64,000 nt of DNA from Calditrichales bacterium (lineage in GTDB: Bacteria; Calditrichota; Calditrichia; Calditrichales; J004). The position numbers and the translations under genes are program-made. The notes below the pieces were generated by a model. It worked only from the letters and a program-made list of their open reading frames with translations. It made no database searches and was not told where the DNA came from. Numbering within the stretch: position 1 is the stretch's first letter; every line of letters starts with the position of its first letter. Below are positions 1 to 64,000 of this stretch, piece by piece. Where the stretch lies: NCBI GenBank assembly GCA_965267575.1, contig OZ254086.1, forward strand, positions 1,472,001-1,536,000, in the 5' to 3' direction.

Positions 1-1
1 G

Positions 2-391
2 GTGGCCTGCCAGGTTTTTGGCAATGACACCACCATCGCCATGGCTGGGTCACAAGGCAATTTTGAACTGAACGTGTTCAAGCCGCTAATGGCCTACAAT
101 ATCATTCAATCGATTAATATTTTGGCCGATGCCTGTAATTCGTTCCAGGATAAGGCGATCGAAGGGCTGGAAGCCAATATGAAGAATATCAACGAGCATC
201 TTAAAAACTCGTTGATGCTGGTGACCGCGCTAAACCGCCACATCGGTTACGACAAGGCCGCGGAAATCGCCCTTAAAGCCTGGCGCGAAGACAAGACCTT
301 ACGCGAGGCAGCGCTGGAGCTGAAATATCTAACCGAAGATGAATTTGAAAAGTGGGTCAAACCGGAAGAGATGACCGGCCCGTCGAAGTAG
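2..391 (+). CDS. fumC: Class II fumarate hydratase, C-terminal part (truncated by window start)
   Basis: [13 protein letters not shown] and [21 protein letters not shown] motifs typical of the FumC C-terminus. Confidence 0.95.
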
Positions 392-399
392 AAAAATTT

Positions 400-426
400 A
401 AGGCCGTCGAAAGGCGGCCTTTTTTG
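400..426 (+). terminator. Intrinsic terminator after fumC
   Basis: AGGCCGTC-GAAA-GGCGGCCT stem-loop followed by a T run. Confidence 0.85.
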
Positions 427-524
427 TTGAATTATTGGATTTTTTAATTGTTGAATTATTGCGTTTTAAAAAGCGGGCCACTTAGCTCAACAATTCATTA
501 ATTCAATAATTTACCGATTCAACG
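425..524. repeat. Inverted pair of octamer arrays (TRTTGAAT x5 / ATTCAAYA x5)
   Basis: tgttgaat tattggat tttttaat tgttgaat tattgcgt (425-464) and gctcaaca attcatta attcaata atttaccg attcaacg (485-524). Confidence 0.8.
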
Positions 525-529
525 CCCTT

Positions 530-1186
530 TTACCTTCGTCCCAACTCGAAAAGTTTTACCAAGAGCAAGCCTGCTACGAAACCTCCCAAATGCGCGTACC
601 AGGCAACACCGCCGGTCATGGCGTTACCATATTCCAGAAATACATTCAGCAATTGATAGGCAAACCACAGCCCCAGCGCAATCATTGCCGGAACGCGGAT
701 AATGCGGATTATAATGAAGAAAAAGAAAAGCAGCGTCACACGGTTGCGCGGGTATTTAACCAAATAGCCGCCAAGCACGCCGGAGATGGCGCCGCTGGCT
801 CCAACCATCGGGACGGTTGATTCCGGGAACGCCACCACCTGTATCAGTGCGGCACAAATGCCCACGGCCAGGTAAAACAAAAGATAGCGCACGTGGCCCA
901 GCGCGTATTCTATATTGTCGCCAAAGATCCACAGGTAGAGCATGTTGCCGCCCAGGTGCCAGATATCTCCGTGAAGAAACATGGAACTGATCAGCGCGCT
1001 GTAGCCCATCAAAAAGCGGCTTTCTTCGCCCAGTGTGGAGGGAACAAGGCCGTAAGTGTTAAAGAAGCTCTGCAGCATCGCCCGCTCAGCCGGTTGTTGA
1101 AAAAAGGCAAAAATGTTCAGGGCCAAAAGCAGGTAATTTACAAACGGCAGAAAGCGCTTTGGGCTTTGATCAGCTATGGGGATCAT
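530..1186 (-). CDS. Rhomboid family intramembrane serine protease
   Basis: HLGGNM, catalytic GASG and AHLGG motifs; multiple TM segments. Confidence 0.95.
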   Translation of the reverse strand: MIPIADQSPKRFLPFVNYLLLALNIFAFFQQPAERAMLQSFFNTYGLVPSTLGEESRFLMGYSALISSMFLHGDIWHLGGNMLYLWIFGDNIEYALGHVRYLLFYLAVGICAALIQVVAFPESTVPMVGASGAISGVLGGYLVKYPRNRVTLLFFFFIIIRIIRVPAMIALGLWFAYQLLNVFLEYGNAMTGGVAWYAHLGGFVAGLLLVKLFELGRR

Positions 1187-3381
1187 GGCGTCACGCGGAT
1201 AGTGTAGGTTTTTTCCAGGCGGTTGCCGCTGCGGTCCTGAACTTCAATGTGCAGGGAGTGTGAACCGGGCTCCAGCACAAAATGCGGCGTGGCGCTGACG
1301 ATATCACGCTCCGGGTCCCACTCAGAAACCACAAACCTGTCATTGATCGTAATGCGGATATCGCGGTCGCCGTTAAACCCGGACAAACCATCTTTAACGG
1401 CAAAGCGGATGTTACCCACATTACGAACAGGTTTGAGAAGCTGCGTGGAAAGCAGGCGGATATCCGGCTTTGCCGTATCAGCGGCGATTATATAGCGGCC
1501 AAAGGAGCGAATGCGTGTTTCTATAAAGCCGTTTTGCCTGCTTCCCCCATCGAATGAAAGCTTGCCGTCCGAGGAAGCGCGATAGATAGCTGCTTGTTTA
1601 TGAAACGTGCTGTCCCCCAGGCGCAGGCGTAACGTAAACGACTCCCGCAACAACCTGTCCGTTGGCCGAATATCATAAAGCAGTCCGTTTACCGGGGCTT
1701 CCCAGTCAATGCCTTCGGAAGATTGCTCATTTATGGCGATAAACATTGTATCGTAGACGCTGCCGGCCGGCCACTCCAGACGCAGTGAGCCGTCAAAAAC
1801 ATCTGCCACGCCGCTGTGATCAGGGAAAACAAGACGGCTGTTTAAGAGCGTATCGGCCAGCACCTCTCCTGATTTTTCCAGAGATATACGCACAGGGCCA
1901 TCAACAGCCTGCGACGCGGGAAGAAAGCCGTAAAGGTCCGGGTATGATCCCTCGATGGCCGCTTCCCGTTGCCCGCCAGCGCCGTGGAAAACCAGCTTAG
2001 CCTGTCCATCCCCGCTGAAACGATCGGTTTTTACATATATGTATTTGCCCCACAACAGCGGTTCAATAAAATGGGGTTCGCCGATTGTATTATTCAGCGT
2101 GGTGAGAACATCGCTTTCCCATCCGCTCTTATCCCTCGCCACAGCCTTCAGGAAGGGATCACCGGAATCACGCAGTTTAACTTTCAGCAGCGCGCTGCTT
2201 TCCTCTTTGCCGTGGTTCCAGTCGATAAACTCGTAGTAGTCCACCGGGTTAAGCTGGTTGGGGTCGCGGCCGGAGTAAAATTGCAGTCCGGCCATCTCCG
2301 CGGGCAGGCGCATGCGCAGATACGCGTTGCCATTAAGCTGCTCGCTTTGTTCAATTGCCAGTCTGCTCGACGGCGCCTTTGAGACAACTTTAAAGCGCAG
2401 GGTAGTATAATTGCCAAAGAAGTCGCCCACCTTTATCTCCACATATGAGCTGTCGCCGGAATAGGTGAGGATGCCGTCTGCCGGACTGGAAGCGTAAGCC
2501 AGCAAATCGGTTTCCGGCTCGCGATATAGCTTGGTATAGCGGCGGCCAGTGCGCGTTTTCCAGGGATAGAAAATATGGCGGTTGATCAGGTGCGTATGGG
2601 AAAAACGCATTTGGTCATAGCGCATACTGAAGCGTTCGTTACCGTTTACAGACATACTTAGGCTGTAAAAGCCCAGTTTGTTGTGAACCTCATTAGCCTG
2701 GTCATAACCCTCTATGGCAAAACCCAGCCGTCCATAAGCGTGGATCGGTTTATCCAGCGTAATCAAATTGTTGCGGCTTCGCGGCAGATCGATCTCCAAA
2801 GGCATCAGATCATTGTTTACGCGCGCCTTTTCGTTTAAAGGAATTACCAGCAGCTTTCGTAATTCCGGAGCCAGGTTATCTTTGATCTTTTCGTAAAACG
2901 CCAAAGGATTGAGTGGTCGGTTTTCACTGTCGCGAATTTCAAAATGGAGGTGCGGCACGCCGATGCCTGTTTGTCCGGTGTAGGCGATCACTTCGCCTTT
3001 TTTTACTTTAATCCCCGGCCACCAGTCAATGCTGTAGCGCTCCTCGGCGATCTGTCTTTCGCGAATGGCTTTTTCCAGTTCCGGAGTAAATTTTTGCAGG
3101 TGGGCGTAAACGGCCGTGCGACCGTCATTCAATTTCAGGTAGAGCACTTTGCCATAGCCAAACGGCGAAACGCGTATACGGCTAATCGTACCGTCCTCTA
3201 TGGCGTAGCAATCGTAGCCTTCGCGGTTCCACGTCTTAATGTCTATGGCGCTATGGAAGTGTCCCGAGCGGTATTCACAAAAACTGGAGGTCAGATAGTT
3301 GCTGGCATTCGTCGGCCATAAATAATTTTGCCCGAATGACCATTGGGCAACAAGCAGCAAAAGCAGAGCTGAAAACTTCAA
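1183..3381 (-). CDS. Exported M23 family metallopeptidase with long C-terminal extension
   Basis: Signal peptide; HSAID (HxxxD), YAHL and PHLHFE (HxH) motifs; TTG start. Confidence 0.9.
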   Translation of the reverse strand: MKFSALLLLLVAQWSFGQNYLWPTNASNYLTSSFCEYRSGHFHSAIDIKTWNREGYDCYAIEDGTISRIRVSPFGYGKVLYLKLNDGRTAVYAHLQKFTPELEKAIRERQIAEERYSIDWWPGIKVKKGEVIAYTGQTGIGVPHLHFEIRDSENRPLNPLAFYEKIKDNLAPELRKLLVIPLNEKARVNNDLMPLEIDLPRSRNNLITLDKPIHAYGRLGFAIEGYDQANEVHNKLGFYSLSMSVNGNERFSMRYDQMRFSHTHLINRHIFYPWKTRTGRRYTKLYREPETDLLAYASSPADGILTYSGDSSYVEIKVGDFFGNYTTLRFKVVSKAPSSRLAIEQSEQLNGNAYLRMRLPAEMAGLQFYSGRDPNQLNPVDYYEFIDWNHGKEESSALLKVKLRDSGDPFLKAVARDKSGWESDVLTTLNNTIGEPHFIEPLLWGKYIYVKTDRFSGDGQAKLVFHGAGGQREAAIEGSYPDLYGFLPASQAVDGPVRISLEKSGEVLADTLLNSRLVFPDHSGVADVFDGSLRLEWPAGSVYDTMFIAINEQSSEGIDWEAPVNGLLYDIRPTDRLLRESFTLRLRLGDSTFHKQAAIYRASSDGKLSFDGGSRQNGFIETRIRSFGRYIIAADTAKPDIRLLSTQLLKPVRNVGNIRFAVKDGLSGFNGDRDIRITINDRFVVSEWDPERDIVSATPHFVLEPGSHSLHIEVQDRSGNRLEKTYTIRVTP

Positions 3382-3451
3382 ATGAGATCCCGGTTTGTTT
3401 TAAATCAAACCGTAAATATATCAAAAGCGGAGAAATAGGTTCAACAGCGTT

Positions 3452-3805
3452 TTACGAAAGTATACTTTGGATACGTTTAACCAGATCCCCGAGTTTAAGC
3501 GGTTTATCTTCTACACCCTTTATTCCCAGCTTCTCTATCTGGTCTCTGTATTTATGCTGGTGAGCCGTTATTATAAGTATGGGAAAATCGGGATTATGCT
3601 CAAGGATCTTGCGGGAGAGCTGTAAACCGTTCATGCGCGGCATTTCCAGGTCAATCAAGGCCATGTCGGGTTTTGATGTAAGATATTTGTCCCAGCCATC
3701 AAGACCATCTTCGGCACTAACGCATTCGTAACCGCTAATTTCCAGAAATTCGCATATCAGAGTACGAACATCCTGTTCGTCATCAACAACAAGTACTTTT
3801 TCCAT
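3452..3805 (-). CDS. Single-domain response regulator (CheY-like)
   Basis: VLVVDDE, ALIDLEMP (phospho-Asp), ITA and KP motifs intact. Confidence 0.95.
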   Translation of the reverse strand: MEKVLVVDDEQDVRTLICEFLEISGYECVSAEDGLDGWDKYLTSKPDMALIDLEMPRMNGLQLSRKILEHNPDFPILIITAHQHKYRDQIEKLGIKGVEDKPLKLGDLVKRIQSILS

Positions 3806-3980
3806 GTCCTTATCTTTATATCTGATCCTTTTAAGATAGTCGACTTTAGTGACGCTAAAATGAGCCTTACCCGTTAAACAGTGTTAATTTTTTCACCGGG
3901 CTTTGAATCTAAGGTGTAATTTAGATAAAATTGAACGCCTGCTTTTGCTCAATCACTCAAAAAACCGGGAAAATAATAAA

Positions 3981-4910
3981 ATGCTTGATATTTTTAAGGT
4001 TGGACATTACAGCGATACGCAAAACGGAACAGGTTGTACGGTCATACTTCCCCCATCTGAAAACATTACTTCGGCCCATGCCATGGGAGCATCACCCGGC
4101 ACGCGTGAATACGCCCTTTTGTCTCCCAAAAGGAAGATCAGTACCATCCATGCGCTGGTGTTAACAGGCGGGAGCGCTTTTGGTTTATGTGCTGCCTGTG
4201 GCGTGATGGATGCTCTGGAGGCCCGTAAAACAGGCTATCAGACGCATTTTGGTGTAGTCCCGATCGTGCCCGCAGCCGTTGTTTTTGATTTGAATGTGGG
4301 CAATCCGCGCGTACGCCCGACCGCAGAAAACGGACGTGAGGCTTTGGAAAATTGTGCTTTTAATAATGACGCCGCCGGCTGTGTTGGCGCGGGAACCGGA
4401 ACAACCGTCGGCAAATGGAATGGTATGCCGAGTGCCATGAAAGGCGGCATAGGTATCGGGTATAGCGAATTTGGCTCCATCCGCGTTACGGCATTGATGG
4501 TCGTTAACGCTGTCGGGGATATTGTTGGCACACATGACCGGATAATCGCCGGAGCTTATGGCAAAGATGGTCAGTTTCTGGCCGAAAACGATCTCAAACG
4601 GCGTTGGAATCAACCGCAGGTAGGCCTTGCCGAAAGTACAGTACTCGGTGCCGTTATGACCAATTGCCGGTTGACCAAGCAGCAGGCCGCCTACGTGGCG
4701 CAGCGTGCGCATCTGGCCATCGCCCGGCACGTGGCCCCGTCTCATACACAGCATGATGGCGATATCGTATATGTGATGTCCGCCGGAAAAGAAGAAGCGC
4801 CACTAGAAACCGTAACCGAAGTGACAAAAGACGCCGTGGCCGCAGCCGTAGTTGACAGCGTTGAAAAAGCCCACAGCCTGCTGGGTATAAAAGCAAAGAA
4901 AGACCTATGA
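3981..4910 (+). CDS. P1/S58 (DmpA-like) peptidase
   Basis: GTGCTV, GASPGTRE, LTGGSAFGL, GAGTG, VNAVGD and DGD motifs; ATG at 3981 preferred to TTG at 3903. Confidence 0.9.
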   Translation: MLDIFKVGHYSDTQNGTGCTVILPPSENITSAHAMGASPGTREYALLSPKRKISTIHALVLTGGSAFGLCAACGVMDALEARKTGYQTHFGVVPIVPAAVVFDLNVGNPRVRPTAENGREALENCAFNNDAAGCVGAGTGTTVGKWNGMPSAMKGGIGIGYSEFGSIRVTALMVVNAVGDIVGTHDRIIAGAYGKDGQFLAENDLKRRWNQPQVGLAESTVLGAVMTNCRLTKQQAAYVAQRAHLAIARHVAPSHTQHDGDIVYVMSAGKEEAPLETVTEVTKDAVAAAVVDSVEKAHSLLGIKAKKDL

Positions 4911-5491
4911 ACATTTTTTTTCAGGTACTGCATTATTTCTCTATACAGGAAGTTTTCCTGGCGACCGTCATCTATTTTGGCGGCTACGCGCTGGCTCCCA
5001 CGGTATGCTACAAAAATATCCGCCTGTTAACCGGGTACCCGCTTTGGGTGCAATCGCGGCTGGAGCACTTTCTTAAAAAGAATAAATCCAACTGGCAGTT
5101 GTTTGCGGTGTTGCTGCTTACAAACTGTTTGCCTTTGCTGCTGGTGTTATTCAGCGCGCTTATTCCGGTGGTACCGTTTGTGCTGGCAGGTTGGCTGGGG
5201 CTTAAGCTGGGGATAATCGCCTACAAAACGCTGGAAGGTGAGATGTTCTTTTCTTCACTGATAAATCCGGTAGCTATTTTTGAGTTGCCGGCATTTTTTA
5301 TCACGCTGGCGCTGGCCTTCAACTTTAACCTGCAGCAGCTGGGGGTCGTAAGCCCGTTTGTAGTTGCACAGGTTACGTTTGGCCAGCACCTGGCAGGTTT
5401 TCTGCTTCTTGCGGTCCCGTTGCTCTCCTTTTCCGCCTTGCTGGAGCTGCTGGTTGTACGCCTTAACCAAAAAGCGGAGCAGGATCAGTAA
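4907..5491 (+). CDS. Membrane protein, SpoIIM-like
   Basis: Hydrophobic, PVAIFELPAFFI resembles the SpoIIM motif; ATGA overlap with the upstream gene. Confidence 0.6.
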   Translation: MNIFFQVLHYFSIQEVFLATVIYFGGYALAPTVCYKNIRLLTGYPLWVQSRLEHFLKKNKSNWQLFAVLLLTNCLPLLLVLFSALIPVVPFVLAGWLGLKLGIIAYKTLEGEMFFSSLINPVAIFELPAFFITLALAFNFNLQQLGVVSPFVVAQVTFGQHLAGFLLLAVPLLSFSALLELLVVRLNQKAEQDQ

Positions 5492-5494
5492 TTT

Positions 5495-5947
5495 TTATTC
5501 ATCAAGGATGTCGTCAATCCGCTTATTGTCTTCCACGCCCTCTTCGTTGAATTTATCGTATTTGCTGCCGTACCCCTTATCCTGGCGTATCTGGTTGAGC
5601 TTATTTTTTTTCATGTACAAATCTGTGAGTTTTGCCGGATCCAAACCAACCAATTGACACTTGCTGACCCAAAAATGAAGTTCATCGATCAGTTCCATGC
5701 GAATATGGTCCCAGTCGATTTCAGATTTATCCTTCCACCATTTCCAGGGCAGGTCGTCCTCCATTTCGATCGATTCATGGATTTGGGCGCGGTTGTAATT
5801 GAGCAGCCACTCCACGCGATGCTTTACGGTCTCCGGGCTCACATCTTCCTGGTTGCATATGTTATCGTAGTCCAGACCGTTGCGCTCCTTCAATATGCGC
5901 TTGTTCAACTCGTATTGCTTATCAAAAATAACTTTAAGCAAATCCAT
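5495..5947 (-). CDS. Dimeric all-alpha dUTPase (Campylobacter-type, dUTPase_2)
   Basis: Q..LN, ESIE, PWKWWK, ELIDELHF and Y.KKNKLN..RQ..GY motifs. Confidence 0.85.
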   Translation of the reverse strand: MDLLKVIFDKQYELNKRILKERNGLDYDNICNQEDVSPETVKHRVEWLLNYNRAQIHESIEMEDDLPWKWWKDKSEIDWDHIRMELIDELHFWVSKCQLVGLDPAKLTDLYMKKNKLNQIRQDKGYGSKYDKFNEEGVEDNKRIDDILDE

Positions 5948-5955
5948 GAAGCCTC

Positions 5956-7365
5956 CTAACTTTCAACGCGGATAAATAAAAAGCGCGTATCATTATTGCG
6001 CCTTATAAAAAAGCGGATATAGGTGTTTTCGTCCGTCTCATATTTTTTTAGCGATTGTTCCAGTTCATTGGGTGTGCTTATGCCGTCGCCGTTTACGCTC
6101 AGCAGCAGATCACCAATGCGCAGGCCGCCTAATCCCGCAGGGCCGGCACGTTCCACCCGCGATATCCAGACACCCTGTGTATCGAACGGCAGTTTCTTGG
6201 CCAGGATAATATCTTTTGTAAGTCGCTTTGCCGAAAAACCCAGACGGGAATTGCTGTATTCATCGGCGAGGGCCTGACTGATTGGTGTATCGCCCAGGGT
6301 CAGTTCTTTTGTCTTCAGCGCGTTGTCACGCCAGAATGTGATTTTGGCATCGGAGCTGGGCGCGTTGCGCACCAGATTGCGAAATACATCAAGGTCGGCA
6401 TTTTTTTCACTGCGCAGGGCAATACCGTTAAAATGCGTCAACACATCACCGGATTGCAGGCCGGCATCTTCCGCCGGCGAATCTTCTATCACCGTATTGA
6501 CCAGAACGCCCTGCACCTCCGGTGCGCCGAAGTATTCGGCCAGGTCCCGGGTAAAGGGCTGCATGTTGATGCCCAGCCACTTTTTAGCGTTACTGCGTTC
6601 TATGCTGTTGTTAGCGGTTTTGCTTTCAAAAACGGGCGGATTGTCGATAAACGGCTGTAGCCTGGTATAGGGCAGTATCTCCACAAAGCCCGGCGCCGTG
6701 CGGCTGAACTGCGGGATAAACATATCACCGTTGCCCCGTGGATTGTGCATAACACCTACCGGCAAACCCAGATCATTAAAAGCCAGCGCAAAAGCAATCG
6801 TGCCCTCGGACATATCTGAGAGCCAGCGCATGGGCGGCCCTTCGATAACGGCATTTATTTCCGCCTTTTTGAGCATCAGCTGGTTGTTATAATTATCGCC
6901 CAGAATCGATGTAAGCAGCAATACCGAGCCATAGTACAGGCTGTCCTGAACAAAGGAAACCGTTTCCCACGGTCCCTTTTGCTTCAGGCGGACAAAGGCA
7001 ACATGGTGGTCATCATCCTTGCCGACAAAATCGGCGGGATGCGACGAGCCGTCCTGAAAATAGACCTTTATATCGCTGGGTGGGCTGGAACGGCCAAAAA
7101 GAGACGCACCGGAAATGTCCAGCCGCGCGGAAAAAATCACCGGCGAGGTCAGTATCAGGCCGTCCTTTGTGACGACAACGCCGTTTACCGTGCGCCGGAT
7201 CTTACCGCTCTCCTCAACCGATTCCGGGGAATCGATCGACTCATAATATTCGATTTGCACCAGCGCGTTTTTGGACGTGGTGAGCGCCATCTGCCAGTTT
7301 GTCGTCTGGCCGGTTGCGGTTACAGCAAAGGCCGTAAGCAGGAAAATTAAGAAAATATGTTTCAT
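5956..7365 (-). CDS. HtrA-like protein with two PDZ domains and a degenerate trypsin domain
   Basis: Signal peptide; GVVVTKDGLILT; WLGI and SPAEDAGLQSGD PDZ motifs; catalytic His/Asp/Ser motifs absent. Confidence 0.8.
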   Translation of the reverse strand: MKHIFLIFLLTAFAVTATGQTTNWQMALTTSKNALVQIEYYESIDSPESVEESGKIRRTVNGVVVTKDGLILTSPVIFSARLDISGASLFGRSSPPSDIKVYFQDGSSHPADFVGKDDDHHVAFVRLKQKGPWETVSFVQDSLYYGSVLLLTSILGDNYNNQLMLKKAEINAVIEGPPMRWLSDMSEGTIAFALAFNDLGLPVGVMHNPRGNGDMFIPQFSRTAPGFVEILPYTRLQPFIDNPPVFESKTANNSIERSNAKKWLGINMQPFTRDLAEYFGAPEVQGVLVNTVIEDSPAEDAGLQSGDVLTHFNGIALRSEKNADLDVFRNLVRNAPSSDAKITFWRDNALKTKELTLGDTPISQALADEYSNSRLGFSAKRLTKDIILAKKLPFDTQGVWISRVERAGPAGLGGLRIGDLLLSVNGDGISTPNELEQSLKKYETDENTYIRFFIRRNNDTRFLFIRVES

Positions 7366-8693
7366 GGATTCTTTTTGATTAATGCGTAATAGTTTGACCT
7401 ACCGGATTGTAAGAAAAGCAGGTGTGATTCGTTTGCGGAAGAGGTCACATCGGCATACAGTTTTTTAAATTGTTCCAGATCGTCAATTTCGTTTTTATCT
7501 ATTGATAGAAGGATATCGCCGGGACTGACACCAGCGCGTGCCGCCAGACCGCCCATCTGGACGCCGGAAATGAGAACGCCTTCCTGCGAAGTAAGATTGA
7601 AATTACGGGCAATACGCGGCGTAATCTCCTGAACGGAAATCCCCCATTCGGGCCCGTTGAATTCCGTGCCGCGAAACTTGCCCTGGCGTTGTGTTTCCAA
7701 TTGCAATGCTATTTCGCGATTGTCCCGTACCACGGTACATTCGATTTCCGTACCCGGTTCAAAAGTGGAAATAAGCAATCTTATTTTAGGCAGCTCTTCT
7801 TCATAAAGGGCGTTAATCTTTTGCCCGTTCAGATGGGTGATCAAGTCGCCGGGTTTGAGGCCTGCGGCTTCCGCGGGAGAGCCATCTTCCACACCGGCCA
7901 CGAGTACGCCGCTCAATCCGGGCTTGCCGGTATAAATGCGGAACTCGCGTATCTCCTGCAGGGTCAGCCCCACCCAGGAGCGCTCAACCTCTCCTTTTTG
8001 TAGCAGCCGCTCCACCACGTCCATCACGATATCGGCCGGGATGGCAAAACCCAGGTTCTCGCCAAACAGAACGGCCCTTGCGTTGATGCCGATTATCCGC
8101 CCGTCAAGATCGACCAACGGACCACCGCTGTTGCCGGGATTGATGGCGGCATCGGTCTGAATCCAGAGATTAAATGGCGAGATCATTTCGCCCACATCGC
8201 TGAAATAGCGCTCCACCGAGCTGATGACACCCATGCTGAGCGAACGCGCCAGCCCCAGCGGCGAACCCAGCGCCAAAACGATCTGGCCCACTTCCAGATC
8301 TGCGCTGGAGCCAAAACGGGCCCATGGAACGCTGTCCAGACCAGCGGATTCCAGGTCCAGCTTAAGCACGGCCAGGTCGGTCCAGGGATCCAGCCCGACA
8401 ACTTCGGCATCCAGCTCCCTGCGTGATGAAAGCGTGCAGCGTACCTGGCTGGCTTGTTCGGCAACGTGGTTATTGGTCACAATATAGCCATCCGGACTAA
8501 TGATAACGCCGCTGCCGGTAACTTCCACGCGCTTCTTCTGGCCGGTGTCGTACAACTCCTTTACCGGTTGCAGGTGCACCAGCGCCGGAAAAACGGTCTT
8601 GCGCGCCTTGATGATCCTGTCTTCCAGGTCATCAGCTAAAGCATGGGCCGTAAGGACGGAAAAAATCAGAAAAAATATCATTGCGAATTTCAA
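7362..8693 (-). CDS. HtrA/DegP-type serine protease with two PDZ domains
   Basis: TNNHV, DLAVL and IQTDAAINPGNSGGPL triad intact; signal peptide. Confidence 0.95.
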   Translation of the reverse strand: MKFAMIFFLIFSVLTAHALADDLEDRIIKARKTVFPALVHLQPVKELYDTGQKKRVEVTGSGVIISPDGYIVTNNHVAEQASQVRCTLSSRRELDAEVVGLDPWTDLAVLKLDLESAGLDSVPWARFGSSADLEVGQIVLALGSPLGLARSLSMGVISSVERYFSDVGEMISPFNLWIQTDAAINPGNSGGPLVDLDGRIIGINARAVLFGENLGFAIPADIVMDVVERLLQKGEVERSWVGLTLQEIREFRIYTGKPGLSGVLVAGVEDGSPAEAAGLKPGDLITHLNGQKINALYEEELPKIRLLISTFEPGTEIECTVVRDNREIALQLETQRQGKFRGTEFNGPEWGISVQEITPRIARNFNLTSQEGVLISGVQMGGLAARAGVSPGDILLSIDKNEIDDLEQFKKLYADVTSSANESHLLFLQSGRSNYYALIKKNP

Positions 8694-8698
8694 GCAGG

Positions 8699-9100
8699 TT
8701 ACTCCTTTTTTTCAGGGGCGGTAAGGCGGATTTCCTGGAGCACACGCAGACCGCGAAACTGCACGGTGAAATAGACGACCACCGCGACGATAAGCAGCAG
8801 CATGCGCCAGAAGTATGGCATAATAGATTGCCAATGCAGCCAGGTGATGACGATGATACCGATCAGAATAAGGGTGAGCAGGCCGGTCAGAAAATTGAGG
8901 CGGCGTACGTCAGCCGGGCCAACCACGTGGTTTTCCTTGAGCAGGCTGGCCATCACCATAAAGGCAATCTGGCTAAAAATAAGCGCCACGGTAAACTTGG
9001 TGGCCTGCAGCCAGTCGGTCATCTCAAAAAGAAAAAAGCTGACGATGAACACGATTACCGGCAGATAATTTTTTAATTGCTGGGATGATTGTTTTGACAT
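8699..9100 (-). CDS. Hypothetical 4-TM membrane protein
   Basis: Four hydrophobic segments; tightly packed in the operon. Confidence 0.7.
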   Translation of the reverse strand: MSKQSSQQLKNYLPVIVFIVSFFLFEMTDWLQATKFTVALIFSQIAFMVMASLLKENHVVGPADVRRLNFLTGLLTLILIGIIVITWLHWQSIMPYFWRMLLLIVAVVVYFTVQFRGLRVLQEIRLTAPEKKE

Positions 9101-9102
9101 GT

Positions 9103-10140
9103 TCAGTAAATTTTAAATCGTTGAACGCCCTGGTAGACTTCCTTGCTGACCACCTTTACGATGCCGGTTGCTGGAACTGCCAGCAGCATCCCGATGATTC
9201 CGAAAAACTGGCCCCCAATCAGAATAGCCAAGATAATGGTGAGCGGGTGCAGATTTACACTGCGCGCCAGCACCAACGGTTGAATCAGGATGTTGTCGAT
9301 CAGCTGAACAATGGAAAAGGCGGCAATGACCCATAATATTTCCTGAACGCTCCCATCGTTTAACGCGACTACCGAAACGGCCGCCACCGCGCCTGCCATC
9401 GGGCCGACATAAGGGATCATATTGGCCAGCCCGGCAAAAACACCTATCATAACGAAATAGGGCACGTTAAGAATCCACATGGCTATCAGCGCCAGCAGGC
9501 CTACAAGAAAAGCATCCAGAAACTGACCGCGCAGATAATCGCCAAGCTGCAGGTCCACTTTATACATCAGGTTCAGGGCCATCTCGAAGTAGCGGTTGGG
9601 AATGGCGCTTACCAGGGCCTTTTTCAGGCTGCGTCCGTCTTTTAGCAGGAAAAAGGCGGCAAACGGAATGATAACAATCGTTGATATAAGCGAAACAACA
9701 TCGAGCAAAATGGAGAAAAAGGAATCGGCCAACTGCTGCAAAAACGTACTGAGTTGATCCTGCAGGTGCAGCGATTGATCGGCCAGGATGGGAACATTGC
9801 TGCTTATGAATTGCTCAAGCTGCTGTATAAGACTGCTGGCTTTTCCGCCATGAAAGCCTTCCTGCAGCGCCGTGATTTCATGGGCAAGCGCGGGCGCGAG
9901 CAGCCAGCTCAATGCGGCAAAAAGAACAACCAGGCCGGCAAAAATAAAAACCGCTGCTTGTGTGCGCGATAAACCGCGGAATTCCAGGTAACTGGCAATC
10001 GGGTCAAGAATGTAGGCGATAAGCGCGGCGATGAGCAGCAAAATTACGATTTCATGCAGGGCAACAAGCAGCCAGATGGAGGCCGCCACTGCCCCCAGGC
10101 CAAACAGCGTTTTGATGATACGTCCGAAGGTTATGTCCAA
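9103..10140 (-). CDS. AI-2E (PerM) family transporter
   Basis: AYILDP, YLRGQ, NMIPYVGP, QLIDNILIQP, LHP and GMLLAVP motifs. Confidence 0.92.
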   Translation of the reverse strand: MDITFGRIIKTLFGLGAVAASIWLLVALHEIVILLLIAALIAYILDPIASYLEFRGLSRTQAAVFIFAGLVVLFAALSWLLAPALAHEITALQEGFHGGKASSLIQQLEQFISSNVPILADQSLHLQDQLSTFLQQLADSFFSILLDVVSLISTIVIIPFAAFFLLKDGRSLKKALVSAIPNRYFEMALNLMYKVDLQLGDYLRGQFLDAFLVGLLALIAMWILNVPYFVMIGVFAGLANMIPYVGPMAGAVAAVSVVALNDGSVQEILWVIAAFSIVQLIDNILIQPLVLARSVNLHPLTIILAILIGGQFFGIIGMLLAVPATGIVKVVSKEVYQGVQRFKIY

Positions 10141-10704
10141 TCAAGCCTCCCCGGACGGAATCGATTCTTTGTTGCGCAGTGCTTCCAGTTCGGACTGCAT
10201 TTCATGCAGGCGCGTTTTGAGCTGCGAATTTTCAAGTGTGGTCAGACGCAGCCTTTCCGCGATCATTTGCGACAGCCGGCGTAGAATTTTATTGCCCACT
10301 TTGGGATTGGTTTCCAGCAGGTTAAACAGGTCGGGCTGGAAAAAGCCCCACAGGCTGGTCGGTTCCGTGGCCGTGGCCGAAGCAGTGCGCCGGCCTTCCA
10401 GGATCAGCGCCATCTCGCCAAAAAAATCGCCGTTGGAGAGCAGCACCAGCAGCTTTTTCTGCTTGCCGATGGTGATGTTGACCTTGCCTTTTTCGATGAT
10501 GTACATACCAACACCGGGTTCGTTTTCGTGGAAGATCGTTTCATCGGCGCGGTAGGTGCGGCGGTGCAGAATGCGTTCGATTGCTTTCAACTCTTTATAG
10601 CTCAGGTCCTGGAAAATCGGCACGCGCTTGAGCAGCACGTAGATGTTTTCTTTTACGACTTTCTGGCGTTTAAAAATATTGGTCCAGTAAAACTCATCGG
10701 CCAT
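10141..10704 (-). CDS. Cyclic nucleotide-binding domain protein without HTH
   Basis: IFHENEPG.GMYII..G.V, GDFFGEMAL and RTASA motifs; C-terminal coiled coil; ATG at 10704. Confidence 0.88.
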   Translation of the reverse strand: MADEFYWTNIFKRQKVVKENIYVLLKRVPIFQDLSYKELKAIERILHRRTYRADETIFHENEPGVGMYIIEKGKVNITIGKQKKLLVLLSNGDFFGEMALILEGRRTASATATEPTSLWGFFQPDLFNLLETNPKVGNKILRRLSQMIAERLRLTTLENSQLKTRLHEMQSELEALRNKESIPSGEA

Positions 10705-10793
10705 ATAAATGTCATCCTTGTTGCTAGTTTTCCGCGGGAGGGAGAATATACAGGTCGTCCGTAATGATGGCAAAAATTAAAACGGGGTTGGGA

Positions 10794-10841
10794 GGGTCTG
10801 GGAGTCTGGAAGTCTTGAAGTCCTGAAGTCTGGACGTCCGG
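10794..10841 (+). repeat. Octamer array (AAGTCYKG x6), left arm
   Basis: gggtctgg gagtctgg aagtcttg aagtcctg aagtctgg acgtccgg. Confidence 0.85.
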
Positions 10842-10907
10842 TCGTGAGCCTGGATTGCATCGAGGGCGCTTTGTGGAATCAGCATTGTTGTTCTTGCCAA
10901 TGAATCC

Positions 10908-10975
10908 AACGCCGAAGGCGTGACAGGATTGTAGCAAAAGCCCAACCCAATTCTTAAAATCCCGAAGGGATGAAA
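10908..10975. repeat. REP-like doublet of small hairpins
   Basis: ACGCC-GAA-GGCGT..gtag and ATCCC-GAA-GGGAT; similar copy at 13480-13547. Confidence 0.75.
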
Positions 10976-11027
10976 CAATGAACGGGCATATGCTAAAACT
11001 AAAAAAGCCCGGAAGCCGTGATCCCTT

Positions 11028-11066
11028 CAAGACTCCACGACTTCCCGACTATTGACTTCAAGACAT
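11028..11066 (-). repeat. Octamer array (CAAGACTT-like), right arm inverted relative to 10794-10841
   Basis: caagactc cacgactt cccgacta ttgactt caagacat, immediately after the OPT stop codon. Confidence 0.75.
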
Positions 11067-11069
11067 CTT

Positions 11070-13025
11070 TTAGGACTTAATCGACGCGCGGCGGAAATAC
11101 CAGGCCAGGATAACAAAAAGCGCCAGCGCCAGCAGCCAGGCAAAATCTCCGGCCCAGGCAAAGCCGATACCATCCGGCGCCGTGCCCGATATAAACACAA
11201 CCGCGGCGATACCCACGCCCAGCAAGCCTTCTCCGCCAACCAAACCCGAGCCAAACAGGATGCCCCGTTCGCGGCGGCCGGTAGCTTCTTCCTCGCTGGC
11301 CGAATTTTTCTCCAGCCACAACTTGAGCATACCGCCCAGGAAAACGGCAAAGGTAGTCTTTAGCGGCAGGTAAACACCCACGGCAAAAGGCAGGCTGGGG
11401 ATCTTAAATACTTCGCAGAGCAAGGCAATGGCAATACCGATTCCGATAAAGGCCCAGGGCAGCGCGTTGTCAAAAATACCTTCGATAACCAGCTTCATCA
11501 GCGTGGCCTGCGGAGCGGGCAGTTCCTGTCCGCCAAAACCGTAGGCCTGGTCGAGCAGGATAACGGCGCCGGCCACAAATACAGCCGAGGTCAATACCCC
11601 GACCAGTTCACCCATTTGCTGGCGGCGCGGCGTGGCGCCAATCAGGAAACCGGTCTTTAAATCCTGCGATGTATCGCCCGCTATCGATGCGGCAATGGCT
11701 ACAATACAGCCTACCGTGATGGCAGCCACCTTTCCGGCGTCACCGTCAAAGCCCAGCAGCAGAAAAATGGCCGATGTGCCAATCAGCGTGGCGATGGTCA
11801 TGCCGCTTGTCGGGTTGGAGGTAACACCCACCAGACCGACAATACGCGAGGATACGGTGACAAAAAAGAAAGCGAAGATAACTACGAGGATAGCGCCGGC
11901 AATGCGGAAACCAAAAACCTCTATCGGGCCAAAAACGAACGGCACGAGGGCCATGACCAGGGCGATAATGGCGATGCCGATGCCGACGGTTTTGAGCGGC
12001 AGATCATCATCGGTGCGCAGAGAGACAAAGTTGCTGTCAGCCATGCGTTGTTTTAGTTGTTGCAGACCGATCTTGAAGCTTTCGATCATTGTGGGAATGC
12101 TTTTTATAAGTGTGACCAGTCCGGCCGTGGCCACGGCACCGGCCCCGATGTAGCGGATGTAGCGCGTCCAGATCAGCGCGGCGTCCATGTTGGCGATAAT
12201 CTTATCGGTTTCCGGGAAAAGCGGCATCGCGCGGTCAGCGCCCCAGATGGCGATACCCGGTATCAGTACCAGCGACGACAGCAGGCCTCCACCAACCATA
12301 ATCGTGGATATGCGCGGCCCCAGGATGTAGCCGACGCCGAACAAGGCGCTGGACATGGCCAGGGAGATTTCGCCCTTGGGCAAAAAAGGAATCTTGGCTT
12401 TTAACGTACGCGGTGTGAGGTGCAGCCAATCGACGATGAATTTGAACAGCATACCGCTGCCCAAACCAAGGAAAACATTCTTGGCGCGTGAACCGCCCAC
12501 TTCACTGGCAACAAGCACTTCGGCACAGGCGGTGCCCTCCGGATAGGGCAGATGTCCGTGTTCGCGGGCGATCAGGAAACGGCGCAGGGGAATCATAAAC
12601 AGTACACCGAGCAGGCCGCCAAACATGGCCAGCATAGTCATCTGTAATAGTGTCGGCGGCAGACCCCATAGAAACAGCGCCGGCAGAGTAAAGATAATCC
12701 CGCTGGCCAGCGAGCTGGAGGCCGAGCCGATGGTTTGCGACAGGTTGGCTTCCAGGATGCTGCTTTGGTTGCCCATGGCCCGCAGCGCGCGGAAAGCGGC
12801 CACGGTCATAACGGCAACAGGGATGGAAGTAGAAATGGTCAGACCGGCATACAGGCCAAGGTAGGCGTTGGCGGCGCCAAACATCACGCCGAACAGGATC
12901 CCGGCGATAAGCGTTTTGGCGGTAAATTCAACCGGACTTTCCTGTGAGGGCACAAACGGTTCGTAGGTTTCTCCTTTTTCAAGCGGACGGTAAGCGTTCA
13001 GATCCAGGCCTTCTTTGCTCGCCAT
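11070..13025 (-). CDS. OPT family oligopeptide transporter
   Basis: NAYLGLYAGLTISTSIP, LPYPEGTACA, SNPTSG, SQDLKTG and APQATL motifs; GGGAG RBS before ATG at 13025. Confidence 0.95.
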   Translation of the reverse strand: MASKEGLDLNAYRPLEKGETYEPFVPSQESPVEFTAKTLIAGILFGVMFGAANAYLGLYAGLTISTSIPVAVMTVAAFRALRAMGNQSSILEANLSQTIGSASSSLASGIIFTLPALFLWGLPPTLLQMTMLAMFGGLLGVLFMIPLRRFLIAREHGHLPYPEGTACAEVLVASEVGGSRAKNVFLGLGSGMLFKFIVDWLHLTPRTLKAKIPFLPKGEISLAMSSALFGVGYILGPRISTIMVGGGLLSSLVLIPGIAIWGADRAMPLFPETDKIIANMDAALIWTRYIRYIGAGAVATAGLVTLIKSIPTMIESFKIGLQQLKQRMADSNFVSLRTDDDLPLKTVGIGIAIIALVMALVPFVFGPIEVFGFRIAGAILVVIFAFFFVTVSSRIVGLVGVTSNPTSGMTIATLIGTSAIFLLLGFDGDAGKVAAITVGCIVAIAASIAGDTSQDLKTGFLIGATPRRQQMGELVGVLTSAVFVAGAVILLDQAYGFGGQELPAPQATLMKLVIEGIFDNALPWAFIGIGIAIALLCEVFKIPSLPFAVGVYLPLKTTFAVFLGGMLKLWLEKNSASEEEATGRRERGILFGSGLVGGEGLLGVGIAAVVFISGTAPDGIGFAWAGDFAWLLALALFVILAWYFRRASIKS

Positions 13026-13100
13026 ATACTCTCCCAAATGTTATGGTTGAAAAATAAAGGGCTAAGTGTAAGAATTGCGGTTGAAACAGGCAAGTTCTTA

Positions 13101-13613
13101 ACCACAGAGAACGCGGAGGTTTTCACAGAGGGCACGGAGTATTTTTACTGAATGGTCTTTTTCATTTTCATTATTTTAATCTTTCTCCGTCTTTGTGGTG
13201 GTGAGAATTGAGATGGTAGGCGTAAATATGCGATTCAATCATTTTAATAATGATTATGTCCCTGACGGGACTTGTGGGGTATAGGCATTTTGCCTGTCTA
13301 CCAACATTATGCTCCTGACGGGGCCTTATTGTAACATTTAGATTAAGGGTATTTTTGAATTAGTATTCTTTCTCATTTTAATTCTCTTAATCGTTATTCG
13401 TTTTTTTGTGGTGGGAGAATGGGAACACGGAGCACACAAGTGGCGCAGATAAATCCAAAGATCTGCGATGGGTCTTTCAAACGCCGAAGGCGTGGCAGGA
13501 TTATAGCATAAGTATCCCAATATTTCTCCAAAATCGCGAAGGGATGGTATAGAGGTCGCGCCCATCCGCACCAACCCAACCATTCATTAATTCAATAATT
13601 CAACGATTCGTCA
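13101..13613. repeat. Intergenic mosaic of short repeat and palindromic elements
   Basis: CACAGAG/CACGGAG units, hexamer arrays, GTCCCTGACGGGAC and GCTCCTGACGGGGC hairpins, REP-like doublet, ATTCAAYA octamer array (13582-13613). Confidence 0.75.
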
Positions 13614-13624
13614 CTCCACCCGTC

Positions 13625-14431
13625 TCACATATCCCTCTTGGCAAACACGCCGTAGGCCGCGGCGCTGAATACCGCAAACAGACTTCCCAAATAAATAAAG
13701 GCACGTGTAAAATTATAATCACCCGCGCCGATTTGCGTGGGCTGGTAATAGCCAAACAGGCTCCAGGGCTGCAGGAATTCGATATCCGGCCAGATGCGGA
13801 TGATGGCGTCGAGAACGAAAAGAACGACCAGGATACCGGCGCTCCAACCGATGGTGCGGCCACGGTAGCTGTTCAACACCGCCACCAGCATGACAATCGC
13901 GCCAACGGCGGTGAAAAAAAACCAACCGACAGCGGCAATTACCAGCAGGCTTTGAACGGGCATGGGCTCATCCAGCCCGGAGAGCACTTTGCCGATATAA
14001 CTGCCCAAAAGCATAACAGCGAATGTCAGCAACACGGCAATCATAACATACACCTGCACCGCCAGCAGCAGTTTTGGCCGCGGCAGTACGCGGTTGGCCA
14101 AAAGCTCAATACCGCGCGTTTCGATTTCCGCGGTGATGTGTCCGCTGAAGGCGGCAATGCCGATACTGCTCAGCAACAGCAGCACGGAAGGATGGCCAAA
14201 GCCAAAAGCGAGAAACTGTTTGCCGCTGAACGTCTCGCCGATGAGGCCGGAAACCTGCTTGATAAAGCCCGGCATCACCTGGTAGAGGCTTTCCATAAAC
14301 AGGCGCAGTTCCGAAGTGGCCAGGATGTAGGCATATAAAATCTGCATGATGCCGGTAAACAACATGGTCAGCAACAGGACCCAGCGCTGGCGGTAAAAAA
14401 TCATCCGCAGGTGATACAAAAAAGCCATCAT
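13625..14431 (-). CDS. ABC-2 type exporter permease
   Basis: About six TM segments; ITAEIETRGIELL motif; C-terminal F.KRD. Confidence 0.88.
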   Translation of the reverse strand: MMAFLYHLRMIFYRQRWVLLLTMLFTGIMQILYAYILATSELRLFMESLYQVMPGFIKQVSGLIGETFSGKQFLAFGFGHPSVLLLLSSIGIAAFSGHITAEIETRGIELLANRVLPRPKLLLAVQVYVMIAVLLTFAVMLLGSYIGKVLSGLDEPMPVQSLLVIAAVGWFFFTAVGAIVMLVAVLNSYRGRTIGWSAGILVVLFVLDAIIRIWPDIEFLQPWSLFGYYQPTQIGAGDYNFTRAFIYLGSLFAVFSAAAYGVFAKRDM

Positions 14432-15330
14432 GCGCGGCGATTCCCTTCACGGTAAAAGTCCATAAAATAATCTTCCAGCGAGGAAGGCGGGATATGCAGG
14501 TCTGCCACGTCAAATTGTGCCAGAAGCTTGACCAGCTTGTCGCTTTGCCCATCGATCTCCAGTTCCATAAAATGGCCTTCGCTGTGGCGAATGTTAAAAT
14601 GGCCGGCCAGCTTTTGCGGGTCTACAGGCGTTTTAAACCAGATTTTGGCAAAGCGCGGCAGACGCTTTTTTAGGTTCTCCAGGCTGTCCTGTTCCACAAG
14701 CACCCCGTCTTTGATGATGCCCACATGGTGACACACTTTTTCAACCTCGGCCAGGTTGTGCGAGGAGAAAAAGACCGTATGGCCGGCCGCGGCAAACTCA
14801 CGCACATAATTATATAAGGTGCTTTGCATCAGCGGATCCAGGCGCTCGGAAGGTTCATCGAGTATGAGCAGCTGCGGCTTATGCTGCATGGCCTGGATCA
14901 GGATAAGCTTTTGCTTCATGCCCTGCGAGTACTGGCCGATTTTTTTATCCAGGTCGCGCGGGGTGAGTTTGAAATCATCGCACAATTTTTGACGCCACGC
15001 CGCATCGGCGGGCAGAAAACGTCCCCAGTAATCCAGCGCCTGGCGACCGTTTAACCCGCCAAACAGGTGCACTTCGCCGGGCACTACGCCAATCCGCCTT
15101 GCTACATCTGCAAAACGGGACGGCACTTCCTGACCCAGCACTGAAATCGAACCGCTATTGGCTTTGGCGAGATTGAGCAGCATGCGGATGGTGGTGGTTT
15201 TACCCGCACCGTTAGCGCCAAGGTAGCCGTAGATCGTGCCTCGCGGCACGTGCAGGTTTACTTTATCGACCGCAGCAAAATTGCCAAAGTATTTGCTCAG
15301 CTGCCGTGTTTCAATGGCTGTATCACTCAT
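14428..15330 (-). CDS. ABC transporter ATP-binding protein
   Basis: GANGAGKTT Walker A, YSQGMKQK signature, LILDEP Walker B, SSH. Confidence 0.95.
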   Translation of the reverse strand: MSDTAIETRQLSKYFGNFAAVDKVNLHVPRGTIYGYLGANGAGKTTTIRMLLNLAKANSGSISVLGQEVPSRFADVARRIGVVPGEVHLFGGLNGRQALDYWGRFLPADAAWRQKLCDDFKLTPRDLDKKIGQYSQGMKQKLILIQAMQHKPQLLILDEPSERLDPLMQSTLYNYVREFAAAGHTVFFSSHNLAEVEKVCHHVGIIKDGVLVEQDSLENLKKRLPRFAKIWFKTPVDPQKLAGHFNIRHSEGHFMELEIDGQSDKLVKLLAQFDVADLHIPPSSLEDYFMDFYREGNRRA

Positions 15331-15435
15331 TAGCCGGTCAATTTCCTTTTTTGTTTGCCAAGCCCGAATAGATTTATGAGCTTTCCTTCGTTAAATTAAA
15401 GACTCTATCGAACTTCAAAGCAAGGAGATATATTC

Positions 15436-17703
15436 ATGGTCTTCGATCTGGAAATGATCAAAAAAACATATCAACAGTTTCCGGCACGCATCGCGGCCGC
15501 CCGCAAAGCTCTGGGCCGTCCCCTGAGCCTAACCGAAAAAATTCTCTACAGCCACCTGTGGGACGGCGAAGCGACAAAAGCCTTTACGCGCGGCAAAGAT
15601 TACGTGGAATTTGCGCCCGACCGCGTTGCCATGCAAGACGCCACGGCGCAGATGGCCCTGCTGCAGTTTATGCAGGCCGGACGTAAAAAAGCGGCAGTGC
15701 CCTCCACGGTCCATTGCGATCACCTGATCCAGGCGCAGGCCGGGGCACACACCGACCTGAACCATGCCCTGGAAACCAACCGTGAAGTTTACGACTTCCT
15801 GGAGTCGGTTTCCAATAAGTACGGTATCGGTTTCTGGAAGCCCGGCGCGGGTATTATCCACCAGGTAGTTCTGGAAAACTACGCCTTTCCCGGCGGCATG
15901 ATGATCGGGACCGACTCGCATACGGTAAATGCCGGTGGCCTGGGTATGGTGGCCATTGGTGTGGGCGGCGCCGACGCCGTGGATGTGATGGCCGGTATGC
16001 CGTGGGAGCTCAAATTTCCAAAGTTGATTGGTGTAAAACTCACAGGAAAGCTCAGCGGATGGACCGCCTCTAAGGATGTGATTTTAAAAGTGGCCGGGAT
16101 TTTAACGGTTAAGGGCGGCACGGGCTGCATCCTGGAGTATTTTGGTGAAGGCGCCAAAAGCCTCTCCTGCACCGGTAAAGGCACCATCTGTAATATGGGT
16201 GCAGAGATCGGCGCCACCACCTCCACCTTTGGCTACGACCAGAAAATGTCCGAGTATCTGCGCGGCACAGACCGTGCGGAGGTTGCAGACCTGGCCGACA
16301 AGATTGCCGAACACCTGACGGGCGACAAAGAGGTATATGACAATCCTGAAAAATATTTTGACCAGGTTATCGAGATTAATCTCTCCGAACTGGAGCCGCA
16401 CATTAACGGGCCGTTTACACCGGACCTGGCCACGCCGATTTCGCAGTTTGGCAAAAAGGTCAAGCAGGAAGGCTGGCCGCAAAAACTGGAAGTGGGCCTG
16501 ATCGGGTCGTGCACCAACAGCTCTTATGAAGACATTACGCGCGCGGCTTCCGTTGCCAAAGCGGCCGCCGACAAAGGCCTCAAGGCCATATCCGAATTTA
16601 CGATCACCCCGGGTTCGGAGCAGGTGCGATTTACAGTGGAGCGTGACGGTTACCTGGATACATTCGAGCAAATCGGCGGCGTGGTATTGGCCAATGCCTG
16701 CGGTCCCTGCATCGGGCAGTGGAAGCGGCACGGCGCGGAGAAAAAAGAGAAAAATTCGATTATTACCTCCTTTAACCGCAACTTTGCCAAGCGCAACGAC
16801 GGCAATCCCAATACGCACAGCTTTGTGGCTTCACCGGAACTGGTAACCGCCATGGCGCTTGCCGGCGATCTGACATTCAATCCGCTGAAGGACACGTTAA
16901 AAAATGAAAAAGGCGAAGATGTGAAGCTGCCGGAGCCGCTTGGCCTGGAGATGCCCTCCAAAGGTTTTGCTGTGGAAGATGCAGGCTACATCGAACCGGC
17001 CAAAGACGGCTCGGGGCTTGAGGTGAAAGTCGATCCTTCATCGGACCGTTTACAACTGCTGGCGCCCTTTGAGCCGTGGGATGGCAAAAACATTAGCGGC
17101 ATGAAGCTGCTGATCAAAGCAAAGGGAAAATGCACCACCGACCATATCTCCATGGCCGGACCGTGGCTGCGTTACCGCGGACACCTGGACAATATCGCCA
17201 ACAACACGTTGACAGGCGCCATCAACTTTTTCAATGATGAAGCGGGCGTGGTGAAAAACCGGCTGACCGGAGAATATCAACCTGTTCCGGATGTGGCACG
17301 TGCTTACAAAAAAGAGGGTATCCCGACTATCGTCGTGGGTGACGAAAACTACGGGGAGGGCTCGTCCCGCGAGCACGCCGCCATGCAGCCGCGGCACCTG
17401 GGTGTGCGTGCCGTGCTGGTTCGTTCCTTCGCGCGTATCCACGAAACCAACCTGAAGAAGCAGGGCATGCTGGCACTAACCTTCGCCAACCCGGCCGACT
17501 ACGACAAGATCCGTGAAGACGATGATATTGATTTTGCCGATCTGGACAAATTCGCGCCGGACAAGCCTCTGACGCTGGTTCTGCGGCACAGTGACGGCAG
17601 CGAGGATCAGATCAAGGCTAACCATTCCTACAATGCGCAGCAGATTGCCTGGTTAAGGGCCGGCTCCGCGTTGAACATGATCCGCCAGCAAAACAAGAAT
17701 TAA
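15436..17703 (+). CDS. Aconitate hydratase (mitochondrial/Bacteroidota type)
   Basis: [42 protein letters not shown] and [21 protein letters not shown]. Confidence 0.97.
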
Positions 17704-17715
17704 GACACACAGATG

Positions 17716-17743
17716 AGGGCTGTTCAAAAGACAGCCCTTTTTT
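17716..17743 (+). terminator. Intrinsic terminator after aconitase
   Basis: AGGGCTGT-N7-ACAGCCCT followed by T run. Confidence 0.85.
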
Positions 17744-17749
17744 ATATCC

Positions 17750-19090
17750 ATGAACAAACCCGTTTCACCACTAAAAATCCAACTTATAGCCGAGAAATCC
17801 GCTTTTGAAGAGCGTCTCGGAAGAGCTCTTGGTGACGACTTTGAACTTAAACGCGTCACGCTTAAAACCTGGCTCTCCGGCGCCTTTAGCAATATGTCCT
17901 GCGGTTTGCAGATTATTTGCAGCCCGATCCCGGTGACTCTCTCGGAGGCGCTATTGGATGAGATTGAGGTGCGCTCACAGGCGGCGCCGGTTTTGCTGCT
18001 GGTGGATAAAAAGGACATTCCCTTTGGTGTGCAGGCACTCGCTCGGGGCGCTTTCCAATACGTAAAAATGCCGCTGGCTGACGAAGAGCTGAAGCTTCTG
18101 GTTACAACCGCGGTTGACCAGCCGGGTGCGGAGGAGACAAAGGAAGCTGTTGAAGGCCTGGATCAGCTTATCGGGCAGGCTGCCGTTATGCGCTCACTTT
18201 ATGACCTGGTCCATAATGCCGCGGAAAGCGATATACCGGTTTTGATCCTCGGTGAAACGGGCACGGGCAAAGACCTGGTGGCTCAGGCGATCCATAATAT
18301 GAGTTCCAGGAGCGCTGAAAATTATATCCCGGTTAACCTGGGTGCCATCCCGCGTGATTTGATTGGCAATGAATTGTTTGGCCATGAAAAAGGCGCTTTT
18401 ACCGGAGCGCAGAAAAAGCACAGCGGCGTGTTTGAGCAGGCCGCCGGCGGCACCGTTTTTCTGGATGAGATAGATACGGTTGATGAAAAAGTGCAGATCA
18501 GCCTGTTGCGCCTTCTGGAACAAAAACGCTTTAAGCGACTGGGCGGTAAGCGTTTTATAAAAAGCCATGCCCGCGTTATCGCTGCTACCAACAACGATCT
18601 TGTGGAGCTTGTAAAAAGCGGTAATTTCCGCCAGGACCTCTTTTTCCGGCTCGACGTTTTTCGTATTACCGTGCCCCCGCTGCGCGAAAGGCGTGAAGAT
18701 ATCCCCATGCTCAGCCGTCATTTTCTGGCCCTGTTCAGGCGCACGATGAAGCGCAAAGTCAATCAAATCGGGAATGCCTGTATGCAGGCCCTGCAAAATT
18801 ACGACTGGCCTGGAAACGTGCGCGAGCTGAAAAACGTTATTCAGCGGGCAACACTGGTCTGCGAAGACGAAGCTTTAGGGCCTGAACATTTGCCGCCGCG
18901 TTTCCAAAAGCACCATAAGCCTGCCGATACCATCACCATCAAAATCGGCACTCCTTTGGCCGATGTGGAAAAGACCATGGTGGAGCAGGCCTTGCGTCTT
19001 TCCGCAAATAACCGCACGGAAGCCGCCCGTTTGCTGGGAATTAGCAGAAGAGCCATCTATAATAAACTAAAAAAATACGGCCTTCTGTAA
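17750..19090 (+). CDS. Sigma54-dependent enhancer-binding protein with degenerate receiver domain
   Basis: GETGTGKD, ELFGHEKGAFTGA, FLDEI, WPGNVREL and a Fis-type HTH; N-terminal receiver-like region lacks the acidic pocket and phospho-Asp. Confidence 0.93.
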   Translation: MNKPVSPLKIQLIAEKSAFEERLGRALGDDFELKRVTLKTWLSGAFSNMSCGLQIICSPIPVTLSEALLDEIEVRSQAAPVLLLVDKKDIPFGVQALARGAFQYVKMPLADEELKLLVTTAVDQPGAEETKEAVEGLDQLIGQAAVMRSLYDLVHNAAESDIPVLILGETGTGKDLVAQAIHNMSSRSAENYIPVNLGAIPRDLIGNELFGHEKGAFTGAQKKHSGVFEQAAGGTVFLDEIDTVDEKVQISLLRLLEQKRFKRLGGKRFIKSHARVIAATNNDLVELVKSGNFRQDLFFRLDVFRITVPPLRERREDIPMLSRHFLALFRRTMKRKVNQIGNACMQALQNYDWPGNVRELKNVIQRATLVCEDEALGPEHLPPRFQKHHKPADTITIKIGTPLADVEKTMVEQALRLSANNRTEAARLLGISRRAIYNKLKKYGLL

Positions 19091-19127
19091 ACTATCTTCA
19101 CGGCTTGTCGCCTGAAAACCAAACCCC

Positions 19128-19182
19128 GTACCATACCTGCACACTCTTTTTTGAAATACCACTAAGTGTACCGATCGTGCAC
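19128..19182. promoter_or_regulatory. Candidate tandem enhancer (UAS) sites GTACC-N5-TGCAC
   Basis: GTACCATACCTGCAC (19128-19142) and GTACCGATCGTGCAC (19168-19182), 40 bp apart and upstream of the -24/-12 element. Confidence 0.55.
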
Positions 19183-19259
19183 GATCTGGCTTGCGTAAAT
19201 TCCCGCATTTTGCTGTCGCGCAAAGGCTTAAATTCCGTAAATACAGTTATTTAAGGTTC

Positions 19260-19275
19260 TGGCATGGGTGTTGCT
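19260..19275 (+). promoter_or_regulatory. Sigma54 (-24/-12) promoter
   Basis: TGGCATGGGTGTTGCT matches TGGCAC-N5-TTGC with exact GG-N10-GC spacing, directly after a bEBP gene. Confidence 0.85.
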
Positions 19276-19309
19276 TTTATATATGGCAAACAAAAGCGAG
19301 GTGATATGC

Positions 19310-20038
19310 ATGTTAAAACAAGTCAAACATCTTATTGGTAGAAAATTGACAATTCGTGACCAGACACTTGGTGAGGTCGGCGATATGCTTATCGACGACT
19401 CTAATTGGCAAATGCGTTATTGGGTGTGTGTTGTACCGGCGACGCAAAAGCAATGGCTTTTTAAGGCAGACGCATTAAAATCGTCTGAAACAGATTCCGG
19501 TTACCTGGCCATAAAGCTCAGGCACGGCAATATACTTGATGCAGACAAGGTGCCGCCTGTAAGCAAGCAGAAAAAGAAAGAAATGCAAAAATATAAAGAA
19601 TGGCCGCTCAATAACATGAACCTGGATGCGCTGAGCGAAGAGGAAGCTCTTGAGCTGGCTGAGATCATGTCCAGCCACAGCGGGTTGAAGAACAGCAGAT
19701 CGATGATCCTTGATGAGCATCTGCGCAGTGTCAAGGAAATTATGGGATACCGCATTGATACTGTTGATGATGAATTCGGCCACGTGGACGATTTTATTGT
19801 TGATGACAGCGACTGGTTGATTCGCTATGTCGTTATTGATACACGCAACTGGCTGCCGGGTGGAAAGCGCTTGTTGCTGCCGGTAACATGGATTGAAGAT
19901 ATCATGTGGAGCGATAACACCATCAAGACTGCACAAAGCCGCGAAAAGCTGGAAGGATGTCCGGAATTTGAAGACGGACAAAGAATTACAGCAGAAGAAG
20001 AATTAACCATTTTTAAACACTACGGAGGACATCTTTAA
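19310..20038 (+). CDS. Tandem PRC-barrel domain protein
   Basis: Two repeats of G.V.D..IDD..W..RY.V; LRSVKEIMGY; GAGGTG RBS before ATG at 19310. Confidence 0.85.
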   Translation: MLKQVKHLIGRKLTIRDQTLGEVGDMLIDDSNWQMRYWVCVVPATQKQWLFKADALKSSETDSGYLAIKLRHGNILDADKVPPVSKQKKKEMQKYKEWPLNNMNLDALSEEEALELAEIMSSHSGLKNSRSMILDEHLRSVKEIMGYRIDTVDDEFGHVDDFIVDDSDWLIRYVVIDTRNWLPGGKRLLLPVTWIEDIMWSDNTIKTAQSREKLEGCPEFEDGQRITAEEELTIFKHYGGHL

Positions 20039-20452
20039 TTGAGTTTATGGAATGACTTGTGGCCGGTTGTGGTCGTTTCCACACGCGAAGATATGGAGCT
20101 TTTGAGGGCCGTGGTGGCCGGGCGCTGTGTGCCGCTGATACGCCAGGATATCAGCCGCCTTTTGTTTGTCATCCGCCACCAGATGCCTTTTGCCATCATC
20201 ATTGAAAGTAATTACCTGGAAGAAGATGCGCTGGAAGTGATTCTGAATATCCGCGATGTGGACAAAACCATACCGGTGCTAATTTACGGAGAAAGCACCC
20301 GCGCGCTGGACAACTTTCGCGACGATGAAAATGATCGTCACACGGTGGAGATCAAATCGGCCAAAGACGTGTGTATTTTATTAAAAAGAATGCGTTCGCA
20401 AAGCGCGGGAAAAAAATATAATAAAATAACAGGAAATTACAGATACGCCTAA
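20039..20452 (+). CDS. Atypical receiver-like protein (Glu at the phospho-Asp position)
   Basis: PFAIIIESNYLEEDALEVILNIRDVDKTIPVLIY aligns to the receiver core; TTG start with GGAGG RBS. Confidence 0.6.
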   Translation: MSLWNDLWPVVVVSTREDMELLRAVVAGRCVPLIRQDISRLLFVIRHQMPFAIIIESNYLEEDALEVILNIRDVDKTIPVLIYGESTRALDNFRDDENDRHTVEIKSAKDVCILLKRMRSQSAGKKYNKITGNYRYA

Positions 20453-20466
20453 CAAAAGGAGGATAT

Positions 20467-20832
20467 ATGTATCAGGTGATTTATCATGAACAAGATAAAA
20501 TTGAGATCGCATTGGAAGGAAAAGTGACGCGCAAAGATATGCAGGAAGTAAACCACCAGCTGGAATCCCTGTGCCAGATGTATCCGAAGATAAATGTGCT
20601 TCTGGATACGATGAACGCCGATTCCTTCGATGCCTCCGTTTTGCTTGAGGATATCCGTTTTTACAAAGAGTATAGCGGCCATCTTAACCGCATGGCTGTA
20701 GTTGGAGACGGCGCGGCCAAGATGATTGCCAATGCCGTTGACAAAGTGGCGGATACGGAAATAAAAGGATTTAATGATGATGATATTGAAGCGGCGCGCA
20801 AGTGGATTTTTCCGAGCGTACTGCCTGCGTAA
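20467..20832 (+). CDS. STAS/SEC14-like (SpoIIAA-like) domain protein
   Basis: GKVTRKD, INVLLD, RMAVVGD and EAARKWI pattern; AGGAGG RBS. Confidence 0.8.
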   Translation: MYQVIYHEQDKIEIALEGKVTRKDMQEVNHQLESLCQMYPKINVLLDTMNADSFDASVLLEDIRFYKEYSGHLNRMAVVGDGAAKMIANAVDKVADTEIKGFNDDDIEAARKWIFPSVLPA

Positions 20833-20859
20833 TCCGAAAGCTTCGGAAAGGAGTGTCTT

Positions 20860-21612
20860 ATGTTACATAGTTTTAAAGCTCTGAGTAAATTTTCCCTGAA
20901 AGCACGTGATGGAGAAATAGGATCGGTGAGTGATTTCTATTTTGATGACCGCGTCTGGAACGTACGCTATCTAATTGCCGATACGGGCGGATGGCTTGCC
21001 TCAAGGCTGGTCATGATTGCGCCGGATTCCCTGGGCCTGGCCGCCTGGGAAAAGGAAAATCTTAGCGTTGAACTCACGCGTGAACAGATTGAAAACAGCC
21101 CTTCGATTGAAAGGAAGCTTCCGGTTTCCCGGCAAAAAGAGCTGGAGCTGATTGAATATTACCACTGGAATGATTACTGGGCCATGCACGACATTACGAT
21201 TCCGCCCAGCGGATTGATTATTTCCGGGGTGATGCATGACGATAAAGCCAAAAAGGAAATCGCCAAAAGCGACAATAAACCTTGGCTGCGCAGCATGGAT
21301 GAACTGAATGGTTATATCGTGCACGCTACGGACGGAGAAACGGGCCACATAGCGGACTTTTTTATTGATGACAAAAGCTGGCGCATACGCTTTATTGTTG
21401 TTGATACAAGCAATATTCCATTGATGGGCAAGAAAGTGCTTGTTCCGCCGGAATGGATTGAATCTGTTGAGTGGAACAAACGCAGCATTTTTCTTAATAT
21501 CTCCAGGGAGCTTGTTGAGAAAAGCCCTGAATATGATTCACAAAAGCCGTTTGAACAAAAATCGGAAGAAAAAAATTATGATTACTATCAGCGACCAAAA
21601 AACTATGTCTGA
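20860..21612 (+). CDS. Tandem PRC-barrel domain protein
   Basis: ARDGEIGSVSDFYFDDRVWNVRYL and ATDGETGHIADFFIDDKSWRIRFI repeats. Confidence 0.9.
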   Translation: MLHSFKALSKFSLKARDGEIGSVSDFYFDDRVWNVRYLIADTGGWLASRLVMIAPDSLGLAAWEKENLSVELTREQIENSPSIERKLPVSRQKELELIEYYHWNDYWAMHDITIPPSGLIISGVMHDDKAKKEIAKSDNKPWLRSMDELNGYIVHATDGETGHIADFFIDDKSWRIRFIVVDTSNIPLMGKKVLVPPEWIESVEWNKRSIFLNISRELVEKSPEYDSQKPFEQKSEEKNYDYYQRPKNYV

Positions 21613-22867
21613 TTTTAGCCGGAAACTGCCAGGGCTTCTGCGCGGATTTATGCTCGCCGCTCTGCTTCTGTTAATAGCTGCGGGCTGTAAGCAGGAGCCT
21701 CAGCAACCGGTAATGACCGGCCTGGACCGCGTTGATCAGCATAAGGACATTTTTTATGCCAAAAGGTTGGGCTTGATCACTAATCATACAGCTTTGACCC
21801 GAGACGGATCGCACATGATTGATGTCTTCAAAAACATGGATGGCACCGTAGTCACCGCGATATTCGGGCCTGAGCACGGTATAACCGGCCTGGCCGATGC
21901 CGGCAAAGAAATATCCGATAGCAGCTATGGTGAAATTCCCGTGTATAGCCTGTACGGGGAGAACCGCCGGCCTACTGCGGAAATGATGAACGATATAGAC
22001 ATGTTTGTTTTTGATATTCAGGATATCGGTACACGCTATTATACCTATATCTGGACCATGGCCTTGTCGATGGAATCCGCGGCAAAAGCGGGCATCCCTT
22101 TTGTGGTATTGGACAGGCCCAATCCCATCTCCGGTGAAAATCCTCAGGGTAATCTTGTAGATACGGCTTTTGCCAGTTTTGTGGGTCTCTACCCGGTACC
22201 TGTGCGTCACGCGATGACCGCCGGCGAGTTGGCCGGGCTGTTTAACAAGCAAGGCTGGCTGGATTCTGACAGGCCCGTTGAACTTACCGTTATTCCAATG
22301 GCCAACTGGGACCGTTCCCTTTATTATGACCAGACACAGCTGGAATTTGTAAAACCATCGCCCAACATGCCCGATCTAAAAAGCGCTTTGCTTTATCCCG
22401 GAACCTGCCTGTTTGAGGGCACAAACCTCAGCGAAGGTCGCGGAACGGACATGCCGTTTCAGATATTTGGCGCTCCCTGGGTCGAAAATGAATACATTGT
22501 GCGTCTGCTAAATGAAGCGGATCTGCCGGGGCTAAGCTTCCACATGGAGCAGTTTACGCCGCGTTCAAAGCCGGGTGCCGGGGCTCCCAAATATCAGGAT
22601 GAATTGTGCCTTGGCGTGCGCATTGAGATAGACGATCGGGATTCGATCAATCCTTTTTTCAGCGGGCTCTATATAATAAAGCTGCTTTATGAGCAATATC
22701 CTGAGCAATTCCGCTTCCGTGAAGCGCACTTTGACCGTTTGTGCGGTACGGACAAGATCCGCCAGGCAATCCTGAGCGGTGAACCCATGGAGCGGCTAAT
22801 GAACCTGAGTTCAGAAGGATTGGAAGAATTCAGTACAATTCGTCTCAATCACCTGCTGTACCAGTAA
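21605..22867 (+). CDS. DUF1343 / NamZ-like exo-beta-N-acetylmuramidase, probable lipoprotein
   Basis: GLITNHT, FGPEHG, FDIQDIGTRYYTY, LDRPNP, SPNMP and SEGRGT motifs; lipobox IAAGC; start at 21605 overlaps the upstream stop. Confidence 0.9.
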   Translation: MSDFSRKLPGLLRGFMLAALLLLIAAGCKQEPQQPVMTGLDRVDQHKDIFYAKRLGLITNHTALTRDGSHMIDVFKNMDGTVVTAIFGPEHGITGLADAGKEISDSSYGEIPVYSLYGENRRPTAEMMNDIDMFVFDIQDIGTRYYTYIWTMALSMESAAKAGIPFVVLDRPNPISGENPQGNLVDTAFASFVGLYPVPVRHAMTAGELAGLFNKQGWLDSDRPVELTVIPMANWDRSLYYDQTQLEFVKPSPNMPDLKSALLYPGTCLFEGTNLSEGRGTDMPFQIFGAPWVENEYIVRLLNEADLPGLSFHMEQFTPRSKPGAGAPKYQDELCLGVRIEIDDRDSINPFFSGLYIIKLLYEQYPEQFRFREAHFDRLCGTDKIRQAILSGEPMERLMNLSSEGLEEFSTIRLNHLLYQ

Positions 22868-23852
22868 GTATTACTGCTTTCATCTGTTCGATAATTTCCG
22901 GATTTGGCAGGTTGTCAAAACCCAGGACCAGGTATTCAAAATTGCTGGCCAGAATCTCTTCAGGATGAATGATATATTGTGTGTTGCGTCCGATATGCTC
23001 CCAGAATGAGGGCAGTGAACCGGGCGAGTGCAAAACAGGATCACCGTTTTTAAGTACGGCTTCCCAGCCGGAATTATTCTTTTTTGTCTCCATCAAACTG
23101 AAAGCGAAGTTCTGAAAAATACCGCCGGGCTTATCCGGATTATAATGTGGGGATGAGCTATGCAAAAAAGACGTGACCGCTATGGTACTGTCTTCATGCT
23201 TCAGCGTCATCACGGCGTTAATCAGCGGCGCGTCAGGATTTGTAAGGCGCCGGTTGTGCCATTCCTCCGGCAGTTTCACTTCGTAATTCAGTTCCTTAAA
23301 TCCAATAATCTCAAAAAGCTGTTGCCGCAGCGCCGGGTTTTGCCGCGAAAAAATATGAAAGATCTCGTGCACAAAAATCTCTTTTAAGCGTGCTTTTTGC
23401 TGCACGATAATACCTTCTGTGTAAACGATGCCGTTTCTGCGGGTATAGGCCACCGGAGCCCCGCCCTCCTCCAGACCACTTGTTTTTAAAAGCCATACCG
23501 TATCCGGAAGCTGTAACTCCAGCTGCTCCAGTTTTGGGCGAATTTCATTGACGTAGGCTTTAAACAGCTCAATTTCCTCAGCCGTCCAGGAGCGGCCCTG
23601 TTTGGCCATATGGCCCAAAAGCGCTTCACGGCTCACCGGCTCCAGCCTGTTCAAACGTGCCTGAAGGTCATAGCGGCCCATCGCCCGGATATATTCATCT
23701 TCAATGCTTAAAAACGCACCTGCTTTCTGCGCATCCGCGAAAACAAGTACGCTGCTTTGAGACAGGTCTGTTTTTTGCCCGTGGACGGGGCCGGCCCATA
23801 GTACAATCAGAAACGCGCAGAAAAAGAGTAAAAGGATTCGTTCCGTTCGCAT
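22845..23852 (-). CDS. Exported hypothetical protein with HExxH zinc-binding motif
   Basis: Signal peptide; AYTR, VHEIFH and HPEEILA motifs. Confidence 0.7.
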   Translation of the reverse strand: MRTERILLLFFCAFLIVLWAGPVHGQKTDLSQSSVLVFADAQKAGAFLSIEDEYIRAMGRYDLQARLNRLEPVSREALLGHMAKQGRSWTAEEIELFKAYVNEIRPKLEQLELQLPDTVWLLKTSGLEEGGAPVAYTRRNGIVYTEGIIVQQKARLKEIFVHEIFHIFSRQNPALRQQLFEIIGFKELNYEVKLPEEWHNRRLTNPDAPLINAVMTLKHEDSTIAVTSFLHSSSPHYNPDKPGGIFQNFAFSLMETKKNNSGWEAVLKNGDPVLHSPGSLPSFWEHIGRNTQYIIHPEEILASNFEYLVLGFDNLPNPEIIEQMKAVILTGTAGD

Positions 23853-23955
23853 TGTGTTACCTCCGTTGGATTAAGAAAATTGCGTGCAGTATCTTTTTTT
23901 AATTAGCTTCGTAGGTGCACTTGATATCCCGGACTTTTGCAGGAGTTGGACGGTT

Positions 23956-26394
23956 ATGGCCAAAGATATTCGCGTACGTATTCTCATATATTTTCTCCTC
24001 GCCATCGCATCATTGTTTATGGGCTTCAGACTGGATAACAAAACATCTCCGGACCTGGCCCTCGTCCCAAAAATTGACCGCCAGCAGGCCATCGAAACGG
24101 CCAGGGCTTTTCTGGATCGTTATGGCTTTGCGTATGAAAACTTTAGCGAATACGCCTTTTATAAATTCGATAACAGCGGCTCCAATTATATCATTTCTCG
24201 GCGCGGCATCGAAGGTTTCCGCGCGCTGGTTGAGGCTGATAGCATTCCCTTCAGCCAATGGAGCGTCGAATATTATAAAAATGTCCCAAAAAACAAAGAA
24301 GAAGAATTATTTATGGTTCTTGTTTCTGCCACGGGACATCTTAACGGATTTATGCACCGTTTACCGGATTCCACGTCAATGCTGTCGGCCAGTGAAGAAG
24401 AAGCACTGCAAAAAGCCAACGCCTTTCTGGAAAAGTGGCCGGGCATAGACGCGACGCAATTTACCCGCGACCGCGTAAACTCTCAGAATTTCAGCCGTAG
24501 CCATTACGATGTGGTTTATGTGCGCAGCGGTCCGAAACTGGCCGCCGGCGAGGAGAAAATATTTATAACCGTTTCCGGTGATCGTGTCACCTCTTTTCGC
24601 CACATTTTTTCAGAACCGCAAAGTGCCAATGTGGGCGCGGTTGAAGGTCCCAACCTGCTTTTTAATGCGCTCTCCATCTTAGCCTATTTGATTGTCAGTA
24701 TCCTGGCGCTGGTTCTGTTTCTCAAGCGCTATCACGAAGGTGAAATCGGCGTAAGCACCGCGCTTTGGGCAGGCCTGATTGTTTATGTGGCGTTGATCGT
24801 AATGGTCATATTGCTGTGGGATGGCTGGGCAGATGGTGTCGGATTTGGAACCGTGAGCCGCATCTATACAAAATGGATCCTGCTGGGCGTGCAGATGATT
24901 ATTTCCTATGTCTACCTTTTCGTCAATAGTTTTACAGCCTGGGCCGTTGGCGATTATGAAATCCGTAAAAGCGGCCGCAATTTGCTGGGTGGTCTGGACA
25001 GCATTCTCAACAGGGCGTTTTTTACAAAAAACGTTGGTCGTGAAGTGCCCGTTGGCATTGCCATGGGCAGCGTGGTCTTTGGCCTGACGGTCGTGGTTAA
25101 TTTTCTCATCATTACGTTTACCGGCGGCTACAGCGAGGTTTACGGGGAAAATACACGCCATCTGAATTATTCCTTTCCGCTTGCCGGCGTATTCTTCTCC
25201 ATGCTTTTTTACGCGCTGTACGAGGAGATCATTTTCCGCAAGTTTTTTGTTACCTACATGCGGAACATTACATCTTCGTGGTTCTGGGGCATTTTTATTT
25301 CGGCCGGAGCCTATGCCCTGTTCAATATTTTCTTTTCGTCGTTTTTCCAGTTCTGGCCACGCTACTACGCGCTGATTCCCTACTTTACCATAGGGCTGGT
25401 TCAGGGCTACGTTTTTTGGCGCTACGGTCTGCTGGCTTCAATGACTTCGGGCATGTTTTTTGTCAGCATGGATATTGTGCGCTACTGGCTGGAAAGCGGT
25501 AACCCCGCGTACACTGTGCCCGCCTACATTACCGTGGTTTTTTGGATTGCCGTAACGCTCGTGTCGCTATATAGCCTTGTAAAAGGGCGCTACTTCCAGT
25601 ATTCGCGCTCCAGCGAACCGCTGCATATCAAGCGCATTAAGGAACGTACCCGCATGCAGAAGGAGTTGGAAATAGCCCGCAGGGTGCAGCTTGGCCTGCT
25701 GCCCAAGGAAAGACCGGCCATGGAAGGTTTTGACGTCGCCGGAATTTGTGTGCCGGCAAATGAAGTGGGCGGCGACTATTTTGATTTTATTCAACTTCAG
25801 GACGGCAAGCTGGGACTGGCCATCGCCGACGTTTCCGGTAAGGGCGTTCCGGCGGCGATATACATGACGCTTACCAAGGGCATTTTGCAGTCGCACGCCG
25901 AATCCGATCTTTCACCCAAAACGGTTCTCAGCAAGGTAAACAGCCTGATGTACCGCACCATTGAGCGCTCCTGGTTTGTGAGCATGTTCTACGCCGTGCT
26001 CGATCCGCAAACCCGCAAGATGCGCTTTGCCCGTGCCGGTCACAATCCTGCTTTTGTTATAAACCAGAACAGGGAAAAACCGCAACTGCTGCAAACAGCG
26101 GGCATCGGTCTTGGCCTGGAAATGGGCGAGATCTTTAACCGCACCCTGGCCGAAGGCGAGCTGCAGCTCAGCCCCGGTGATACGCTGGTTTTTTACACGG
26201 ACGGTTTCACTGAGGCAATCGATGAACAGGGTAAGGAATATGGCGAGGAACGCTTGCTGGACTTTATCCAGGCTAACGACAATGGTGGCGGCGCGGCCGG
26301 TATACTCGAAAAAACCGTAAATGAAATCAGACTGTTTTGCGGAAATGCCGAGCAGCACGACGATATGACCATGGTGGTACTTAAAGTGTTATGA
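23956..26394 (+). CDS. Membrane PP2C/SpoIIE (RsbU-like) phosphatase with extracytoplasmic and CPBP-like domains
   Basis: ELEIARRVQLGLLP, EVGGDYFD, IADVSGKG, YTDG and DDMT motifs; YEEIIFR CPBP motif; AGGAG RBS at 23941. Confidence 0.9.
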   Translation: MAKDIRVRILIYFLLAIASLFMGFRLDNKTSPDLALVPKIDRQQAIETARAFLDRYGFAYENFSEYAFYKFDNSGSNYIISRRGIEGFRALVEADSIPFSQWSVEYYKNVPKNKEEELFMVLVSATGHLNGFMHRLPDSTSMLSASEEEALQKANAFLEKWPGIDATQFTRDRVNSQNFSRSHYDVVYVRSGPKLAAGEEKIFITVSGDRVTSFRHIFSEPQSANVGAVEGPNLLFNALSILAYLIVSILALVLFLKRYHEGEIGVSTALWAGLIVYVALIVMVILLWDGWADGVGFGTVSRIYTKWILLGVQMIISYVYLFVNSFTAWAVGDYEIRKSGRNLLGGLDSILNRAFFTKNVGREVPVGIAMGSVVFGLTVVVNFLIITFTGGYSEVYGENTRHLNYSFPLAGVFFSMLFYALYEEIIFRKFFVTYMRNITSSWFWGIFISAGAYALFNIFFSSFFQFWPRYYALIPYFTIGLVQGYVFWRYGLLASMTSGMFFVSMDIVRYWLESGNPAYTVPAYITVVFWIAVTLVSLYSLVKGRYFQYSRSSEPLHIKRIKERTRMQKELEIARRVQLGLLPKERPAMEGFDVAGICVPANEVGGDYFDFIQLQDGKLGLAIADVSGKGVPAAIYMTLTKGILQSHAESDLSPKTVLSKVNSLMYRTIERSWFVSMFYAVLDPQTRKMRFARAGHNPAFVINQNREKPQLLQTAGIGLGLEMGEIFNRTLAEGELQLSPGDTLVFYTDGFTEAIDEQGKEYGEERLLDFIQANDNGGGAAGILEKTVNEIRLFCGNAEQHDDMTMVVLKVL

Positions 26395-26442
26395 GAGTCG
26401 CTGCTGTTTTGCCTGTGGCGGCATAATCTTTAAATTGTCGTT

Positions 26443-26724
26443 ATGATTAGATTATATCGACACCCTCAAAGCGCTTTGGCCGACCAGCTTGAGGAGCGCT
26501 TAAAGGAACATTCCATTGCTTATGAAAAGCGCGTTGTAAAAGACCAAACCCCGCCTGAAATACCGACGGATGTATCATTGCCCGCATTTGAAGAGGGCGG
26601 AAAAATAACATCCGGAAAAGAGGCCTGCCTTAAATTTATTAAACAACTGGAAAAAGAGATCGCTGACTGGCGCAAGTTTCAGAGCGATTCCTGCTATATT
26701 GACGATGACGGAAAAGTGTGTTAA
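26443..26724 (+). CDS. Small hypothetical protein, glutaredoxin-like fold with Cys-containing C-terminus
   Basis: LKEHSIAYE and LPAFEEGGK pattern; ends WRKFQSDSCYIDDDGKVC. Confidence 0.6.
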   Translation: MIRLYRHPQSALADQLEERLKEHSIAYEKRVVKDQTPPEIPTDVSLPAFEEGGKITSGKEACLKFIKQLEKEIADWRKFQSDSCYIDDDGKVC

Positions 26725-26745
26725 CGACCTAACCTGTGAGGGAAT

Positions 26746-28812
26746 ATGAAAACGATCCTGTTTATGATTTTGCTTTGCGTGGCCTTTGTTTTGGCCCAGA
26801 ACAGCAGGGAATGGCTGAGTCCGGCTATCGATAATGCTACGACGCAGCTTGTGGAAAAGTATGGTGAGGAGCAGCGCGCCTCCATTGAACGCGGACTGAA
26901 ACAGGTAGCCGATTTCTGGCGTGAGGAAGACGGCAGCGCGGAAGACTACATCGCTTTTGCGTTGCGCCATTACGCCGGGGATCAGGCCACGCGCGACGCT
27001 ATGTTTAATCGTTACCAGTATTTGCTGGAACAGATCGGCGGACACATGAACCAGATGATCCTGGCATTGCGCCGCCAGACGGATGAGGACAGGGGCCCGA
27101 TCTATCCGTTTGATGAACTGTTTGCCGCTTATAATCCGGCAGCCCACGTCAACTCAGACCTTTTTGAGAACAAGCTGGCCTTTATTGTATTGCTCAATTT
27201 TCCCCTGACCACACTGGAAGAGCGGCTGGCAAACGGTGCTGAATGGACCCGCCGGCAATGGGCCGAGGTGCGGCTTGCCCAAGATTTTGGCGTGCGCGTG
27301 CCCTCTTCCGTAAACCAGGCCGTTTCGGCTGCTGCCGCCAGGGCCGATCAGTACATTGCCGGTTACAACATCTGGATGCATCACCTGATTGATAATGACG
27401 GACAGCGCCTTTTTCCGGAAGGACTGCGGCTGCTGTCGCACTGGAACCTGCGCGATGAGATAAAGGCCCAGTACGCCCAGGACGAGCAGGGGCTGGAGCG
27501 CCAGCGCATGATCCGGAAAGTTATGGAGCGGATTGTTGACCAGACAATCCCTGAGGCGGTTATTGACAATCCGCACCTGGATTGGAATCCCTACAGCAAC
27601 ACCGTCAAAAAATCACCCGTTAACGACAGCGACCGTAAAGCTCCCACAGACCTGAAGGCCGATGACAGCCGTGAACCCGATACGCGCTACGATGTATTGC
27701 TGGGCACATATCTGGCTGCCCGCCAGGTCGATGCTTATTCGCCGACCGCGCCGACGCATATTCTGCGCCGTTTTGAGCAGGACCGTGAAATCCCTGAAGA
27801 ACGCGTTCGCAAAATGCTGGAAACGGTTCTGGAGTCGCCGCTTTTTGCGCAGGTCGGGCAGCTTATAGAACAGCGCCTGGGCCGCGAGCTGGAGCCTTTT
27901 GATATCTGGTATAATGGTTTTAAACCACGCGGCAAATACACCGAGCAGGAGCTGGATAAAATTACCCGCGAGCGCTATCCCACGGCGCAGGCATTTCACA
28001 AGGACATTGCCCGCATTCTGACGGGGCTGGATTTTTCCCGGGATAAAGCCGATTACCTTGCCGCCAACATTGAGGTGGATCCCGCACGCGGCTCGGGACA
28101 TGCCTGGGGTCCGCAAATGCGCTCGGCGCCGGCCCACCTGCGCACCCGCGTGGGCAAAGACGGCATGGACTACAAGGGCTATAACATCGCTGTGCACGAG
28201 CTGGGACATAATGTGGAGCAGACCTTTTCCTTAAAGGATTTAGATTATACGCTGCTTGAGGGTGTGCCCAATACCGCTTTCACCGAAGCACTGGCTTTCG
28301 TTTTCCAGAACAAGGATTTGGAATTGCTGGGACTTTCCAGCGATGACCCGCAAGGCGAAGCGCTTAATGCTTTGAATACGTATTGGGGTACCTGTGAGAT
28401 TGGTGCGGTGGCGCTTGTTGATATGGAAGTGTGGCACTGGATGTATGATCACCCGCAGGCCACGCCCGCCGAGTTGCGCCAGGCCACGCTGGACATCTCC
28501 AAAAAGATCTGGAACCGCTATTTTGCGGATGTCTTTGGCAAACGCGATGTGACGTTGCTGGGCATCTATTCGCACATGATCCACTCCTTTCTGTACCTGC
28601 CGGATTACCCGATTGGCCACATGATCGCCCTGCAGATTGAGGAACACATGCGCGAGGCCGGTGAGATCGGACCGGAGTTTGAGCGCATGACCGTGCAGGG
28701 CCGCTTAACGCCGGACCTGTGGATGAAAGGCGCCACCGGAAAACCGGTAGGTCCGGACGCGTTGCTTAGCGCTACGGAAAAGGCCCTAAAGGTTATAAAA
28801 AACGGCAACTAA
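26746..28812 (+). CDS. Exported gluzincin-like (M2/M3-like) metallopeptidase
   Basis: Signal peptide; VHELGH followed by AFTEALA third ligand; YSH...Y...Y. Confidence 0.7.
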   Translation: MKTILFMILLCVAFVLAQNSREWLSPAIDNATTQLVEKYGEEQRASIERGLKQVADFWREEDGSAEDYIAFALRHYAGDQATRDAMFNRYQYLLEQIGGHMNQMILALRRQTDEDRGPIYPFDELFAAYNPAAHVNSDLFENKLAFIVLLNFPLTTLEERLANGAEWTRRQWAEVRLAQDFGVRVPSSVNQAVSAAAARADQYIAGYNIWMHHLIDNDGQRLFPEGLRLLSHWNLRDEIKAQYAQDEQGLERQRMIRKVMERIVDQTIPEAVIDNPHLDWNPYSNTVKKSPVNDSDRKAPTDLKADDSREPDTRYDVLLGTYLAARQVDAYSPTAPTHILRRFEQDREIPEERVRKMLETVLESPLFAQVGQLIEQRLGRELEPFDIWYNGFKPRGKYTEQELDKITRERYPTAQAFHKDIARILTGLDFSRDKADYLAANIEVDPARGSGHAWGPQMRSAPAHLRTRVGKDGMDYKGYNIAVHELGHNVEQTFSLKDLDYTLLEGVPNTAFTEALAFVFQNKDLELLGLSSDDPQGEALNALNTYWGTCEIGAVALVDMEVWHWMYDHPQATPAELRQATLDISKKIWNRYFADVFGKRDVTLLGIYSHMIHSFLYLPDYPIGHMIALQIEEHMREAGEIGPEFERMTVQGRLTPDLWMKGATGKPVGPDALLSATEKALKVIKNGN

Positions 28813-28843
28813 GCGGAAGAAAAGAAAAGCTAAAACTACTGAG

Positions 28844-28868
28844 AGGGCCCGCTCGGCGGGCCTTTTTT
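28844..28868 (+). terminator. Intrinsic terminator
   Basis: GGCCCGC-TCG-GCGGGCC followed by T6. Confidence 0.85.
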
Positions 28869-29031
28869 ATTTAGAGCAACTTCAATTTTTAGCTTCATTC
28901 GAATTTGCGTATAGATTTTGGCATATTTTTTTTATCTTTGTTTCAGCTTGCAACACTTTTTTTAAATGCGCGTGCGTTGCAGCGCTGGCCAAATCAACCC
29001 AATACTAAAACAGTAAACAGACGAGGAAAGA

Positions 29032-29934
29032 ATGGTAAAAAGCGTCTTAAAGCGCTTACTGCTTCCAACACACTGGTGGGGTATTTATAGGGCGTCGCGC
29101 GGCGGCCGTCGGCCGGCTCGTTATGCCCAAGATCCGCAACTGAAGCTGTACGACCAGATCCTGCAAACGGATTTTCTGCATTACGGCTATTTCCCCAATC
29201 CCGCGATTGTGCCGGAAAAGATAAGCCTCTATGATATGAGAGAAGCGCAACGCCGTTATGCCCGGCTTATTCTCGACCAGGTAAATGACGATACCAATCC
29301 CGTGCTGGATGTGGGCTGCGGCATGGGCGGGCTGATCGGGATGCTTCTGAAAAGGAATTCCGCAACCGTTGGCGTTACGCCGGACAGGCTGCAAATAAAC
29401 TACATCTACCGCAAGTATCCGCAGGCGCGTTTGGTGCACGCGCGCTACCAGAACATGAAGACAGAAGATTACAACGCTTATTTCGGCACGATTATCCACT
29501 CCGAGTCGCTGCAATACATGAGTCTCGATAAGGCAATCGAAAACACGCTTAAAATGCTGAAGCCCGGCGGACGCTGGATTGTGGTGGATTATTTTCGCCT
29601 GGGCAATGCTTATGAAAAGTCCGGCCATTTGTGGGCCGATTTTTTGCACAAAACGGGCAAAAGCGGATTGCGCATAATTAACGAGCAGGATATTACCAAA
29701 AACATTCAGCCGACGCTGGCCTATATTTTTATGTGGGGAAAGGAAATCGGCAAACCCTTATTTGAGTTTCTTGTGGAGAAGCTGAAGCACAAACATCCCG
29801 GCAAATATTACGTTCTGCAGGATATGGTCGAGCAAATGGAGAGCAAGATCAACAAGCAGCTAAATATTGTAAATCCCGACATATTTGTGCAGGATAAAAA
29901 ATACACCTTGATGACCCTGGAAAAGCCGGAATAA
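29032..29934 (+). CDS. Class I SAM-dependent methyltransferase (sterol/tocopherol MT-like N-terminus)
   Basis: LHYGYF, VLDVGCGMGG motif I, LKPGGR. Confidence 0.88.
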   Translation: MVKSVLKRLLLPTHWWGIYRASRGGRRPARYAQDPQLKLYDQILQTDFLHYGYFPNPAIVPEKISLYDMREAQRRYARLILDQVNDDTNPVLDVGCGMGGLIGMLLKRNSATVGVTPDRLQINYIYRKYPQARLVHARYQNMKTEDYNAYFGTIIHSESLQYMSLDKAIENTLKMLKPGGRWIVVDYFRLGNAYEKSGHLWADFLHKTGKSGLRIINEQDITKNIQPTLAYIFMWGKEIGKPLFEFLVEKLKHKHPGKYYVLQDMVEQMESKINKQLNIVNPDIFVQDKKYTLMTLEKPE

Positions 29935-29987
29935 CGAAAAAACCACAAACAGTGCCTAATTAAACTATCTCTTTTTGAATACTTTGG

Positions 29988-30022
29988 TTTGTTATTTCTG
30001 TTTTGAAATTTGGAATTTTGGA
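29988..30022 (+). repeat. Heptamer array (TTTGGAA-like x5)
   Basis: tttgtta tttctgt tttgaaa tttggaa ttttgga. Confidence 0.55.
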
Positions 30023-30028
30023 CTTTTT

Positions 30029-30802
30029 ATGATCCGTAATTTGCTTTTACAATCTCCCGGCCGGGGAGACGTACTGTTTCGCTGGCGCGGAAATGAGGTT
30101 TCGCGGCTGGAGGGTTTCAGCGACGCGGCTTTTGCTTTTGCTATAACCCTGCTGGTGGTTTCACTGGAGGTGCCGCGCGGCTACAATGAGCTTTTGCGCA
30201 CCATGCTTGGCTTTCCCGCTTTCATGATCTCCTTTGCCATAGTGGTGTTTCTGTGGTATTACCACTATCTTTTTTTCCGGCGCTACGGCCTGCAAACGGC
30301 CACAGTCATCGTGCTAAATTCATTGTTGATATTTGTGGTTCTGCTTTATATCTATCCGCTGAAGTTCCTGTTCAACTACCTGATTGGCTTCTTTTTTGAT
30401 GCACATGAAGGCACTCAGAAAATCTTTATTTCCCGTTTGGATGCATCCAACCTGCTGATCATTTATTCGGCCGGTCTCTCGGCAATTTTTTTGATTTACC
30501 TGCTGATGTATCGCTACGCCTACACGCTGCGCGACCAACTAAGACTCAATGATGTAGAGGTGGTGCTTACAAAGGCGGCCGTCGAAACACAGGGTATTTA
30601 TCTCGGTGTTTCACTGGCGTCGATTGTGTTGGCGCTTTTTTCGCCTTTGCTGCCGCTGGCCGGATTCATCTATATTTTATTTTTACCGCTTAAGGCGCTT
30701 CATGGCTATACCGTCGGCAGGCGTATCAAAAAGCTGGATGAATTAAAGGGACTGGATACAAACGTCACCTTCAGAAAAAGGGATATGAAACGTGGCGCTT
30801 AG
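30029..30802 (+). CDS. TMEM175 (DUF1211) family potassium channel-like protein
   Basis: RLEGFSDAAFAFAITLLV signature, W..H, about six TM; ATG at 30029. Confidence 0.88.
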   Translation: MIRNLLLQSPGRGDVLFRWRGNEVSRLEGFSDAAFAFAITLLVVSLEVPRGYNELLRTMLGFPAFMISFAIVVFLWYYHYLFFRRYGLQTATVIVLNSLLIFVVLLYIYPLKFLFNYLIGFFFDAHEGTQKIFISRLDASNLLIIYSAGLSAIFLIYLLMYRYAYTLRDQLRLNDVEVVLTKAAVETQGIYLGVSLASIVLALFSPLLPLAGFIYILFLPLKALHGYTVGRRIKKLDELKGLDTNVTFRKRDMKRGA

Positions 30803-32081
30803 ATACAGTAACGAATGGCTGCAAGCCTGGCACGAAGCCATCAACGCCTCACCTGCTTACGAGGCGGCCGCCGCAAAATGGGAATGGCCCGTATTGCTAA
30901 ACGTGGAAGATAAACCCGGCCTGCGCTTTTATCTTGATCTCAAAAAGGGCAAATGCCTGGAAGCAAGGCGCGCCGCCGAGGCCGATACGGTCGGAGACGT
31001 TTACGTCCTGAATGCGCCCAAAGCCGTCTGGGACAGTTTGCTTGATGCGGAGATGGAGCCCATCTCCGCTGTAATGCGCGGCAAGCTTAAACTGGAAAAG
31101 GGCAAGCTGAGCCGTTTGCTGGGGCAGGTAAAAGCGGCGCAGGAGTTGGTGCAATGTGCCCGCGGCCTGGAACATGGCAATGATACAATCCCGGATGCAG
31201 AGGATGACAAGCCGCCCGCAGTCACAAAAGCGCCGCAAAGCGGTTTCCGCTCATTGCAGCCTTTTGAACAGAAATTCCCATTGCGGCTGTACCAGAAAGC
31301 TAAAAAGTTGGGCATATGGAACCCCGCCGACATTGATTTCTCGCAGGACAGGAAGGACTGGCAGCAGCTGAATGAGCTGGAGCGGGAAGTACTGCTGCAT
31401 CTGACGACGCTTTTTCAGGGCGGAGAAGAGGCAGTAACCATGGATATTTTGCCACTGATGTTGTGCGTGGCCCGTGAACGGCGCATCGAGGAAGAGCTGT
31501 ATCTTTCCACATTCCTGTTTGAGGAGGCTAAGCACACTGAATTCTTTCGTCTTTTCCTGGATGAGGTTTGCGGCGAGCAGCCCGACCTTTCGCGCTTTCA
31601 TGATGCCGCTTACAACCGTGTTTTCAGCGAGGCCCTGCCCGCCGCCATGTCCGTTTTACTGCAAGATCCGTCAGCGCAAAACCAGGTAAGGGCGTCGGCT
31701 ACGTATAACATGATCGTTGAAGGTGTGCTGGCGGAAACAGGCTACCAGGCATATTACAGCATGCTGCAACGTAATGATATTATGCCCGGTTTGCGCAGCG
31801 GCATTGCACGGCTAAAGCAGGATGAATCGAGACATATTGGGTATGGGCTCTATTTTATCGCCCGTCATATTGATGAAGACCCTGCCTTGAAAAAGGTTTT
31901 GTTTACTACCATGGATGCGCTTTTTGCGGATGCTGTCGCTGTTATCGAAGCTATTTTCGCGCGTTATGAGGTTATGCCTTTCGGATTGCAAAAAGATGAG
32001 TTTATTGATTACGCCCGCCATCAATTCACTTCCCGCATGGAGCGCCTGGAAAGAGGCCGTGTTGGGGAACTGCCTGAATAA
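30792..32081 (+). CDS. Fusion of an SCP2 lipid-carrier domain and an R2-like ligand-binding oxidase (R2lox)
   Basis: N-term W...IN.S.AY..AA.KWE and AVMRGKLKL (SCP2); C-term WNPADIDFSQD, GEEAV, EEAKH, YNMIVEGVLAETGY and DESRH (R2lox). Confidence 0.88.
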   Translation: MALRYSNEWLQAWHEAINASPAYEAAAAKWEWPVLLNVEDKPGLRFYLDLKKGKCLEARRAAEADTVGDVYVLNAPKAVWDSLLDAEMEPISAVMRGKLKLEKGKLSRLLGQVKAAQELVQCARGLEHGNDTIPDAEDDKPPAVTKAPQSGFRSLQPFEQKFPLRLYQKAKKLGIWNPADIDFSQDRKDWQQLNELEREVLLHLTTLFQGGEEAVTMDILPLMLCVARERRIEEELYLSTFLFEEAKHTEFFRLFLDEVCGEQPDLSRFHDAAYNRVFSEALPAAMSVLLQDPSAQNQVRASATYNMIVEGVLAETGYQAYYSMLQRNDIMPGLRSGIARLKQDESRHIGYGLYFIARHIDEDPALKKVLFTTMDALFADAVAVIEAIFARYEVMPFGLQKDEFIDYARHQFTSRMERLERGRVGELPE

Positions 32082-32179
32082 TTCTTTGCTTTGATGGTTT
32101 TAAACTTTTTTCTATTTTAGCGCCTGTTTAACAATTTAAACCCGCCCGAAACAATCCATAAAAAATTAAGGAGAAGCCT

Positions 32180-35100
32180 ATGCCTGCCAGATTAGTGCTT
32201 GGGGTTATGCTGTTGTGCGGCCTGTTGTGGGCCCAAAGCAGCCACCCGCAGCTTGGCCTGGAAGAAAACAAGCCGCAAAAGGTGGCCTATACTTCGGCGA
32301 CTATTGTGACCGAACCCGGGAAAACCCTCACCAAGGCGACACTGCTTGTCAATGAGGGCCGTATTGAAGCCGTGGGAACGGATGTAAAAATTCCGGTTGA
32401 CGCCCGCGTTGTCGATGTTGAAGGCCGTTTTATTTATCCCGGCTTTGTAGAGCCTTACGCGCGCTACGGCGTTCCCGAGCTGAAAAAAGGCGAGCGCAAG
32501 CCCGGCCCGGAGCCGACCATCGAGCAGAAGGGACGCATTTACTGGAATGAGGCTGTGCGCAGCCAACGCAATGCAGCCGATGAATTTCTGGCGGATAAAA
32601 AGGAAGCCGAACAATGGCGCAAAGCGGGTTTCACCACGATTCAGACAAACGGCCTGGATGGTATTTTCCAGGGCGTCGGCGCAGTCGTTTCCAGCAATGA
32701 AGAGGCCCCTAACAGGTTGATCCTTAATCCTGCCTCCGCGCAGTTTTTGTCTTTCAGCAAAGGCTCGGCCACGCAGGACTACCCCGGTTCACTGATGGGC
32801 AGCATCGCTTTGATCCGCCAGGCGCTTAATGATGCCCAATGGTATGGCAAGGCTTGGAACGCCTTCTCCAAAAACCCGGCTCAGGCACGCCCCGAGCAGA
32901 ACGTATCCCTTTCCGCCCTGCTACCGGTCGTTGAAAAAAAGCAGCCGGTTATCTTTGAAGTGAACAATCATCTTGACCTGCTGCGTGCCGCGGCCATCGC
33001 CGAAGAATTTGGCCTGCGTTTCATTTATAAATCGGGTGGCGATTCCTACAAGGACCTCGGCAACATCGGTCGCCTGAACAGCACACTGATCGTGCCGCTC
33101 AATTTTCCGGATAAGCCGGATGTGGCTGACGCCGACCGTGCCGCGGACGTCTCGCTTGAAGAATTGAAAGAGTGGGACGCCGCCCCCGAAAATCCGGCGC
33201 GCCTGGCCGGAGCAAATGTACGCTTCGCTTTTACCAGCCACGATCTGAAAAACAAAGACGACTATCTGAAAAATATCCGCCTGGCGGTAAAGCGCGGCCT
33301 GGATGAAACAACCGCCCTGGACGCGATGACGCGCATACCGGCAAACATCGCCGGCGTGGATAAACAGGCAGGCTCGCTGAAGCCGGGCATGCTGGCCAGT
33401 TTCGTTATTTGCGACGGCAACCTGTTTGAAGACGATACGCAGATTGAATCGCTGGTTGTGGAAGGCGCACATTTTGAAATTTCCGAGGCTCCGGAAACCG
33501 ATGCGCGCGGCGTGTATGACGTAGCTATAGACCAATCCGGCAGAATGTTTAAAATGGATATCAGCGGAAAACTCAAATCGCCAAAAGCATCATTTATGGC
33601 AGACTCCGTTAAGCTGGAAAGCTCCAACTTCAGCATCAGTGGCAGCAAGGTCACTTTTAATATCTCCGCGGATACGCTGGGCTTTACAGGCGTCACTCGC
33701 TTCACGGGGCGTCTGACTGAAGGCGAAGCGGCGGGCAGCGGGCTGAATGCCGACGGTTCCGTTTTTGCCTGGACGGCCAAACGCGTAAAACCGTTTGAAG
33801 AAAAAGAAGAAAAGAAAGAAACAGACGAGCAGCAGCCGGCGCTTTTCCCCACGGTTTATCCCGATATGGCTTATGGCCGCAAGGGCTTGCCGGATCAGCC
33901 ACAGGTCGTAGCCGTCACTAACGCCACCATCTGGACGGCGGGTGAGCAGGGCACTCTGCAAAATGCCGATATGATTGTCAAAAACGGTAAAATCAGCGCG
34001 GTGGGCAAAGGCCTCAGCATACCGGACAACGCGCTGGTCATTGACGGCAGCGGGCTGCACGTCACACCCGGCATCATCGATGAGCATTCGCATATTGCCA
34101 TCAGCCGGGGCGTGAACGAAGGCTCGCAGGCGGTAACATCGGAGGTGCGTATCGGGGATGTGGTAGACCCGACGAGCATCCATATCTATCGTCAGCTGGC
34201 CGGCGGTGTGACCACTTCGCAACTGTTGCATGGTTCCGCCAATCCCATCGGCGGGCAGGCCCAGGTAATCAAGCTGCGCTGGGGCGCCGATGCCGAAGGG
34301 CTGAAATTCAAAGAAGCACCGCCCACCATAAAATTTGCCCTGGGCGAGAATGTCAAACAGTCCAACTGGGGTGATTATTACACATCTCGTTATCCGCAAA
34401 CCCGCATGGGCGTTCGCGAAATTATGTATGATACGTTCCGTCGTGCCCGCGCCTATGAACAGGAATGGAAAGGTTACAACGCGCTCTCGTCCTCTAAAAA
34501 GGAGAGCACTGTTCCGCCGCGCCGCGACCTGGAGCTGGAGGCAATCGTTGAGATTTTAAACAGCGAGCGATTCATCCACTGCCATTCATACGTTCAAAGC
34601 GAGATATTGATGCTGATGCGCCTTGCCGAGGAGTTCGGCTTTACGGTGGGCACATTTACCCATATCCTGGAAGGCTACAAAGTGGCTTCGGAAATGGCGG
34701 AACACGGCGCCATGGCCAGCACCTTTTCCGACTGGTGGGCCTATAAGTTCGAGGTGTATGAAGCGATTCCCTACAACACAGCGTTGATGCATCGTGCCGG
34801 TGTCGTCACGTCCGTCAACTCCGATGACGCCGAGATGGCCCGTCGCCTCAATCAGGAATCGGCCAAGGCCATAAAATACGGCGATGTTACCGAAGAGGAT
34901 GCCCTAAAATTCTGCACAATCAACGCCGCGAAGCAATTAAAAGTTGAGCAGTATGTGGGCAGCCTGGAAGCCGGCAAGCATGCTGATTTTGTGCTCTGGA
35001 ACGACAACCCGCTTTCCGTTTACGCCAAGGTGCAGCAAACCTGGATCGATGGCCGGCGCTACTTTGATATCGCTGAAGACCAGGCGTTGCGGGCGGAAAT

Positions 35101-35236
35101 TACGCTGCAACGCAACGCGCTGATCCAGAAGGCGCTGGATGCGGATGGCCCGGCGGCTAAAGCGGGCAAGAAAAAGGCATCCGGATCGGACTACGACTGT
35201 CTGGATGTTCATGATTATGTAGGAGGCCTGCAATGA
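32180..35236 (+). CDS. Exported double-domain amidohydrolase family protein
   Basis: Signal peptide; second barrel has PGIIDEHSH, K, HCH, TH and NSDD; first barrel has PGFVEPY with no HxH. Confidence 0.88.
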   Translation: MPARLVLGVMLLCGLLWAQSSHPQLGLEENKPQKVAYTSATIVTEPGKTLTKATLLVNEGRIEAVGTDVKIPVDARVVDVEGRFIYPGFVEPYARYGVPELKKGERKPGPEPTIEQKGRIYWNEAVRSQRNAADEFLADKKEAEQWRKAGFTTIQTNGLDGIFQGVGAVVSSNEEAPNRLILNPASAQFLSFSKGSATQDYPGSLMGSIALIRQALNDAQWYGKAWNAFSKNPAQARPEQNVSLSALLPVVEKKQPVIFEVNNHLDLLRAAAIAEEFGLRFIYKSGGDSYKDLGNIGRLNSTLIVPLNFPDKPDVADADRAADVSLEELKEWDAAPENPARLAGANVRFAFTSHDLKNKDDYLKNIRLAVKRGLDETTALDAMTRIPANIAGVDKQAGSLKPGMLASFVICDGNLFEDDTQIESLVVEGAHFEISEAPETDARGVYDVAIDQSGRMFKMDISGKLKSPKASFMADSVKLESSNFSISGSKVTFNISADTLGFTGVTRFTGRLTEGEAAGSGLNADGSVFAWTAKRVKPFEEKEEKKETDEQQPALFPTVYPDMAYGRKGLPDQPQVVAVTNATIWTAGEQGTLQNADMIVKNGKISAVGKGLSIPDNALVIDGSGLHVTPGIIDEHSHIAISRGVNEGSQAVTSEVRIGDVVDPTSIHIYRQLAGGVTTSQLLHGSANPIGGQAQVIKLRWGADAEGLKFKEAPPTIKFALGENVKQSNWGDYYTSRYPQTRMGVREIMYDTFRRARAYEQEWKGYNALSSSKKESTVPPRRDLELEAIVEILNSERFIHCHSYVQSEILMLMRLAEEFGFTVGTFTHILEGYKVASEMAEHGAMASTFSDWWAYKFEVYEAIPYNTALMHRAGVVTSVNSDDAEMARRLNQESAKAIKYGDVTEEDALKFCTINAAKQLKVEQYVGSLEAGKHADFVLWNDNPLSVYAKVQQTWIDGRRYFDIAEDQALRAEITLQRNALIQKALDADGPAAKAGKKKASGSDYDCLDVHDYVGGLQ

Positions 35237-36525
35237 AACATATAATAATATTTTTAATGATCGCATGTACGGCGGCTGTTGCGCATGACATTGTACCCGG
35301 CAGCCCGCAAAGCCAGCCGATAGCGCTTGTTAACGGGAAGATTTACACCGTTTCCGGCAATGTAATCGAAAAAGGGACGCTTGTATTTGCGGATGGCAAG
35401 ATCAGCGCGCTCGGCGAATTTGTAGCTATCCCTGATGACGCCCGCGTGATAGACCTGGCGGGAAAGCATGTTTACCCGGGACTGATCGCCGCTTTTTCAC
35501 AGGTTGGCCTCGTGGAAATCAGCGCGGTGCGCGCCACACGCGATTTCAATGAAACCGGCTCTTTTAATCCCAATGCCCGTGCCGCTACAGCCTACAACAG
35601 CGATTCCGAGATCATACCCACGGTACGCAGCAATGGTATCACTTCGCTGAACATATCGCCCACGGGCGGACGCATCTCGGGGCTGGCTTCACTGATCAAC
35701 AGCGACGGCTGGACGGTTGAAGATGCCATGCTGAAAGAAAATACAGGCATGCTGCTGGACTGGCCGCGGATGACGGTTGTAAACGCCTGGTGGATGCGCA
35801 CACCGGCTGACAAACAAAAAGAGCAGATAAGCAAGAGTCTGGCTGAAATGGAGGATTATTTCGAGCTTGCGGCGGCCTATAACAAAGCGCGCAATGCCAA
35901 CCCCAAGACCACGGTCGATCTGCGCTTTGAAGCCATGCGCCCGGTGATGGCCGGGGAGATGCCGCTGTTTGTGCGCGCCGACGAGCTAAAGGAAATAGAA
36001 GCTGCCATCGACTTTTGCCGGCGCCACGAGCTGAAAATGATCCTGGTGAGCGGCCGTGACGTCTGGAAGGTTCCCGGCCTGTTGAAAGAAAACAACATCC
36101 CGGTTATTCTTCGCCAGACCCATGACCTGCCCGCCCGGGACGATGAGCCTTACGATATTGCCTTTCGCCGGCCCGCTATTCTGCATGAAGCCGGTGTGCA
36201 GTTTTGCATCAGCAAAACCAACACGGCCGATAGCTGGGATATACGTAACCTGCCGTTCCATGTTGGCAGCGCCGTCGCCCATGGGCTTGATTACGACGCA
36301 GCCTTAAAATCGATTACACTGTGGCCGGCGCAAATCTTAGGTGTGGCCGATCGTGTCGGTTCTCTGGAAACAGGCAAGGACGCCACGCTGATCGTCAGTG
36401 AAGGAGACATACTGGATATGCGCACAAGCAAGGTGACGCATATGTTTATTTCCGGCAGGGAAGTGGACCTGGATAATATGCAAAAAAGGCTGAACGAGAA
36501 ATACAAAGTGCGCTATAATCAATAG
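35233..36525 (+). CDS. Exported amidohydrolase-fold protein lacking metal ligands
   Basis: PGLIAAFSQ replaces PG.ID.H.H; GSLETGKDA; ATGA overlap with the upstream gene. Confidence 0.85.
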   Translation: MKHIIIFLMIACTAAVAHDIVPGSPQSQPIALVNGKIYTVSGNVIEKGTLVFADGKISALGEFVAIPDDARVIDLAGKHVYPGLIAAFSQVGLVEISAVRATRDFNETGSFNPNARAATAYNSDSEIIPTVRSNGITSLNISPTGGRISGLASLINSDGWTVEDAMLKENTGMLLDWPRMTVVNAWWMRTPADKQKEQISKSLAEMEDYFELAAAYNKARNANPKTTVDLRFEAMRPVMAGEMPLFVRADELKEIEAAIDFCRRHELKMILVSGRDVWKVPGLLKENNIPVILRQTHDLPARDDEPYDIAFRRPAILHEAGVQFCISKTNTADSWDIRNLPFHVGSAVAHGLDYDAALKSITLWPAQILGVADRVGSLETGKDATLIVSEGDILDMRTSKVTHMFISGREVDLDNMQKRLNEKYKVRYNQ

Positions 36526-36528
36526 ATA

Positions 36529-36561
36529 AAAAAAGGCTGCCCGGTTGAGGCAGCCTTTTTT
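36529..36561. terminator. Bidirectional intrinsic terminator
   Basis: A-run-GGCTGCC-N7-GGCAGCC-T-run between convergent genes. Confidence 0.9.
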
Positions 36562-36564
36562 GTT

Positions 36565-37509
36565 TTAGCGCGTTGATTCAAGATACCTGTAAAATTCGCT
36601 GTCCGTAGACAGAATCAGGACATCTTTTTCTGAAAACGTCTGTTCATAGGTCTCAAGCGTTTTCATAAAGCGGTAAAACTCCCGGGCCGAAGCGCTCCGG
36701 TTGTAGGCGGAAGCGTAAATGGCTGTTGCTTCAGCGTCGGCTTTACCGATGATCTCCTGCGCTTCGCGGTATGCCGTTGACTGTATGCGTTTGAGTTCAC
36801 GCTCCTTGTCACCGAGAATTTTGGAAGCCTCACCCTGACCCTCAGAGCGGAAGCGTTCGGCAATTCGTTTACGCTCGGCGATCATCTGCTCGTATATTTT
36901 CTCCCGCACTTCAGGAATGTAGTTTATCCGTTTAAAGCGCATGTCAAGCAATTCGATGCCCAGTTCTTTGGTTCGGTCGGCAGCGCGCATCAGGATCATA
37001 TTGGAAATCTGCGCGCGCCCTACCTCGATTTGCCCAAAATCTGCTTCGTTTTCATCTCCCAGCGTATCTGTAACAACCGGTGTACGGTTGGTGTTACGCA
37101 CAAGCTCTACCAGGTCGTGGCTGGCAACGGCGTTACGTGTTTCACCATCAAGGATGTCGTCGAGCCGGGCCTGGGCGCTGCGCTCATCACGCAAACGCTG
37201 AAAGAAAAGCAACGGATCGGAGATACGCCAGCGGGCATAAGCATCCACAAATATGAAACGCTTGTCCTTTGTCGGCACCTGGTTTTCATCACCGTCCCAC
37301 TCCAAAAAGCGCTTGTCAAAGAAATTGCTCTCTTCCAATAGCGGAATTTTGAAATGTATGCCCGGGTCTTTGATCGGCTCACGTACCGGTTTTCCAAAGC
37401 GGGTTATAATTACCTGCTGGGTTTCATTGACTATAAAGGCCGAGGAATACAGCACGATAAAGGCAACAATACCCACAATTATAGCGATGGTAGTTTTCTT
37501 ATTTTGCAT
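36565..37509 (-). CDS. hflC: FtsH modulator HflC
   Basis: IITRFGKP, PTKDKRFIFVDAYARWRI, AERKRIAERFRSEG and EFYRF; start 37509 overlaps the hflK stop. Confidence 0.95.
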   Translation of the reverse strand: MQNKKTTIAIIVGIVAFIVLYSSAFIVNETQQVIITRFGKPVREPIKDPGIHFKIPLLEESNFFDKRFLEWDGDENQVPTKDKRFIFVDAYARWRISDPLLFFQRLRDERSAQARLDDILDGETRNAVASHDLVELVRNTNRTPVVTDTLGDENEADFGQIEVGRAQISNMILMRAADRTKELGIELLDMRFKRINYIPEVREKIYEQMIAERKRIAERFRSEGQGEASKILGDKERELKRIQSTAYREAQEIIGKADAEATAIYASAYNRSASAREFYRFMKTLETYEQTFSEKDVLILSTDSEFYRYLESTR

Positions 37510-38482
37510 TCTTAAGACCCTCCTCCAGATTAAAGAGCGGCAGGATACCACTGGCCTGGTCGTTAGTGATGAGTTTGCGGCCCACTTTACCCAGAATGTT
37601 ATTAAGCGTTTCAAGATAAAGCCGCTGGCGTGTTACCTCCGGCGCCTTTAAATATTCGCCGTAAAGAGAATTGAAGCGATTGGCCTCACCCTGTGCGCGG
37701 TTAACACGCTCAAGAGCATAACCACGGGCTTCTTCGATCTGCTGCTGCGCCTGACCTTCGGCTTTCGGAATTACCCGGTTATATTCCGATTGGGCCTGGC
37801 TGATAAGCTTCTTTTTCTCCTGCTCAGCTTCGTTTACCTCGTTAAAGGATGCCTTTACTTCGTCCGGCGGATTCACGTCCTGCAATACCACCTGCTCTAC
37901 TTTAATCCCGGTGGAGTACTGGTCGGCCAGCTCCTGCAGCATCACCTGCACGGTTGTTTCAATCTCGCTGCGGCCCACGGTGATGATCTCGTTTACCGTG
38001 CGATCACCGACAACCTCGCGCATAACGGCCTCGGTTATGTCACGAAAGGTGTTCCTGGTGTTGCGTACTTTAAACAGGTACAAATAAGGATCGCTGATAC
38101 GGTACTGGACAATCCATTCCACATCGGCTGCGTTAAGGTCACCCGTCAGCATAAGCGATTCGTTTTCGTAATCACGCGTTGAATATTGCGTCCTTACGTC
38201 GGCTTGTACCGTACGAAATCCGAATTCTTCCTTCTGCTGGCGCTCAACCGCTACTTTGTTAACCCGCTCAATGCCAAAAGGCATAACCAGGTTAAGGCCG
38301 GGATCTATGGTTCTGTCGTATTTGCCAAGGCGTAAAACAACGCCAACTTCTTCCGGACTTATTGTTACAAAGCTGGAATAAAGAAAAAAGATGAGCAGAA
38401 TACCGCCAAGTATCCATTTCACATTCTTGGTGGACAGGCTTGGTGGTCTCAGATTGTTAAGATCAAAAGGTTGCTCTGCCAT
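37499..38482 (-). CDS. hflK: FtsH modulator HflK
   Basis: MLTGDLN, LQDVNPP.EV..SF.EV and APEVTRQRLYLET. Confidence 0.95.
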   Translation of the reverse strand: MAEQPFDLNNLRPPSLSTKNVKWILGGILLIFFLYSSFVTISPEEVGVVLRLGKYDRTIDPGLNLVMPFGIERVNKVAVERQQKEEFGFRTVQADVRTQYSTRDYENESLMLTGDLNAADVEWIVQYRISDPYLYLFKVRNTRNTFRDITEAVMREVVGDRTVNEIITVGRSEIETTVQVMLQELADQYSTGIKVEQVVLQDVNPPDEVKASFNEVNEAEQEKKKLISQAQSEYNRVIPKAEGQAQQQIEEARGYALERVNRAQGEANRFNSLYGEYLKAPEVTRQRLYLETLNNILGKVGRKLITNDQASGILPLFNLEEGLKNAK

Positions 38483-38559
38483 TATACCTCCCGTTTAGGT
38501 GTTGGTTTACGGTCAATTTAGAAAGTCACCGTAAATAATTCAAAGTATTAGAAAAGGCC

Positions 38560-38587
38560 AAAAAAAACCCCCGGACAAATCGGGGGC
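38560..38587 (-). terminator. Intrinsic terminator after the peroxiredoxin gene
   Basis: Minus strand CCCCCG-N7-CGGGGG followed by T8. Confidence 0.75.
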
Positions 38588-38611
38588 ATTATTAAAGCAC
38601 TTATGTCGCCG

Positions 38612-39121
38612 CTATTGTTTTTCCAGAACGGCCATGATCTGGGATGCGTGATTGGATGTATCCACCTTATCAAAGATGTGCATTATTTTCCCGTTTTCAT
38701 CGATCAAAAATGTAATGCGTTTGGGAAACATAATGCCGGTGATAGTGCCCTTTGCGCCATATTTTTCCGCCACCTCTTTTTCAGTGTCGGCAAGCAGTGG
38801 AAAAGGCAGGTCATACTTCTCGGCAAACTCGCGATGCGACGTGGTGTCGTCATAGCTTACGCCCAGGATGGCAATGCCTGCTTCCTGCAGGGCCGAGTAG
38901 TTATCACGCAGGTTGCAGGCTTCGGCGGTGCAGCCGGGCGTATCGTTTTTGGGGTAAAAATACAAAGCCACCTTTTGGCCTTTATATTCGCTCAGGCTGT
39001 GCACTTTCCCCTGGTAATCATAAAGCTTGAAATCAGGCGCAGGATCACCCACCTTCAGGTCATCCCCGGCAAAGGCAAATAGTACCATTGATAAGACTCC
39101 GCTTAAGACATATTTTAGCAT
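38612..39121 (-). CDS. bcp: BCP/PrxQ peroxiredoxin with signal peptide
   Basis: YFYPKNDTPGCTAEAC motif; RITFLID; AAGGAG RBS before 39121. Confidence 0.9.
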   Translation of the reverse strand: MLKYVLSGVLSMVLFAFAGDDLKVGDPAPDFKLYDYQGKVHSLSEYKGQKVALYFYPKNDTPGCTAEACNLRDNYSALQEAGIAILGVSYDDTTSHREFAEKYDLPFPLLADTEKEVAEKYGAKGTITGIMFPKRITFLIDENGKIMHIFDKVDTSNHASQIMAVLEKQ

Positions 39122-39208
39122 AATTGTTGCTCCTTGTTTGGTCGTTTTCTGCTGATTATCAACGGTATAGTTTATCGTTTTATTCAATTAATATCGAGGG
39201 GAATAAAA

Positions 39209-39829
39209 ATGCGCTACTGTCCTTACTGTTCTGCCGCCGTTTCAGAAAAATCTAACACTTGCCATAATTGCAAAAAATCCCTGGATCTGGAACAGGTCCG
39301 CGAAGTCTATCGCGCTTCCGGGGGCGGGGAGAGTGCCGAGATAAACAAGCAGGCCGTACGCCGCCTGTGGCTGCAGGAGCATATGCGCTATATAATGCCG
39401 GCCATTACCCTTTTGGCCGGTTTAGCAATCGGTGCGTTGATTGCTTTTGTTGCCATGAAAGCATCGTTTGCCGCGGAAAAATCGGCCCTTACCCAAAACA
39501 TCGCCTCGCTTCGCGACAGCCTGACGCAGCAGCGGCAAATGTCCATGGCCGCCCGCGGTGACCTGGCCAGCGACCTTGAGACAAAAGACAAGATCATCAG
39601 CCTCCTGTCCGATCAACGCGAAACCATGGCGCGCGTAATCAACTTTACGCGACGTCTGGCCAACAACAGCCAGATCATCCCGGCCAGTGACAGCGAATCG
39701 CAATATTATCGCAACAATGTGCGCTACCTGATACGCCAGTACGAGCAACAACAGGAAGAGCTTATCTCAGCCGGCGCGGAAAGCCCGCCAAATTATAACC
39801 TGGAGACCGTGCCGCAAATGCTTGAATAA
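39209..39829 (+). CDS. Zinc-ribbon membrane protein with coiled coil
   Basis: CPYC-x10-CHNC, one TM helix, heptad-rich C-terminus. Confidence 0.75.
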   Translation: MRYCPYCSAAVSEKSNTCHNCKKSLDLEQVREVYRASGGGESAEINKQAVRRLWLQEHMRYIMPAITLLAGLAIGALIAFVAMKASFAAEKSALTQNIASLRDSLTQQRQMSMAARGDLASDLETKDKIISLLSDQRETMARVINFTRRLANNSQIIPASDSESQYYRNNVRYLIRQYEQQQEELISAGAESPPNYNLETVPQMLE

Positions 39830-39959
39830 GATTGTTTCCTTCATGACAGTAAATAAATAGGGCAAAAAATCATTATTCGTTGATTTTTTGTCAATAAAAT
39901 GTTGTAGATTATTAGGCCTTTTTAGCTCCGCTTAAAGCCTAATACCAATGGAGGGAAAA

Positions 39960-42197
39960 ATGATCCGCAGAGAGGATGCCCTTAAATACCACTCCGAAGG
40001 GCGTAAAGGAAAAGTAGAAGTTATACCCACCAAACCCTGCATAACCCAACGCGATTTAAGTCTGGCTTATACGCCGGGCGTAGCCGAGCCTTGCCGCGAT
40101 ATTCACAAAGATGTGGATAAAGTATATGAATATACCGCCAAGGGAAACCTGGTGGCCGTTGTTACAAACGGAACGGCCGTTTTAGGTCTGGGTGATATCG
40201 GCCCCGAAGCAGGCAAACCCGTTATGGAAGGCAAGGGCGTTTTGTTCAAGCGCTTTGCCGATATCGACGTTTTTGACATTGAATTGGCTACACATGACGC
40301 TGATGAAATCATTAAGGCGGTGCAGCTTCTGGAGCCGACTTTCGGCGGTATTAACCTGGAGGATATTAAAGCGCCGGAATGCTTTTACATTGAAGAAAAG
40401 CTGAAAGAGACATTGAATATCCCCGTTTTTCATGATGACCAGCATGGGACGGCGATTATTTCCGCCGCAGCCCTGTTGAATGCGCTGGAGCTGCAGAACA
40501 AGAAAATCGAAGAGGTAAAAGTGATCATGAGCGGGGCGGGAGCGGCCGGGATCGCCTGCGCCAACCTCTACATCGACCTGGGCGTGCGCAAGGAAAACCT
40601 TTACCTGGTTGATTCAAAAGGTTTGGTTTACAAGGGCCGTAAGGAAGGAATGAATCTTTATAAGGAAAGACTGGCTAACGGCGACGGCCCGGCAGACCTG
40701 GCGCAGATGATGAAAGGCGCGGATGTTTTTGCCGGGGTCTCAGTAGCGGGACTGGTCACAAAAGAGATGGTGAAGAGCATGGCCGATAAGCCGATTATTT
40801 TTGCCATGGCCAATCCCGATCCCGAGATAAGCTACGACGACGCCATCAGTGTTCGCGATGATATAATCATGGCTACGGGCCGCTCCGATTTTCCGAACCA
40901 GGTCAATAACGTTCTTGGTTTCCCTTTTATCTTCCGTGGGGCGCTGGACGTTCGCGCAAAAGCCATAAATGATGAGATGAAAATAGCCGCCGTAAAAGCG
41001 CTGGCTGCCCTGGCCCGAGAAGATGTGCCCGACTCCGTGATCCGCGCTTACGGCAGCAGCCCAATCCACTTTGGCAAGGAGTACATTATTCCCAAGCCGT
41101 TTGACCCACGCGTTCTGACCTGGGAAGCTGCCGCCGTGGCCAAAGCTGCCGTTGAGACAGGTGTTGCCAGAAAAACAATCAAAGATTGGGATGCTTACCG
41201 CTACAACCTGGAAAGCCGCCTGGGCAAATCCTATGAGATTATGCGCTTCCTGATCAACAAGGCGCGCCACACTAATAAACGCATAGTTTTTCCGGAAGGC
41301 GAGGAACTGCAGATTCTGCGTGCCACCCAGATCCTTATTGATGAGCAGATTGCCCGCCCCGTATTGATCGGTAACGAGATGGTGATCAAGAAGCTGGCTT
41401 CGGAAAATGAGCTGAGCATTGAGAGCGCCGAGATCATTGACGCGGGCACCTTTGCCCAGATGCCCGAATACGTGGATGACCTGCACAAACTGCGCCGCCG
41501 CAAGGGCATGACCAGGAACATGTGCCGGCGCCTTCTCATCAACGAGCCCAATATGCTGGGTGTGATGATGGTTAAAAAGGGCCACGCCGACGCCATGCTG
41601 TCCGGGGTGAACCATTATTACCCTGAGGTGATCCGCCCGGCCCTGCAGATACTGGAAGTAGACAAAGCCAAAAAGGTCGTAGCCGGATTGTACATGATGG
41701 TGGTAAATAACGAAACCATATTTTTTGCCGACACCACCGTCAACATTACGCCGGACGCCGAAGCGCTGGCGCAGATTGCGATCCTGTCTGCCGACGAAGT
41801 GAAAAAGTTCAACATCGAGCCACGCGTGGCCATGCTCTCTTTCAGCAACTTTGGCAGCGTGCGCCATCCTTTGACTGAGAAAGTGGCTGACGCGACGCGG
41901 CTGGTTAAACAGCGCCGCCCGGATATAGAAATCGACGGGGAGCTGCAGGTGGATCCGGCCCTTGATGAAGAATTACTCAGGAAAAATTATGGCTGGAGCG
42001 ATCTGAAAGGACGGGCTAATGTACTGATCTTCCCGTCGCTGGAGGCCGGCAACATCGCCTACAAGCTGATGGCGCGGCTGGGCGGTGCGGAAGCAATCGG
42101 GCCTATTCTTGTGGGTCTGGAAAAATCAGTCCACGTGCTGCAGCGTAACAGCGATGTGGATACTATTGTCCGCATGAGCGCGATCGCGGCGATTTAA
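39960..42197 (+). CDS. maeB: NADP-dependent malic enzyme with PTA-like domain
   Basis: [31 protein letters not shown] and C-terminal PTA domain (FPEGE, DGELQVD); GGAGG RBS. Confidence 0.97.
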
Positions 42198-42219
42198 TTT
42201 TGCATTTATCCGGAAAAGG

Positions 42220-42301
42220 TCCCGGCGCAATGGCCGGGATGACAGTCTGGTCGGCAATCTGTTACGTCATCCCGGCTGGCGCATAGCCACGCCGGGATCT
42301 C
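42220..42301. repeat. Paired palindromic elements (CCCGGC...GCCGGGATGAC / GTCATCCCGGC...GCCGGGATCTC)
   Basis: Head-to-head inverted pair; related copy at 45803-45867. Confidence 0.75.
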
Positions 42302-42366
42302 CTGCCGGGAGCAGGTTCATTCAATGCTTCGGGTATTTCTGATGAAAAATAGATAACGAAAAAGAA

Positions 42367-42421
42367 AAAGACTACCCGACATCAAGACCCCAGACCCCGG
42401 GACTTCCTGACCTCATGACCC
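42367..42421 (-). repeat. Octamer array (CAAGACYY-like x7) overlapping the mscS stop codon
   Basis: aaagacta cccgacat caagaccc cagaccc cgggactt cctgacct catgaccc. Confidence 0.75.
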
Positions 42422-43327
42422 TTTGTCTTCCTCACCCTTTCTAACCGGCAGCGGCGTGGCCGAGCGCAGATGCAGATCGCGCTGCGGGAAGGGGATTTCC
42501 ACGCCCATTTCGCGGAATTTGCGGACAATCTTCTGGTTGATCTCACTGCGGATAAAATGGTGGTTATGGGGTTTGTCTATCCAGCAGCGCAGCACCATGT
42601 TCCAGGAAGAATCGCCAAAACCTTTCAGCAAAACATCCGCTTTAGGATGGTTTAAAACTTCCGGATGTTCGCCGGCCACTTCGTGCAGCGCCTTTAATAC
42701 TGTGTCCAGGTCAGAGCTGTAGGAAACGCCAACCTCCAGATCCAGTCGGATGCGCGGATCGCCGTGCGACCAGTTGATCACGCGGCTGGAGACAAACTCG
42801 GAGTTGGGAACGATGATCGAAATGTTATTAAGCGATCGTATCATCGTGCTGCGGATATTTATGGCCTGTACGTCGCCCTCTGTGTCACCCACCGTAACGC
42901 GGTCGCCGATTTTAATGGGACGCTCGAACAATAGAATCAAACCCGCAATAAAATTGGCGGTAACATTCTGCAGGCCAAAACCGATACCCACGGACAGGAG
43001 CCCGAAGATTACTGCCAGCCCGCTAAGATCGACGCCGATAAACTGGAAGGAAACGATCGCGCCGATGATCATGACGATATAATGGGTGGTGCGCTTAAGT
43101 GTAAAACGCACGCCCGGATCAATGGCCATTTTGTCCAGCACGGTATCCAGCACCAGCCGCTTAAACAGGCGTGACGAGGCATAGAAGGCTGCCAGCACCA
43201 GCAGAAACATGAAAATGGAGGAAAATGTAATCGGCGTTTGATTGATTTTAAACAGCGTGTATTCAAACGCCTGCGACAGGAAGTCCATCGCCTCCTGCAG
43301 GGTTATCTCCGGAACATCCATCGGCAC
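42413..43327 (-). CDS. MscS family mechanosensitive channel
   Basis: GIGFGLQN, LFERPIKIGD, IVPNS and IPFPQRDLH. Confidence 0.95.
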   Translation of the reverse strand: MPMDVPEITLQEAMDFLSQAFEYTLFKINQTPITFSSIFMFLLVLAAFYASSRLFKRLVLDTVLDKMAIDPGVRFTLKRTTHYIVMIIGAIVSFQFIGVDLSGLAVIFGLLSVGIGFGLQNVTANFIAGLILLFERPIKIGDRVTVGDTEGDVQAINIRSTMIRSLNNISIIVPNSEFVSSRVINWSHGDPRIRLDLEVGVSYSSDLDTVLKALHEVAGEHPEVLNHPKADVLLKGFGDSSWNMVLRCWIDKPHNHHFIRSEINQKIVRKFREMGVEIPFPQRDLHLRSATPLPVRKGEEDKGS

Positions 43328-43333
43328 CTCGGG

Positions 43334-45175
43334 TCAGGGCTTTTTGATCAGGTCTTTCAGCTTGTCCTTGGCCTGATCGGCAATTTTGTTTTTCTGGTCT
43401 TCCAGCTTTTTCTTCTCGGCTTCCAGACGCTCATATTGCTCTTTCAGCATGGCGTCATATTCAGCCACTTTCTGGTCAATTTGTTGTTTGTACTGATCGT
43501 ATTTTTGGCGAAGCTCGGCCCGCTGCTTGTCCACTTCATCCCTGATGCGCTTTTCGATTTTTTCACGGGCGGCCTGAACTTCAGCGGAGGCGCTTTGCTT
43601 AAAGGCGTCGGCCAGGCGTTTGTCCAGGTTGGAGCGCATGGCGATATCGAGATCGCCCGCCTTACCCGTTATCCGCGTCGAAAAGATCAGATCGCCAAGC
43701 TGTTTAAAGGAGTTCTGTACGATCTGCGCAATTTTGTCATCGGCCTGTTTTCCAAAAGCGAATGTCGCCTTGGCCGCGGTAAATTTGATCTCTGCGTTTA
43801 CCTGATCATCCCGGATTTGCAGCTCCGTACTAAGGTAGCCGGTACCGCCATCGATGGCCGACGGCAGGTAGGGTGAATTGCCGCCCAGTTTGTAGTTATC
43901 CACGGCGAAACCAAAATAGCTCATTTCAAATGTTTCGACCGGTGCTTCTCCCAGATAGTCCAGCGTTCCGGCCAGGCGCAGCGTTTTGTTGTTTTTGTTG
44001 GCCGCGTCAATGTTGATGATTACGGGCTGGCCTACCAACGGCGGATTGCTGGTCAGGTCGGTCATCGTGCCGCTCAGGTTCATATCTTCGCCGAGCATGC
44101 CGGAGATGCTCATTTTCTTCAGCCAGAAATCGGGCAGGGTGGCGCCGCCAAAATAGATGTCCTGACCTTCGAGACGCGGCGGGCTGGGTTCCTTCTGGTT
44201 GCCGGATTTCAGCGTTTGCACGGCTTTGCGCGCGTAGCCGACATAACCGAGATACTGGCCGAACTGGCCGTAAACCGATTCGCCAAACAGGATGCGCGCC
44301 AGGTCTTTAAAGGTGAAGTCCGGCAGTTTGGCCATCTTCAGGGCGTTGCGGTAATCGTCCTGCACCCAGTTGTCCACCTGCTGAAAAGCGGAACGCCAGT
44401 CGTCGTATTCGCTGGAGAAGTTTTTGTAATAATCGCGGATTTCCGTGCGCTGCTCTTTGATGGTTTCGTTGATGTTGTCCACGGTTTTCAGCGCGTTGGC
44501 GATCTCTTCAGGCTTTTTCAGCTTGTCGGGATCAAGCTTGTCAATCTGCCCTTTGAGTTGCTGCAGGTCTTTCTCAAAATCCAGTCCCTGCAGGCGATCA
44601 TTCCAGCTGCTGTAGCTGTTTTGCAGCGCGTCGTTCAGCGAATCGATTTTGCCCGGTGTTTTCAGGTTCAGCACGCTGATGATGCTGTCCACGTTCACAT
44701 CTTTGACCGCTGCCGCGAGACGCATTTGCGGTGTTTGCTGCACTTCTTTTTCCAGGCGCTGCCGCGTCTGTGCAATGGCGCTGCTTTCGCCGGTCTCTTC
44801 TTCCCGTTCGGCTTTGCGCGGCAGGGCGCCGTCCGTTTCGCGCTGGGTGCCGCTGCGCAGCTCGCTCAGCTCAAAATTTTCAATGATCGTTTTTCCGCGC
44901 AGCAGCGGCCAGAACTCCATGCGGAATTCACAGAAGCCGGTTTCGATCATATTGCTCATGGTGTTGCGCGGGTTGGTCACCTGCAGCCGTTCCCAGCTGA
45001 GGCGCGGCCCGATGAAGGAGAAATCGAGATTGTCTATTTCCACCTTTGCGCCAACGGCCTGGCTGGCCTGGTTTTCCAAAATGTTTTCCAGCCACAGATC
45101 GGTGAGCAGGATGGAGAGTACAAAGAAGACGGCAAAAATCGCCAGCAGAAATCCGAGTCCTTTTTTGCGTATCAT
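43334..45175 (-). CDS. TIGR03545-like protein (AsmA-like N-terminus, long helical region)
   Basis: N-terminal TM, GAKVEI..L, R..G.DI.F, PDFWL; paired with the upstream TIGR03546-like gene. Confidence 0.75.
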   Translation of the reverse strand: MIRKKGLGFLLAIFAVFFVLSILLTDLWLENILENQASQAVGAKVEIDNLDFSFIGPRLSWERLQVTNPRNTMSNMIETGFCEFRMEFWPLLRGKTIIENFELSELRSGTQRETDGALPRKAEREEETGESSAIAQTRQRLEKEVQQTPQMRLAAAVKDVNVDSIISVLNLKTPGKIDSLNDALQNSYSSWNDRLQGLDFEKDLQQLKGQIDKLDPDKLKKPEEIANALKTVDNINETIKEQRTEIRDYYKNFSSEYDDWRSAFQQVDNWVQDDYRNALKMAKLPDFTFKDLARILFGESVYGQFGQYLGYVGYARKAVQTLKSGNQKEPSPPRLEGQDIYFGGATLPDFWLKKMSISGMLGEDMNLSGTMTDLTSNPPLVGQPVIINIDAANKNNKTLRLAGTLDYLGEAPVETFEMSYFGFAVDNYKLGGNSPYLPSAIDGGTGYLSTELQIRDDQVNAEIKFTAAKATFAFGKQADDKIAQIVQNSFKQLGDLIFSTRITGKAGDLDIAMRSNLDKRLADAFKQSASAEVQAAREKIEKRIRDEVDKQRAELRQKYDQYKQQIDQKVAEYDAMLKEQYERLEAEKKKLEDQKNKIADQAKDKLKDLIKKP

Positions 45176-45177
45176 GA

Positions 45178-45702
45178 TCAACCCCTCCACTGCGACAGTT
45201 TTTCGTACCAGCCGTAGAGCCGCGAGCCTTTGAGCACCTGTACTATTTTCATCTTTTGCACACGCGCCTCAATCCGCTCGCGGTAGGCGATAACGCCCTT
45301 TTTAACGGCAATATGCATCGGCGCGATCAGTATCAGGCTGCTGACCAGGCTGCCCATCACCACCGTATTATTAAAATTGCTGAGGGCTACAATCGGAATG
45401 GAATAAAGCGAGCGGTACATACCCCGCAGCGACTCCAGGTCCACCAGCAGGAAATAGCCGAAGTCATGAAACAGCGGGTCCAGGATGTAGGCGAATCCAC
45501 TGAACAGGGCAAAGCTGAAAATGGCCATGGAAATGTTGACGTTGAGAATAATAATGATCAAAACAACCAGCAGGTTGTGCAGACTCCACAAAGGTGTCAG
45601 CCCGATGATCATGCCCAGCACAAAGCCGCCGGCAATTTCCCCCGGCTCTGCCGCCGAGCGTAAAATTTTTACGAGTTTTGCAAAAAACTGCAGGATAAAC
45701 AT
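45178..45702 (-). CDS. TIGR03546-like membrane protein
   Basis: P.EIA.G..LG...GLTP, LDP.F...G..LL and FNNTVVMGS. Confidence 0.8.
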   Translation of the reverse strand: MFILQFFAKLVKILRSAAEPGEIAGGFVLGMIIGLTPLWSLHNLLVVLIIIILNVNISMAIFSFALFSGFAYILDPLFHDFGYFLLVDLESLRGMYRSLYSIPIVALSNFNNTVVMGSLVSSLILIAPMHIAVKKGVIAYRERIEARVQKMKIVQVLKGSRLYGWYEKLSQWRG

Positions 45703-45802
45703 GGTTGTATCATCCCCGTATGTTGTGAGCGATAGTTATCAAGAGCACCGTAAAAATAGTGAATAACGGAGATTAATAAAAGGGGGATTGTTTGCTGTGT
45801 CT

Positions 45803-45918
45803 GTCATCCCGGCCTGTCCCGATGATTTTTATCGGGGTTTGGCGGGTGAGCCAACAGCGGGATCTCCGTGGCAAGCAGAAACAACTTCTAAGCGTCATTC
45901 CCGCGCAGGCGGGAATCC
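45803..45918. repeat. Palindromic repeat cluster (GTCATCCCGG...GGGATCTCC; GTCATTCCCGCGCAGGCGGGAATCC)
   Basis: Related to 42266-42301; the second element has the ATTCCC-N8-GGGAAT form. Confidence 0.75.
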
Positions 45919-46075
45919 ACAAGGAACGCGCGTTGACCAAGTAATGCCCCCAAAGCCAGAGACCGGTCATATTGATTCCCTTTTTCACGGGAATAACAGT
46001 TTTGTGGCTTGTGATCCAGTCAAAGGGAAATTTTAGATCTTTTGTTTTGTATTGCTAAAGTATGTACTTTTCGAC

Positions 46076-46366
46076 ATGAACGGTATTAAGTTCGAGTGGG
46101 ACGAAAACAAAAACTCCCGCAATCAAAAAAAGCACAACGTCTCATTTGAAGAAGCGCGATCTGTTTTCAATGATGAAAATGCCAGGTTAATTGCGGACCC
46201 GGATCACTCTCAGGAAGAAGATAGATTCGTTTTGCTTGGCTTGAGCAGATCGTTAAGGATGCTTGTCGTCGTCCATGCGTACCGAAAAAGTGATGAAATC
46301 ATTCGAATAATATCGGCACGCAAGGCAACAAAATCTGAAAGTAAAATTTATAACCAGGGTGTTTAA
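46076..46366 (+). CDS. brnT: BrnT family toxin
   Basis: FEWDENKN..N.KKH.VSFEEA, EDRF and IRIISARKA. Confidence 0.93.
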   Translation: MNGIKFEWDENKNSRNQKKHNVSFEEARSVFNDENARLIADPDHSQEEDRFVLLGLSRSLRMLVVVHAYRKSDEIIRIISARKATKSESKIYNQGV

Positions 46367-46367
46367 C

Positions 46368-46583
46368 ATGAGAAAAGAATATGATTTTTCTAAATCTGCA
46401 AAAAATCCCTATGCAAGAAAACTAAAAAAGCCGGTCACAATCAGGCTGGAAAATGATGTTATCGAGTATTTTAAAAATCTCGCCAGGGAAACGGATATAC
46501 CGTATCAGAAATTGATTAATCTGTATTTGAAAGAGTGTGCGGATAAAAATAAGAAGCCTTCCATAAGTTGGAACGCAAAATAG
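46368..46583 (+). CDS. brnA: BrnA family antitoxin
   Basis: MRKEYDFS, KNPY, VTIRL, VIEYFK and PYQ.LIN.YL. Confidence 0.9.
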   Translation: MRKEYDFSKSAKNPYARKLKKPVTIRLENDVIEYFKNLARETDIPYQKLINLYLKECADKNKKPSISWNAK

Positions 46584-46648
46584 TAAAACGATGGTGGCAT
46601 TTATTTTTATATCTGCTTTCTAGGCGCTGAGATGGGTTAACCATGATA

Positions 46649-47443
46649 TTAAAATTGCCAGTTAATGATAGGTAAAGACCTCTTACCATTTGTATTCCAT
46701 AAACCTATTTGAATACCCTCCAATTCAGTACATTTGTTGAAAATCGCAATCTGTAAACCTGTGAATCTTTCACTTTCATTTATTATCCCAGAAATCGAAA
46801 TCCACCTGCCTCTTTCACTATAATTTACAATGCCAGAAAAAGACAGCCCGTCCATACTTTTAAAACTATTATAAAACCCAGAAACAGATAAGCCTTTCAT
46901 GTTTTCATAAATACCAATAAGTCCAGTTATTGATAACCCATAACCGTTTTTTGCAGGCCCCAAAAGATTAATTCTCACCCCATTATAATTATATGGAGCT
47001 ATTGCTATGCCCGAAATTGCGAGCCCATTTATATATACATCTGAGGTTATTGGCGGCTGGTTCCGGTTTCTTGTGCTGTCAGTTGGTATTGTCTTACTTG
47101 AGTCATCAGAATAGAATAAATACCTAAACGGTGCAGTGATCAACCCGGCTCCTAACATAGAAGCTCCCATTCCCACTCCCATGACACCTAAAAAATTAGA
47201 AAAAGGATTGATGTCTAAATAGGCACCACTAATTATTAATTTATCACAAGGATTATCAGAGACATTCCAATATCTTATTCCCACTCCATAGACAGCTAAG
47301 GTATCTGCTGAAAACATTTTTAAGTAGTATCCTCGCCCTGAGCAATTTAAACTATCTACTTTATTGGAGTCTGGGTTAGTAGACAATGAATGTCCAATGT
47401 TAATAAGTATTAATACTAATAATAATGATTTATTTTTATTCAT
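46649..47443 (-). CDS. Exported LA_2272-like surface repeat protein (AT-rich gene)
   Basis: Repeated GL.ISG..N units; ends GIQIGLWN.NGKR.LPIINWQF; visibly low GC. Confidence 0.75.
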   Translation of the reverse strand: MNKNKSLLLVLILINIGHSLSTNPDSNKVDSLNCSGRGYYLKMFSADTLAVYGVGIRYWNVSDNPCDKLIISGAYLDINPFSNFLGVMGVGMGASMLGAGLITAPFRYLFYSDDSSKTIPTDSTRNRNQPPITSDVYINGLAISGIAIAPYNYNGVRINLLGPAKNGYGLSITGLIGIYENMKGLSVSGFYNSFKSMDGLSFSGIVNYSERGRWISISGIINESERFTGLQIAIFNKCTELEGIQIGLWNTNGKRSLPIINWQF

Positions 47444-47501
47444 GTTGTTTAAATGGTTAAAAAGTATTTAGAATACTAAAATCCATTGTTATAATTAATT
47501 T

Positions 47502-47533
47502 AAAAAAATGCCCCGCCGGCTCGTGGGGGGCAT
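47502..47533 (-). terminator. Intrinsic terminator after the oxidoreductase operon
   Basis: Minus strand ATGCCCC...GGGGCAT followed by a T run. Confidence 0.75.
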
Positions 47534-47540
47534 CGATGAA

Positions 47541-48974
47541 TTAAGCGATTTCTTCGCTTTTCACGGCGTCCATGCCTTTTTGAAATGCCTCTTCGTTCAG
47601 CGGCAGCATGTCTTTTTTGTCCTTCAGCGCCAGGTGAATGGCGGTTAAAAAGCTCTTTTGCGGCATGATGTTGCTGGCCGCGCACAGGGCACCCAGGGCC
47701 ACAATATTCTTCACCATCAGCTTGCCGATCTCCAGGGCGATGCCGGAGAAAGGCACACCCACCACGCGCAGCGACGGATCAAGACCTTGCGGCTCTTCGG
47801 AGATCACCGAGCTGTCGTACACAATCAGCCCGTTTTTCTTCACCGCCGGACCAAACTTGGCCAGGCTGGGCGCGTTAAAGGCCACCAAAATATGCGGCTC
47901 CGGTGATGCCGGTGAAAGTACCTCGCTTTTGGCGATATGCACATCGGCGTAAGAGGTGCCGCCGCGCGACTCCGGTCCGTAGCTGGGGATGTGTGTGGCG
48001 TCAAAGCCTTCGTTGATGGCACTGCGGGTCAGCAACATGGCCGCGGTTTGGGCTCCGTCGCCACCGGCACCGGCCATTTTTATGGCGATGTCTTCCGCGT
48101 CGATGTGCGCAGGAAAATCCTTCATAAAGCGTTTGGGCTGCTCGCTTTCCGCGGAAATGGTATCCAGGAAAAGCTGTGCGTCAAATGAGGGCTCGGTCTT
48201 TTCAAACCACGGCTCGGGATCTTCATCTTTCAGCACGCCCAGCGGAAATACCGGCTCCATATTTTCCTTCACCCATGTCTCCGCTTCTTCCGGCCGTATC
48301 TTCAGGTGCGTCGGGCATTCGGAGAGGATTTCCACAAAAGAAAAGCCCTTATTTTCCTTTTGCAAACGCAACGCCTTGTTGATTGCCTTCTGGGTGCGTG
48401 TGCGTTGTTTGTTGTCGTATAAAGCGCAGCGTTGCACGAAAATCGGCCCGTCCATCTGGGCGATGATCTCGGCCATTTTCAGCGGTGTGCCCATCATACG
48501 TTCGCGGCCGAACGGCGTCGTGGCCGTTTTTGTGCCCATCAGCGTGGTCGGCGCCATTTGCCCGCCGGTCATGCCGTAAATGGCGTTGTTGACGAAAATA
48601 ACGCTCAGCGGGATACCCATTTGCGCCGCCTGCATAATTTCCGCCAGACCGATGGATGCCAGGTCACCATCGCCCTGGTAGCTGATCACGATCGATTCCG
48701 GGTTGGCCATTTTGTGTCCCAGTGCCACCGCCGGTGCTCGTCCATGGGCAGCCTGGCTGTTGCCTACATCGAGGTAATAATAGAGGAACACCGCGCAGCC
48801 CACCGGGGAAATGGCGATCGTCCTGTCCTGGATATCCAGCGCTTCAATCGCTTCGGCGATGTATTTGTGGACCAGGCCGTGTCCGCAGCCGGCACAGTAA
48901 TGTGTCGAGTGCCCCTTCAGGCCCTCACCATGGGCGTGGCGTTCAAATTTGTTATAGAATACGTTGCTACTCAT
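47541..48974 (-). CDS. 2-oxoacid:ferredoxin oxidoreductase, fused beta-gamma subunit (VOR-like)
   Basis: YCAGCGHG, PVGC, HGRA, GDGD..SIG and NN.IYGMTGGQ (beta); AGAGGDG and PSYGPESRGG (gamma). Confidence 0.93.
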   Translation of the reverse strand: MSSNVFYNKFERHAHGEGLKGHSTHYCAGCGHGLVHKYIAEAIEALDIQDRTIAISPVGCAVFLYYYLDVGNSQAAHGRAPAVALGHKMANPESIVISYQGDGDLASIGLAEIMQAAQMGIPLSVIFVNNAIYGMTGGQMAPTTLMGTKTATTPFGRERMMGTPLKMAEIIAQMDGPIFVQRCALYDNKQRTRTQKAINKALRLQKENKGFSFVEILSECPTHLKIRPEEAETWVKENMEPVFPLGVLKDEDPEPWFEKTEPSFDAQLFLDTISAESEQPKRFMKDFPAHIDAEDIAIKMAGAGGDGAQTAAMLLTRSAINEGFDATHIPSYGPESRGGTSYADVHIAKSEVLSPASPEPHILVAFNAPSLAKFGPAVKKNGLIVYDSSVISEEPQGLDPSLRVVGVPFSGIALEIGKLMVKNIVALGALCAASNIMPQKSFLTAIHLALKDKKDMLPLNEEAFQKGMDAVKSEEIA

Positions 48975-50374
48975 TGCAGCACCTCCTCTTGCTCCAGTAC
49001 CGCGGCGACAATTTCATCCACCTGCGGCAGTACGCCTCCGTAACGCTGCACGGAACGAATCTCCGGCAGCGTGCTGATGCCTTTGCGGCTCAACGCGAGA
49101 CGCATTTCATCTTCCAGCTGACCGGCGCTGGCTTCCACCATTACCAGTTTTTCGGCCCTTTCTACAACCGGCACAAAATCATCAATCGGGAACGGCCACA
49201 GCGTCACCGGACGGAACAGTCCGACCTTGAGGCCTTTTTCACGCAGCATCTGCACGGCGCCTTTAGCCATGCGCGCCGGGGTGTTGGCCGCCACGATCAC
49301 GATATCGGCATCATCGCAGAAAAAGGAGGACGAGCGCTGCTCATTCTGTTTCATGTTAAAGAATTTTTTTTTGAGATAGATGTTGTGCTTTTCCAGGTCG
49401 GGTTCGGAAAGCCGGATGGAGTTGATCAGGTTGGCGCGGTGCGATTCGTCACCATAAACGGCCCACTCCGGTATCCCCGGTTTGATCATATATTCCGGCA
49501 GGTCCACCTTGCCGGTCATCTGGCCCAGGTAGCCGTCACCCAGAATTACAACCGGGTTGCGGTATTTGAAACTCAGCTCAAAAGCCAGCATGGTCAGGTC
49601 CAGCATTTCCTGCGGCGTGGATGGCGCCAGCACGATGGCGTGCGTGTTGCCGTGACCCAATCCGCGGCAGGCCAGCTTTATGTCTGCCTGCTCCGGCCCG
49701 ATGTTGCCCAGGCCCGGCCCGCCGCGCATAATGTTTACAAAAACACCCGGCACCTCCGCGCCAATCATGTAAGAAACGCCTTCCAGCATCAGGCTGAATC
49801 CGGGTGAGCTGGTAAAGGTCATATTGCGCATACCGGCACCACCGCAGCCGTACATCATATTCACGGTAGCCACTTCGCTGACCGCCTGAACAAAAACGCC
49901 ATCCAGCTGTGGCAATATTTTGGCCATCAGTTCGGCGCCTTCCGTGGACGGTGTAATCGGGTAGCCGAAGAAATGGCGGCAGCCGGCCAGCATGGCGCCA
50001 ATGGCCGAAGCGTAGGTGCCCTTCACTACCAGCGGTTCCACCCGGGGCATTTTTACTGTTGTGTCGGGGATGGTTTCAGCCACGGGGGCATCGCTTACTT
50101 TGGGGCCGAATATCGTTTCCGGGTCTACCAGTTCATCATCAACCGGTCCGGCTTGCAGGCCATAAGGCTCGGGGCAGGCAGAAATACACAGACCACAGCC
50201 GTTGCAGATTTCAAGGTCCAATTCCACGGGGATAACGCCGGTTTCGGGATTAATAGCGTCGGCGAAGTGGATACAATCTTGGGGACAGGATACAATACAG
50301 CGTCCGCAACCTTTGCAGAATTGGGGCAGGAGAAACGGCTTTGGCCTTTCCTTTTTTTTCTTCATAACAGGCAT
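48971..50374 (-). CDS. 2-oxoacid:ferredoxin oxidoreductase, fused delta(ferredoxin)-alpha subunit (VOR-like)
   Basis: CKGCGRCIVSCP and CNGCGLCISACP; GYPITPST, SSPGFSL and MRGGPGLG; AAGGAG RBS before 50374. Confidence 0.93.
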   Translation of the reverse strand: MPVMKKKKERPKPFLLPQFCKGCGRCIVSCPQDCIHFADAINPETGVIPVELDLEICNGCGLCISACPEPYGLQAGPVDDELVDPETIFGPKVSDAPVAETIPDTTVKMPRVEPLVVKGTYASAIGAMLAGCRHFFGYPITPSTEGAELMAKILPQLDGVFVQAVSEVATVNMMYGCGGAGMRNMTFTSSPGFSLMLEGVSYMIGAEVPGVFVNIMRGGPGLGNIGPEQADIKLACRGLGHGNTHAIVLAPSTPQEMLDLTMLAFELSFKYRNPVVILGDGYLGQMTGKVDLPEYMIKPGIPEWAVYGDESHRANLINSIRLSEPDLEKHNIYLKKKFFNMKQNEQRSSSFFCDDADIVIVAANTPARMAKGAVQMLREKGLKVGLFRPVTLWPFPIDDFVPVVERAEKLVMVEASAGQLEDEMRLALSRKGISTLPEIRSVQRYGGVLPQVDEIVAAVLEQEEVLQ

Positions 50375-50405
50375 GTTCGCTCCTTTCACGTGCATGTGCG
50401 AGCGC

Positions 50406-50421
50406 TGAGATATATTTCACA
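50406..50421 (-). promoter_or_regulatory. Rex/CRP-like operator candidate
   Basis: Minus strand TGTGA-AATATA-TCTCA, 9/10 match to TGTGA-N6-TCACA, about 30 bp upstream of the start codon. Confidence 0.45.
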
Positions 50422-50559
50422 AGCGATCGCGGGATTTTCACTAAATATAACAATAACCACGTCCGAAAGAAACCGGATTATTGCTTGCTTAACCTCGCCC
50501 TTGTGACGGAGTTAAGCGCCACAGTCTCTGCCGCGTTTTGTGTTGACAAACAAACGAAT

Positions 50560-50646
50560 TCCCCCTTAAGAAAGGGGGCAAGGGGGTTTTCCTTAATTTT
50601 TCAAGATTACTGATCACAACCCCTTAATCCCCTTTTTTAAGGGGAG
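50560..50646. repeat. Inverted pair of CCCCTT..AAGGGG elements overlapping the 3' end of the acyl-CoA synthetase gene
   Basis: tcccccttaagaaagggggcaagggggtt versus reverse complement ctccccttaaaaaaggggattaaggggtt. Confidence 0.75.
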
Positions 50647-52774
50647 CCAGAGCATCGACCTTCAACCGCACATCCAGCGCCACACAGCCGCTCCCCGCAT
50701 CAAAAACGCGCAGCGGATTTATCTCCATCTCCGAAATAAGCGGGTGGTTGTCCATCAGCCGGCCCAGCCTGAAAATAGCATCTTTTAAAGCGGGCACGTC
50801 GGCGGGGTTTTGTCCACGCACCGACGCAAGCTGCTTCCCGGCCATGGTATTTTTGATCATATATTCGGCATCATCTTCGGAAACAGGAGCCAGGGAAAAA
50901 GCCACGTCCTTTTGTGTTTCAACGGCGATGCCGCCGGAACCAAACATGATCAACGGACCAAACTGTGCGTCACGATAAGCGCCCACGATTGTCTCGCGAC
51001 CACCGTCCGCCATCTTCTGCAGATAAACGCCCTCAATGGCAGCTTGCGGTTCCTTTTCGCGGATCGTCCTTAACATTGCGTTGAACGCGTCCACGGCAAC
51101 TTCCCGGCTAGCGATATTTAAACGCACTCCACCCACATCCGTTTTGTGCACGATTGTTTCCGCGGCGATTTTCATTACCAGCGGGTAACCGGTTTCATCG
51201 GCCAAAGCACCGACTTCATCGACGCTGCGAGCCAGGGCCAGCGGGTAGAGCTCAATCCCGGCGGCCTGGCAAATCACCTGCGCGGCCTGGGCATTTATAA
51301 AGCCGGCGCCGTTTTTGTCCGACTCCCTTTTCAAAATCAAAGCAATGTGTTCATGGTCGATATCGTCAAAGTCAGGCAGGGCACTTTGTGCCTTTTGCGC
51401 AAAACGGGCCGAGCGCCACAGAACGGCCATGGCCTGCGCTGCCTGCTCCGGGTAGCGGAAATCGGGTACATGCGCCGCCCGCAGATGTTCCTCGGCTTCG
51501 CGAACCAGGCGGTCACCCATCGGCACTACTAAAACCGGCTTATTGTGCGATTGTACCACGGGAATTATAGCGCGCGCCACAGCTCCCGCGGAAGACATGG
51601 GCGGTGGCGGCAGCAACACGATAATGCCATCCACGTTGCTGTCTTTAAGCAATAGCTGCAAAGACCGCGCGTAATCCTGCGGCGACGCGGAGGCCAGCAT
51701 ATCAACAGGATTGTTCAAACCGGCGGCAGGGGGCAGAAATGAACTTAGCTCCTCTTTGGTTTTATCGCTGACCGGCGCCAGCTCCATGCCCTCGTTTTCA
51801 AGTGTATCGGTAGTGGTAACGCCCGGCCCACCTGCATTGGTCAATACGACGATGCGTTTTCCGTGTAGCGGGGGGCACCAGGCCAAAACACGGGCCCAGT
51901 CAAAAAGGGCTTCACTGCCCGGCGCGCGGATCACTCCGCAGCGACGAAAGGCCGCATCATATGCGCTTTCCGATCCTGCCAGCGCGCCTGTGTGCGAGGC
52001 AACGGCTTTGCGTCCCGCCTCGGAGCGCCCGACCTTCAGCGCAAGAACAGGTTTTTGCCTTGCCGCGGCAGCGGCACTTTCCACAAAAGCCGCGCCATTC
52101 TTGATGCCCTCCAGGTACATCGTAATTACACGCGTATTTTCATCCGCGGCGATGGCCGGCAACACGTCGCTTTCACAGATATCGCTTTGGTTGCCCAGGC
52201 TGACAAGGTGGGACAGCCCCATGTCCTTGCCGCGCGACCAATCGATGACCGCGGCACAGATCGCACCTGAATGGGAGATAAAAGCAATCGGACCTTTTTT
52301 GGCACCCGGCGGCGGCAGAAAAGTGAGGTTCATCGGCAGGTGTGTGTTTACCAGCCCCACGCAATTCGGGCCGATAATGCGCAGGCCCTCGCGCTTCGCA
52401 ATCCGAATACACTCTTCTTCCAGCCTGCCGCCCTCGGTACCGGTTTCCCGGAAGCCGCCGGAAGCGATCACAATGTGGCGAATACCGCGCCCGGCACATT
52501 CCATTAGCAGCTGTGGCACCAGCGGAGCGGCCACCAGCAGGCAGGCCAGGTCCACCGGATCGGGCACGTCGGAAATGGATCGGTGCAACGGTTGCCCGAG
52601 CAGCGTCTCGCCTTTTGGATTTACAAAGTGGACAGCACCCTCATAGCCGCCATGCACCAGGTTGTAAGCCAGGCCGTAGCCCAGCTTGGCAGGATTGGTG
52701 GAAACCCCCGCCACCACAATGCCATTTGGACTAAAAAAGGGCTTCAGGTCTGCCGGATTTTCCTTTTCATTCAT
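50624..52774 (-). CDS. ADP-forming acyl-CoA synthetase (fused alpha-beta ACD)
   Basis: CoA-binding domain, IIGPNC, ASHTGALAG phospho-His, TNAGG, NNPVD, ATP-grasp HKTDVGGV and EINP; no GNAT domain. Confidence 0.92.
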   Translation of the reverse strand: MNEKENPADLKPFFSPNGIVVAGVSTNPAKLGYGLAYNLVHGGYEGAVHFVNPKGETLLGQPLHRSISDVPDPVDLACLLVAAPLVPQLLMECAGRGIRHIVIASGGFRETGTEGGRLEEECIRIAKREGLRIIGPNCVGLVNTHLPMNLTFLPPPGAKKGPIAFISHSGAICAAVIDWSRGKDMGLSHLVSLGNQSDICESDVLPAIAADENTRVITMYLEGIKNGAAFVESAAAAARQKPVLALKVGRSEAGRKAVASHTGALAGSESAYDAAFRRCGVIRAPGSEALFDWARVLAWCPPLHGKRIVVLTNAGGPGVTTTDTLENEGMELAPVSDKTKEELSSFLPPAAGLNNPVDMLASASPQDYARSLQLLLKDSNVDGIIVLLPPPPMSSAGAVARAIIPVVQSHNKPVLVVPMGDRLVREAEEHLRAAHVPDFRYPEQAAQAMAVLWRSARFAQKAQSALPDFDDIDHEHIALILKRESDKNGAGFINAQAAQVICQAAGIELYPLALARSVDEVGALADETGYPLVMKIAAETIVHKTDVGGVRLNIASREVAVDAFNAMLRTIREKEPQAAIEGVYLQKMADGGRETIVGAYRDAQFGPLIMFGSGGIAVETQKDVAFSLAPVSEDDAEYMIKNTMAGKQLASVRGQNPADVPALKDAIFRLGRLMDNHPLISEMEINPLRVFDAGSGCVALDVRLKVDALAPLKKGD

Positions 52775-52778
52775 TGTC

Positions 52779-53972
52779 TCATCCTTGTCGAATTTTGTTG
52801 GCCACCGTTATTAGCTTTTCACAGGCCAGGTCAATGATTTGGTCGCTGGCGGCAAAACCGATGCGGAAATAGCCTTCGCGGCCAAAATCGCTGCCGCCCA
52901 CCACCAGTAGCAGGTTTTCCTTGGCAATCTGCACAAAATCCTTCTCCGGCCCGATGGCCTTTGGGAAAATATAGAATGACCCGTCATTGGGCGGATAGCT
53001 GTATCCGGCTTCATCCAGCGCGTTGTAAAGGCGCTGACGCTTGTCGCGGTAATGGCTGAGGTCGATATGCGCGTCCAGCGATTGGGCGATGACATGCTGC
53101 ATAAAGGCGGGCGCGTTCACAAAGCCGAGAAAGCGGTTGCACATGGAAAGCGAGCCAATCAGCATGGGCCAATTGTCGGTTTCCAGCCGCGGATTTATGG
53201 CAATGTAGCCGATGCGCTCGCCGGAAATGCTGAAGGCTTTGGACCAGGAAAAGCACATAAAACTGTTGTCATGAAACGAAGCGGGCGAGGCAAAAGGCGC
53301 GTCAATAAATTTCATGTCACGATACGGCTCATCGGAAAGCAGGTAAATGGCGTGGCCGATCCTTTTTTCGGCTTTGTTCAGCAGCTCTCCCAATTGCCGC
53401 AGTTGCTGTTCCGAGTAAATCCTGCCGCTGGGATTATTGGGCGAGTTAATAATAATAGCCCTGGTTCGCGGATTAATCGCTTTTTCGATTGCTTCCAGGT
53501 CAAGGTCAAAATCTTCGGCGCTTTCTACCAGGATCATCTTGCCGCCGTGGTTGTCCACATAAAAGCGGTACTCCACAAAAAACGGCTTTATCACGATCAC
53601 CTCATCGCCTTCATTCGTAATCGTTTTAAGCACTACGTTCATGGCCCCGGCCGCACCGGTGGTCATTATGATATGTTGTTGTTCGATCTCAGGAAAATAG
53701 GCTTTGCGACGCAGATACCCGGCCACAGCCTCGCACACGTAGGGGTAGCCGGCATTGGGCATATAGGCATGTTGCAGATTGTCCGCATCGGCAGACAGTC
53801 GTTTAATGGCTTCCGTGTATTCTCTGGGCGGCGGAAACATGGGATTGCCGATGGACATGTCGGCAACAGCCTCCTCGCCAAATTCTTTTTTAAGCCGCAA
53901 CCCTTCCACAAACATCTTGCGTATGGCCGAGCCGCTGTGGAAAAACTGCTGCACTTTATCAGATACAACCAT
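52779..53972 (-). CDS. PLP-dependent class I aminotransferase
   Basis: INSPNNPSG, SDEPY and SWSKAFSISGERIG (PLP lysine). Confidence 0.93.
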   Translation of the reverse strand: MVVSDKVQQFFHSGSAIRKMFVEGLRLKKEFGEEAVADMSIGNPMFPPPREYTEAIKRLSADADNLQHAYMPNAGYPYVCEAVAGYLRRKAYFPEIEQQHIIMTTGAAGAMNVVLKTITNEGDEVIVIKPFFVEYRFYVDNHGGKMILVESAEDFDLDLEAIEKAINPRTRAIIINSPNNPSGRIYSEQQLRQLGELLNKAEKRIGHAIYLLSDEPYRDMKFIDAPFASPASFHDNSFMCFSWSKAFSISGERIGYIAINPRLETDNWPMLIGSLSMCNRFLGFVNAPAFMQHVIAQSLDAHIDLSHYRDKRQRLYNALDEAGYSYPPNDGSFYIFPKAIGPEKDFVQIAKENLLLVVGGSDFGREGYFRIGFAASDQIIDLACEKLITVANKIRQG

Positions 53973-54067
53973 ATTTCATCCCGTGTTTAAGTTTGGGTTT
54001 TTGCACTAACTTATATACAAAAAAAGCACGGAATTAGCCAGTAATCTTTTGGGAAAGTGTGCTTGAA

Positions 54068-54107
54068 GAGTCAGGAAGTCCGGGGGTCATGAAGTCTTGA
54101 AGTCGGG
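54068..54107 (+). repeat. Octamer array (AAGTCYKG x5), left arm
   Basis: gagtcagg aagtccgg gggtcatg aagtcttg aagtcggg. Confidence 0.8.
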
Positions 54108-54259
54108 CTGCACTGGAAGCTTAAAAGCTAGTGGTGTAAAGGTTTAAAAAAAGGCAAGAGTACAGCTTGCGGAATTTAGAAAAATCAGGGAAGAGGTGCT
54201 TAATTTCTAATTTTTGATAATGATGAAGATAATGAGAAAGAAAAGAAAAAAGCGTGTCT

Positions 54260-54339
54260 TCCGACTCAAAGACTCCAAAACCTCAAGACTTCAGGACTCC
54301 GAGACCTCACGACTACAAGACTTCAAGACTTCAAGACAT
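54260..54339 (-). repeat. Octamer array (CAAGACTT x10), right arm
   Basis: tccgactc aaagactc caaaacct caagactt caggactc cgagacct cacgacta caagactt caagactt caagacat. Confidence 0.88.
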
Positions 54340-54365
54340 CCAACCCCCGGTAATGATTGAGAGCT

Positions 54366-55004
54366 TTACAACAGATGCATCACCGCAAAATAATGGCACA
54401 CGCTGCCGCCAAGCACAAACAGGTGCCAGATGGCGTGGCTGTAGGGCAGCTTTTTCCAGCCGTAAAAAATTACTCCGGAGGTATAAAACAATCCGCCCGC
54501 GGCCAGAAGCCAAAGGGATGTTGAGGGAAGGTTTTCCAGCATCGGTTTAATGGCAATAACACAGAGCCAGCCCATGAAGACATAAATGGCGGTGGACGTT
54601 TTGCCCCAGCGCCCGATAAAGAAAATTTTAAATACAAAGCCGGCCAGCGCCAGACCCCAGATGGTGCCAAAAATAGACCAGCCCCAGGCGCCACCGACGC
54701 CTACGAGCATAAATGGCGTATAGGTGCCCGCGATCAGCAGGTAGATAGCGATATGGTCCAAACGGCGCAGTACAGGTTTTACCGATTTTTTGGGAATGCT
54801 GTGGTAAAGCGTCGAAGCGGTGTAAAGCAGGATAAGCGTTGCGCCAAAAATGGTGGAGGCCGTTACAGCCAGGGCGGAAGAGATTTCAACACTGCGCAGG
54901 ATTAGAAAAACCAGCCCGGTGATGCTTAAAATAATCCCGATTCCATGACTGACGGCATTGGCAATTTCTTCTCCCAGGCTGTACTGAGGATGCGACGCTT
55001 TCAT
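54366..55004 (-). CDS. Hemolysin III / PAQR family membrane protein
   Basis: EEIANAVSH, STLYH, DHIAIYLLIAGTYTP, HAIWH and H; seven TM. Confidence 0.95.
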   Translation of the reverse strand: MKASHPQYSLGEEIANAVSHGIGIILSITGLVFLILRSVEISSALAVTASTIFGATLILLYTASTLYHSIPKKSVKPVLRRLDHIAIYLLIAGTYTPFMLVGVGGAWGWSIFGTIWGLALAGFVFKIFFIGRWGKTSTAIYVFMGWLCVIAIKPMLENLPSTSLWLLAAGGLFYTSGVIFYGWKKLPYSHAIWHLFVLGGSVCHYFAVMHLL

Positions 55005-55006
55005 GA

Positions 55007-56434
55007 CTATTTCCTTTTTGGTCGATAAACGTGCGTGGCAGTGCCAAAGAACATCTCGGCGCTTTCCATGATGGTTTCGGAAATGGTCGGATGCGGGTGA
55101 ATGGAGAGTTTCACATCGCTGGCAAGCGCGGCCATTTCAACCGCCAGCACGCCTTCGGAGATGAGCTCTCCGGCCCCGGCGCCCACAATACCCATACCCA
55201 GGACGCGTTCGGTTTCCTTGTCAAAAATCAGTTTGGTCAGTCCGTCGGTGCGGTCCATGGTGATGGCACGCCCGGATGCTGCCCAGGGAAAGCGGGCTAC
55301 TTCAACATCCAATCCTTGTTCTTTGGCTTCGTTTTCGGTAATGCCGCACCAGGCCAGCTCGGGATCGGTAAAAACCACGGCCGGAATGGCGTTGGGTTCA
55401 AAAGCCACTTTTTCACCGGCGATCGTTTCCACGGCCACGTGACCCTCGTGACTTGCTTTATGCGCCAGCATTGGCTCACCGGCCACATCACCGATGGCAA
55501 ATATATTGGGCTCCGACGTGCGGCGCTGCAGATCGGTCGGGATAAAGCCTTTGTCGTCGGGCTTGATGCTGGTGTTCTCCAGGCCAATGCCTTCCGAATT
55601 GGGCTTGCGGCCGATCGACACCATCACGCGGTCGAATTTTTCTTCAACCTTGTTGCCGTCCTTTTGCTCGAATGTCACTTTAATGCCATCGGAGATTTCC
55701 TTCATCTCCACGACTTTAGTGTCCAGCATGATGTTGTGAAAACGAGATTCCAGGTTTTTGGACAGAACCTTTACCAGGTCACGGTCGGCACCCGGCAAAA
55801 GGCCCGGCATCATTTCCACCACGCTGACTTCACTGCCCAGGGCATGATAGACGCTGCCCATTTCAAGGCCGATATAGCCACCGCCGACAACCAGCAGTTT
55901 TTTAGGAATATCTTTTAAGTCAAGGGCTCCGGTGGAATTCATCACCCGTTCGGAGTCGGGGATCAGCGAAGGGATAGTAGTGGGCCGTGAACCCGTCGCG
56001 ATGATGCAATACTGAAAGGAAACCGTCTGTTCACTGCCATCCAGCAGTGTCACATTCAAACTGCCGCTGTCTTTAAACTTGGCATGCCCGCGAATATGGT
56101 TGATACCGCGCTGTTTGAGCAGTTGTCCCGTCCCACCGGTCAGCTTTTGTACGACGTTGTTTTTCCAGTCGCGCACTTTGTCCAGGTCAATTTCCGGTTT
56201 TTGAAAGGCTACGCCCCATTTATGGGACTCTTCCGCTTCATTGACCAGCTTGGCGATGTGCAGCAGCGCCTTGGAAGGAATACATCCGCGATAAAGACAG
56301 ACGCCGCCGGGGTTTTCCTCCGGGTCAACCAATGTGACATTCATTCCAAGATCCGCCGCCAGAAACGCCGCGGCATAACCACCCGGCCCGGCACCAATAA
56401 CAACGAGATTTATTCCTTTTGCTGTTTCAGACAT
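55007..56434 (-). CDS. lpdA: Dihydrolipoamide dehydrogenase (E3)
   Basis: GAGPGGY, GGVCLYRGCIPSK, GGGYIG and HPHPT. Confidence 0.97.
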   Translation of the reverse strand: MSETAKGINLVVIGAGPGGYAAAFLAADLGMNVTLVDPEENPGGVCLYRGCIPSKALLHIAKLVNEAEESHKWGVAFQKPEIDLDKVRDWKNNVVQKLTGGTGQLLKQRGINHIRGHAKFKDSGSLNVTLLDGSEQTVSFQYCIIATGSRPTTIPSLIPDSERVMNSTGALDLKDIPKKLLVVGGGYIGLEMGSVYHALGSEVSVVEMMPGLLPGADRDLVKVLSKNLESRFHNIMLDTKVVEMKEISDGIKVTFEQKDGNKVEEKFDRVMVSIGRKPNSEGIGLENTSIKPDDKGFIPTDLQRRTSEPNIFAIGDVAGEPMLAHKASHEGHVAVETIAGEKVAFEPNAIPAVVFTDPELAWCGITENEAKEQGLDVEVARFPWAASGRAITMDRTDGLTKLIFDKETERVLGMGIVGAGAGELISEGVLAVEMAALASDVKLSIHPHPTISETIMESAEMFFGTATHVYRPKRK

Positions 56435-56446
56435 CAATTTGCTCCT

Positions 56447-56869
56447 TTAAAAATCTTGATCATGATCATGTTCTTGATCGTGATCTTTTTCGGTAAGGTA
56501 TGTATCTTCCACATCTTGCACCCGATTTGCCTGAGACTTTATCAAGCCCATTAACATGGAGACAACGTCCGAGAGAATCTTTTTGCCTTTTTCAACTTCA
56601 TTATCACCGGTGACGACTATTTTAATCAGGTCCAGACATGCAGCACATTCTAAAGCCGAACCTCGTGCAATATGAAAAAAACGTATTTTATCGTCAGCAC
56701 GGTAACGGCCATTTCCTTCGGCAATGTTTAATGGTATTGAAATAGCCGCTTTGTCCAGTTGTCTTGTCAAAACAGCGGACAAATTTTCTTGCTCTTTTAG
56801 AAATTCAAAAAGCCATTTATTAAATAGGATGGCTTTTTGATAAACATTCAGTTTTTCATGGTCAAACAT
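56447..56869 (-). CDS. Four helix bundle protein (23S rRNA IVP / Avd-like family)
   Basis: EKLNVYQKA, QL.KAAISIPLNIAEG.GR and FFHIARGSALE; C-terminal DHDQEHDHDQD is encoded by the repeat. Confidence 0.92.
   Translation of the reverse strand: MFDHEKLNVYQKAILFNKWLFEFLKEQENLSAVLTRQLDKAAISIPLNIAEGNGRYRADDKIRFFHIARGSALECAACLDLIKIVVTGDNEVEKGKKILSDVVSMLMGLIKSQANRVQDVEDTYLTEKDHDQEHDHDQDF
56458..56485. repeat. 28-bp GATC hexamer repeat at the 3' end of the four helix bundle gene
   Basis: gatcatgatcatg-ttctt-gatcgtgatc. Confidence 0.88.
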
Positions 56870-56879
56870 GTTTACCTTA

Positions 56880-56907
56880 GATCATGATCATGAGCAAGAT
56901 CGTGATC
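56880..56907. repeat. 28-bp GATC hexamer repeat on the 5' flank of the four helix bundle gene
   Basis: gatcatgatcatg-agcaa-gatcgtgatc, 24/28 identical to 56458-56485. Confidence 0.88.
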
Positions 56908-56914
56908 GTGCGTT

Positions 56915-58612
56915 TCACCCTTCAAGCATAACCCTGAACGGTTCTTCCAGCACTTCACACACCCACCTCAAAAACCTGGCTGCATCCGCGCCGTCGATCA
57001 GCTTGTGATCGTAGGACAAGGCCAAAGGCATCATCAAACGCGGCTCAAACTTGCCATCAACAAATTTCGGCTCCATAGCCGCGCGTGAGACGCCCAGAAT
57101 AGCCACATCAGGTGAATTGACGATCGGTGTAAAGCCTGTGCCGCCAATGCCGCCCAGGTTGGAGATGCTGAAGTTGCCGCCCTGCATCTCTTCCAGGCTA
57201 AGCTTGCGGTCGCGTGCCTTTTTAGACATTTCGGTCAGCTCAACCGAGAGATCGATGATGTTTTTCTTTTCAACGTTTTTAATGACCGGCACAACCAGTC
57301 CGTATGGCGTATCCACAGCGATGCCGATATTAAAGTACTTCTTGTAGATAATCTCCATTTTGGACATATCCACACTGGCGTTGAACTGCGGAAATTTACG
57401 CAGAGCGGCCTCGATAACTTTTATCAGGATTGCGGTCATGGTCAGTTTACCGCCGGCGTCTTCCGCTTTTTTGCCGTTGGCTTTGCGCAGCTTTTCCAGC
57501 TCAGTGATATCAGCTTTGTCGAATTGCGTCACATGCGGGATGCTGACCCAGGCATAGCTGAGATGTTTGGCTCCCGTCTGCCGCAGTTTGGACATGCTTT
57601 CGCGCTCGGTTTCGCCCCATTTGCTGAAGTCCGGCAGCGGCTCAGCCTGAACGCCAGGTGCCATGCCGGCGCCTTTTTGCTTGTTCAGCATTTTAGCGTA
57701 CGACTTCACGTCCTCAACGGAAATGCGTCCGCCCGGGCCCGATCCCGGAACATCATGGATATCCAGCCCGATTTCGCGGGCAAAGCGGCGAACAGAAGGA
57801 GAAGCCGGTGCAAGCTTGCCGCGCTTGGGCGGTTCAAACACCTGCTGCGGCACGTCTTTGGATACGGTGGCCGCTGCTGCCGGAGAAACGTCCTTTTTCT
57901 CTTTGGCTTTTTCTTCTTTTGGCTCTTCTTTCTTTTCGGGCTTTGTTTCTTCCGCGGCTTCTTCTGTGTCCTCTTCCGGTTCAGCACCACTGGATTCGAT
58001 GACCATTACTTCCTGGTCAACAGCGACTTCGTCACCCTGGGAGACATTGATTTTTTTGATTGTACCGGCGACATCGCTGGGTACTTCTACGACCGCTTTG
58101 TCAGTTTCCAGCTCCAGCAGGCCCTGGTCCTTTTCCACGGCGTCGCCTTCACTTACAAGAATGGAAGTAACCACGCCGGATTCAATGTTGTCACCCAAAT
58201 TGGGGATCTTGAAATTAACGGTTTTGCCGGCGTCCTTGCTTTTTTTGCTTTCCTTCTTCTCTTCCTTCGCAGGCGCCTTTTCCTGTTTAGGCTCTTCGCC
58301 GGATTCCTTCTCTTCCTGCTTAGGCCTTTCTGCCTTTTCTTCCTTTTGCGCTTCTTCTTTCGCGGATCCGTCTCCGGCGCCCTCAATCTCCACGATGGCC
58401 TGGCCTACATCGACCTCATCACCTTTGGAAACAAGCACCTTCGAGATTTTTCCACTTTCCGATGCCGGAACTTCGATGACCGCCTTGTCCGTTTCCAGTT
58501 CCAGCAAGGCCTGATCTTTTTCAATAGTATCGCCTTTGGAAACAAAAACACTTACAACCGTTCCCGATTCAATACCATCACCCAGTTCAGGCAGTTTTAT
58601 TTCTTGTGCCAT
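56915..58612 (-). CDS. aceF: Pyruvate dehydrogenase E2 with two lipoyl domains
   Basis: Two LETDKA lipoyl motifs, ASPSVRRFARE binding domain, DHKLIDG catalytic motif. Confidence 0.95.
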   Translation of the reverse strand: MAQEIKLPELGDGIESGTVVSVFVSKGDTIEKDQALLELETDKAVIEVPASESGKISKVLVSKGDEVDVGQAIVEIEGAGDGSAKEEAQKEEKAERPKQEEKESGEEPKQEKAPAKEEKKESKKSKDAGKTVNFKIPNLGDNIESGVVTSILVSEGDAVEKDQGLLELETDKAVVEVPSDVAGTIKKINVSQGDEVAVDQEVMVIESSGAEPEEDTEEAAEETKPEKKEEPKEEKAKEKKDVSPAAAATVSKDVPQQVFEPPKRGKLAPASPSVRRFAREIGLDIHDVPGSGPGGRISVEDVKSYAKMLNKQKGAGMAPGVQAEPLPDFSKWGETERESMSKLRQTGAKHLSYAWVSIPHVTQFDKADITELEKLRKANGKKAEDAGGKLTMTAILIKVIEAALRKFPQFNASVDMSKMEIIYKKYFNIGIAVDTPYGLVVPVIKNVEKKNIIDLSVELTEMSKKARDRKLSLEEMQGGNFSISNLGGIGGTGFTPIVNSPDVAILGVSRAAMEPKFVDGKFEPRLMMPLALSYDHKLIDGADAARFLRWVCEVLEEPFRVMLEG

Positions 58613-58653
58613 AAATTTTAATCCTCACTTACGCTTCGTTTTTAATCGCCGGT

Positions 58654-61332
58654 TTAGCTGAACCACGGGTTTGGTTTCTCCGGATCGATATCCATATCCT
58701 TGATCGCCTTTGTTACATCCGATCCCTTCAGGTCGCCTTTTTGCGCCAGCAGGTTTAGGGCGGCCAGTACGACATAGCGCTCGTCCACTTCAAAGAAATT
58801 ACGCAGCTGATTGCGTCCGTCGCTGCGCCCGAATCCATCGGTTCCCAGCGCCGCAAACGGTCCCGGCACCCATTTGGCGATGGACAACGGCAATGCCTTT
58901 ACATAATCGGAAGCGGCCACATAAACGCCCTCACTGCCATCAAGTACTTCCTCTATATATGCTTTCTTCTGCTTTTTCGTCGGATTGAACATGTTCCAGC
59001 GATCAGCCTGTGTGGCGTCCACGTGCAGTTCTTTGTAGCTGGTAACGCTGTAGATATCGGCGGCAATGTCAAATTTATCTTCCAGCATTTCCTGCGCCTT
59101 CACCACGCAGTTCATAATCGTTCCGCTGCCAAACAGGTTTACCTGCATTTTGGCTTTCTTCTTTTTGGAAGCGCGGAACTTGTACATTCCTTTGACGATG
59201 CCTTCCTTCACCTCTTTGCCTTTGGGCATTTCCGGCTGCTTGTAGTTTTCATTCATCACCGTGAGATAATAGAAAACGTTTTCATGTTTCTCGTACATGC
59301 GCTCGATGCCGTCACGGATCAGCACAGCCAGTTCGTAGGCGAATGCCGGGTCATAGGCTTTCAGGTTGGGATAGGGGTAAAGCATCAGGTGACTGTTGCC
59401 GTCCTGGTGCTGCAGGCCCTCGCCGGCCAGCGTTGTGCGTCCGGATGTGGCGCCCAGCAGGAAGCCTTTGGCGCGCATATCCCCGGCCGCCCAGATCAGG
59501 TCGCCAATGCGCTGTACCCCAAACATGGAGTAGAATATGAAAAAGGGAATGGCGTTAATGCCATGCAGCGAATAAGCTGTACCCGCTGCCGTGAAAGACG
59601 ACATTGATCCGGCTTCGGTGATTCCTTCTTCCAGGATCTGGCCGTTTTTAGCTTCTTTATAATAAAGCAGGCTCTCTTTGTCCACCGGCTCATAAAGCTG
59701 GCCGCCGTGCGCATAAATACCCACCTGGCGGAACAGCGATTCCATACCAAAGGTGCGCGCTTCATCGGGCACAATCGGTACAATGTTTTTACCGATTTCC
59801 TTGTCACGCAGCAACTTGGACAGCAGGCGCACAAAAACCATCGTCGTGGAGGCCTCGCGGTCTCCCGTGCCTTCGTAAAACTCTTCGAAAATGCTTTCAT
59901 CCGGAGTTTTCAGGGCACCTGGGGCTTGCTTTTTGCGCTGCGGCATGTAGCCGCCTAGCTGCTTGCGGTGCTCCTTCATATATTGCATCTCCGGGCTGTC
60001 TTCGTCCGGCTTGTAGAAAGGAATATCGTCGATTTTTTCGTCAGAAATCGGAATACCGAAACGGCTGCGGAAAGTACGCAGTTCCTGTTCGTTCAGTTTT
60101 TTCTGCTGGTGGGTTATGTTTTTGCCTTCGCCCGCTTCGCCAAGGCCGTAGCCTTTTACAGTGCGCGCCAAAATCACGGTGGGTGCTCCCTTGTGCTTTA
60201 CCGCCGCGCTGTATGCCGCGTAAACTTTTTCCGGATCGTGGCCGCCCAGACGCAGACGCTCAAGCTGCTCATCGGACATGTGCTCAACCATTTTCAGCAG
60301 CTGCGGGTACTTGCCCCAGAAGTGCTGACGGATATAAGCGCCGCCCTTAACGCTGTAATTCTGATATTCACCGTCGACAACCTCGGCCATACGCTTGACG
60401 AGCAAGCCTTCCTTATCCTGTGCCAGCAACGGATCCCAGTCTTTACCCCAGACAATCTTAATGACGTTCCAGCCGGCGCCGCGGAAAACGCGCTCTAGCT
60501 CCTGGATGATTTTACCGTTGCCGCGTACCGGGCCGTCCAGACGCTGCAGGTTACAGTTAATTACAAAAATCAGGTTGTCCAGCTGTTCCCGTGTGGCCAG
60601 CGAGATAGCGCCCAGTGTTTCCGGTTCGTCCGTTTCACCGTCACCCAGGAATGCCCACACTTTTTCATCACCCTTGGGTTTCAGGCCGCGGTCTTCCAGG
60701 TAGCGGTTAAAACGCGCCTGGTAAATGGCCATAATCGGACCCAGGCCCATAGACACAGTCGCAAACTGCCAGAAATCGGGCATCAGCCAGGGGTGTGGAT
60801 AGGAAGACAGTCCGCCATTGGGGTGTGTTTCGTGGCGGAAATTTTTGAGCTGCTCCATCGATATGCGTCCTTCCAGGAAGGCGCGGGCGTAAATACCGGG
60901 TGAGGCGTGGCCCTGGAAGTAAACGGCATCACCGCTGAAGTTATCCGACGGGGCGCGGAAAAAATGGTTAAAGCCTATTTCATAGAGCGTGGCCGCGGAG
61001 GCGTAGGTGGAAATGTGTCCGCCAATCCCGGCCTCATGTTTGTTGGCCCGCACAACCATGGCCATGGCGTTCCAGCGGATAAGGCTTTTTATACGCCGCT
61101 CGATTTCCCGGCTGCCGGGGAAGTTAGGCTGCTCTTCCGGCGGAATGGTGTTGATATAAGGCGTGTTGGCGGAAAAAGGCATTTTGATGCCTTCGTAATG
61201 GGCGCGGCTCTGCAGGGCTTGCAGCAAAGACGTGGCGCGCTGCGAGCCACCTTCCTGAATCACGTAGTCAAGCGATTCAAGCCACTCCTGAAGTTCTATT
61301 TCTTCTATAGTTTTATTGTTTTGTTGACTCAT
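58654..61332 (-). CDS. aceE: Pyruvate dehydrogenase E1, homodimeric type
   Basis: GGHISTYAS, FQGHASPG, GDGETDEPE, NCNLQRLDGPV and GEGLQHQDG. Confidence 0.97.
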   Translation of the reverse strand: MSQQNNKTIEEIELQEWLESLDYVIQEGGSQRATSLLQALQSRAHYEGIKMPFSANTPYINTIPPEEQPNFPGSREIERRIKSLIRWNAMAMVVRANKHEAGIGGHISTYASAATLYEIGFNHFFRAPSDNFSGDAVYFQGHASPGIYARAFLEGRISMEQLKNFRHETHPNGGLSSYPHPWLMPDFWQFATVSMGLGPIMAIYQARFNRYLEDRGLKPKGDEKVWAFLGDGETDEPETLGAISLATREQLDNLIFVINCNLQRLDGPVRGNGKIIQELERVFRGAGWNVIKIVWGKDWDPLLAQDKEGLLVKRMAEVVDGEYQNYSVKGGAYIRQHFWGKYPQLLKMVEHMSDEQLERLRLGGHDPEKVYAAYSAAVKHKGAPTVILARTVKGYGLGEAGEGKNITHQQKKLNEQELRTFRSRFGIPISDEKIDDIPFYKPDEDSPEMQYMKEHRKQLGGYMPQRKKQAPGALKTPDESIFEEFYEGTGDREASTTMVFVRLLSKLLRDKEIGKNIVPIVPDEARTFGMESLFRQVGIYAHGGQLYEPVDKESLLYYKEAKNGQILEEGITEAGSMSSFTAAGTAYSLHGINAIPFFIFYSMFGVQRIGDLIWAAGDMRAKGFLLGATSGRTTLAGEGLQHQDGNSHLMLYPYPNLKAYDPAFAYELAVLIRDGIERMYEKHENVFYYLTVMNENYKQPEMPKGKEVKEGIVKGMYKFRASKKKKAKMQVNLFGSGTIMNCVVKAQEMLEDKFDIAADIYSVTSYKELHVDATQADRWNMFNPTKKQKKAYIEEVLDGSEGVYVAASDYVKALPLSIAKWVPGPFAALGTDGFGRSDGRNQLRNFFEVDERYVVLAALNLLAQKGDLKGSDVTKAIKDMDIDPEKPNPWFS

Positions 61333-61553
61333 ATAGCCCCTTTTTTAGTGTGAGCATTAAAAAGTTTGGAGACGTTTAAAATATCGCTGTTTTTAAAGAG
61401 CTTTTAATATAGCAAAAATTCCGAACCCTTACAAAAAACGGCCGGTGTCTCTGAACGCCCGATGATCAGCGAAACCGGTCAGCTAAATCTTGTTCTTTTT
61501 TAGCCGAAAATCTGTGAAAATTTTTATGAAAAACAAAGATAGGAGAGTTTATC

Positions 61554-61769
61554 ATGTGGGATATGCAGGCCTTTGGAGAACTGGTGCGTACGCACAGAAA
61601 AAAAAGCGGACTCAGCCAGATCGAGCTGGCCAACCTTGCCGGCGTCGGCAAAACAACCATATTTGATATTGAAAAAGCGCGCCACTCCTTTCACATGCGT
61701 ACAATTGTCAATGTGTGCAAAGCGCTTAACCTTAAAATGGAAATGCTCAGCCCCCTGCAGAACGACTAA
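61554..61769 (+). CDS. XRE/HipB-like helix-turn-helix regulator
   Basis: HRKKSGLSQIELANLAGVGKTTIFDIEK; AGGAG RBS. Confidence 0.85.
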   Translation: MWDMQAFGELVRTHRKKSGLSQIELANLAGVGKTTIFDIEKARHSFHMRTIVNVCKALNLKMEMLSPLQND

Positions 61770-61892
61770 GCCAGTTTCCCGGCGGCCTGATCGCGTATAC
61801 CGGCCGCCACGCCTCCCTTTTATCTTTTTCTTTTTGTAGTTTTTTCAGCCTGTTGTATTTTTCAGCGGCCTGACCCCGGAAAAATCCACATA

Positions 61893-62774
61893 ATGAAACG
61901 TTGCCCCATTACATACGATCGTATTGATGCCGAAGGCTATAGCCGCCGTGGCCTGCGGATTATTTCACGCCACCTGGAAAAGCTGAAGCCTGTTAGCTTT
62001 GATATAGAGAAAAATGCCTGTGGCAGCAGCAAGGACGATCTCTTATGCAGCTACGCGCGGTTATCAGTTAAAGAACAGATCTTCGAGGCGGGCACTGAAA
62101 AAGATCGCTTTATGCTGCTGCGCGACCCGGCTCCCGGGAGTGTTATGATACCCAATATGGATCTGACCATGAAGCTGGCCGGTCGTGCCGGTGTTGAAGT
62201 GGTTAAGCACGGCATGGTCCGTCACGCGGATGATGAGCTGTTATTGTTTTGTCTGCGTCCCGTTTTTCAGGGCCGTTTCCGGCGGCTCCCGGTGAAACCT
62301 CTTTTTGACGAAAACGATCCCTTTGATCTGGGCGCTCTGTTGTCAAAGGTAGATCAGACGTGTACATTTCCGCAGTTGGAACGGCTGAAGCTTTTTCGTT
62401 TGCTGCTTGTTGCCTTTCTTGTCGGCCACAAGGCTTTCAGTCCGGATGATTTCCGCGCTGTGCAAAATAATGAAAAATGGCAGCTACTGCCGCAGCAGCG
62501 GCTGATAAATGAACAATTTTCAGGAAGCATAGAAAAGGGATCTGTACAACTGGGCAATGACCTGCTACGCTTTTCCGGCGCCGCCGATGCAATCGCATTT
62601 GCCCAACGGCAGATGGCATTGAACAGCAAAGCGGCCAACCAGGTGCTGCGTGAGCTGGAAGCCTTGTTCCTGGAGTGGATGAAGCTGATAAACGGCAGCT
62701 TTTTACCGGCAAAACAAAAAAAAGACTATACGGCATTCGTGCAGGAAAAAAGAAAATTGTTTTTTAAATATTGA
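61893..62774 (+). CDS. HipA/HipT-like protein lacking kinase catalytic motifs
   Basis: M.RCPITY...YS..GL, N.DLTM.LA...G.EV..HG and CTFP.LE..KLF.L resemble HipA C-terminal-domain proteins; GVQPK, DxHxxN and PAYD are absent. Confidence 0.7.
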   Translation: MKRCPITYDRIDAEGYSRRGLRIISRHLEKLKPVSFDIEKNACGSSKDDLLCSYARLSVKEQIFEAGTEKDRFMLLRDPAPGSVMIPNMDLTMKLAGRAGVEVVKHGMVRHADDELLLFCLRPVFQGRFRRLPVKPLFDENDPFDLGALLSKVDQTCTFPQLERLKLFRLLLVAFLVGHKAFSPDDFRAVQNNEKWQLLPQQRLINEQFSGSIEKGSVQLGNDLLRFSGAADAIAFAQRQMALNSKAANQVLRELEALFLEWMKLINGSFLPAKQKKDYTAFVQEKRKLFFKY

Positions 62775-62783
62775 GGAGCGCTG

Positions 62784-63305
62784 ATGGATGAACAGGAAAT
62801 AGTTGAAAAGCTGGCTGCCAACACGGCCGTTTTTGAAGCGCTTTGCAAAGGTGTCAGTGAACAGCAGTGGCGCTGGAAACCTGATCAAAAAACATGGTCT
62901 ATGCTGGAAGTAGTGCACCACCTGCTGGACGAGGAGCGCGATGATTTCCGGACGCGCCTAGATTACACATTACACAAGCCGGGCACGGCCTGGCCGGCGA
63001 TAGACCCGCCAAAGTGGGTTGTGGAGCGTAATTATAATGAGCGCAATCCCTCACTGGTGCTTACGCTTTTTCACGAAGAACGGGAGCGCAGCATTCAATG
63101 GCTGAACAATCTCAATCAACCGGACTGGGATGCTTTTTATGACCACCCGCAGGCCGGCAAAATGAGCGCGCGACGCATTCTGGCCAACTGGCTGGCCCAC
63201 GACTACCTGCATATCCGGCAGCTTGGCCGCCTGCAGTGGCAATATCTGGCAAGCGGCATTGCCCCGATCGACCTGTCTTATGCCGGACCGGTGCCTCAGA
63301 AATAA
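62784..63305 (+). CDS. DinB family protein
   Basis: WSMLEVVHHL.DEE and AHDYLHIRQL. Confidence 0.88.
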   Translation: MDEQEIVEKLAANTAVFEALCKGVSEQQWRWKPDQKTWSMLEVVHHLLDEERDDFRTRLDYTLHKPGTAWPAIDPPKWVVERNYNERNPSLVLTLFHEERERSIQWLNNLNQPDWDAFYDHPQAGKMSARRILANWLAHDYLHIRQLGRLQWQYLASGIAPIDLSYAGPVPQK

Positions 63306-63331
63306 ACCGTATTTACCCGAAAAGTGCTGAT

Positions 63332-64000
63332 ATGCGAGATACGATCAGAGATAAAATTTTTCTTGCCTTAAAATATGTTGTCGGCTTTGGGCTGCTGGCC
63401 TACATATTTAGCAAAGTTGATGCTTCACGGACCTGGGAAACGCTTCTTGGTTTCGGCCCGCTTGTGCTTTTGCCGGTTATCGCGGTGGGCTTAATCCACC
63501 TGGCCCTGCAATTCGGATTGTGGCGCTTCCTGACTCAGCACCATTCCGCCCACGTGGAAGCGCGCGACCTGCTGCCGTCCTTTTTCGCCGGCTTCGCTTT
63601 CCGGATGATGCTGCCCGGGGGCAACGCCGAAATCGCCAAAGTATTTTTATTGCGCGGACGCAAAAGGGGCAAGGTGATCGCCTTTGCCGCCGAAAAGTTT
63701 TTCCAGACGACGCTTAAAATATTGCTTGTAGCTTTTACGCTTCCCGTTGTGTTCCCGGAGTATCGCTATGGATTGTGGGCCCTTGGAGCTGCCACAGTGG
63801 TGGCCTACCTCGTTTTACCCTTTCTGCTCAAGCGGGACATTTTTCATCGTTTCCAGGAAAAAAATGTTGACTATATCCGTATTTTCACTATCAGTGTTCT
63901 TTATAACATGCCCATTTTCCTGACCATGGTTTTGCAGTATCACATACTGCTAAATGCCCACTACGATATCTCCTGGATGCATACGTTGTGGGTGGGCGTA
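63332..64000 (+). CDS. Lysylphosphatidylglycerol synthase TM-domain (YbhN/UPF0104-like) membrane protein, truncated by window end
   Basis: Not in the ORF track; manual translation begins MRDTIRDKIFLALKYVVGFGLLAYIFSKVD and includes WRFL, FFAG...MLPGG.AE.AK and EK. Confidence 0.75.
   Translation, partial: MRDTIRDKIFLALKYVVGFGLLAYIFSKVDASRTWETLLGFGPLVLLPVIAVGLIHLALQFGLWRFLTQHHSAHVEARDLLPSFFAGFAFRMMLPGGNAEIAKVFLLRGRKRGKVIAFAAEKFFQTTLKILLVAFTLPVVFPEYRYGLWALGAATVVAYLVLPFLLKRDIFHRFQEKNVDYIRIFTISVLYNMPIFLTMVLQYHILLNAHYDISWMHTLWVGV

Follow-up and report, generated by a model that had tools for sequence, protein, structure and literature searches.

A cassette of 450 bp lies between aceF and lpdA in the pyruvate dehydrogenase operon of the window (the whole 64-kb stretch of DNA analysed), and very probably belongs to a widespread class of elements of the intervening sequence (IVS) type. 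Members of this class measure about 450-480 bp and consist of a promoter-less PF05635 gene and two mutually complementary arms of about 30 nt, each made up of five or six GAKYAN hexamers, the whole unit filling the spacer of co-transcribed genes. The explanation favoured here, which is on balance probable, is that of an IVS-type cassette that is an old resident of its site and whose arms would loop the ORF out of the operon RNA.

Organization of the aceF-lpdA junction

The host genes and the parts of the cassette, all located on the minus strand, were the following:

56915..58612, minus strand: aceF (E2 of pyruvate dehydrogenase), upstream host gene (Pfam 2-oxoacid_dh, Biotin_lipoyl, E3_binding)
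56917-56915, minus strand: aceF stop codon TGA
56880..56907, minus strand: 5' arm, GATCACGATCTTGCTCATGATCATGATC, starting 7 nt past the aceF stop; its opposite strand reads as five GAKYAN-type hexamers
56870..56879, minus strand: leader of 10 nt from the 5' arm to the ATG, TAAGGTAAAC, with AAGG inside (read from the sequence)
56447..56869, minus strand: four-helix-bundle ORF of 140 aa (PF05635, TIGR02436; 23S rRNA IVS protein / Avd fold family)
56458..56485, minus strand: 3' arm, GATCACGATCAAGAACATGATCATGATC, inside the ORF and encoding DHDQEHDHDQ
56442..56449, minus strand: cassette stop codon TAA (56449-56447), followed at once by AGGAG (56446-56442), the lpdA Shine-Dalgarno sequence
55007..56434, minus strand: lpdA (E3), downstream host gene (Pfam Pyr_redox_2, Pyr_redox_dim; 475-aa form in the protein collection)

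Several readings of the initial annotation were borne out by these data. The ORF calls and the PF05635 match confirmed that a four-helix-bundle gene splits the aceF-lpdA junction, and the coordinates agreed with a repeat copy starting 7 nt past the aceF stop. The gene was indeed AT-richer than its neighbours, the GC content of the cassette being 0.355-0.41 vs 0.50-0.57 for aceF and lpdA. The lpdA ribosome-binding site was intact, as had been proposed, with AGGAG directly after the cassette TAA and 7 nt ahead of the lpdA ATG at 56434. No rRNA match was found in the region 56300-57050, the site being the spacer between aceF and lpdA and not an rRNA helix, and this region did not match any family of Rfam 15 even at E values up to 10; neither were Rfam matches present among 13 related loci (131 kb). 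Genes for a transposase, an integrase or a reverse transcriptase were absent from the 64-kb window, none of its 56 ORFs containing an RVT domain.

The encoded protein

The ORF scored well above the family cut-offs of both PF05635 (E 1e-20; 74.4 bits, cut-off 33.8) and TIGR02436 (E 4.2e-20; 72 bits, cut-off 24). Its AlphaFold model (pLDDT 84.7) displayed helices at residues 4-25, 32-52, 58-85, and 90-123 and, together with a Foldseek search, revealed the four-helix-bundle fold of XCC0516 and BT_0352. Foldseek matches of the modelled ORF encompassed 2gsc (TM 0.82-0.86), 2rld (about 0.84), and the Avd structures 4dwl and 8ub7 (about 0.8). The homologous structures 2gsc and 2rld contain five chains each. 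A complex prediction for four copies of residues 1-121 gave a score of 0.16, with a mark of 0.42, which says nothing either way. PADLOC and PHROGs returned no matches, and a near-length search retrieved 5140 relatives of the protein.

The ORF ends in KDHDQEHDHDQDF*, a His/Asp tail (residues 122-138) that is predicted to be disordered in the AlphaFold model. The DHDQEHDHDQ part of this tail is encoded by the second repeat copy, in line with the translation proposed earlier, and the tail results from the 3' arm being read through as codons.

Inverted complementarity of the arms

The upstream repeat reads GATCACGATC-TTGCT-CATGATCATGATC (56907-56880) and the downstream one GATCACGATC-AAGAA-CATGATCATGATC (56485-56458). 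As counted before, these two GATC-rich repeats of 28 nt are identical at 24 of 28 positions when taken as a direct pair, the sole differences residing in the 5-nt core. The 28-nt pattern gave 0.00 matches in shuffled sequences, and GATCRTGATC occurred seven times vs 0.19 expected. The repeats are inverted as well, for which about 25/32 had been given; a count by hand yielded 23 Watson-Crick pairs out of 28, and a repeat search returned an inverted repeat of 22 nt (91% complementary, 404 nt apart). The window thus possesses the complementary termini of an IVS, able to form a long stem round the insert, which equally represent the terminal inverted repeats of a DNA transposon or a miniature inverted-repeat transposable element (MITE). 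Minimum-free-energy folding of the 501-nt region paired the arms over long range (z = -4.0), and this was the case for either strand. A-C oppositions account for three of the five arm mismatches on the sense strand, and the fold of the antisense strand is therefore no worse; moreover, long-range pairing is not forced, since each arm can fold into a local hairpin.

Two elements of the initial annotation did not survive comparison with the family, namely the direct-repeat reading and a role for GATC. The family-wide direct-repeat score between the flanks was at background (median 7.5), compared with 20.2 for the inverted score, and most arms were of the GATTAA, GAGTAA or GAGCAA types. Since GATCAT equals its reverse complement, the inverted pair in the window also looks like a direct repeat. 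On sequence grounds, the conserved feature is inverted complementarity, neither a direct repeat nor GATC.

Recurrence of the cassette in related loci

PF05635 is a very large family: a scan of species-representative genomes matched at least 605 stretches and confirmed at least 580 of them; the best 80 were retained, and these did not include the window's own genome. In the typical layout of these loci, hexamer-periodic sequence with the consensus GAKYAN extended over about 30 nt at the 3' end and was matched by its complement upstream. A strict hexamer scan of related loci returned 235 arrays in 781 kb vs two in block-shuffled DNA. Among the best 80 of at least 580 loci, 74 had full flanks; 51 of these carried a pyrimidine-type array upstream and a GANNAN array at or after the stop, six showed the reverse polarity only, 12 had one arm, and five had none. 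Absence of periodic flanks from paralogues had been named beforehand as a result that would speak against a cassette; the flanks of the relatives turned out to be periodic. Two cyanobacterial plasmid copies, the only plasmid matches, carried complementary arms too (29-31 nt), and phages gave no tblastn match.

The dimensions of the unit were similar across loci. The cassette span had a median of 480 bp, the arms started 14.5 nt (median) past the upstream stop and ended 11 nt (median) ahead of the next start, and the gap from arm to ATG was 10 nt in the window and 12 nt (median) in the family. Like the window copy, whose 3' arm lies within the ORF, 36 of 63 related cassettes had a 3' arm starting either there or at the ORF's stop codon.

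Complementarity was scored by aligning the 100 nt upstream with the region at the 3' end, using as a threshold the 99th percentile (13.4) of controls, which were the flanks of 738 mechanical ATG-to-stop frames rather than of curated genes (median 7.5). RNAduplex energies of the flanks had been dropped in favour of these alignment scores, as shuffled and control flanks gave -50 to -63 kcal/mol; such energies were dominated by GC content. The median score was 20.2 within the own locus, 9.0 with other loci (p = 1e-22), and 7.0 after shuffling, and 63 of 78 loci (from the best 80 of at least 580) exceeded the threshold, 15 being below it. The arms encompassed GATTAA, GAGTAA, GAGCAA, GAGCAC, GAAAAA, and GTGAAA types, GATTAA and GAGTAA being the commonest hexamers. 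They varied between loci yet matched their own partner, while the protein stayed about 50% identical, and the own-partner match was also found within same-site groups (gap-pgk, p = 0.002; gyrB-gyrA, p = 0.003). Further, the true order of the hexamers matched better than permuted orders (mean z 0.72; Wilcoxon p = 2e-4; 36 loci). This order signal is modest, and much of the excess of own over cross matches could come from a common hexamer composition.

Mismatches between arms were periodic, 28% falling at hexamer position 6 vs 1-3% at positions 1, 2, and 5; these last three positions are nearly invariant and position 3/4 is limited to K/Y. Among 63 arm pairs no sense-strand wobble bias was found, with 38 G-U and 35 A-C pairs in addition to 131 other mismatches. 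This lack of a G-U excess argues against a sense-strand RNA stem, as selection on such a stem should favour G-U.

Operon contexts and residence at the same site

The neighbours of the 80 relatives (the best 80 of at least 580) were housekeeping genes, and in 69 of 78 of these loci the upstream gene was on the same strand. The junctions in this set comprised gap-pgk (12 loci), gyrB-gyrA (four loci), and aceF-lpdA (L037 and L077, besides the window); the unit was also located at livG-livF, cmr2-cmr3, nuoD-nuoE, and more. Copies at the same site were mostly monophyletic in a quick tree, which indicates that they have stayed in place for long and have not moved often. Purifying selection acts on the ORFs, with dN/dS values of 0.09-0.30 in same-site groups, dS being near saturation and 12/55, 1/6, 3/6, and 2/3 pairs being usable.

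A recent insertion of the window copy is not supported by the aceF-lpdA junction: this site is occupied in two Ignavibacteriota as well, with LpdA 65-67% identical, and a single origin of the aceF-lpdA copies was not rejected (p-AU 0.535). Stable inheritance at the site, which the initial annotation had named as an argument against its own proposal, may therefore apply. From these sequences, the window copy looks old and vertically inherited at aceF-lpdA, not a recent arrival. What stands of the cassette or intervening sequence proposed at the outset is a recurrent, transposase-free unit with the layout of an IVS and arms able to pair round the ORF.

Gene-less copies and signs of movement

The spacing of arm pairs in the related loci (best 80 of at least 580) was bimodal, with 57 of 128 pairs at 360-480 nt, having the gene inside, and 35 pairs at 150 nt or less. 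Some of the short arm pairs still contained MFDHEKL.. and the codons that end the gene. Empty relatives, as anticipated by the initial annotation, hence exist in the form of these 35 gene-less pairs; the window's own periodic arrays, to which that role had been given, were not counted among them. The latter arrays have the same architecture as the cassette arms, with a period of 8, another motif, and spacers that could not be aligned, and they have no motif in common with the arms.

A target duplication was present in one of 63 loci (L008, 43-48 nt) and in none of the other 62. In the window the target duplication score of 8.5 stayed below the cross-locus 95th percentile of 10; a likeness of TTGAAGGGTGAAAC-GCA and TTGATGTCTGAAACAGCA, at the end of aceF and the start of lpdA, is suggestive by position and not significant. 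Other hallmarks of a DNA transposon or MITE were thus lacking in the window, the sole ORF of the cassette encoding the four-helix-bundle protein instead of a transposase. In the Ignavibacteriota, closely related copies occurred at different sites. The distribution, the deletion derivatives, and the one fresh target duplication suggest that the family has spread to new sites.

Proposed mechanism and alternative explanations

The cassette would be transcribed together with aceE-aceF-lpdA, upon which its arms may pair as an imperfect stem, looping the ORF out of the operon transcript and bringing the aceF stop and the lpdA ribosome-binding site to about 30 nt from each other. Whether the arms act through RNA pairing is close to an even question, leaning slightly to the negative. 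Judging from the ORF-bearing intervening sequences of 23S rRNA, RNase III may act on this stem, a processing step that we propose tentatively and with more doubt than trust. The encoded protein might in turn bind the stem, as the Avd pentamer does on an imperfect RNA stem-loop, in which case the periodic mismatches would be the contact points.

Alternatively, the cassette may be an element at the DNA level, its arms being terminal inverted repeats and two copies of one periodic protein-binding site, moved by a trans-acting enzyme through cut-and-paste or with the aid of a reverse transcriptase. The arms would then be alike because the same protein, be it the cassette's own or one of the host, binds both, and not because they pair. 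The balance of G-U and A-C pairs (38 vs 35) fits such a strand-symmetric constraint, the near-invariant positions 1, 2, and 5 with K/Y at position 3/4 resemble a recognition code, and the MITE-like deletion derivatives, the duplication in L008, and the scattered sites of close Ignavibacteriota copies fit too. However, no candidate enzyme was encoded in the 64-kb window, the arms vary greatly while the protein remains about 50% identical, and 62 of 63 loci are without a target duplication; also, mirrored hexamer order beats permuted order, which a binding-site model does not need. This explanation is therefore considered unlikely. A simpler transposon with 28-bp direct repeats or a target-site duplication would account for the 24/28 identity of the window copies, but is hardly credible given the background-level direct score of the family and the self-complementarity of GATCAT, through which an inverted pair reads as a direct one too.

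Domestication as a fixed operon part, that is, a small regulator or RNA chaperone (e.g., for E2:E3 tuning) with arms that signal mRNA processing, stabilisation or coupling, would be in keeping with the occupation of aceF-lpdA in the window, L037, and L077, the single origin that was not rejected, the monophyly and low dN/dS of same-site groups, and the co-orientation of the cassette with its neighbours, its stop abutting the lpdA Shine-Dalgarno sequence. Yet the unit occurs at numerous junctions without relation to one another, copies that are decayed or empty are frequent, and a frameshift affects the tail of the nearest relative (P0002), all of which make this proposal quite improbable. The tail itself could be a protein feature, for instance for metal binding, and the upstream copy a chance or relic duplication devoid of any function, given that (D/E)(H/Q) runs terminate several relatives of about 50% identity. 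In most loci, however, the corresponding periodic DNA is not coding, since it lies past the stop or is interrupted by in-frame TAA or TAG (D*D*E*D*); with GATTAA and GAGTAA as the commonest hexamers, an upstream complement in 51 of 74 loci, and the predicted disorder of the tail, this reading is very improbable. Finally, an orphan Avd gene left from a diversity-generating retroelement (DGR) would explain the fold (TM of about 0.8 to 4dwl and 8ub7), PF05635 being given as the commonest accessory family of DGR loci in part of a published account (PMC10053308). The chance of this being the case is extremely small, as the window lacked a reverse transcriptase and a template/variable pair, and the neighbours of the relatives (best 80 of at least 580) were housekeeping genes.

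Significance of the cassette class

To our knowledge, the function of PF05635 has been without explanation since its discovery in rRNA intervening sequences. A literature search, with subscription journals largely outside its coverage and supplements not included, did not return a description of periodic arms or of PF05635 genes inside operons. The stem-enclosed layout outside rRNA and the co-varying arms turn a 'hypothetical protein' into a defined genetic unit of arms, ORF, operon junction, and empty derivatives, and this unit, gene and arms together, is found between core genes across many bacterial phyla. The family has been reported as 'CRISPR-associated', at least in the relevant passage of PMC3936711, for which a simpler reading is that the gene is located between cmr2 and cmr3 just as it is between aceF and lpdA. 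If the arms are processing or protein-binding sites, these cassettes would constitute a widespread level of operon organization that has gone unnoticed in the cyanobacteria and in the PVC and FCB phyla.

A bolder and fairly improbable reading is that the PF05635 protein and the periodic arms form a self-contained module, in which a pentameric ring would read the five or six regularly spaced units of the arm stem, or of one arm alone, as Avd does on its RNA stem-loop. This ribonucleoprotein would then be the working form of a transposase-free, selfish element that settles where a genome is transcribed most heavily and can be dispensed with least, in rRNA helices and core-operon junctions, and that could be moved via RNA by a reverse transcriptase acting in trans. 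Such an RNA-copying route would leave long and variable target duplications like the 43-48 nt of L008; the bolder reading would also explain the ORF-bearing rRNA intervening sequences, a puzzle since 1993, and make the Avd of DGRs a recruited member of the module.

Comparison with known systems

In REP/REPIN systems one gene, encoding the RAYT Y1 transposase, is located between inverted short repeats, and gene-less copies form hairpins elsewhere. The present class shares the single flanked gene and the gene-less hairpins; in contrast, its protein is no Y1 transposase and its arms are periodic and vary with the locus. MITEs are non-autonomous deletion derivatives of DNA transposons, and the short arm pairs resemble them in having lost all but the two termini of the unit with its first and last codons, whereas no transposase is known for the full unit and a target duplication (43-48 nt) was found in one of 63 loci. 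An integron cassette, with a single attC site at its 3' end and a place in an array beside an integrase, does not correspond to the unit either, which has arms on both sides, no integrase, and operon genes as neighbours. TRAP and HutP are oligomeric rings in which each subunit recognises one of a series of regularly spaced short motifs; a pentamer and arms of five or six hexamers would be comparable, by analogy and with binding still putative here, although the fold is unrelated.

The Avd protein of DGRs has the four-helix-bundle fold (TM of about 0.8), and its solved relatives are pentamers. According to the sections on Avd of a preprint, all five protomers of the pentamer touch an 11-bp stem-loop via flipped-out bases, and a long-range duplex brackets the template in DGR RNA (bioRxiv 10.1101/2023.10.23.563531). 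Unlike in DGRs, no reverse transcriptase and, in tandem and direct repeat scans, no template/variable repeat pair were found near the gene, and the sequence kinship with Avd is at the family level only.

The layout is like that of the 23S rRNA IVS of Leptospira and Coxiella, which encode a PF05635 protein as well. As far as the Coxiella passages of PMC4990558 go, the IVS measures 428-444 nt (vs 450 bp in the window and a median of 480 bp), its complementary termini form a 28-bp stem whose loop holds the S23p ORF, the ATG is preceded by short tandem repeats (heptamers), and RNase III excises it. The sites differ, being helix 9, 25 or 45 of 23S rRNA in the IVS and the spacer of a protein-gene operon here; the arms are hexamer-periodic here, and purifying selection acts on the ORF, in contrast to its decay in Coxiella. 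RNase III excision, known for the rRNA elements, would by analogy be the putative fate of the present cassette.

The cassette in the PDH operon

The gene coding for a 140-aa four-helix bundle protein separates aceF from lpdA in the PDH operon of the window, where the following features were found:

58654-61332, minus strand: aceE (gene calls and Pfam)
56915-58612, minus strand: aceF (gene calls and Pfam)
56907-56880, minus strand: upstream repeat, GATCACGATC-TTGCT-CATGATCATGATC
56447-56869, minus strand: 140-aa ORF (PF05635, E 1e-20)
56485-56458, minus strand: second repeat, GATCACGATC-AAGAA-CATGATCATGATC
56434 (ATG), minus strand: lpdA (gene calls and Pfam)
same locus, minus strand: HlyIII-family gene (gene calls and Pfam)

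The two repeats and the AT-richness recorded in the initial annotation were borne out, as the repeat copies are identical at 24 of 28 positions (0.00 matches expected from shuffling) and the GC content is 0.355-0.41 across the cassette versus 0.50-0.57 alongside. The first repeat indeed starts 7 nt past the aceF stop codon and the second lies inside the ORF, where it is translated as DHDQEHDHDQ; the AGGAG of lpdA immediately follows the TAA of the cassette. The ORF also matches TIGR02436 ('four helix bundle protein'; E 4.2e-20), and its predicted product consists of four helices (pLDDT 84.7) with a disordered tail (residues 122-138). This model superposes on XCC0516 (2gsc; TM 0.82-0.86), on BT_0352 (2rld), and, with a TM of about 0.8, on Avd (4dwl, 8ub7), the accessory protein of diversity-generating retroelements (DGRs).

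A near-length search retrieved 5140 relatives, of which only P0002 is close (89% identical in the N-terminal 78%); the others reach at most 59% identity and belong mainly to Verrucomicrobiota, Kiritimatiellota, Planctomycetota, and Lentisphaerota. The C-terminus of P0002 resembles the +1 frame of the window's gene, indicating that P0002 is probably a frameshifted copy. The collection that contains P0002 yielded no LpdA beyond 75% identity, so that P0002 may come from a host not closely related to the window's bacterium; named LpdA relatives in the protein collection at 68-75% identity are from Calditrichia, Calditrichota, or KSB1, which places the window's host among the environmental bacteria of the FCB group. 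Several relatives terminate in (D/E)(H/Q/Y) runs. Some of the 241-245-aa matches (P0003, P0004, and others) carry tandem PF05635 domains and are about twice the usual length.

Pfam searches of the ORFs within the 64-kb window revealed no reverse transcriptase, transposase, integrase, or second PF05635 gene. Elsewhere in the window, a BrnT ribonuclease toxin domain is encoded by the ORF at 46052-46366, which follows a small unassigned ORF (45788-46036); the two resemble a type II toxin-antitoxin pair. Furthermore, the intergenic region 13038-13600 contains two similar T-rich stretches (13152-13187 and 13363-13392), each after 'tattttt..', that read as short, very hydrophobic peptides (MVFFIFIILIFL.. 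and VFFLILILLIVI..). Period-8 arrays of (GAAGTCNN)n occur at 10801-11052, 54075-54340, and 42352-42414 (15 pattern matches in the window versus 0.04 expected), forming inverted pairs around some 165-185 nt without genes, plus one lone copy; immediately before the GACTYC arm, at 54216-54251 and 42352-42375, comes a hexamer run rich in A and G. These arrays resemble the cassette in their periodic inverted arms, but differ from it in period and motif, and their spacers are unalignable.

Complementary arms across the family

A genome scan matched at least 605 stretches, of which at least 580 were confirmed and the best 80 loci kept, the window's own genome lying outside these. Almost every gene in the kept loci has a run such as cttaatcttaatcttactc ahead of it and the complement of that run, gattaagattaagagtaag, at or after its end. 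In many loci, the 3' run holds TAA or TAG in the frame of the gene (read-through D*D*E*D*), so that the arm supplies the stop codon. In the case of GAKCAY hexamers, the window included, the ORF continues through the arm, and the His/Gln/Asp/Glu tail gained is thus translated arm. A strict scan, requiring at least 11 of the 12 fixed positions in four GANNAN hexamers or their complement, yielded 235 arrays in 781 kb versus 2 in block-shuffled DNA. Among the 74 loci of the best-80 set with complete flanks, 51 had a pyrimidine-type array upstream and a purine-type array at or after the stop codon, 6 only the opposite polarity, 12 one arm, and 5 none.

Complementarity was scored by local alignment of the upstream 100 nt to the reverse complement of the 3'-end region, for the window and 77 of the best 80 loci with at least 110 nt on each side (n = 78; three loci with short flanks and a second weak match in L005 were left out). 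The median score was 20.2 within the own locus, 9.0 against other loci (p = 1e-22), 7.0 after shuffling, and 7.5 for the flanks of 738 control ORFs, picked mechanically in the same loci, whose 99th percentile (13.4) was exceeded by 63 of the 78. The window's repeats had initially been described as direct as well as inverted, but the direct-repeat score of the flanks (median 7.5 over the 78 loci) is at background level. The window alone scores high both ways (direct 18, inverted 17), because GATCAT is its own reverse complement.

The arms have a median length of 31 nt, the upstream one ending 12 nt before the ATG and the 3' one starting within the ORF or stop codon in 36 of 63 loci. Arms and gene together make up a unit of 480 bp (450 bp in the window), from 14.5 nt past the upstream stop codon to 11 nt short of the next start codon (medians). 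Gene-flanking arms most often comprise five (56 arms) or six (39 arms) hexamers, four being the detection floor. The consensus is G-A-K-Y-A-N, in which positions 1, 2, and 5 were the search criterion; positions 3 and 4, left free in the search, are K in 85% and Y in 82% of cases, respectively. The commonest hexamers, GATTAA (223), GAGTAA (104), GATTAC (97), and GAGCAA (92), far exceed those bearing GATC (GATCAA 42, GATCAG 28, GATCAC 18, GATCAT 15), so that a role for GATC is not supported and this motif, hence Dam methylation, is incidental to the window's copy. In L015, L026, L046, and L068, a second pyrimidine arm lies 1-19 nt beyond the purine arm; this layout, in which the purine arm could pair either way, is a possible alternative-structure switch.

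Arm types vary between loci (GATTAA, GAGCAA, GAGCAC, GAAAAA, GTGAAA, GAATAC), and any given upstream arm aligns best with the 3' arm of its own locus. Within same-site groups, whose common insertion site implies a common origin, the own partner fitted better than cross partners for gap-pgk (21.75 versus 14.0, p = 0.002), gyrB-gyrA (p = 0.003), and aceF-lpdA (n = 3, nominal p = 0.02); this advantage was absent from two closely related groups, M19-MBL and PQQ. In addition, heterogeneous arms, present in 36 of the 78 loci, mirror one another in hexamer order more closely than under permutation (mean z 0.72; Wilcoxon p = 2e-4). Mismatches follow the hexamer period: their frequency is lowest at positions 1, 2, and 5 (1-3%), rises to 15-17% at positions 3 and 4, and peaks at position 6 (28%).

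The arms may act as an RNA stem, for processing, looping-out, or protein binding, or as paired DNA ends. G-U and A-C oppositions are about equally frequent (38 and 35), transversions being commoner (131), and these wobble counts lean slightly against a model of sense RNA only. In the window, the arms are paired in folds of both strands (z = -4.0 each). Either arm alone can also fold into a hairpin there, a local structure peculiar to GATC-type arms and absent from the GATTAA type.

Insertion sites and derivatives

A same-strand neighbour occurs upstream in 69 of 78 loci and downstream in 56 of 75 (crude ORF picks). Pfam analysis of the neighbours in the kept loci (best 80 of at least 580) identified the following junctions:

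gap-pgk: 12 loci
gyrB/Toprim, then a gyrA-type subunit: 4 loci
Peptidase M19, then a beta-CASP hydrolase: 5 loci
PQQ-repeat genes: 5-7 loci
livG-livF: 3 loci
gmk-coaBC: 2 loci
nuoD-nuoE, argB-argD, HlyD-AcrB, and rpoB (upstream gene only)
aceF-lpdA, the site identical to the window's: L037 (Ignavibacteria) and L077 (Melioribacteraceae)

Complementary arms also enclose the copies on cyanobacterial plasmids (L081, 2412-2834; L082, 2435-2892), where the purine-rich arm is upstream and the motifs are not GAKYAN. One plasmid copy lies between cas10/cmr2 and cmr3 (arms of 29 nt, 79% complementary), in agreement with an earlier report of the PF05635 family between cmr genes (PMC3936711), and the copy on a Nostoc plasmid is enclosed by (GGGAAAA)n arms of 31 nt with 94% complementarity.

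The empty relatives proposed initially were indeed encountered. Among 128 consecutive opposite-type arm pairs, 57 are spaced 360-480 nt, with the gene inside, and 35 at most 150 nt. Some short pairs consist of a hairpin alone, with a 12-21-nt loop, as downstream of pgk in L004 and L036; in others the leader remains together with codons from the start (MFDHEKL..) and the end of the gene (L065, 7277-7466; L078, 5516-5668; L017), and these are internal-deletion derivatives. In L017 (5689-6805), complete hairpins flank the gene, rather than one enclosing it, and the leader and a start codon are preserved in all three of the deletion derivatives lying in tandem there. A 43-48-nt direct duplication of the host junction hugs both arms in L008 (713-760 and 1231-1278, 95% identical), spanning a permease gene end, a 3-nt spacer, and the first nine codons of the next gene; its upstream copy contains a stub of the downstream gene, ten codons long and stopped by the TAA of the arm. 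Such a target duplication was found in this locus only (1 of 63), the weak similarity in the window not being significant.

Age and descent of the cassette

A quick tree was built from 80 proteins (L034 left out for its early stop). In it, same-site groups mostly formed single branches (gap-pgk, M19-MBL, gyrB-gyrA, gmk-coaBC, DMFA2), and closely related copies from Ignavibacteriota occupied different junctions. The window's protein sat on a very long branch; in a tree of 33 hand-picked proteins it grouped with FCB copies (support 56), and a constraint joining the three aceF-lpdA copies was not rejected (p-AU 0.535). The cassette proteins share about 48% identity, and the window's LpdA is 65% and 67% identical to those of L037 and L077, respectively. 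The dN/dS ratio within same-site groups was 0.09-0.30, with dS near saturation and 12 of 55, 1 of 6, 3 of 6, and 2 of 3 pairs usable. Repeated insertion at a preferred aceF-lpdA site, instead of descent, is possible. The simplest reading of these sequences is that the window's copy was inserted long ago and has since been inherited vertically, its ORF still functional; low GC would therefore be a property of the unit and no sign of recent import. A recent insertion is disfavoured, as the site is also occupied in L037 and L077 and a single origin was not rejected. Of the earlier interpretation, the cassette with arms and empty relatives thus stands, and the direct repeats, a role for GATC, and the recent insertion do not. 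The unit is best explained as a PF05635 cassette of the IVS type, enclosed by a stem and long resident in the PDH operon.

Comparison with known systems

Rfam contained no family over the arms (window region and 13 loci), and PADLOC, PHROGs, and phage genomes gave no match. In the literature, with subscription journals mostly uncovered, no description was found of periodic complementary arms around PF05635 genes or of this family as an operon-junction cassette. The window's cassette appears to be one case of a general, undescribed property of a very large protein family. This family is the usual DGR accessory protein (PMC10053308) and also occurs in rRNA insertions of CPR bacteria (PMC11270868). 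In a DGR ribonucleoprotein, five Avd protomers all touch an 11-bp stem-loop, the contacts being made by bases that flip out and lodge between protomers, and the template is bracketed by a long-range duplex (bioRxiv 10.1101/2023.10.23.563531). The closest known system is the ORF-bearing 23S rRNA intervening sequence (IVS). The Coxiella IVS (428-444 nt) has a 28-bp terminal stem, an S23p ORF in the loop, and tandem heptamers ahead of the ATG, and is excised by RNase III; an old idea relayed with it is that the IVS ORF served mobility (PMC4990558). The window's unit shares the protein family and the terminal stem with the 23S rRNA IVS but has no rRNA host site, and would therefore be classed as an IVS-like variant rather than as a member of the IVSs.
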